A stretch of DNA of 28,180 bases from positions 1-28,180 of the forward strand of contig JANRIL010000014.1 of assembly GCA_033764955.1 (NCBI GenBank), in the 5' to 3' direction. The notes beneath the pieces are model-generated. The model was not told the DNA's origin. It saw only the letters and a program-made list of their open reading frames with translations, and ran no database searches. Made by a program: the position numbers and the translations under genes. This document shows positions 1 to 28,180 of this stretch, one piece after another. Each line of letters begins with the position of its first letter. The first letter of the stretch is position 1. The DNA comes from Cyanobacteriota bacterium (GTDB lineage: Bacteria; Cyanobacteriota; Cyanobacteriia; Thermostichales; Thermostichaceae).

Positions 1-47
1 GAAAAGTCTTGGACACACCATCTAGTTAGATTGCTCGTTTCCTCCTT

Positions 48-141
48 CTCCCCTTCTCTCGCCTCCGGCATTGGTCAGGGGAGTGTCGTCAACTCGCACG
101 CATTCTTCCCCACGCTCACCCGAAGCGGGTAGAGCGCGGGG
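48..141. mobile_element. Possible IS200/IS605-family end remnants (two subterminal hairpins, no transposase in view)
   Basis: Stem CTCCCCT(48-54)/AGGGGAG(77-83) is followed by TGTCGTCAA, resembling a right end (GGGGAG..GTCAA). A GC-rich imperfect hairpin at 108-141 reads CCCCGCGCTCTACCCGCTTCGGGTGAGCGTGGGG on the minus strand and is followed by AAGAATGCG rather than a U-tract. Family resemblance is from memory. Confidence 0.35.
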
Positions 142-175
142 TTGCTGCTGCTTTAGCTCAACCACTACTCAAGGG

Positions 176-1036
176 CTAATCCCCCCAAGCGCTTTTTTGC
201 AAGATGGGTAACTGCACCCTTGCCACCTCTGGAACGTTGCCCAACCAGGTTACCGCTCGATCCGCGAACCTATCGGGATCCCCACTCACAAAAAACTGGG
301 TAGAGACTGAGTGCAAACTAGTTTGGCGCAATCCCCAAAAATCCAGTTCCTGACTAATCGCCGTCACTAGGGCTAAGGCCGGATCTAAGCGCCGAACGTG
401 ACGGGGCAGCAGAGACTTGATTAACGGATCCAAAAGGGGGTAGTGGGTGCAACCATAGACAAGGGTATCCATGCCTTTTGCCAGCAGGGGTTGTAGATAA
501 TCCATGGCTAGCAAGCGCAGTTGAGGATCCCGCCAATTACCCCCTTCAATCATTGGCACAAACTCAGGACAACTTTGCTCCCAGCATTGGACGGTTCGGT
601 TTAACTCCTGCCCACTCTCCTGAATCGCCTGCTCATAAGCATGACTGGCTACCGTGGCTGCTGTTGCCAAGATGCCGATGCGGGATCCCTGTTGTACCGC
701 CAAGCGTGCCCCCGGCAAAATCACCCCTAAGATGGGCACCGGACACCAGGGACGCAAAGCATCCAAAGCTAGGGCAGAACTGGTGTTGCAGGCCATGACA
801 ATCATCTTGACTGGACGGGCCACCAACCAGCTCATAATTTCGGCGGCCCAGGTTCTAATCTCGGCGGGTGTATGGGATCCGTAGGGAACGCGAGCGCTAT
901 CGGCAAAATAAATCAACGATTCATAGGGTAACTGCTGCCGCAGGCGACGCCAGACGGTCAGTCCCCCTAGCCCGCTATCAAACAACCCAATGGGTAGGGC
1001 GGGATTTCGTAAAAGCGGATCGGTCGTGATCATCAT
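176..1036 (-). CDS. murI: Glutamate racemase
   Basis: Motifs IGLFDSGLGGL, ACNTSS and GCTHYP (two catalytic Cys). ATG at 1036 or 1033 is preferred over the TTG at 1042. Confidence 0.97.
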   Translation of the reverse strand: MMITTDPLLRNPALPIGLFDSGLGGLTVWRRLRQQLPYESLIYFADSARVPYGSHTPAEIRTWAAEIMSWLVARPVKMIVMACNTSSALALDALRPWCPVPILGVILPGARLAVQQGSRIGILATAATVASHAYEQAIQESGQELNRTVQCWEQSCPEFVPMIEGGNWRDPQLRLLAMDYLQPLLAKGMDTLVYGCTHYPLLDPLIKSLLPRHVRRLDPALALVTAISQELDFWGLRQTSLHSVSTQFFVSGDPDRFADRAVTWLGNVPEVARVQLPILQKSAWGD

Positions 1037-1106
1037 CTTCAAGGGTTCACATCCTCACTACCACCATTATCAAGCTTCTCGACGGAATGGGAAAACGGTT
1101 AGCATC

Positions 1107-3092
1107 CTAGGGAGTTCCGCGCAGGTATTGTTCAATCCCTTGGGCAATCGCCTGAGCCAGTTGCGCCTGATATTCAGGGCTAGCCAGCCGCCGTCCCTCC
1201 GCTGGATTCGTAACATACCCCATCTCTAGCAAAACGGAGGGCATGGTGGTCGGAGTTTCCCGCACCATAAAGAAGCGGGCGCGTCTCACCCCCCGGTCGG
1301 CAGCCCCCGTAGCTTGCACCATATTTTGATGCATGACGGTGGCAAGGCGGGCACTATCTGGGCGCAAATAATAGGTTTCGATCCCGCTCACTCCAGAACG
1401 ATCCAGAGCATTGGCGTGAATGCTCACCAAGATCGAGGCTTGACTGGCTACCGCCGTATCCACCCGTGGTTGCAATAAAATCTCGCGGTCATCGGTGCGG
1501 GTTAAAACCACGCCAATGCCTTTGGCCTGTAGCCGTTGGGCGACTTGCTGGGCGACGGACAAGGTAATGTGTTTTTCTTGAATGCCATCCACACCCACCG
1601 CTCCGGGATCCCGTCCGCCATGTCCGGCGTCGAGAGCCACTATCGCCTGTCCGGCAGGAATCGTGGGAGCACTAAAACTAAAGGTCGAGCCATCGGCGGC
1701 TTGCAGTTGCAGGTCAATACGGCGGGTACCCTGCCCGGGGGCAGATTCAATCACTGTAAATTCTTGGGCAGGCTGCACCAAAATGCTGACGGTTTGGGGA
1801 CTCTCTTGCAAAAAGCGAATGCGCTCGACCGGTCCATCGGCGGGCAGGTTAGGATCCGGCAGGGTGGCGGGTAGGCGAGCAGGTGTGACCGAAATGCGAT
1901 AGCCCCCACTGGAGGGATCCCAGCCACTGCGATAAAACAAAAAACCATCGGCGGTTATGGTTAACTGGCTGCCCTGCAATTGCACCGATTGAATCGTCGC
2001 CAACGAGCCTTGATAGTTGCTGGGAGCGTCCGGTAGCAGGCTCGACTGTTGTTGTCCTCCGGCGGGCACAATGCGAATCCCCCCCTGCTGAGGATCGTAG
2101 ATGGTTTCCCAGTCGCCCGCCGAGGGATCCACCTCCAGCACCACCCGCGTCACCGTCGGTTCAAATTGCCCTACCCGCACGCGACTTACCCCCAAGCGGT
2201 TGACACTCCAATTGCGTTGGCTGAGGGCTTTACTGAGGGTGGTATCTAGCAGATCAATCAAGATGCGGTCGGGATCCGCAATCCGCCGCACACTCGCGGA
2301 GGCAGATCCGGTGGTCTTAACCAAAAAGCCCTCTTCTAAGGTGCTGATTGCCAAAACCTCAACTCCTCCTGATGAAGTGACAGAAGGCAGAGGGGGAGTA
2401 GCCGGCAGGGGAGGTGGGCTGATGCCGGGGGGCAATAGAGGGGTAAAGCGGGGAATCGGGGTGGGAAGGGGGGTAGAACTGACAAGCGGCAAGAGGGGGG
2501 TAAAACGGGGAATCGGAGTGGAAAGGGGAGGAGGAGGACTCCCACTGGTTATGTTCGCGGTGGGCAGAGCTAAATTGGCGGCGTTGGTAAATTGCACAGC
2601 CCAGCGTTGGGGATCCGCCGTTTGTAGTTGTAGTTGTTGGAGGGTGAGGGGCTGGCTGGGATCCACGGTCATGACAAAGCGGGTCACCGTATCGGTCATT
2701 TGACTGACTTGCAACGTCTGCACCCGTCCCGGATAGCTAGCCGATTGGGGATCCCGACCCAAGCGGGTATTGGGGAAATCGACGACCACTCGTGGCGGAT
2801 TTTGCAGGATGAATAGAGAGGGGCGAACCGCTCCCGTGGTGGTGACTTCCAGGCGACCCGTTTCGGGTTGATAATCCCAGGAGTCAAGGCGAGCGGGTGG
2901 GGCAGCCGTTGGCGAGGATGGGGAGAGGGGTGGCGGCGATAGGGGATCGGTGGCTTGGGCAAAAGCCGATAAAGGTAACAACAGACTTACACCAAAAGCC
3001 AACGTGAGGGGAGCTAGCGTTCGGGATCCCCACCTCCCCCCAGCCCACCCCAAATAGGGCACTAGCGGCCATGCGTAGCGTTTTTTTGACAT
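1107..3092 (-). CDS. amiC: N-acetylmuramoyl-L-alanine amidase with N-terminal AMIN domains
   Basis: Signal-like N-terminus (LSAFA), AMIN-like segments (NPPRVVVDF, DPDRILIDL, RVGQFEPTVTRVVL), and an Amidase_3 domain (LDAGHGGRDPGA, E, SIHANA, SVLLEMGY). Confidence 0.93.
   Translation of the reverse strand: MSKKRYAWPLVPYLGWAGGRWGSRTLAPLTLAFGVSLLLPLSAFAQATDPLSPPPLSPSSPTAAPPARLDSWDYQPETGRLEVTTTGAVRPSLFILQNPPRVVVDFPNTRLGRDPQSASYPGRVQTLQVSQMTDTVTRFVMTVDPSQPLTLQQLQLQTADPQRWAVQFTNAANLALPTANITSGSPPPPLSTPIPRFTPLLPLVSSTPLPTPIPRFTPLLPPGISPPPLPATPPLPSVTSSGGVEVLAISTLEEGFLVKTTGSASASVRRIADPDRILIDLLDTTLSKALSQRNWSVNRLGVSRVRVGQFEPTVTRVVLEVDPSAGDWETIYDPQQGGIRIVPAGGQQQSSLLPDAPSNYQGSLATIQSVQLQGSQLTITADGFLFYRSGWDPSSGGYRISVTPARLPATLPDPNLPADGPVERIRFLQESPQTVSILVQPAQEFTVIESAPGQGTRRIDLQLQAADGSTFSFSAPTIPAGQAIVALDAGHGGRDPGAVGVDGIQEKHITLSVAQQVAQRLQAKGIGVVLTRTDDREILLQPRVDTAVASQASILVSIHANALDRSGVSGIETYYLRPDSARLATVMHQNMVQATGAADRGVRRARFFMVRETPTTMPSVLLEMGYVTNPAEGRRLASPEYQAQLAQAIAQGIEQYLRGTP
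2431..2528 (-). repeat. In-frame 57-nt-period duplication encoding TPIPRFTPLLP twice in the amidase Pro-rich linker
   Basis: Copies start at 2431 (ggcaatagaggggtaaagcggggaatcgggg) and 2488 (ggcaagaggggggtaaaacggggaatcggag). Confidence 0.85.
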
Positions 3093-3200
3093 TTGATTGG
3101 GTAATCCTCCGCCACACCTGCTGCACTCAACTATACCAACCCCCTTTGCGGTGATGCGGGTATTTCCCGTAAATTTGCAGCTAAGTGGTTGGAGAAAGGG

Positions 3201-4223
3201 TCAGATGGAGTAGCTAAAGGGAAAGGCTTTCGCCTCTTTTAACTTGACGTAGACATGCTGCCCCGGCTGAATTTGTAAGCCCTGAAACTGTTCACGGTTC
3301 ATGTGTACGGTGACAAGCTGGTGATCGTCAAAAACCAGCTCTGTTTGCACCTCCCAGCCTAGGTGAATGATGCGATTGACTTTGGCGGATACCCCACTGC
3401 TAGCGGGATCCGTCTCGATCAAGACATCATGAGGGCGCAAAAACACCTGCTGCCCATCCAAATTGCAGTGGGGAGGGGATCCCTGCAAAATAAACGAGTC
3501 GCTGGCTAGGACGTTGACAGGGCCAATAAAGCTCATAACAAAGGCATTGGCGGGGTGATCATAAATGTGGGCGGGGGATCCCACCTGCTGAACCCGTCCC
3601 TCATGCATCACCACGAGTTGATCCGCCACTTCCATCGCTTCTTCTTGGTCATGGGTGACAAATACGGTGGTCACATGCACCTCATCGTGCAAACGACGTA
3701 GCCAAGCCCGCAGATCCTTACGGACTTTGGCATCTAACGCCCCAAAAGGCTCGTCTAGCAACAATACCTGCGGCTCTACCGCCAGCGAACGAGCCAGTGC
3801 CACCCGTTGCCGCTGTCCACCCGATAGTTGGGAGGGATAGCGATCCCCTAGCCCCTTAAGTTGAATCAAATTCAGCAATTCTTCTACCCGCTTCTGCACC
3901 TTTGCTTTCGGTTGTTTGCGAATTTGCAGACCAAAGGCAATGTTCTCGCGGACGCTCATATGCTTAAAGAGGGCGTAGTGCTGAAAAACAAAGCCAATGT
4001 TGCGATCCTGGACACTTTGGTGGGTGGCATCTTTGCCCGTCAACCAAATTCGTCCCGTGTCCGGCATCTCTAATCCAGCAATCAATCTCAGAAGGGTTGA
4101 CTTGCCAGAGCCGGAAGGTCCCAACAATGCCACCAGGGATCCCGAAGCAATATTCAGGTTGACATCCGCCACTGCCTGAAAGCTGCCAAAGCGTTTCGAG
4201 ACATTTTCTACAACAATTGCCAC
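3201..4223 (-). CDS. cysA: Sulfate/thiosulfate ABC transporter ATP-binding subunit
   Basis: Walker [43 protein letters not shown] and a C-terminal TOBE-like region. GGGAGG Shine-Dalgarno precedes the GTG start. Confidence 0.95.
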
Positions 4224-4569
4224 GCACGACCTCCCTTGTTGACCTCAATCCTCTGAGAATTGGAACTCAATCAGTTTCTGCTTTTGTCAAGCTTAGATTG
4301 GAACGCATTTCGAGTACAAGTCTAACGTAACCTCGATCACAAAGTCCAGTATTCCGACCAAGTTACCGTAGAATCTATCATGCTTTCGTTCCAAAGGTGG
4401 GGATCCCGGCTCAACCGCCACAGACAAAGGGATCCCTAAATCACAACCCAACCCATCCATACTGTTCAACGGCAGGAGATTACCTTGTTTGACTTTAAGT
4501 ATTACAATTCTTGCTTAAGCGATGGGGGGAGTAATGATAGAAGACGTATCTTCAAGCTTGGGATAGCCC

Positions 4570-4909
4570 ATGGAGGAACGGGAAAAATCCCCCCAGCTAA
4601 ATACGCCTCAGCCACAAATATTTGAGGCATTCCTTGGTCCAGGGGGAGCCGTGGTTCGGGGAGCAGCAATCACTCAAGTAGAGGCTGAGCGTAGGAGGCT
4701 GAGTGGAAAAGATGTGGTAGTGTGCGGGTCATCTCTTTTTTGATAACCATAGACTCGCTGAAGAAATTGAGAAGAATGCTAATGGCAATGCCAAGCGATG
4801 CCCTCCCCATAACAGTGCTGGCTCACGTGCTCTTCCACACTACCAGCCGGATCCAAGACCTCCTGAGGGACATACCTTACTATGAGACACAAATCGAAAG
4901 GCTATCTGA
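4570..4909 (+). pseudogene. Frameshifted small His/Pro-rich hypothetical gene (about 110 aa if repaired), not in the ORF track
   Basis: ATG 4570 reads MEEREK...IFEAFLGPGGAVVRGAAITQVEAERRRLSGKDVVVCGSSLF* (TGA 4741-4743, at the end of a T6 run). Removing one T continues DNHRLAEEIEKNANGNAKRCPPHNSAGSRALPHYQPDPRPPEGHT. A second, compensated +1/-1 pair near 4879-4891 would give HTFYET-NRKAI* ending at 4909, 8 nt before the next ATG. Confidence 0.65.
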
Positions 4910-4917
4910 ATCAGGCC

Positions 4918-5439
4918 ATGCATTTCTTTACCCCAGAACTATACATACAGTTCAACTCATCAGATGCTGAGATAGCGGATAAAGCTGACGAAGCGTGGGA
5001 AGTTGCACTCCAAGAATATCAACATCACCTTGAGAGAATCCGCCCTGCAATGCCTCCACAGGTTGCTAAGATTTCGGAACTCGGTCTTCATGATGCTGAA
5101 GTTCTGAAGCTGCAACAAGAGGTAGAAATCCTTCCATACTCTTTCCCTCTAGCAACCATAATCAACCTTAAGCAAGGCAGAGAGATTTTGTCTTTGATTT
5201 ATATACTTTATGCGCCGACTCGTAGCTACTCTGCTAAGGATGGATGGCATTTTTCTAAGCTGCGAAAGCATTGGCTCTATGATGAGTTTGACACACAAAG
5301 CAGCAAAGGCAGCCTATTTCTTCATCGCATCTTATTTAGTGATGGGAGTGTGCTTGAGATCCCATTCTTGTTTGTGATTACTTCCAGCTTCAGATTGCCA
5401 GGGGAAGATGAAAATGAGATTAGCAGGCAGATTGCTTAG
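4918..5439 (+). CDS. Hypothetical protein, DUF4085-like (MHFFT..LHDAE..WLYDE..HRILF motifs)
   Basis: Part of ORF 4882..5439. ATG 4918 gives an MxF/YFT N-terminus typical of this family as recalled. The DNA is AT-richer and lacks GGGATCCC. Confidence 0.7.
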   Translation: MHFFTPELYIQFNSSDAEIADKADEAWEVALQEYQHHLERIRPAMPPQVAKISELGLHDAEVLKLQQEVEILPYSFPLATIINLKQGREILSLIYILYAPTRSYSAKDGWHFSKLRKHWLYDEFDTQSSKGSLFLHRILFSDGSVLEIPFLFVITSSFRLPGEDENEISRQIA

Positions 5440-5648
5440 GTCTTTCTAATTCCCAAGAAATTGGTAAATCTCACAAATATCAAACGATAGCTTAATAGTA
5501 CACAAAAGGAGCCAGAATATAATATTCTAGACCCACAAAAGTATTAAACTCTCATGAAGGCTCTCTGCCACTTCCAACAGGGAACCTTCATTGTTCGGGT
5601 TAGTTTAGCTGTTAAGATTTTGATGTGGATAAGCTTTTGAGTTTAAGC

Positions 5649-5677
5649 TTGACAAGACAACCCAACTGACCTAGCAT
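5649..5677 (+). promoter_or_regulatory. Sigma70-type promoter for the 5772/6142 genes
   Basis: TTGACA (5649-5654), 17-nt spacer, TAGCAT (5672-5677). Confidence 0.55.
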
Positions 5678-5771
5678 GATGACGCAATTTTATGGTTTTA
5701 AGGGCTAGGATATCGTGTCTCAGCCCTCTTTTTTCGTTTATTAACGTAACGTTCAACACTATTGGCATCGT

Positions 5772-6089
5772 ATGTATATCTCTGAAGAGCATTTGCCTCC
5801 TGACCTGCATCAGCTTGTCATCGATATTAAACAGGCCAGGAATCAGCGGCAAGGAGATTGTTTGAGCCTTTTACAACTTTTGCGCTTATTAGAAGATCTG
5901 CATCGTTCTATCCTAGAAGAGGAGTTTCAGGCTGCTTTACCCAGTACTCGTCAAGATCTGCATCGATTTTTACTGGATCTGGAAGAGGCAGGGAACTGGC
6001 CTTATATTCCCCGCACTCATCTGCGAACCTTAATCCAAAGGTTAGTCATGTCTGAATCCCGTTCCCCGGCAGCGGATAGCGAAAGATAA
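5772..6089 (+). CDS. Conserved cyanobacterial hypothetical protein
   Basis: 105-aa helical ORF with LLRLLEDLHR..LPSTRQ..GNWPYIPR, a pattern recalled from cyanobacterial proteins encoded next to SUA5/YciO genes. Confidence 0.8.
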   Translation: MYISEEHLPPDLHQLVIDIKQARNQRQGDCLSLLQLLRLLEDLHRSILEEEFQAALPSTRQDLHRFLLDLEEAGNWPYIPRTHLRTLIQRLVMSESRSPAADSER

Positions 6090-6141
6090 GCCTCGCTGAT
6101 GGGTTACTTGCTCATTCCCTTCCTTTAGGCGGGATCCCTTT

Positions 6142-6777
6142 ATGTCTCTTCACTTTCACCTTCATCCTGAATATCCGCAGCCCCACCTGGTTAGCGCCAT
6201 CGTGGAGGCACTCCGGCAAGGCTCAATTATGCTCTATCCCACCGATACGGTCTATGCCATTGGCTGCGATGTCACCGTCAAGTCGGCAGTAGAACGGGTG
6301 CGCCGACTCAAGCAGCTCTCCAACAGCAAGCCCCTTACCTTTTTGTGCCCTTCCCTTTCCCAAATAGCCGCTTATGCACAGGTCTCCGATACCGCCTATC
6401 GTCTGATGAAACGGCTGATCCCAGGCCCTTATACCTTTTTGTTACCCGCCACCAAGTTAGTACCCAAGCTGCTGTTGGATCCTAAGCGGAAAACCACAGG
6501 GATCCGCGTCCCCGACTCCGTAATTTGCCAGACGCTTCTGGGGGCACTAGGCAATCCAATCGTTTCCACTTCGGCCAAGTTGGCAGGGGAATTGTTGGGT
6601 GATTTACCCCTCACTCCCGATGACCTGGAACCCTTAGAAAAACAAGTTGACCTGATTGTGAATGATAGTACCCCCCTTCGCTCCCTGGTTTCTACGGTGA
6701 TTGACTTCACTCAAGCAGAACCAGAAATTGTCAGGCGGGGTCTTGGCTACGACATCGTAGCCGATTTGTTAGCTTGA
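6142..6777 (+). CDS. Sua5/YciO/YrdC family protein (threonylcarbamoyl-AMP synthase-like)
   Basis: Motifs YPTDTVYAIGC, KPLT, PGPYTF, GIRVP, STSA and STVID. Confidence 0.92.
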   Translation: MSLHFHLHPEYPQPHLVSAIVEALRQGSIMLYPTDTVYAIGCDVTVKSAVERVRRLKQLSNSKPLTFLCPSLSQIAAYAQVSDTAYRLMKRLIPGPYTFLLPATKLVPKLLLDPKRKTTGIRVPDSVICQTLLGALGNPIVSTSAKLAGELLGDLPLTPDDLEPLEKQVDLIVNDSTPLRSLVSTVIDFTQAEPEIVRRGLGYDIVADLLA

Positions 6778-6785
6778 GCAGGATC

Positions 6786-7565
6786 CTAGAGGGAACGCCC
6801 CGCCAACAAATCCTCCCCAACCACAACATCCAAGGAGGGGGATCCCCGCAATAGCCCAGTGGTATAGATCGTGTAGACCTTCCCTGCTGCCAACTCTAGG
6901 TCTATCGATTTGAGGGGACTATCAGTTCGCATCGGTTGGAGGGTGGGGGTTTCGGCTGCTTCCTCCGGCGAGGCGGGTAAGGTTTCGCGGAGATTGAGGG
7001 TGAGAAATCCCGGATCAACCGCTTGATAATCGGAGGCTTCCCCAAAGACTAGCTCCCCAACTACCACCTCCTGATCTACTTGCCACTCTAGGGCAGGAGC
7101 ATCGGGCACGGCATGGACAAAACGAACCAGTGCCTGACCAAATAGGGGCTGCACATCGTCATTGAGAACAATCGCCGTTAGCCGCGAAACCTCGTCAATC
7201 GCTACCACCGAAAAAACCCCATCTGCCTCTAGGTCTGCCAATGTGTCCGTCAAGATGCTGCGACCAAACTGAAACTCATCGCTGAGCGCCCAGTTGGGAG
7301 AAAACAAATTGAGATCATACTCACCCGCCGGCAACGCTACATAGGTGCTGATCTGTCCATAGGAATGGGTTTCTAGCACCGTTGAATCCCCCGCCATGAG
7401 GCCGACTCCCTTCGTATTGGGGGAGACATGCACCAATCGCACATTGACTTGATCAATTTCTGCTGCTGCGGAGGGAGAAGACGCCGAGCAACTGCTCAGT
7501 CCGCCTGAAATCAACCCTCCCAAGAGGAGAAGCCCTCCTCCCATTAGCCACCGTGTTAATACCAT
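6786..7565 (-). CDS. DUF4397-domain putative lipoprotein
   Basis: Hydrophobic signal with an LSSC lipobox. Two repeats, VRLVHVSPN and VRFVHAVPDAP, are characteristic of DUF4397. Confidence 0.8.
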   Translation of the reverse strand: MVLTRWLMGGGLLLLGGLISGGLSSCSASSPSAAAEIDQVNVRLVHVSPNTKGVGLMAGDSTVLETHSYGQISTYVALPAGEYDLNLFSPNWALSDEFQFGRSILTDTLADLEADGVFSVVAIDEVSRLTAIVLNDDVQPLFGQALVRFVHAVPDAPALEWQVDQEVVVGELVFGEASDYQAVDPGFLTLNLRETLPASPEEAAETPTLQPMRTDSPLKSIDLELAAGKVYTIYTTGLLRGSPSLDVVVGEDLLAGRSL

Positions 7566-7759
7566 GAGCCAACTCCCAACTCCTCACACAAAGCTCACAC
7601 AAAAAATGGATGTGGGGACTGGTTTGGCTAAGCGCTCCTCTCATCTTTACAAAAAATGAGTTAATTATTCCTAGCGAGTCAATCCTCACTTTCCATAAGT
7701 CCTGACTTTCTTGTATCCTAAATCGACTGAAAATGCTAGGGACTCAGGACTCATCAAAA

Positions 7760-7781
7760 GAGGGATCCCTAGGGATCCCTC
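7760..7781. repeat. Tandem GGGATCCC HIP pair forming a perfect 22-bp palindrome
   Basis: GAGGGATCCCTAGGGATCCCTC is its own reverse complement. Confidence 0.9.
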
Positions 7782-7889
7782 ATGACTTTACCCAGAAACG
7801 GCTAACAAGTTTTAGACCACCAACAAAATCTCAGGCGGCAAATCCAGAAGGAGGATGGGATCCTAATCTTAAACCTCTATTCCGATGTC

Positions 7890-9101
7890 CTAGAGATCGG
7901 TGAGAGCGGCAATACCCGGCAGTTCCTTTCCTTCTAGCAGCTCCAAACTGGCTCCGCCCCCTGTTGAGATATGAGACATTTGCTCAGCTAACCCCACCTT
8001 CTCAACAGCGGCTACGGAGTCGCCTCCTCCAATAATGGTGATGGATCCCTCTCCAGTCAGACCCGCCAAGGTGCGAGCAATCGCCTCCGTTCCTACCGCA
8101 AAACGATCAAACTCAAATACACCCATCGGGCCATTCCAGATCACGGTTTTGCAGCCCGCCAGAGCCACCTGAAAGGTTTCTACGGAAGCAGATCCAATAT
8201 CGAGTCCCATCCATCCCTCAGGAATGGCGTTGACAGAGACGGTTTGGGCTTGGGCATCGGCAGCAAATTGATCGGCCACGACCACATCAACGGGCAGCAA
8301 CAGCTCTACCCCCTTATCTTTAGCCTTTTGCATGAGCATTTTGGCGAGATCCAGCTTATCGGCCTCCACGAGGGACTTGCCCGTGCTCAAACCCTGAGCT
8401 TGATAAAAGGTAAAAATCATACCGCCGCCTAGCAGGAGCTTATCCACCTTTTCCAGGAGGGCTTCAATCACGCCAATTTTGCTAGAAACCTTGGAGCCAC
8501 CCACGATAGCCGCCAAAGGACGTTGAGGATTGTCGATTGCCCCTGAGAGAAATTGCAATTCTTTTTCCACTAAATAGCCTGCTACAGCGGGTTGGAGATA
8601 GGCGGTTACACCTGCTGTAGAAGCGTGAGCACGGTGAGCAGTGCCAAAGGCATCGTTGACAAACATATCGGCAAGAGAAGCCAGTTGTTTGGCAAAGGTT
8701 GGGTCGTTGGCTTCTTCCTCGGCATGAAAGCGGACATTTTCTAGCAGGGCAACTTGACCGGATTGGAGGGAATTGACGGCTGTTTCTGCCGCCGCTCCAA
8801 TACAGTCCTCAGCATAGACAACTGGCTGGCCGAGAAGGGTTTCTAAGCGCTTGGCGACCGGAGTGAGGCGGTATTTATCTTGCACCTTGCCATCAGGGCG
8901 GCCAAAGTGGCTGGTCAAGATGACCTTGGCTCCTGCGCCAGTCAGGGCTTGAATTGTCGGTAAGGCAGCACGGATTCTGGTGTCATCGGTGATATTGCGA
9001 TCGGCATCTAGCGGCACGTTGAAATCTGCTCTCACCAATACCCGTTTACCCGTGAGATCTGTTCCTGAAGCCAAGAGATTCGCTAAGGATTGCTTCGGCA
9101 T
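7890..9101 (-). CDS. pgk: Phosphoglycerate kinase
   Basis: Motifs [38 protein letters not shown] and [11 protein letters not shown]. Confidence 0.99.
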
Positions 9102-9142
9102 GGCAAGAGTCTCCAGCTATATTTCTTAATGTTTTCTTTAGC

Positions 9143-9151
9143 ATTTTACCA
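9143..9151 (-). promoter_or_regulatory. Extended -10 element upstream of pgk
   Basis: TGGTAAAAT (TGnTAAAAT) on the minus strand, about 40 nt upstream of the ATG. Confidence 0.45.
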
Positions 9152-9461
9152 GAGAAGGGATCCCATCAAATCGTGCTTAGGCGGAGAGGGAGATGGCGAA
9201 CAAGGCTGAAATTAGGCTAGGGGTGTGACCAGACTTGAAATCAGGGCTTAGGGATTGAAAAAGCAAAAAGTATGTGACTAAGCCACGGGTCATGTTCCAA
9301 TGCAGAGTAGTCTCAGGGATCCTCCCTTCAGGCTGTGTTGGCAAGGCAATGGGATCGCTGATCATGGCAACTATAGCAGCACCAATTATTAAGAAAGTAA
9401 TCAGAACGAGGTTGGGGGACAAGACTCTCTACAATGAGAGGCAGGTTTTGGAGATTTCATC

Positions 9462-9698
9462 ATGGTTGCTCGTGGTTCCAAAGTGAGAGTTTTACGGAAG
9501 GAGTCTTACTGGTATCGGGATGTGGGCACTGTTGCTACCGTGGATACCAGTGGCATTCTCTATCCTGTGGTGGTGCGCTTCGACAAGCTCAACTACTACA
9601 ACATCAACACCAATAATTTCCGCGAAGATGAATTGCAGGAAATCGAAGCTCCTAAAGCCAAGAAAGCTCCGGCCAAGGCCGCCAAGAGCGAAGAGTAG
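9462..9698 (+). CDS. psaE: Photosystem I reaction centre subunit IV
   Basis: [38 protein letters not shown], with a Lys/Ala-rich tail. GGAG Shine-Dalgarno upstream. Confidence 0.98.
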
Positions 9699-9743
9699 CC
9701 GGGGCTGACCAGTGGGCTATTCAGGATCGGTGCGGGGTAAATA

Positions 9744-10616
9744 GTGCCAGAATTGCCTGAAGTAGAGACAGTTCGCCGCGACCTTGAACGGTTTACGGTG
9801 GGTGAACGGGTTCAATCAGTCCAGGTTTTGTTGGCACGTACCCTGGCCTTTCCTGAGCGGGTAGATGACCTCGAGGGTTGGCTGCTAGGTCGGCAGTTTT
9901 TGGGTTGGCAACGACGCGGCAAATATTTGTTAGGCATCCTCGATCAAGGGATCCGCTTGGGGGTGCATTTGCGGATGACCGGACAGTTGCTCTGGCTAGC
10001 CTCTGGGGTGGATGTCAGCAAGCACACCCGCTTGATTATGAGGATGGAGAGCGGGTGGCAACTGCACTTTGTTGATCAGCGCACCTTTGGACAGATCTGG
10101 GGGATCCCGGTGGATCAGCCCACAGAAGCTATTATTCCAGCCTGGGCAAAACTGGGTCCGGAGCCATTTTCCCCAGAGTTTAGTTTGGATTATTGGTCGC
10201 AACAGTTACGCCGACGGCAAGCCTCCATCAAAACGGTTCTGCTGGATCAACGCTTGGTGGCCGGAGTGGGCAACATCTATGCCGATGAATCTTTGTTTTT
10301 GAGTCGCATTCATCCGCAATCGCTAGCCTGTCAGCTTTCCCCTTCTCAGGCCGATACCTTACACCACCAGCTCATTCATGTGCTGCGGGAGGCGGTTGAG
10401 CAACGGGGTACTACCTTTCGGGATTATCGAGATGCACGGGGCATTAACGGCAACTATCAAGGACAAGCCTGGGTTTATGGGCGAGCAGGGGATCCCTGTC
10501 GTGTTTGCCAACATCCTATCGAACGCCTCAAACTAGCCGGGCGATCCGCCCATTTTTGCCCCCAATGCCAACCACCGCCCAGCAGGACAACTCCCACACA
10601 ACCAGAGGATCCCTGA
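9744..10616 (+). CDS. mutM: Formamidopyrimidine-DNA glycosylase
   Basis: N-terminal PELPEVE, RRGKYL, HLRMTG, GVGNIYADE and a C-terminal zinc finger CRVC..CPQCQ. Confidence 0.98.
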   Translation: MPELPEVETVRRDLERFTVGERVQSVQVLLARTLAFPERVDDLEGWLLGRQFLGWQRRGKYLLGILDQGIRLGVHLRMTGQLLWLASGVDVSKHTRLIMRMESGWQLHFVDQRTFGQIWGIPVDQPTEAIIPAWAKLGPEPFSPEFSLDYWSQQLRRRQASIKTVLLDQRLVAGVGNIYADESLFLSRIHPQSLACQLSPSQADTLHHQLIHVLREAVEQRGTTFRDYRDARGINGNYQGQAWVYGRAGDPCRVCQHPIERLKLAGRSAHFCPQCQPPPSRTTPTQPEDP

Positions 10617-10617
10617 T

Positions 10618-11532
10618 CTAGAGACAATACACTTGTCCATCCACCAGCAAATACTGAATGCCTTTGTCCTGCAATTGCGGACGTACCACCTCCAGCAGGT
10701 GCCCCGAAAACTGAATGACCCGATGGGGGGGGCTGCCGTTACGCTTGCTCATTTCGGAAAAGCGGCGAGCCACGCGGTGGCTATCAAAAATAGGTAGGGT
10801 ATTGGTCTGGGGCGTGTGATCGGGGGTAATACCAATGTCCGACAAATCCTGTGCGGAATATCCCACCAAAAAATCCTTGAGGGGGCGAGTGGTGAGTTCT
10901 TGAAAGCGATCCACAACCGCGTAACACATGGGGGGAGCAACCAGTTCCTCTAACTGATAAATGTGTAGGTTGGGGATGGGTTTGCTGGCGAGTCCTGTGG
11001 GATCCTCAGACAGGGATCCGCTCGTCTCCTCATCCTCCTCGTCTTCCTCATCCTCCTCGTCTTCCGGCAAAACATGCTCCAGGTTCAGTTCCTGAAGCTC
11101 GGCAGCTACTTCAGCCACAGGCAAATTCGTCAAATCGGGTGCTTCATCCCCATTCAGGATGGGATCCATTTCCTCCGCCTCGATAGCTAACCCTTCTTGC
11201 CAAAGGGGTTCTACAAAAGATTCCTCTGTTGTTTCTAAGGGATCGGAACCAAAAGTGTCCTCTGTAGGACTAAGTTCGGGGAGATCTGTTGCTCCCAGAG
11301 GTAAGACACTCAGTTGAGCCATCTCTGGCGGCTCCTCTTTGCGACGGTTGCCCCGCCGGGTGCTGACCAATGCTTGATACCGCTCAGGAGAAAGGTGTTC
11401 CTTGAGAATGCGGGTAACCGTACTGACACTCACCTGATGCTGGTCAGCCAGTTGTGCCAACGTTGCCCCCAGTTCCGTGTAGGCGTGAACGAGAGACAGT
11501 TGATCGTGTTCCGTCAGTTTGTTACGAACCAT
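10618..11532 (-). CDS. Hypothetical protein with N-terminal HTH, acidic linker and conserved C-terminal domain
   Basis: HTH-like TLAQLADQHQVSVSTVTRILK, an EDEEDEEDEEDEE tract, and C-terminal CYAVVDR..EL.TRPL..TLPIFDSHRVARRF recalled from cyanobacterial hypotheticals. Confidence 0.8.
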   Translation of the reverse strand: MVRNKLTEHDQLSLVHAYTELGATLAQLADQHQVSVSTVTRILKEHLSPERYQALVSTRRGNRRKEEPPEMAQLSVLPLGATDLPELSPTEDTFGSDPLETTEESFVEPLWQEGLAIEAEEMDPILNGDEAPDLTNLPVAEVAAELQELNLEHVLPEDEEDEEDEEDEETSGSLSEDPTGLASKPIPNLHIYQLEELVAPPMCYAVVDRFQELTTRPLKDFLVGYSAQDLSDIGITPDHTPQTNTLPIFDSHRVARRFSEMSKRNGSPPHRVIQFSGHLLEVVRPQLQDKGIQYLLVDGQVYCL

Positions 11533-11589
11533 GGATCGTTACCTAGCAAAATAAATCCAAAAGATAGACAAACAAGCTCAAACGGATAG

Positions 11590-12594
11590 TTACGGTTGAG
11601 GGGCGACCTTCACTTGGCAACTCGCCAGTTGTGCATCTAAGGTGGGGCGGTGCAAGTCTTGACCAATCAGGACAATTTTGGAGCGTTTGACCTGTGGAGG
11701 TGGATGCCCTTGATCCAAAAAGAAGGTTTGTCGTCGCCCCACTTGATGAAAAATCAACCGTTCACTTTCCCCTGCAATCCATAAAACACCCTTGGCTCGA
11801 AAGATGCTATCTGGCAAATCCTGCAAGGTATCCCGCAGCCGTTCTAAGTCAAGAGGATAGTCCAGCAAAAAGCTCTCCGATTGAATAGGATCTGCCGCTA
11901 AATGGTTGGGATGGGCGGGATGGGGATCCCGATCCGGCTCCTGATGGTCTCTGGGCTGGGTATCTGATCCTAAATGGGATGACCACTCCTCTGGGTTGAA
12001 GGCATGGATATCTAACAGTTGGGCTATCGGTACCTGAGCGTGAGTGGTGGACAGCAAAATAGCATCCGGGTTGAAGCGTTGGATATCTTGAGTAATGAGC
12101 AACTGCTCAGCAGAGGGGATCAAATCAATTTTATTCAGAACCAGAATATCAGCGGCAGCGATCTGATGGCGAGCGGTTTGGGATCGCTGCAAATTTGGCC
12201 AATATTCCCCACCATCCACGAGGGTGATGACACCATCCAAGCGTAGATCATTATGAAAAGTGCGCTGAACAAATAATTCTGTTACGGGGCGGGGATCCGC
12301 TACGCCACTGGTTTCCACCAACAAATAGTCTAGTTGATCAACGCGGGTGAGCAGTTGGCGAGCCGCTGCCTCAAAGTCATCTCGAACCGTACAGCAGAGA
12401 CAGCCATTACTCAGTTCCAGAAGGCTATCTTGAGGAACTTGGATCAGATCCCCATCAATCGACACTTCCCCAAACTCGTTGAGAATGACCCCAATGCGAA
12501 GCTGATGCTCAGCCGTTAGGATACGGTTCAGCAGGGTTGTTTTGCCACTCCCTAAAAAGCCAGACAGAATCGTGACTGGCAGTTGTTTCTTCAT
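11590..12594 (-). CDS. COG0523/CobW-family G3E metallochaperone GTPase
   Basis: GFLGSGKTT, NEFGE, the GCLCC metal motif, ETSG, NKID, a His-containing linker, and a CobW_C-like RAKGV..QVG. Confidence 0.93.
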   Translation of the reverse strand: MKKQLPVTILSGFLGSGKTTLLNRILTAEHQLRIGVILNEFGEVSIDGDLIQVPQDSLLELSNGCLCCTVRDDFEAAARQLLTRVDQLDYLLVETSGVADPRPVTELFVQRTFHNDLRLDGVITLVDGGEYWPNLQRSQTARHQIAAADILVLNKIDLIPSAEQLLITQDIQRFNPDAILLSTTHAQVPIAQLLDIHAFNPEEWSSHLGSDTQPRDHQEPDRDPHPAHPNHLAADPIQSESFLLDYPLDLERLRDTLQDLPDSIFRAKGVLWIAGESERLIFHQVGRRQTFFLDQGHPPPQVKRSKIVLIGQDLHRPTLDAQLASCQVKVAPQP

Positions 12595-12688
12595 AGGGCA
12601 ATAGGGACGGGAAAAGGCGCTTATTTATCTTAATGGATTAAGAACCCCCGGCTTCCCCACTTTGTTCCCCCAATCTCCACTGAAGAGT

Positions 12689-14197
12689 TTAGCGAGGGGA
12701 TCCATGCCCAGAGATGACTACCCAGACGGTGCGAGCCAGAATGTAGAGATCCATCCAGATCGACCAATTTCTCACATAATAAATATCCAGGTTGAGGCGT
12801 TGTTCAAAAGTCAAGGAATTGCGTCCCGATACCTGCCATAGCCCCGTTAGTGCGGGAGTTACCTGCAAAATGATCTGCTCCTTGCCCTGCATATCAGGAA
12901 TTTCCCGCGACATATAAGCACGCGGCCCCACCAAACTCATTTCCCCCCGCAGCACATTCCACAACTGCGGAAGTTCATCCAGGCTGTAGCGCCGCAACAC
13001 ATGACCGATGCGGGTGACTCGCGGATCCTGAGGCAGTTTGTGATAGGTTTCGTATTGCTGGCGGGCTTCGGGATCCTGGTTGAGAATATCCTGTAGCCGT
13101 TGCTCGGCATCCTGATACATACTGCGGAATTTGAAGGCTTTGAAGGTGCTGCCATGTTTACCCAGGCGCTCTTGGGCATAGATAAAGGAGCCAGGAGATT
13201 CCAGTTGCACCAAAACAGCGATGATCAGCAAGAAGGGTAGGGTGATCAAAATACCCAGTCCGGCTCCCAGCTTATCGATGACGTGTTTGATCAGTTGGCT
13301 ACGAGGATTGAGTAATTCCTGCTTAATTTCCAGACCCATCACCCCACTCAAGTCTTTCGTCTCTACCCACAAGCTGGAAAAACCCGCCAGATCGGGAATC
13401 AGCAGCAGATGCTGAAATCGTTGTCCATAGGTTTGAATGATCGTCGCCAGTTGATCCGAGGGGATCCCTGGGGTGGGCAAAATCGCGTAGGGAATTTTCT
13501 GGATATCGGTTGGTTGCCAGGGATCCCTATCTCGCAAGAGGGGAAGGGATGCGTAGGCAGTAGGAGGATCGGCTGAGGGAACTGGGGAAGGTTGAGGACA
13601 GGGGTTGAGGGTAGCAATCGGTTTTAAGCCCAAGGAGGAGTGTTGTTGCAAAATCTGCATGAGCGCCTCCGCTTGGGATCCCTCTGCCAAGATGACGGCG
13701 GCATGTCCCCACCACCAGCGTCGGGAGCAGGTAGCTTCTATCACCGCCCTACCCAGAGGAACTAGCAATAGGCTGAGGATCCAGGAGATTAAAAAGACGG
13801 ATCGAGAAAAGTCATCCGTACTCCTCAGCAGAAACAAAACAACAGTGGTTGTCAAATACATTTGGCTGGTTGCCAGGGTCAACCGCTTGAGAATCAGAGC
13901 TGGATTGAGAGCTACCCCTGGATAAAGCCCTTTGGTGGCATAGATCAAGAGGGTTAAAGGAACCAATGGCCAAAAGGGCAGGGTGTCCTCCAGAAGGAGA
14001 GGAGAGCCTGTGATGAGACTCCGCACCAAACAACTGCTTACCCCACTCAAAACGAGGGCTAGAGCGTCGGTCATCACCAGCAGAGCAGTGGTTAGGCGAG
14101 GTCGAGCCAGTCGATCCGCGATCAAGGCGTAGCTGGACGGAAAGGGTAGGAGATGGGCTAATTCAGGAGTTGGTGACAGCAGATTTTCGGCTCTCAT
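12689..14197 (-). CDS. wbaP: Undecaprenyl-phosphate sugar-1-phosphate transferase (WbaP family)
   Basis: N-terminal TM helices and a C-terminal Bac_transf domain (KFRSM, DPRVT, SLDELPQLWNVLRGEMSLVGPR, TGLWQVSGR, DIYYVRNWS). Confidence 0.88.
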   Translation of the reverse strand: MRAENLLSPTPELAHLLPFPSSYALIADRLARPRLTTALLVMTDALALVLSGVSSCLVRSLITGSPLLLEDTLPFWPLVPLTLLIYATKGLYPGVALNPALILKRLTLATSQMYLTTTVVLFLLRSTDDFSRSVFLISWILSLLLVPLGRAVIEATCSRRWWWGHAAVILAEGSQAEALMQILQQHSSLGLKPIATLNPCPQPSPVPSADPPTAYASLPLLRDRDPWQPTDIQKIPYAILPTPGIPSDQLATIIQTYGQRFQHLLLIPDLAGFSSLWVETKDLSGVMGLEIKQELLNPRSQLIKHVIDKLGAGLGILITLPFLLIIAVLVQLESPGSFIYAQERLGKHGSTFKAFKFRSMYQDAEQRLQDILNQDPEARQQYETYHKLPQDPRVTRIGHVLRRYSLDELPQLWNVLRGEMSLVGPRAYMSREIPDMQGKEQIILQVTPALTGLWQVSGRNSLTFEQRLNLDIYYVRNWSIWMDLYILARTVWVVISGHGSPR

Positions 14198-14828
14198 GGT
14201 GTCAGGCAGTCCAAAGCAGAAAACTAGGGAAATTCTTGAGCGTCACCATCAAGAATTTGCATAGAGCTAATTCAACACCATTTTCTCGGCATCAGGGAGA
14301 AATGCCCTCTATTTCGTGGGACTTATCGGAGACAACACATAATTCCTCAAAATGTTAGGAGCAATTTTAGAATTTAACCCTCATAACCTCCCTTTACTCC
14401 CACAGATGACTAAGAACATAGAGGAGCAAGGTCGGCTAGGTTTGACCCCAATCGAACCAATGACTGATGAAGCCTGCTTCTCTAACATATCCCCACTGGG
14501 CTAAGTAGATTAACTGAGTGGAGAAGCATGTATTTTTACTGAGGAGCGAAAAAGCATCGGGAACCACAGGTCAATCGTACTATTCCCCCTCAAAGTCGTA
14601 AAGTATGATGGATCAAGTTAGGCTTATCGATGCGTTGTTAAGGCTACAAAATCTAGACAAGCTATAGACAGATTCCTTGCTAAATGGGGATCCGCAATCT
14701 ATATTTCTGGGGTAATCTCTGACCATTTGAGGATAATTGGGAATGCCTGAATTTTTGCTGAATATAAAAAATAACATCCTGATCTCGTAGAATTTCTGTT
14801 GTGTTTGAATCAATTAGATCACTCAAAT

Positions 14829-15629
14829 TCAGACCCACAGCACCAACCCAGCCAACCCTACCGCCAGCCCTGCTGCCAGTGTGGTTTGAATGCCATTGAC
14901 CAGTTCATTGGTGAGCCAAGGAACATGGGGCTGCCAGACCACACCGATCCAACTTTCGGCGGTGGTGGCGAGCATGGCGGATATCCAACAGATAGCTATC
15001 CATAAAGGGGGAGATAAAGTCCCCAGCCAGGTTCCCCCTACGCCAACGGCCAACACCGTCAAGCCTGCCGCCGCTGCCATGCCAGCTAGGGATCCCTCTC
15101 GGCTAACCGCCCCCTCCGTACCCGCCGGGACTTGCTCCCAAGTGGTGATCAAAAAGGTCGTCTTGCCATAGGCTTTGCCGATTTCACTGCTCGTGGTATC
15201 GGCTAATTTGGCCGCAAAACTGGCAGCATAGGCCAGCCACCACAACGGATCCGGCAGCAAAACGTTGCCCAGGGCACAGACTGCCCCCGTTAGGGCGGAT
15301 CCCCAGACATTTTCAGGGCCACGGGATCCCCCGCGTTTTTCGGCAATCCCTTTGGCTTGTTTGGCTTTTAGCCCCAGCTTAGTCACGGCGGTTCCCAGCA
15401 GAAAGTAAGCGGATACCACCAGATAGCCCCGCCAGCCCAACCCCGCCCAGACCACCACCCCCAACACCCAAGCATGTAACACCCCCGCCGGCGTCAGGGC
15501 TTTTTGGGGACTGAAATAGCCGATCAGGGCAATCGGGGTATTGATCGCTAGCGCCATCAGCCAGGGTTGCCCCGCCACCGCCAGGGATCCCGCCCCCCCC
15601 CAAGCAAGGTTTTCGATCCCATTGAGCAT
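14829..15629 (-). CDS. DUF92/TIGR00297 membrane protein (TMEM19/VTE6-like)
   Basis: Motifs GIAEKRGG.RGPENVWGS, KLADTTSSEIGK, GTEGAVS.EG, AESWIG and NELVN; multiple TM segments. Confidence 0.9.
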   Translation of the reverse strand: MLNGIENLAWGGAGSLAVAGQPWLMALAINTPIALIGYFSPQKALTPAGVLHAWVLGVVVWAGLGWRGYLVVSAYFLLGTAVTKLGLKAKQAKGIAEKRGGSRGPENVWGSALTGAVCALGNVLLPDPLWWLAYAASFAAKLADTTSSEIGKAYGKTTFLITTWEQVPAGTEGAVSREGSLAGMAAAAGLTVLAVGVGGTWLGTLSPPLWIAICWISAMLATTAESWIGVVWQPHVPWLTNELVNGIQTTLAAGLAVGLAGLVLWV

Positions 15630-15742
15630 GATGGTGGATCCCCCTGATGACTGCCTCTATCCTAAGCAACATTAAGAATGATACGGTTAACGATGACTTT
15701 ACTAACCAAGCCATACTTTAGGATGTGGGGAGTGGACATTTG

Positions 15743-16717
15743 ATGGAAGCGGTGGGAAAAACAGTTCGGATCCCACGGGAGATGCAGGGCGCGCCCGCCG
15801 AGTTTTTTAATCCGACCTTGGTGATGTTTTTAGCCTCAGTCGTGCTGAGTGCCTGTTGCTTTGCCGGATACAGTGTTTGGGATTGGCCCCGTTGGTTAGT
15901 CTTTTGGCTGAACTTTCTCTCGCTTTACGTGTTGGGCACGGTCATTCATGATGCTTCCCACGGTTCCGCTCACCGCATTTTTTGGTTAAACGAAGCCCTC
16001 GGACATGGTTCGGCTCTTTTGCAGGGGTTTGTTTATCCAGTATTCAAGCGGGTACATCTGGAGCACCATGCCCATGTCAATGATCCCCAGCAGGATCCCG
16101 ACCATTACGTTTCGACGGGTGGGCCGCTTTGGTTGATTGCTCCGCGTTTTTTCTATCACGAGGTGTATTTTTTTAAGCGGCAATTGTGGCGGAAGGGGCG
16201 CTGGGATTTGTTGGAGTGGATCTTGAGTCGCTCGGTGGTGGTGGTCACCTTTAGTCTGGCCATCCACTTTGGCTATACCGACTATCTGATGAATTATTGG
16301 TTGCCCCCCGCCTGCATCATGGGTCTTTTGCTGGGGTTATTTTTTGATTATTTGCCCCATCGCCCTTTTGAAGATCAACGCCGCTGGCACAATGCCAGAG
16401 TCTATCCGGGTTGGATCACCAATATTTTGTTATTGGGGCAAAACTATCATTTGATTCATCATTTGTGGCCGGGGATACCTTGGTATCAATATCAGGCTGC
16501 TTATGGCATTGCTAAACCGTTGCTGGATAAACATGGCAGCAAACAAACTCTTGGTATTTGGGAAGGCCAGCAATTTTGGAGTTTTTTGTATGATGTGTTG
16601 ATTGGCATTCGTTGGCATTCCACTGATTCTAAACACCACTCTCTATTCAGTCAGCATGAGCAGACCGAATCGGATCCTAGTAATCTGGATTATCTGGAGA
16701 TGAACGCCTATGATTGA
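15743..16717 (+). CDS. crtR: Beta-carotene hydroxylase (membrane fatty-acid-desaturase fold)
   Basis: His boxes HDASH, HLEHH and HLIHH, plus DPDH, LFFDYLPHRPF and GQNYH. ATG 15743 follows GGAG/GGA; alternative GTG start at 15725. Confidence 0.92.
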   Translation: MEAVGKTVRIPREMQGAPAEFFNPTLVMFLASVVLSACCFAGYSVWDWPRWLVFWLNFLSLYVLGTVIHDASHGSAHRIFWLNEALGHGSALLQGFVYPVFKRVHLEHHAHVNDPQQDPDHYVSTGGPLWLIAPRFFYHEVYFFKRQLWRKGRWDLLEWILSRSVVVVTFSLAIHFGYTDYLMNYWLPPACIMGLLLGLFFDYLPHRPFEDQRRWHNARVYPGWITNILLLGQNYHLIHHLWPGIPWYQYQAAYGIAKPLLDKHGSKQTLGIWEGQQFWSFLYDVLIGIRWHSTDSKHHSLFSQHEQTESDPSNLDYLEMNAYD

Positions 16718-16747
16718 TGATCAAAATTAGGGATCCGTTGCTCAGCC

Positions 16748-17674
16748 ATGACCATTCCCTATTTACAAAGTTCTAAAGTATCCATTTTTATTGAGGCGGC
16801 CAAGATTCTTTTGGTATCGAGCCAGCAGCTACTAGACAGTGCCGTTCTAGAAGCCGATTTGCCCTTAGCTATTGATGAGGCATTGCAGATAGCTCAAGCC
16901 TATCAACAGGCTCATGCGGATGAATGGAGGGATCCCGAACAACAAGAAAGGATCCAACAGATTCAAGATATTTTGAAGTTATTACCTCCTCTAGAGATTT
17001 TAGGGTTGATCCGGGATGTCATTGATCAGGGGCAAGGAGCCGATCTGGAATCGTTTTTAGATGCTTTGCCCACGATTGGATCTGAGATGACTTCCCTGCG
17101 CTACCCCAAAATACTGGTTTGTCCTGAGGCGATGTCATTGTGGTTATCTCGGTTGGATAGCAGTCATTTTTCCTGCGACGATCAACAGGCGCTTCACAGT
17201 AATTTGGCGGAGATGCAACTCAAACTAGAAGAATTAGCTCAGATTCGGGGGGTTGATCTGACTCTATTACGCTTAGCCGTTCAAGAAAGATTGAGATCAT
17301 TCTCCACCGATCAGTTAGCACAAGTCCTTCAAGCCTTTTTGTTAGAAGACGAGCTCGAATCCGGTCAAAATCTGGAGGGATCCCAGGCTATTACGGTAGC
17401 AGGACCAGTGCTGTTAATGCAGATCATTGATCATTTATTAGATCATGAGGGCACTGATTTAACCAGTGATCAACAACTAGATTTACAAATGTCGCGGGTC
17501 AAGGCAGAAGCCAAATATCGAGCCATGCAAAAGCTAGGTCGTATTGAAAATCTTGAGCAACAACAAGAAATTATTCGGGACTGGATTGCCACGCAATCAA
17601 CCCATCAGCTATGGGTAGCTCTAGGAGAGTTTTTTGCAAGCGCTGAAAACGATGCCGACGAGGCAGAAATATAA
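16748..17674 (+). CDS. Hypothetical acidic, Leu/Gln-rich helical protein
   Basis: 308-aa ORF 30 nt after crtR on the same strand. No family recognised; appears internally repeated. Confidence 0.75.
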   Translation: MTIPYLQSSKVSIFIEAAKILLVSSQQLLDSAVLEADLPLAIDEALQIAQAYQQAHADEWRDPEQQERIQQIQDILKLLPPLEILGLIRDVIDQGQGADLESFLDALPTIGSEMTSLRYPKILVCPEAMSLWLSRLDSSHFSCDDQQALHSNLAEMQLKLEELAQIRGVDLTLLRLAVQERLRSFSTDQLAQVLQAFLLEDELESGQNLEGSQAITVAGPVLLMQIIDHLLDHEGTDLTSDQQLDLQMSRVKAEAKYRAMQKLGRIENLEQQQEIIRDWIATQSTHQLWVALGEFFASAENDADEAEI

Positions 17675-17775
17675 AAGACTTCCTTCTCTTGAACTGGGTA
17701 AACTCTGCGGTCATCCGTAGCAGTGAGCGGATAGGGAATGCTATAAAAACTCCTAGTGTGGTTGAGGGATGAGCC

Positions 17776-18918
17776 ATGAGTAGTTTGGCAGAATACACCT
17801 ATCGTCAGGGAGAATCCCCCCGCTTTGTCTGGGGATTTGTCGGATCCCTCCTCCTCCATTTTCTGCTACTCCTGGCAGTAATTTATAGTCCTGTGGTGGA
17901 GCCACCCAAGGAAGACCTGATCCAATTTACGTTGGTGGATCCCGAAGATATCGAACCACCAGAAACAGAGCGGCAGGCTCAAGCCAACTCCCAGGATGCC
18001 GGGGATCCCCAACCACTACCCCCCTCTGAAGGTAGCCCCCCCAAAGCTCAAGCTGCTCCCCCTCCCCCACCAGCACCGCGCCCCCCTCAACCGGCTGTGC
18101 AACCTCCTCCCCAACCCGTGGCGGCCAAACCCCCAGTTCCTCAGCCACCCCCTCAGCCTGCTCCGACTCCCCCTCCCCCTGCTCCCAAGCCGACAGCCCT
18201 AGCCACCCCAACACCCACCCCGACTCCGACTCCAACACCCACCCCGACTTCCCTCCCAACCGTTGCCTCTACGCCGAAGCCAACGGTAGCGCCCACCCCC
18301 GCCCCTATTGTCGCCGCTGCTACTCCCCAGCCTCAGCCTACGCAAGCACCCGTCCAGCCAACTGAACGAACTTCTGAACCGAGTCAGTTGGAACCGATTA
18401 CTTCCGCTCCGGTATCATCGGCTCCCAACAATTCCCAATCTGCTTCTCAATCAACTGGGGAAACACGGCAATCGGATGCTTCCCAATTGGGGCCACCGAT
18501 TACGTCGGCGGCTAGCCAGGGATCCGGCACTCAGGGATCCAGTTCTAGTGGAGTAGCTAACCCCAGCCAAGCTGCCCCTGGCAACCCCAGTCTGGCCGCC
18601 AGAGCCAATGTGGATTGGGGGCCGTGGTTAGCGGCTCTGCAACGGAAAGTCGAGCAAAATTGGATCCCTGGGCAATCCCAAGCCTCCCGCCGCACCGTGA
18701 TCCTCTTCACCGTAGGGCGGAATGGAGAGTTACAAGGAGCGCGTCTAGGCAGAACCTCCGGTAGTCAACAAACGGATGATGCTGCCTTGAGTGCGATTCA
18801 ACGAGCCGCCCCTTTTCTCCCCCTCCCTCCCGAATACAACGGCTCCTCTGTCTCCATCAATTTCACTTTTGATATCAATGTTTTGGGCGAGCTAAGTGTA
18901 GGCAGTAGCGGCCCCTAA
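17776..18918 (+). CDS. TonB-family protein (N-terminal TM anchor, Pro-rich linker, TonB C-terminal domain)
   Basis: TM segment with S-x3-H (GSLLLH), a long P/T/Q/S linker, and C-terminal W..NWIP..F.VGRNG..SG..DDAAL.AIQRAAPF.PLP..I.FTF. Confidence 0.88.
   Translation: MSSLAEYTYRQGESPRFVWGFVGSLLLHFLLLLAVIYSPVVEPPKEDLIQFTLVDPEDIEPPETERQAQANSQDAGDPQPLPPSEGSPPKAQAAPPPPPAPRPPQPAVQPPPQPVAAKPPVPQPPPQPAPTPPPPAPKPTALATPTPTPTPTPTPTPTSLPTVASTPKPTVAPTPAPIVAAATPQPQPTQAPVQPTERTSEPSQLEPITSAPVSSAPNNSQSASQSTGETRQSDASQLGPPITSAASQGSGTQGSSSSGVANPSQAAPGNPSLAARANVDWGPWLAALQRKVEQNWIPGQSQASRRTVILFTVGRNGELQGARLGRTSGSQQTDDAALSAIQRAAPFLPLPPEYNGSSVSINFTFDINVLGELSVGSSGP
18205..18249 (+). repeat. Coding 6-nt-period repeat (TP)7T in the TonB linker
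   Basis: ACC CCA ACA CCC ACC CCG ACT CCG ACT CCA ACA CCC ACC CCG ACT. Confidence 0.9.
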
Positions 18919-18988
18919 CAGATCTCCCTTGGGCAGAGTAACAGCATGGATTCTTAATAGGCAGAAATTAAGGCACAAAAAATCATCA

Positions 18989-20248
18989 TCAATCCTTTTG
19001 AGCTATCCCTTGCGCGGCTAGCCAACCGGTTGTCCAAGCACTCTGAAAATTAAATCCTCCCGTTACTCCATCAATATCTAAAATTTCTCCGGCGAAAAAT
19101 AGTCCGGGACAGCGGCGACTTTGCATCGTTTTGAAATCGACCTCCGCCAACGGGATCCCTCCGCAGGTGACAAACTCCTCCTTAAATACCCCTTTACCCG
19201 TCACCCCAAACTGACCCTTGATAACCTGATGAACCAAATTTTGTAGGGTTCGGTGGGATATTTCTGCCCAGCGGGTGGCGGGATCCATCCCTGTGGCCAG
19301 AGCTAAACTAGCCCAGAGACGCTCCGGCAAATCCAGTGGAGTATGGGCAACAACCCGCCGCCGCGACCATTCCTGCTTAATGGCTAACAAGTGATCCCGC
19401 AGACCCTCTGGGTTGATTTCTCCGCCTAACCAATCGATCTGCACCGTGGCTTGATAGCGGTGTTCGGCTAAAGCCCGCGCTGCCCAGGCGGAAAGTTTGA
19501 GAACGGCTGGCCCACTCAACCCCCAATGAGTGATCAAAATTGGCCCAGTTTGTTGAAAGCGCGATCCATCCGCTGTATGCAGATGCAATCTTACTTTTGG
19601 CAGAGCAATTCCGGCTAAATCCCGCAACCGAGGATCCGCGATTTGTAGAGTAAACAGGGAAGGAACTGGGGGAACTAGCGTGTGGCCTAGGGATTGGGCA
19701 AGGCGATAACCCTGAGGACTGCTGCCCGTTGCCAATAAAACTTGACCCGCTAACCAGGGATCCCGATGCTTCACCTGCACCTGAAAATAAGCGGCGGGTT
19801 CTCCCTCAGACTGGATCCAGTGGATACCCGTAACCGCCGCCTGGGTATGAATCCGAACACCGAGCCTCTCCGCCACATTCAGCAAGGTGTCTACGATGGT
19901 CTGCGACTGATCCGTAACAGGAAACATCCGCCCATCGGCCTCAGTTTTGAGAGGGATCCCCTGTTGAGCAAACCATTCAACGGTATGGCGAGGTTGAAAC
20001 CGACTGAAGGCAGCCCGCAGGGCTTTAGCGCCACGGGGATAGTGCTGCACTAGTAGCGCCGGATCAAAACAAGCATGGGTCACATTACAACGCCCACCAC
20101 CGGAGATCCGTACTTTTGTCAACACCTGTGGGCTGGCTTCCAACACCACAACAGGCCGTTCAGGATGGTGATCCGCACTATGAATCGCCGCAAAAAATCC
20201 GGCGGCTCCCCCTCCCACCACTATCAACGGCAACCTTGTATCAAACAC
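18989..20248 (-). CDS. HI0933/YhiN/BaiN-family flavoprotein
   Basis: GGGAAG, KVRISGGGRCNVT, GRMFP, THWGLSGP, VTCGG and GEILDIDGVTGGFNFQSAW. GTG 20248 is the likely start (ORF open to 20296). Confidence 0.93.
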   Translation of the reverse strand: MFDTRLPLIVVGGGAAGFFAAIHSADHHPERPVVVLEASPQVLTKVRISGGGRCNVTHACFDPALLVQHYPRGAKALRAAFSRFQPRHTVEWFAQQGIPLKTEADGRMFPVTDQSQTIVDTLLNVAERLGVRIHTQAAVTGIHWIQSEGEPAAYFQVQVKHRDPWLAGQVLLATGSSPQGYRLAQSLGHTLVPPVPSLFTLQIADPRLRDLAGIALPKVRLHLHTADGSRFQQTGPILITHWGLSGPAVLKLSAWAARALAEHRYQATVQIDWLGGEINPEGLRDHLLAIKQEWSRRRVVAHTPLDLPERLWASLALATGMDPATRWAEISHRTLQNLVHQVIKGQFGVTGKGVFKEEFVTCGGIPLAEVDFKTMQSRRCPGLFFAGEILDIDGVTGGFNFQSAWTTGWLAAQGIAQKD

Positions 20249-20478
20249 CCGCAGACTCTCTTGCCAGTTAACGTTAAGTATGATGAACAGATTCACTTGT
20301 CATGAATTGGGCTGTCAATCGATATAGGCATGTTTCGCCCCCGCTCATTTCTAACCTCAAGGTTTTATACAATATTCACTGATAATCTATAGGACACCTC
20401 GAAAAATGGAGGTGCTTGTTGAGAATACCCTGGCATACCATGGTTAGTTTTCGCAATAAGGTAATTAATCGAGGTGCC

Positions 20479-20541
20479 CTATAGAATCTATAGAACCCAT
20501 AGAACCTGTAGGCTCTGTAAAACCTGTAGAATCCATAACAC
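20479..20541. repeat. Degenerate 9-nt tandem repeat, 7 units, consensus CYRTAGAAY
   Basis: ctatagaat ctatagaac ccatagaac ctgtaggct ctgtaaaac ctgtagaat ccataacac, in the divergent intergenic region. Confidence 0.85.
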
Positions 20542-20562
20542 AAAAGCAGTGAGGAATGCCTA

Positions 20563-22296
20563 TTGTACCCCTTAAGTCGCCACTCCCAAACCTTAAACAA
20601 AAAACTCTGGGATCCCTCGGATATTTTGTTGATACTTGCCCTATTGTCTCTGGTTTTTGTAGTTGTCAAAACGGCTTCCCATTTTAGTGAGCCTTATGAT
20701 CATCGTTATATGATCTCAGTTAAATGGTCGGTATTGCCCAGTTATACTGCTCAAACTCTGTTGCGGATGGTTTCAGCCTATGGTTTGTCCCTATTCATAG
20801 CTATTCTTTATGCTTATACTGCCTATCGTTCAAAGCTAGCGGCAGTGGTGCTGATTCCGCTCCTGGATATATTACAATCGATTCCGGTTCTTTCATTTTT
20901 GCCGGGAATTGTTCTGGCTTTGATCGCACTTTTTCCTGGGCAACGCATTGGCCTAGAGATTGCCGCTATCCTGCTGATTTCTACAGGAATGACCTGGAAC
21001 ATGGTCTTTAGTTTCTATCAATCTTTACTCAGTCTTCCCCGTGAATTGAAGGAAGCGAGTCAAACCTATCGGCTGAAGGCTTGGCAGCGTTTCTGGACGG
21101 TGGAACTTCCGGCGGGAGCGATTGGACTGGTGTGGAATAGCGTCATGTCGATGGCGGGGGGCTGGTTTTTCTTGATGGCGATTGAGTCCTTCACGCTGGG
21201 GCAGCAAAGTTTTCAACTGCCCGGATTAGGCTCATTTTTGGCCGTGGCCGCCAACCAGGGTAATATGCTGGCCATTCTGGTGGGGGTGGGGGTGCTGATC
21301 ACGGTGATCATTGCTATCGATTTTTTGGTCTGGCAACCTCTGATCGCCTGGGCAGAACGCTTTAAGTTTGAGTCCGTCGAGGCGGAACGGATCCCCCAAT
21401 CCCCCGTTTTGGATTTTTTGCGCCGTTCCCCCACTCTACGGCTCCTCAGCGAGCGCCTATGGGGATCCCTGTGGGAGGGGATCGATCAACTGGCTATTCA
21501 TCTGACCCCCCATTCCGTTTCTCCCTCTAGGGAACAACCTAACAGGGGTCAGCGTTGGCGAAATGGCTTGGTCTTGGGGGGGGGGCTAGTCCTGCTAATC
21601 TGGGGATCCTCAGAAGCCCTGCAATTATTGCGCCTGCTCAACGGACAGGATTGGCAACGGATTGCCCTGGGATCCCTATGGACAGCAGGGCGGGTTTTGT
21701 TGGCCTTGGTTTTGTCCTTGCTGTGGACTGTTCCCGTCGGGGTAGCCATCGGTCGTCACCCCCCCTTGGCTCAATTTCTTCAACCCTTAGTCCAGATAGC
21801 CGCCTCGGTTCCGGCTACCGCCCTTTTTCCTGTTTTGTTGCTGGGATTGGTTAACCACAGTGGCGGTCTGCAACTCGGCTCAGTGGCTCTGATGATGCTG
21901 GGAACCATGTGGTACCTTCTCTTCAATGTGATTGCGGGTGCCCAGTCAATTCCCTCCGAGCTATTTGAGGCCGCTGAAGTCTATCGACTGCCTCCCCTAG
22001 AGCGGTGGCGAACTCTCATCTTGCCAGGAATTTTTCCTTATTTAATGACGGGGGTGATCACGGCGGTAGGAGGAGCCTGGAATGCCAGTATTGTCAGTGA
22101 ATATGTCCAATTTCAAGGGCAAATCCTACAAGCGGATGGGCTAGGAGAAATTATTTCCCAAGCAACTGAAACCGGCAACTTTCCCTTGCTCCTGGCGGCA
22201 ACAGTTGTAATGGCTAGCTTGGTGGTGCTGACGAACCGCTTAGTTTGGCATCCCCTCTATCGCTTGGCTCAAGAGAAATACCAGCTTTTGATCTAG
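20563..22296 (+). CDS. ABC transporter permease with two fused BPD_transp_1 domains (COG4986/NitT-TauT-like)
   Basis: LDILQSIPVLSFLP and QIAASVPATALFP halves; two EAA-type loops (SLPRELKEAS, SIPSELFEAA). GAGGA Shine-Dalgarno 7 nt before the TTG. Confidence 0.9.
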   Translation: MYPLSRHSQTLNKKLWDPSDILLILALLSLVFVVVKTASHFSEPYDHRYMISVKWSVLPSYTAQTLLRMVSAYGLSLFIAILYAYTAYRSKLAAVVLIPLLDILQSIPVLSFLPGIVLALIALFPGQRIGLEIAAILLISTGMTWNMVFSFYQSLLSLPRELKEASQTYRLKAWQRFWTVELPAGAIGLVWNSVMSMAGGWFFLMAIESFTLGQQSFQLPGLGSFLAVAANQGNMLAILVGVGVLITVIIAIDFLVWQPLIAWAERFKFESVEAERIPQSPVLDFLRRSPTLRLLSERLWGSLWEGIDQLAIHLTPHSVSPSREQPNRGQRWRNGLVLGGGLVLLIWGSSEALQLLRLLNGQDWQRIALGSLWTAGRVLLALVLSLLWTVPVGVAIGRHPPLAQFLQPLVQIAASVPATALFPVLLLGLVNHSGGLQLGSVALMMLGTMWYLLFNVIAGAQSIPSELFEAAEVYRLPPLERWRTLILPGIFPYLMTGVITAVGGAWNASIVSEYVQFQGQILQADGLGEIISQATETGNFPLLLAATVVMASLVVLTNRLVWHPLYRLAQEKYQLLI

Positions 22297-22346
22297 ATTG
22301 ATTCGGTCTATGCGGATCTGAAAACAGTGGGATCCCTCAGCCCACT

Positions 22347-22365
22347 ATTGAAAATAAACTGCATT
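22347..22365. promoter_or_regulatory. Candidate Fur box upstream of fur
   Basis: 19-mer ATTGAAAATAAACTGCATT, an imperfect 9-1-9 AT-rich palindrome. Left half is Fur-box-like, right half degenerate. Confidence 0.4.
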
Positions 22366-22479
22366 TAACGGAGATTCTGATGTCAGTCACGCTGAGAAGG
22401 GATCCCCCACCCCAACACCGTTTCTCCCCCTCTCTGTGTTGTTTTATCGGTGTTATGTAAGGATGATTGGCTGGCTACT

Positions 22480-22508
22480 TTGCAAGTGGTAAGGGCAAGA
22501 GTTACTAT
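22480..22508 (+). promoter_or_regulatory. Sigma70-type promoter of fur
   Basis: TTGCAA (22480-22485), 17-nt spacer, TACTAT (22503-22508). Confidence 0.55.
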
Positions 22509-22558
22509 CAACTAGACTGCTTATTGATTGTCTGTTGACAGTCAAAGTGACATCTCCT

Positions 22559-23005
22559 ATGGTCTACACCGAAGAATCTTTTAAGGCTGAACTTAACTCC
22601 CGTGGTTGGCGTGCTACCCCGCAGCGGGAGGTGATTCTACAAACCTTTCAAAACCTACCGGAAGGCAAGCACCTCAGCGCCGAAGAATTGCGTGACCACC
22701 TCAAGGAGATGGGGCATGATATTAGCCTTTCCACCATCTACCGCACGGTTAAACTAATGGCTCGCATGGGCATCTTGCGGGAGTTAGAACTGACGGAAGG
22801 CCATAAGCACTACGAAATTAACCAACCCAGCCCCCACCATCACCATCATCTCGTCTGCGTTAAGACTAACCAGGTGATTGAATTCAAAAGCAACGCCATC
22901 TTGGGCATTACCCAAAAAGTAGCCGAAAAGTACGGCTATAAGGTTCTCGATTGCCAACTCACCATCATCGGGGTCAGCCCAGAGGGACAGCGATCCATTA
23001 TTTGA
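22559..23005 (+). CDS. fur: Ferric uptake regulator, cyanobacterial FurA type
   Basis: KAELNSRGWR.TPQRE, HLSAEEL, SLSTIYRT.KLMARMGILRELEL.EGHKHYE and HHHHHLVC. ATG 22559 is preferred over TTG 22535. Confidence 0.95.
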   Translation: MVYTEESFKAELNSRGWRATPQREVILQTFQNLPEGKHLSAEELRDHLKEMGHDISLSTIYRTVKLMARMGILRELELTEGHKHYEINQPSPHHHHHLVCVKTNQVIEFKSNAILGITQKVAEKYGYKVLDCQLTIIGVSPEGQRSII

Positions 23006-23052
23006 ACCAATAACCTCTGTTCTGTCAGCACCAACGATGTGTTAGCTGGCTC
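23006..23052 (-). other. Truncated attC-like site (R'' and L'' half only), cut off at the fur stop codon
   Basis: Minus strand reads GAGCC-AGCTAAC (R'') ACATC GTTGGTGC (L'') TGACAGAACAGAGGTTATTGGT and then the fur TGA. It aligns with the first half of the site at 23277-23362. Confidence 0.7.
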
Positions 23053-23098
23053 ATTCTACGAACTGCCTCTCAGTACGACTCAAAAAGTTAGGGAGAAG

Positions 23099-23227
23099 TT
23101 AGGGCTGAAAGCGAAAACGCACAAGTTCTTGCAACGCAAGTTTAATCAATTCTTCTAGCGTGGTAAGGTGGGTGAGTTGAAGTGCTTCATTAATGAACGC
23201 TTCGTCAAGATTAAGGATAATTTTCAT
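23099..23227 (-). pseudogene. vapB: VapB-type (DUF2191-like) antitoxin remnant, 42 aa; toxin gene absent
   Basis: MKIILNLDEAFINEALQLTHLTTLEELIKLALQELVRFRFQP* has the ribbon-helix-helix pattern of DUF2191/VapB antitoxins but lacks the usual C-terminal toxin-binding tail. Below the ORF-track length cutoff. Confidence 0.75.
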
Positions 23228-23276
23228 AGAGTTGTTACCAAATAAATGGACATTAAGGAGCCATTGAAGTGGAGCC

Positions 23277-23362
23277 AGCTAATGGTAAAGTGGAGCGGCG
23301 ACAGATAATCTTGAAATTCACACCAGCAGCTTGCGTCCATCCGCTGCCACGCAGTGTTAGGT
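23277..23362 (-). other. Full-length (86 bp) attC-like recombination site with a mutated R' core
   Basis: Minus strand: ACCTAAC (R'') + 5 nt + GTGGCAGC (L'') GGA ... CC GCTCCAC (L') + 6 nt + ATTAGCT (R', GTT changed to ATT). GTGG/CCAC and AGCGG/CCGCT pair, leaving an unpaired C and A. It begins 11 nt after the endonuclease stop. Confidence 0.8.
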
Positions 23363-23373
23363 GGCTGTTGCTT

Positions 23374-24342
23374 CTACAGACTGCATAGCCAACGAGAAAT
23401 GGATGCAACTTGATGCTCCTCATTTAAGTTTGCAGCATTACTGAGCGTCCCGCTTTCTAATTGCTTCCAAATCTCACCAGCCATCCTTTTCTCAATCGCC
23501 GCTCCTACAAAAAATGTAAGTGGTGAATGACCAGAATCCGTGAATGCTTGTCGTATACGATTGAGTGCCGCTTGTGCCGTTTTCCAATGCTCGTCAGCAC
23601 CGGCTGGATCAATTCCGCCCTTCAGTTCTCCCAATGCAATTGTGTAAGGCTTAACTTTAGCAGGCTCAATTTTGCTGGATTTATTAGCTAACGGTGCTTC
23701 TGGAGCAGGATTGAACAAACAGAGATCTACATTACTTTTGACTAACGGAATATTCAGGTTATAGATAAGAGTGCGCCTACCAAGATTGCTCTCCCAACTG
23801 AGTCCACGTAAAGATAATTCAATTTCTGTATCGTCGTTTGTCATTGCTACCCACTTTTTTGTCTTTGAATGCTGCCAATGATAGCTTTGACCCGCAATGG
23901 TCAGGGTTGAGAGGATAGCACGAGTCAGCTTCCTTTGTGCCAAAGCCCCACCAACATTACGCATTGAGCCACCAAGCGTATCACCACGAGTCAATAGAAA
24001 TCTAAAAACTAATTCCTCCACGAAGTTTGAACCTGCTGGTTCAAGAAAGTTTTTGATCAGACCGTTAATCGCATCAATTTTATCCCCTGGTGTCAAATGC
24101 GCAAGAGATTTGTCAGATAGTCCTGCCGCAGTTAACAAGCCCATCTCAATACCCTGAATGTTTAGCAAATCAGTAGGACTTCTAACTTGATTTGCTGCTG
24201 CTTGAAGTGCCCTTGCCTCTGCAACATAAGGAGTAGCTCGTCGATTCTTCTCAAGTGCAAGGGCTACAAAGCCCGCACGAGTTGCTTCATAGGTTGTTAC
24301 AAGATTATCACTAGACTGGAGATGGTTACGATAAGCAGTCAT
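23374..24342 (-). CDS. Type II restriction endonuclease, AvaI/BsoBI family (predicted site CYCGRG)
   Basis: [49 protein letters not shown] and [19 protein letters not shown] are recognised as AvaI/BsoBI family; 322 aa. Confidence 0.92.
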
Positions 24343-24351
24343 AGGATCAAA

Positions 24352-25785
24352 TTACTGTTTTCTCCATACATAAACACATTTCCTCAAAGGATCACGCCCG
24401 TGATTGCCCATCTGCTGGCTACTATTACCCTTATCACTAGGTAAAACGAGAATATTTTCAACTGTAAACCCTAGCTTCTCTGCAAAGCTGGAGAGGAGCA
24501 TATCTACTGAAATACTTACGCCAGAGTAACGTACATTGTCATTAACCATAAACAAAAGTGCCCCAGGTTTGAGAACACGAGAACACTCTTGTATGACACA
24601 AGCCATTTCGTAAAAGTAACCTCTCACCATTCTGGGTATTCCGTTATTATTTAAGACACCCTGGAGTTTTTGATTGTCTAAGTACTTCAGGATAGCTTGC
24701 AACAAAGGTTGTGAATTTGCAGTCTCTAAAGCCAAGTTCCAATTTGGATTGATAGCCAATAGATCTTTTGAGCGATTTTCAACTGTGCAACTTAGCATCT
24801 CCTGGCGGAGATCGATTAATCCCTTTTCAGAAACATCTAATAATGCAAGCTCTAATGCGTAAGTACGAGTGTAGTCATACCGATTGCAATAGGGTGGAGA
24901 CGTGATAACAGCATCATAAACTGCATCAGGTAAAGTTGGCAGCAATTTGAGGCAAGACCCTTTGTAAAGTTGAATTTCACCTTGTGATCTCTTGACTGAG
25001 AAAAGTTCTACTTGATAGGTATGAGGTTCCAGGTCGTTAATAATTTCTTCAAGTTTACGGGTGATAGCACAATCGAAATCTAGAATTTCACCTTTATTGA
25101 AAGGTTTCTTCCCTTGCCCACGACCGGAACGATAGTCCCAACGGAGATATTGACCATCTTTGCGAGTGTAGCTTATGGACTCTAAAACACAAAGCAAAGC
25201 AAAGAGTAAAACTTCTCGGACTCTTTCATTCTCTTGCGACAGAGAACCGAGATATTGCTCAATTGCCCTCTTATTTTCTGTAGAGTAGGCTCCTTTTGTA
25301 ATCCTAAATTCTGGCAGGCATAATTCCTGTTCAGTCTGTTTCCATATCTGCAAACTTAACCACGTCTTGAGACGTTCAAGATCATCCGATATAAATTTAG
25401 TATCGAGAACCTGTTTCGTTTCAATAATTTGTTGACCGATGGGTAACAATTCAATACCGTCGGTATCAAATCCTAAATCACTAGCAGCAAACAAAGCCGT
25501 TCCGCTACCTGCAAATGGGTCTAACATCTTGCCCTGCTTAATCCCGTATTTTTGCAGTAAAAGCTCAACAAGAGAGGCAGAGAAGGCTTCTTTGTACTTA
25601 TACCATCGATAAATAGGTCTTGTTTTGTTAGCTTGGAAGCTTACTAAAAGTCTAGTGAGTGCAGGCTGAACTAAAAACTTAGTTTGAAAATGATGTTGCA
25701 ATTGTTTGTCAAGGTTATCAATTTCCCTAAGAGCATTATTTTGGACTTCAGGAGCAGTGTCGGAGATGCTTGACAGACTTGTCAC
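24352..25785 (-). CDS. Cognate N4-cytosine DNA methyltransferase (M.AvaI/M.BsoBI-like)
   Basis: Motif I DPFAGSGT precedes motif IV TSPPY; also [10 protein letters not shown] and KGNSSQQMG. Ends 9 nt before the endonuclease ATG; AGGGA Shine-Dalgarno before the GTG. Confidence 0.92.
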
Positions 25786-25818
25786 AAGTATTAGTCCCTA
25801 TGAAATACGGATCTGCCT

Positions 25819-25827
25819 ATTATATCA
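25819..25827 (-). promoter_or_regulatory. Extended -10 promoter inside the R-M cassette
   Basis: TGATATAAT (TGnTATAAT) on the minus strand, 33 nt upstream of the methylase start. Confidence 0.65.
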
Positions 25828-25917
25828 GTGTCTCCGGTAGGTACCCTAATCTGGGCTACATCGCGTGGCTTCTCAACAGTGCCCCAACAGATATGTGGAA
25901 GCTACCTAACTGGCGTT

Positions 25918-25965
25918 AAGAATAAACAATGGGGGTTGTGTTGTACTTATGACACAACCCTATTG
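25918..25965 (-). terminator. Probable intrinsic terminator of the kinase/regulator operon
   Basis: Stem GGGTTGTGT/ACACAACCC with flanking CAAT/ATTG, followed by TTTATTCTT on the minus strand, immediately after the TAA at 25967. Confidence 0.55.
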
Positions 25966-25966
25966 A

Positions 25967-26140
25967 TTAGGTGCCTAGATCCCAATTTAAAGTAGATGCG
26001 ATCGCCCGGTGCAATGTCAATGGGTCAAAAGGTTTGGCTATGATTCCTTTAACTCCTAGTGTTTCATAATGATGGGGTTTGAGTAATCCAGCCTGTGCAG
26101 TCAAAAACACCACAGGTATAAACTGCATTTCCGGCTTAGC
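25967..26140 (-). pseudogene. C-terminal half of a second response-regulator receiver domain
   Basis: Reads AKPEMQFIPVVFLTAQAGLLKPHHYETLGVKGIIAKPFDPLTLHRAIASTLNWDLGT*, with the conserved LTA and KPF motifs, in a different frame from the upstream receiver. Confidence 0.8.
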
Positions 26141-26411
26141 CCACTGCAGTGAACAAAATCACTGGGATCGACCGCGTGATGGGGTCGGTCTTTAAAGTTT
26201 GCAGCAGAGCCAGCCCCTTCCCATTCAGATTGAGATCCAGCAAAATCACGTCAGGTTGTTGCTCTTTGGCTTGCGCTAGTCCCGCTTGTACAGACTCAGA
26301 GGTTATAACCGTCCAACCCTTTAGTCGTTCTAGCGTCACTTTAACAATGCGGCTTAGTTCAGGTTCGTCGTCAACGACAAGAATGCAGCGATCGCCATCA
26401 GAAGAGGACAT
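26136..26411 (-). pseudogene. C-terminally truncated single-domain response regulator
   Basis: ILVVDDE, PDVILLD (phospho-Asp) and IPVILFTA, then a stop at 91 aa; lacks alpha4-beta5-alpha5 and the KP motif. Confidence 0.8.
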
Positions 26412-26461
26412 TATATTTAGGGTTACTCCATCCAGTTGGGAACACGTTTGATCATGGAAAT

Positions 26462-28180
26462 TTAGTCGGGTATGGGCAGCGTGAAGTAAAATTTGCTGCC
26501 CCTCCCGAATTCACTCTCTGCCCAGATGCGTCCGCCATGCAGTTGCACAATCAGACGACAGATTGACAGCCCTAATCCCGTCCCCCCTTTTTGGCGAGAA
26601 TCAGACATATTAACCTGTTGAAACTGCCCAAAGATGGTTTCTAGCTTCTCACTGGGAATGCCCCGTCCCTGGTCGGTCACTTGAAATAAAACCTGTTGAG
26701 GTTGTGGTTCGACATGAACGGTGACGGTGGTTTCAGCAGGAGAAAATTTGACAGCATTGTTGATTAAATTCACCAGTACTTGCACGAGCCAATCTGGGTC
26801 TGCCCAAACCTGAATGGTTCCAGGGGACGATCGCAAAGCAACCTGGTTCGCTGCTGCCAGGTTTTGCACAACGGAGAATGCCTGTTGCACCAGCGTCGCC
26901 GCCTCACACCGTTGCTTTTTCAGTTCCACCTGTCCTGACTCCAGTCGGCTCAGTGCCAGAACATCATTAACCAGTCGCACCAAGCGCTCGATATTGTTGT
27001 TGGCAATGCCCAGCATCTCTTTCGCCATTTGGGGATCGTCATCCAAAACTCCGGTGGCCACGAGTCCCAGTGCCCCCCGGATGGAGGAAAGCGGCGTGCG
27101 AATTTCGTGGCTGATGATGGCAATAAATTCACGCTTCATCCGTTCTAACTCACGCTGTTGCGTGACATCCCGCACCATCAGCAGCCCACCGCTATGCGTC
27201 TCATTGCCGCTGTGGAGCGGCGAATAGTGGGCTTCGATCCACTGGCGCTGTCTGGTTTGGGAGTGGGTAAAGTGAAAGTCGAAGGTCGTGACGGTTGTTT
27301 CGATGCCGGGATGGAAGCCTTGCAATGTTTTAGCGTCCAGGAGAACAGCAAACATGTCTACTCCACGGCTGCCCATAACGTCTTCCTGCCGCAGTCCGGT
27401 CATCTGTTCCATTGCAGGGTTCCAGAGGGTGCAACAGCCATCAGCATCAAAGGCAACAATGCCGTCTACGCTGCTGGTAATTAGCTGGAGCGATCGCTCC
27501 TGTTCAGAACGTAGAGCGCCTTGCAAACGCACCACGGCAGAAATGTCACGCCCCTCAACGATCACCCAGCGGATTTGATCGGTCTCGATCGCATAGACGG
27601 GTTTTGCGGATATATCGAAGGTGTGGAGATTGCTGCTGGCATCGAAAAGGTTGACTTCTTGATGGAAAAGCTGTCCGGCGGCAGCTTGAGCGACTAACGT
27701 TTTGGCAATTTCCTGAAGTTCGGCGGTGGTATTCCAGGAGGGGAATTCCCAAAACGGTTTGCCAATGACAGCCTCATGCTTAACGTCCGCGAAGGTGAGG
27801 GGATTTTGATTGGTTTCCAGCAACATGCCATCGGGGGTAAGCAAGCCGACAAACTGATACATTTGGTCGAAAGCAGCCCGGAATTTGGCTTCGCTTTTCT
27901 GGAGGGCAATTTCTGCTCGTTTGCGTTCGCCTTCGGCGCGCTTGCGCTCGCTGATATTCACCACCACGGCAACCGCAGATTGAACTTGACCGAATGCATC
28001 CCGAACGGGTGACACACTGTTGCTGACCCAAACTTCAGAACCATCCTTGCGGATGTAACGCTTCTCAATGGTAAAGTCAATGCCTTCGCTGGCTAGGCGC
28101 TGGTATAGCTCAATGTTGTAAGGTAAATCGTCAGGATGGGTCATGCCCTGCATCCGCTTGTGTAACAACTCCTCCCTGGA
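26462..28180 (-). CDS. Multi-PAS sensor histidine kinase (5' end beyond the window)
   Basis: At least three PAS/PAC segments (THPDD..EKRYIRKDG; GLLTPDG..GKPFWE; DGIVAFD..WNPAME), H-box SHEIRTPL, N-box NLINNAVKF, DQGRGI and GGTGLGL. The frame is open to the window edge. Confidence 0.95.
   Translation of the reverse strand, partial: SREELLHKRMQGMTHPDDLPYNIELYQRLASEGIDFTIEKRYIRKDGSEVWVSNSVSPVRDAFGQVQSAVAVVVNISERKRAEGERKRAEIALQKSEAKFRAAFDQMYQFVGLLTPDGMLLETNQNPLTFADVKHEAVIGKPFWEFPSWNTTAELQEIAKTLVAQAAAGQLFHQEVNLFDASSNLHTFDISAKPVYAIETDQIRWVIVEGRDISAVVRLQGALRSEQERSLQLITSSVDGIVAFDADGCCTLWNPAMEQMTGLRQEDVMGSRGVDMFAVLLDAKTLQGFHPGIETTVTTFDFHFTHSQTRQRQWIEAHYSPLHSGNETHSGGLLMVRDVTQQRELERMKREFIAIISHEIRTPLSSIRGALGLVATGVLDDDPQMAKEMLGIANNNIERLVRLVNDVLALSRLESGQVELKKQRCEAATLVQQAFSVVQNLAAANQVALRSSPGTIQVWADPDWLVQVLVNLINNAVKFSPAETTVTVHVEPQPQQVLFQVTDQGRGIPSEKLETIFGQFQQVNMSDSRQKGGTGLGLSICRLIVQLHGGRIWAESEFGRGSKFYFTLPIPD

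Follow-up and report, generated by a model that had tools for sequence, protein, structure and literature searches.

Genes for restriction-modification (R-M) are over-represented in integrons, where small restriction systems of types II and IV are prevalent (Darracq et al., 10.1101/2024.07.02.601686). Cassettes away from their integrase have been described in two forms. Clusters of at least 2 attC sites within 4 kb, with no intI nearby, are known as CALINs (PMC4889954). Insertion at secondary sites of consensus GWT, and the single stray attC sites called SALINs, are dealt with in 10.1101/2022.09.11.507474, which also anticipates the decay or deletion of the folded attC. A covariance model specific to the attC sites of Cyanobacteria exists, and the attC sites of a given taxon form a homogeneous group (Ghaly et al. 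2021, PMC8352920). Cassettes with R-M genes, integrons of cyanobacteria and stray cassettes were thus all known before, and the case reported here is a clean example of a known event. No link of BsoBI or AvaI to integrons was found in the literature searched.

The window, i.e. the whole stretch of 28,180 nt of a cyanobacterial contig that was analysed, hosts a two-gene R-M system of the BsoBI/AvaI family between a fur gene and a response-regulator gene. The 2627-nt segment including it (23283-25909) is very probably an integron gene cassette endowed with its own attC. As in the defence cassettes of Darracq et al. (10.1101/2024.07.02.601686), a compact defence system is contained in one cassette, in sense orientation and followed by an attC, and a promoter of its own is apparent, as in some of those described there. 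Unlike them, the present one is cyanobacterial, belongs to the BsoBI/AvaI family, spans 2.6 kb and two genes, lies at a non-integron site and has a decayed attC. The features of the region are the following:

22535-23005, plus strand: fur gene, intact, left flank of the cassettes (Pfam FUR, E 3.3e-39; its C-terminus matches that of the fur product of G014, a relative)
23006-23052, minus strand: truncated attC of the vapB cassette, with R'' (GAGCCAGCTAAC, 23052-23041), a spacer and an L''-like box
23053-23282, minus strand: body of the vapB cassette, starting with TTAGCTGGCTCC at 23282
23099-23227, minus strand: vapB ORF, 42 aa (Pfam VapB_antitoxin, E 1.5e-10, profile positions 1-37 of 47)
23275-23364, minus strand: attC of the R-M cassette (match to covariance model R1)
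23283-25909, minus strand: R-M cassette, 2627 nt, delimited by shared homology and by the attC
23374-24342, minus strand: type II restriction endonuclease of the BsoBI/AvaI family, 322 aa, apparently intact
24352-25785, minus strand: DNA methyltransferase partner of the endonuclease, 477 aa, GTG start, DPFAGSGT and SPPY motifs
25786-25909, minus strand: cassette leader, starting with TTAGGTAGCT at 25909
25909-25910, minus strand: 5' junction G|TT of the cassette (G = 25910, TT = 25909-25908), set by the start of homology in other genomes
25910-26411, minus strand: native right flank, comprising a hairpin and a response-regulator pseudogene

An earlier, sequence-only reading of this DNA had noted an 86-nt imperfect palindrome with attC architecture, located 11 nt past the stop codon of the endonuclease gene (23374-23376), and the palindrome is present as described. 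Read on the minus strand, the R'' box is ACCTAAC (23362-23356) and the R' box ATTAGCT (23283-23277). L'' and L' pair with one extra base, next to which a second unpaired A is found, and crossover is expected between 23283 and 23282. The site was challenged with a covariance model, R1, derived from 17 attC sites located elsewhere in the same genome (alignment A1), the window site being left out. R1 is distinct from the model used by IntegronFinder and, differently from the Cyanobacteria model of Ghaly et al. 2021 (PMC8352920), represents the sites of this genome only. In A1, 89% of the cells are paired, versus 79% in shuffles, and changes on both sides occur in 38 cells versus 15 expected, a number reached by 0 of 500 shuffles. 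The model matches 23275-23364 along its entire length (positions 1-91 of 91) at 52.8 bits, with an E-value of 1.6e-11 that is rough, as are all R1 E-values, because calibration was shortened. The match was obtained without restoring a G at 23283, and only on the minus strand, which also encodes the R-M genes. By R1 score, the site is 31st among the 61 sites of the genome. The runner-up in the window scored 10.4 bits (E 2), and the R1 scan of the window revealed no other significant attC. We conclude that 23275-23364 is a true attC.

The plus strand of the palindrome (23277-23362), which is the bottom strand of the site, folds as single-stranded DNA at -7.1 kcal/mol, and the minus strand at -7.0 kcal/mol. 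The hairpin is no better than those of shuffled sequence (z = +1.33; equalled or surpassed by 190 of 200 shuffles). This result would suit the notion that the palindrome is a transcription terminator or a generic repeat, and that the R-M pair was carried, as a small island, by a mechanism unrelated to integrons; so would the fact that no integrase is encoded in the contig. Against this notion stand the strand-specific, full-length match to R1, and the results of an Rfam search of 22800-26200, in which no relevant family was detected and the sole match was a chance one (E 0.24).

Sites of the same family form arrays beside intI in this genome, which also argues against a generic repeat. Two intI genes exceed the TIGR02249 cut-off of 265, one in contig C9 (19-960, 463 bits) and one in contig C38 (63588-64529, 451 bits). 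In C9, intI faces 8 cassettes, in which ORFs are found on the opposite strand, each followed by an attC; the eighth attC is weak (18.2 bits). The genome hosts at least 61 attC sites of this family, 24 of which are solitary, as well as 13 attC clusters and several intI fragments besides the two apparently intact genes. It is accordingly a good natural system for measuring how frequently cassettes exit from integrons, and for following the later fate of their attC sites. Neither intI nor remnants of it were found in the 28-kb contig. The locus had been called integrase-less, which is correct for the contig and does not extend to the genome. It had also been likened to a CALIN array. Since only one full attC is present, the region is a single attC plus a truncated one, below the CALIN definition, and fits a SALIN plus a remnant. 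Homogeneous attC sites are what is described for taxon-specific families (Ghaly et al. 2021, PMC8352920), and here one family spans several cyanobacterial genera.

The boundaries of the unit can be read by comparison with other genomes. Homology to the window, as measured by blastn, runs from 25909 to 23273 in locus L054, from 25911 to 23284 in L056 and from 25910 to 23273 in L059; in L058 it reaches 25911 and 23273, around an insertion. In alignments A3 and A4 homology begins exactly at G|TTAG, and the sequence upstream is different in each genome. The flanks of the unit also differ among the four loci, and in L059 the unit sits between two attC sites, within a four-attC array. The same G|TT boundaries in different contexts denote a discrete mobile unit. 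It had been predicted that sequence shared with R-M homologues would stop at the two ends of the unit; it does, at 25909-25911 and, within the attC, at 23273-23284, and the neighbours differ. Of 80 loci, 8 have an attC behind the endonuclease at E <= 3e-5, and a ninth has one at E 0.017. The attC of the window is homologous to those located behind the same endonuclease in 8 other genomes, and the cassette belongs to a pool shared among cyanobacteria. None is found behind the endonuclease in the remaining 71 of 80 loci, a point that could again be taken in favour of movement by a non-integron mechanism. That reading is already contradicted by the R1 match, the boundaries shared with four other genomes and the intI-linked array of C9, and is extremely improbable. 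The match to the attC model and the shared boundaries support the earlier proposal that an AvaI/BsoBI-type system of two genes travelled as one cassette.

The cassette consists of a leader with an apparent extended -10 promoter of its own, the methyltransferase gene, the endonuclease gene and an attC of the integron family of this genome. The endonuclease spans the whole Pfam profile Endonuc-BsobI (PF09194; E 1.5e-167, positions 1-313 of 313), and is also matched by the PADLOC profile REase_II (E 2.1e-120). Residues 4-321 align to residues 7-322 of BsoBI (PDB 1dc1; E 1.8e-109), and the NVD..ELK..DEHW residues are identical. The catalytic residues are presumably D212, E240, K242 and H253. The methyltransferase matches Pfam N6_N4_Mtase (E 4.4e-10) and, by residues 15-476, positions 26-480 of 481 of the PADLOC profile MTase_II PDLC03224 (E 4.5e-160); its gene and that of the endonuclease are co-linear in 50 of 56 loci examined. 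A full-length endonuclease retaining active-site residues and an adjoining full-length methyltransferase assign the pair to the BsoBI/AvaI type. The similarity to the type IIP systems of BsoBI and AvaI thus includes full-length alignment of the endonuclease, identity of the aligned active-site residues and a partner of the N4/N6 methyltransferase family, and the CYCGRG specificity is predicted from the family. The pair looks intact and is probably functional, serving for defence and addiction as ordinary type II modules do; judging from its family, it would methylate and cleave DNA at CYCGRG. The ratio of observed to expected CYCGRG words in the genome is 0.11-0.21. Avoidance of AvaI sites was discarded as evidence of activity, being unspecific: equal or stronger avoidance is seen for many palindromic hexamers.

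In the leader, an extended -10 box, TGATATAAT, is found from 25827 to 25819, 33 nt ahead of the GTG start. The motif TGnTATAAT or TGnTATACT is kept in 12 of the 12 loci of alignment A5, including loci that lack an attC. A scan with the sigma-70 consensus detected no promoter in the leader, and 3 sites in the whole region versus 5.4 expected from shuffles. The cassette had been described as self-promoted; support for this comes from the conserved box, and not from the consensus scan.

The R-M unit is followed on the minus strand by a second, smaller unit. Its attC is truncated, lacks the L'/R' half and abuts the stop codon of fur (23003-23005; alignment A2). The truncated site is not significant by R1 (8.1 bits, E 7.6). 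Still, it matches five places in four other genomes at 83-89% identity, and all five are full-length attC sites by R1 (55-69 bits). Two further matches are found in the genome itself, at C35:96433-96471 and C9:8386-8429, the latter inside the intI-linked array. A half-site homologous to the attC of the R-M cassette had been claimed at this position: the claim is sustained by the matches to full attC sites elsewhere, and not by the covariance model. The possibility that the conserved 46-nt half-site is a tRNA fragment was dismissed, as neither tRNA nor tmRNA genes were detected by ARAGORN in the window.

VapBC pairs consist of an antitoxin gene followed by a gene for a PIN-domain toxin, and only the former is found here. 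The vapB ORF is separated from R'' by 47 nt, which leave no room for a toxin gene. Neither another vapB copy nor a full vapBC cassette was found in the genome. Among 30 genomes of the order, counting G000, two vapB relatives were identified, and no attC could be detected with either. A partner is seen in L134 only, where the 47-aa relative precedes a PIN-like ORF, supported at E 7e-4, which is below the Pfam cut-off. The term vapB remnant used previously is therefore apt for the cassette, in which the toxin gene is missing and the attC truncated, and less so for vapB, which looks full-length, being about as long as its L134 relative.

Each unit was also said to begin with a tract complementary to its own downstream R''. 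Complementarity is observed at 9 of 10 positions in the R-M unit and at 11 of 11 in the vapB unit. When the two starts are compared to all the 62 R'' extensions of the genome, the R-M start matches its own R'' at 9 of 12 positions, a shared second place, since another site reaches 10 of 12 (the mode is 7), and the vapB start matches best its own half-site (11 of 12), followed by five sites at 10 of 12. Complementarity is real in both units, yet it partly reflects the family consensus, and is only slightly above the family background.

The cassette lies outside any integron, and the sequence that its 5' end meets at G|TT belongs to neither an attC nor an attI. Such a product is expected of IntI inserting a circular cassette at a secondary site (attG, consensus GWT). 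The vapB cassette downstream, of which the toxin gene would have been lost and the attC cut to its R''-L'' half, would be an older, decayed cassette. Insertion at a secondary site is the route we favour, with some reservation. The arrangement resembles SALINs and small CALINs at attG (10.1101/2022.09.11.507474; PMC4889954) in having a cassette and its attC away from intI, a G|TT junction to ordinary genomic sequence and an IntI encoded elsewhere; it differs in that two cassettes are in tandem, the attC of the second is truncated, and the attG route is deduced.

The right flank is native sequence. The response-regulator pseudogene is split in two frames (25967-26128 and 26136-26411), both matched by Pfam Response_reg, and a hairpin with a 9-bp stem (25933-25960) is found past its stop codon (25967-25969). 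R1 detected no attC in this flank. The hairpin was considered as a second attC and rejected, being undetected by R1 even with filters off; the ACCTAA that resembles R'' is where the regulator reading frame terminates. The flank upstream of the cassette was similarly discarded as an attI remnant, as it matches the attI regions of C9 and C38 over 9 nt at best (E >= 0.69).

An empty site was sought on both sides. In 30 relatives hosting fur, none of the same genus, homology ends at the fur stop codon and no empty site was found; in G014, fur is followed by secA. A search with the kinase gene in 5 genomes retrieved paralogues only, and one with regulator-flank DNA in 30 relatives nothing usable. 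A scan of metagenomes identified two close contigs, L138 and L139. L139, the nearest, carries the kinase gene and then two tandem regulator genes, between which the window lacks 459 nt; it diverges right past the regulator stop codon, and does not include fur. As no empty site was found, the insertion route is deduced from one junction, the downstream one having been lost, with the WT bases of the target, along with the truncated attC.

The same cassettes might alternatively be a fragment of a former array or decayed integron, left between fur and the regulator gene by rearrangement or deletion rather than inserted one by one. The left end, a break inside an attC abutting the fur stop codon, is in keeping with this, and the illegitimate deletion of 459 nt between the two regulator genes indicates that the region has suffered deletions. 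The attC clusters and intI fragments of the genome also speak for it, and Cury et al. 2016 (PMC4889954) name rearrangement and the loss of intI as ways in which CALINs arise. However, a right boundary falling exactly at G|TT, beside sequence unrelated to attC or attI, is not expected of a random breakpoint. The contig is devoid of intI remnants, and synteny with L139 extends along the kinase-regulator flank as far as the stop codon of the regulator gene. A former array is hence credible, though rather unlikely, and insertion at a secondary site is retained as the preferred route.

The attC of the R-M cassette is more than imperfect and seems to have decayed. The crossover triplet in R' is ATT instead of GTT (A for G at 23283), whereas GTT is kept in 57 of the 60 other attC sites of the genome; the AAC of R'' fits. 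The ATT triplet is read as decay of a family member, and not as a sign that the site is foreign to the family. Two further substitutions weaken the stem beside the second bulged base. Because of these changes, the cassette is probably immobilised. Continued mobility, in which the IntI of the genome would tolerate the ATT core and weak stem and the cassette could be excised and captured by the C9 or C38 integrons, is improbable. Such a view can draw on the two apparently intact intI genes, and on the R and L boxes and bulged bases, all kept and reproduced as R/L stems by the minimum-energy fold. Several family members, moreover, fold as weakly: bottom-strand energies range from -4.4 to -21 kcal/mol (median -10.7), and that of the R-M cassette attC ranks 54th of 61. 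Cury et al. 2016 (PMC4889954) also point out that, with an integrase gene located elsewhere in the genome, excision of CALIN cassettes may still occur. Conservation of GTT speaks against mobility, as does the fact that the AAC triplet of the bottom strand is the cleavage site described in 10.1101/2022.09.11.507474; in addition, an upstream attC partner for excision is missing.

Precise junctions, traced by sequence comparison alone, indicate that a complete type II R-M system, with an apparent promoter of its own, moves among cyanobacteria as a single 2.6-kb cassette. Such cassettes may become fixed at ordinary chromosomal sites, where their origin is invisible to gene annotation. The locus is a cyanobacterial, two-gene addition to the recent view that integrons store genes for defence against phages, and likewise to the proposal of cassettes escaping into genomes by way of secondary sites. 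A broader view, which we regard as doubtful, is that R-M cassettes are one-way passengers of integrons. The BsoBI/AvaI cassette would have spread over several cyanobacterial families, mostly at non-integron sites, and its attC would cease to function much more frequently than those of ordinary cassettes. The reason might be that a cell dies when an addictive R-M module is excised, so that lineages with a dead site would be favoured. If this were true, integrons and attG insertion would be a delivery route seeding permanent defence genes in chromosomes. Among the ten closest copies of the cassette, that of the window included, the attC is apparently intact in three, has a mutated crossover triplet in five, an internal deletion in one, and is replaced in one.

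The contig (28,180 nt, all of it within the window) belongs to a cyanobacterial assembly of 3.8 Mb in 48 contigs. The following features are of concern here.

22535-23005, plus strand, fur
23099-23227, minus strand, ORF for a VapB antitoxin of 42 aa
23277-23362, candidate attC
23374-24342, minus strand, BsoBI-family endonuclease gene (PF09194, E 1.5e-167, full profile)
24352-25785, minus strand, methyltransferase gene
25967-26411, minus strand, response-regulator gene, split in two frames
same region as the R-M genes and the split regulator, histidine kinase gene

The endonuclease aligns with BsoBI (PDB 1dc1) over residues 4-321 (E 1.8e-109), and its NVD, ELK and DEHW residues, which we take to be catalytic, are identical to those of BsoBI. 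Residues 15-476 of the methyltransferase match the PADLOC type II methyltransferase profile (E 4.5e-160). The two genes and the attC are denominated here the R-M unit (23283-25909, minus strand). An extended -10 box (TGATATAAT, 25827 to 25819, minus strand) is located 33 nt ahead of the methyltransferase GTG start, and all 12 loci aligned have TGnTATAAT or TGnTATACT there, among them Nostoc and Microcoleus copies that lack an attC and have nothing else in common further upstream. The putative promoter of its own assigned to the system in the sequence-only reading is supported by this conservation, but a sigma-70 consensus scan of the leader was empty, for want of a fitting -35 box. The GTG start codon of the methyltransferase lies within a perfect 6-1-6 palindrome (ACTTGTGACAAGT, 25777-25789), which the copies borne on cassettes conserve; an operator and an RNA structure are conceivable, and mere coding constraint could also account for it.

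Judged by folding alone, the palindrome behind the endonuclease gene is unimpressive. The plus strand folds as single-stranded DNA at -7.1 kcal/mol (z = +1.33), 190 of 200 shuffles being equal or better, and the opposite strand gives a similar picture. Seventeen family sites from nine contigs of the same genome were aligned as the basis of a covariance model, R1; the window site was not included, and the site-search pattern would miss it because its R' is ATTA. In the alignment 89% of the cells are paired in the attC manner, against 79% in shuffles and 23-57% in slid controls. Changes on both sides of a pair involve 38 cells, against 15 expected, a value reached in none of 500 shuffles, and the attC-type pairing is thus supported by covariation. 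R1 matches the unrepaired window site over its full length, on the minus strand only (23275-23364, 52.8 bits, E 1.6e-11); the second-best match in the window, with filters off, scores 10.4 bits. At least 61 sites on 23 contigs were found in the genome at E <= 0.01, the window site ranking 31st; this number is a lower bound, 150 of 1033 first-look candidates having been scored.

Two intI genes exceed the TIGR02249 cut-off of 265 bits, one on contig C9 (19-960, 463 bits), the other on contig C38 (63588-64529, 451 bits); intI fragments are found on C36, C4, C30 and C38. The two genes are intact, with products that share 90% identity, and both are adjoined by repeats of about 80 nt of the type TAAC...AGCGG...CCGCT...GTTA. 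On C9, intI lies on one strand and is followed by eight cassettes with ORFs on the opposite strand; every cassette is closed by an attC, that of the eighth scoring only 18.2 bits by R1. The model tells the strands of these sites apart (84.4 vs 31.7 bits, for example), and the family on C9 is a textbook integron. Taken together, the intI genes, the attC family and R1 settle the identity of the window palindrome as an attC.

About 243 nt beyond the intI start are common to C9 (961-1203) and C38 (63347-63587) at 77% identity, and include a nearly perfect palindrome of 31 nt with AGTTAGGC immediately behind it, a candidate attI with crossover at G|TT. Of the at least 61 attCs, 24 stand alone, 27 are grouped into 11 clusters without an integrase, and ten adjoin intI on C9 or C38. 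Most of them are thus remote from any integrase, though the assembly is fragmented.

Scanning one genome per species with the endonuclease yielded 103 relatives, and 80 loci were retained. Cyanobacterial copies show 73-92% protein identity, and those from Chloroflexi and Poribacteria are more distant. An attC directly follows the endonuclease gene on the same strand in eight of the 80 loci (L053, L054, L056, L057, L058, L059, L060 and L065; R1, E <= 3e-5). A match at E 0.017 was found in L079, and none behind the endonuclease gene in the remaining 71. The nine loci with at least 84.5% DNA identity to the window are these eight and L055, which keeps only the R'' of its attC. Homology to the window detected by blastn runs from 25909 to 23273 in L054, 25911 to 23284 in L056, 25910 to 23273 in L059, 25911 to 23273 in L058, around an internal insertion, and 25893 to 23284 in L053. 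When aligned, the units start exactly at G|TTAG, with different upstream sequences in every genome, and homology stops at the R' of the attC. In L059 the unit is flanked by two attCs (2348-2437 and 4979-5068), in a same-strand series of four. These shared ends within differing flanks bear out the proposal that the R-M pair is one cassette. Beforehand, lack of a model match and homology extending past the boundaries had been named as evidence against it; a match, and homology ending at the boundaries, are what was found.

Around the 80 loci, intI was absent out to a distance of 4 kb; in the genome of L056, two full-length intI genes are located on contigs other than that of the unit. The term integrase-less holds for the window, but not for its genome, with its two intI genes. 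Nor is the locus, which had been called CALIN-like, a CALIN, because a CALIN by the IntegronFinder definition requires at least two attCs, and a single attC and a remnant are found here. The palindrome and R-M observation is confirmed, and the integron-cassette interpretation of the pair, so amended, is supported.

Integrons have been reported in Cyanobacteria (PMC4889954, PMC2426708), for which a specific attC model already exists (PMC8352920), and have been described as enriched in R-M genes, small type II and type IV systems being the prevalent restriction systems there (10.1101/2024.07.02.601686). Neither a link of BsoBI/AvaI systems to integron cassettes nor a description of the window cassette was found in full-text searches; supplementary tables of these surveys may list them.

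Complementarity between cassette start and R'' had been noted in both units, and is present in both, but reflects largely a family-wide consensus, AGCCAGCTAAC against GTTAGCTGGCT. Compared with all 62 R'' extensions of the genome, the R-M start pairs with its own at 9/12 positions, tied second after an unrelated site at 10/12 (mode 7); the vapB start pairs best with its own (11/12), five sites reaching 10/12. Complementarity is consistent with a cassette, and is weaker evidence than the cross-genome boundaries.

The half-site following vapB (23006-23052) fails the covariance model (8.1 bits, E 7.6), yet the 46 nt match five places in four other genomes at 83-89% identity, all full attCs by R1 (55-69 bits), as well as C9:8386-8429, within the intI-linked array, and C35:96433-96471. 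The window retains the R''-L'' half only; the place of the remainder is occupied by fur, from its 3' side, and the Fur C-terminus is intact. In L134, the single informative relative, a 47-aa ORF is followed by a PIN-like ORF (E 7e-4, under the Pfam cut-off). The unit is a toxin-antitoxin remnant in that the toxin gene is missing, because only 47 nt separate the vapB ORF from R''; vapB itself, about equal in length to the L134 ORF, appears full-length. In another genus of the same taxonomic family (L048, G014:C1:1927500-1931600, 2010-3903), an attC of the subtype of the vapB half-site (68.6 bits) is found behind an N6_N4 methyltransferase gene (E 5e-40) and two short ORFs without Pfam family; this may be a further cassette with a methyltransferase, different from that of the window.

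From 25910 on, upstream of the junction at the 5' end, the sequence flanks the regulator gene on its 3' side; it has a hairpin of 9-bp stem (25933-25960) and no attC by R1, and resembles neither the C9 nor the C38 attI region. The flank with the kinase and the regulator is native: in the metagenome contig L139, a kinase gene with 88% identity at the DNA level precedes two intact regulator genes in tandem. The split regulator equals the two L139 genes minus the intervening 459 nt (junction near 26128-26136 of 25967-26411), and both copies of an IPVxxxTA motif are kept, out of frame. Because of the missing 459 nt, the two motif copies and the lost frame, it is a pseudogene, generated by illegitimate deletion.

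Origins described for CALINs include the secondary-site route, rearrangement and intI loss (Cury et al. 2016, PMC4889954). A relocated array fragment is a possible, rather doubtful, source of the R-M segment; a precise G|TT junction against non-att sequence is what an integrase would leave by inserting a cassette at a secondary site. Such sites have a GWT consensus, and SALINs and the expected deletion of stray attCs have been described (10.1101/2022.09.11.507474). Arrival by secondary-site insertion is somewhat probable, an estimate kept moderate because no empty site was found among the 30 relatives' genomes and the metagenome contigs examined, and the downstream junction is lost.

Compared with relatives, the window attC has A for the G of the crossover GTT (23283) and two C-to-T changes in the stem past the second bulged base. 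In bottom-strand stability it stands 54th among the 61 sites (family median -10.7, range -21.0 to -4.4 kcal/mol). From the altered triplet, the weakened stem and the low rank, we infer that the site is decaying and the cassette probably fixed in place. Of the genome's 60 other attCs, 57 retain GTT, as do four of the eight R-M-linked sites elsewhere (L054, L057, L058 and L059, not L053, L056, L060 and L065); the L057 site has an internal deletion as well. The difference (4/4 vs 57/3, Fisher p = 0.0026) may point to excess GTT loss in R-M-linked sites, and is a lead, not a result, because the sites are few and related. Across L053-L060 and L065 the attC behind the unit is often damaged, and in L055 its place is taken by a short tandem repeat. 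Two variants of the R-M attC occur in other genomes, with an L'' box of the GTGGCAGCGG or the GTTGGTGCGG type, the latter resembling the vapB half-site.

Just two CYCGRG sites are found in the window (1734 and 9870), none in the cassette. Palindromic hexamers are strongly avoided in the whole genome (observed/expected GGCGCC 0.04, GAGCTC 0.05, CGGCCG 0.05, CCCGGG 0.11, CTCGAG 0.15), as would fit a long history of contact with numerous R-M systems.
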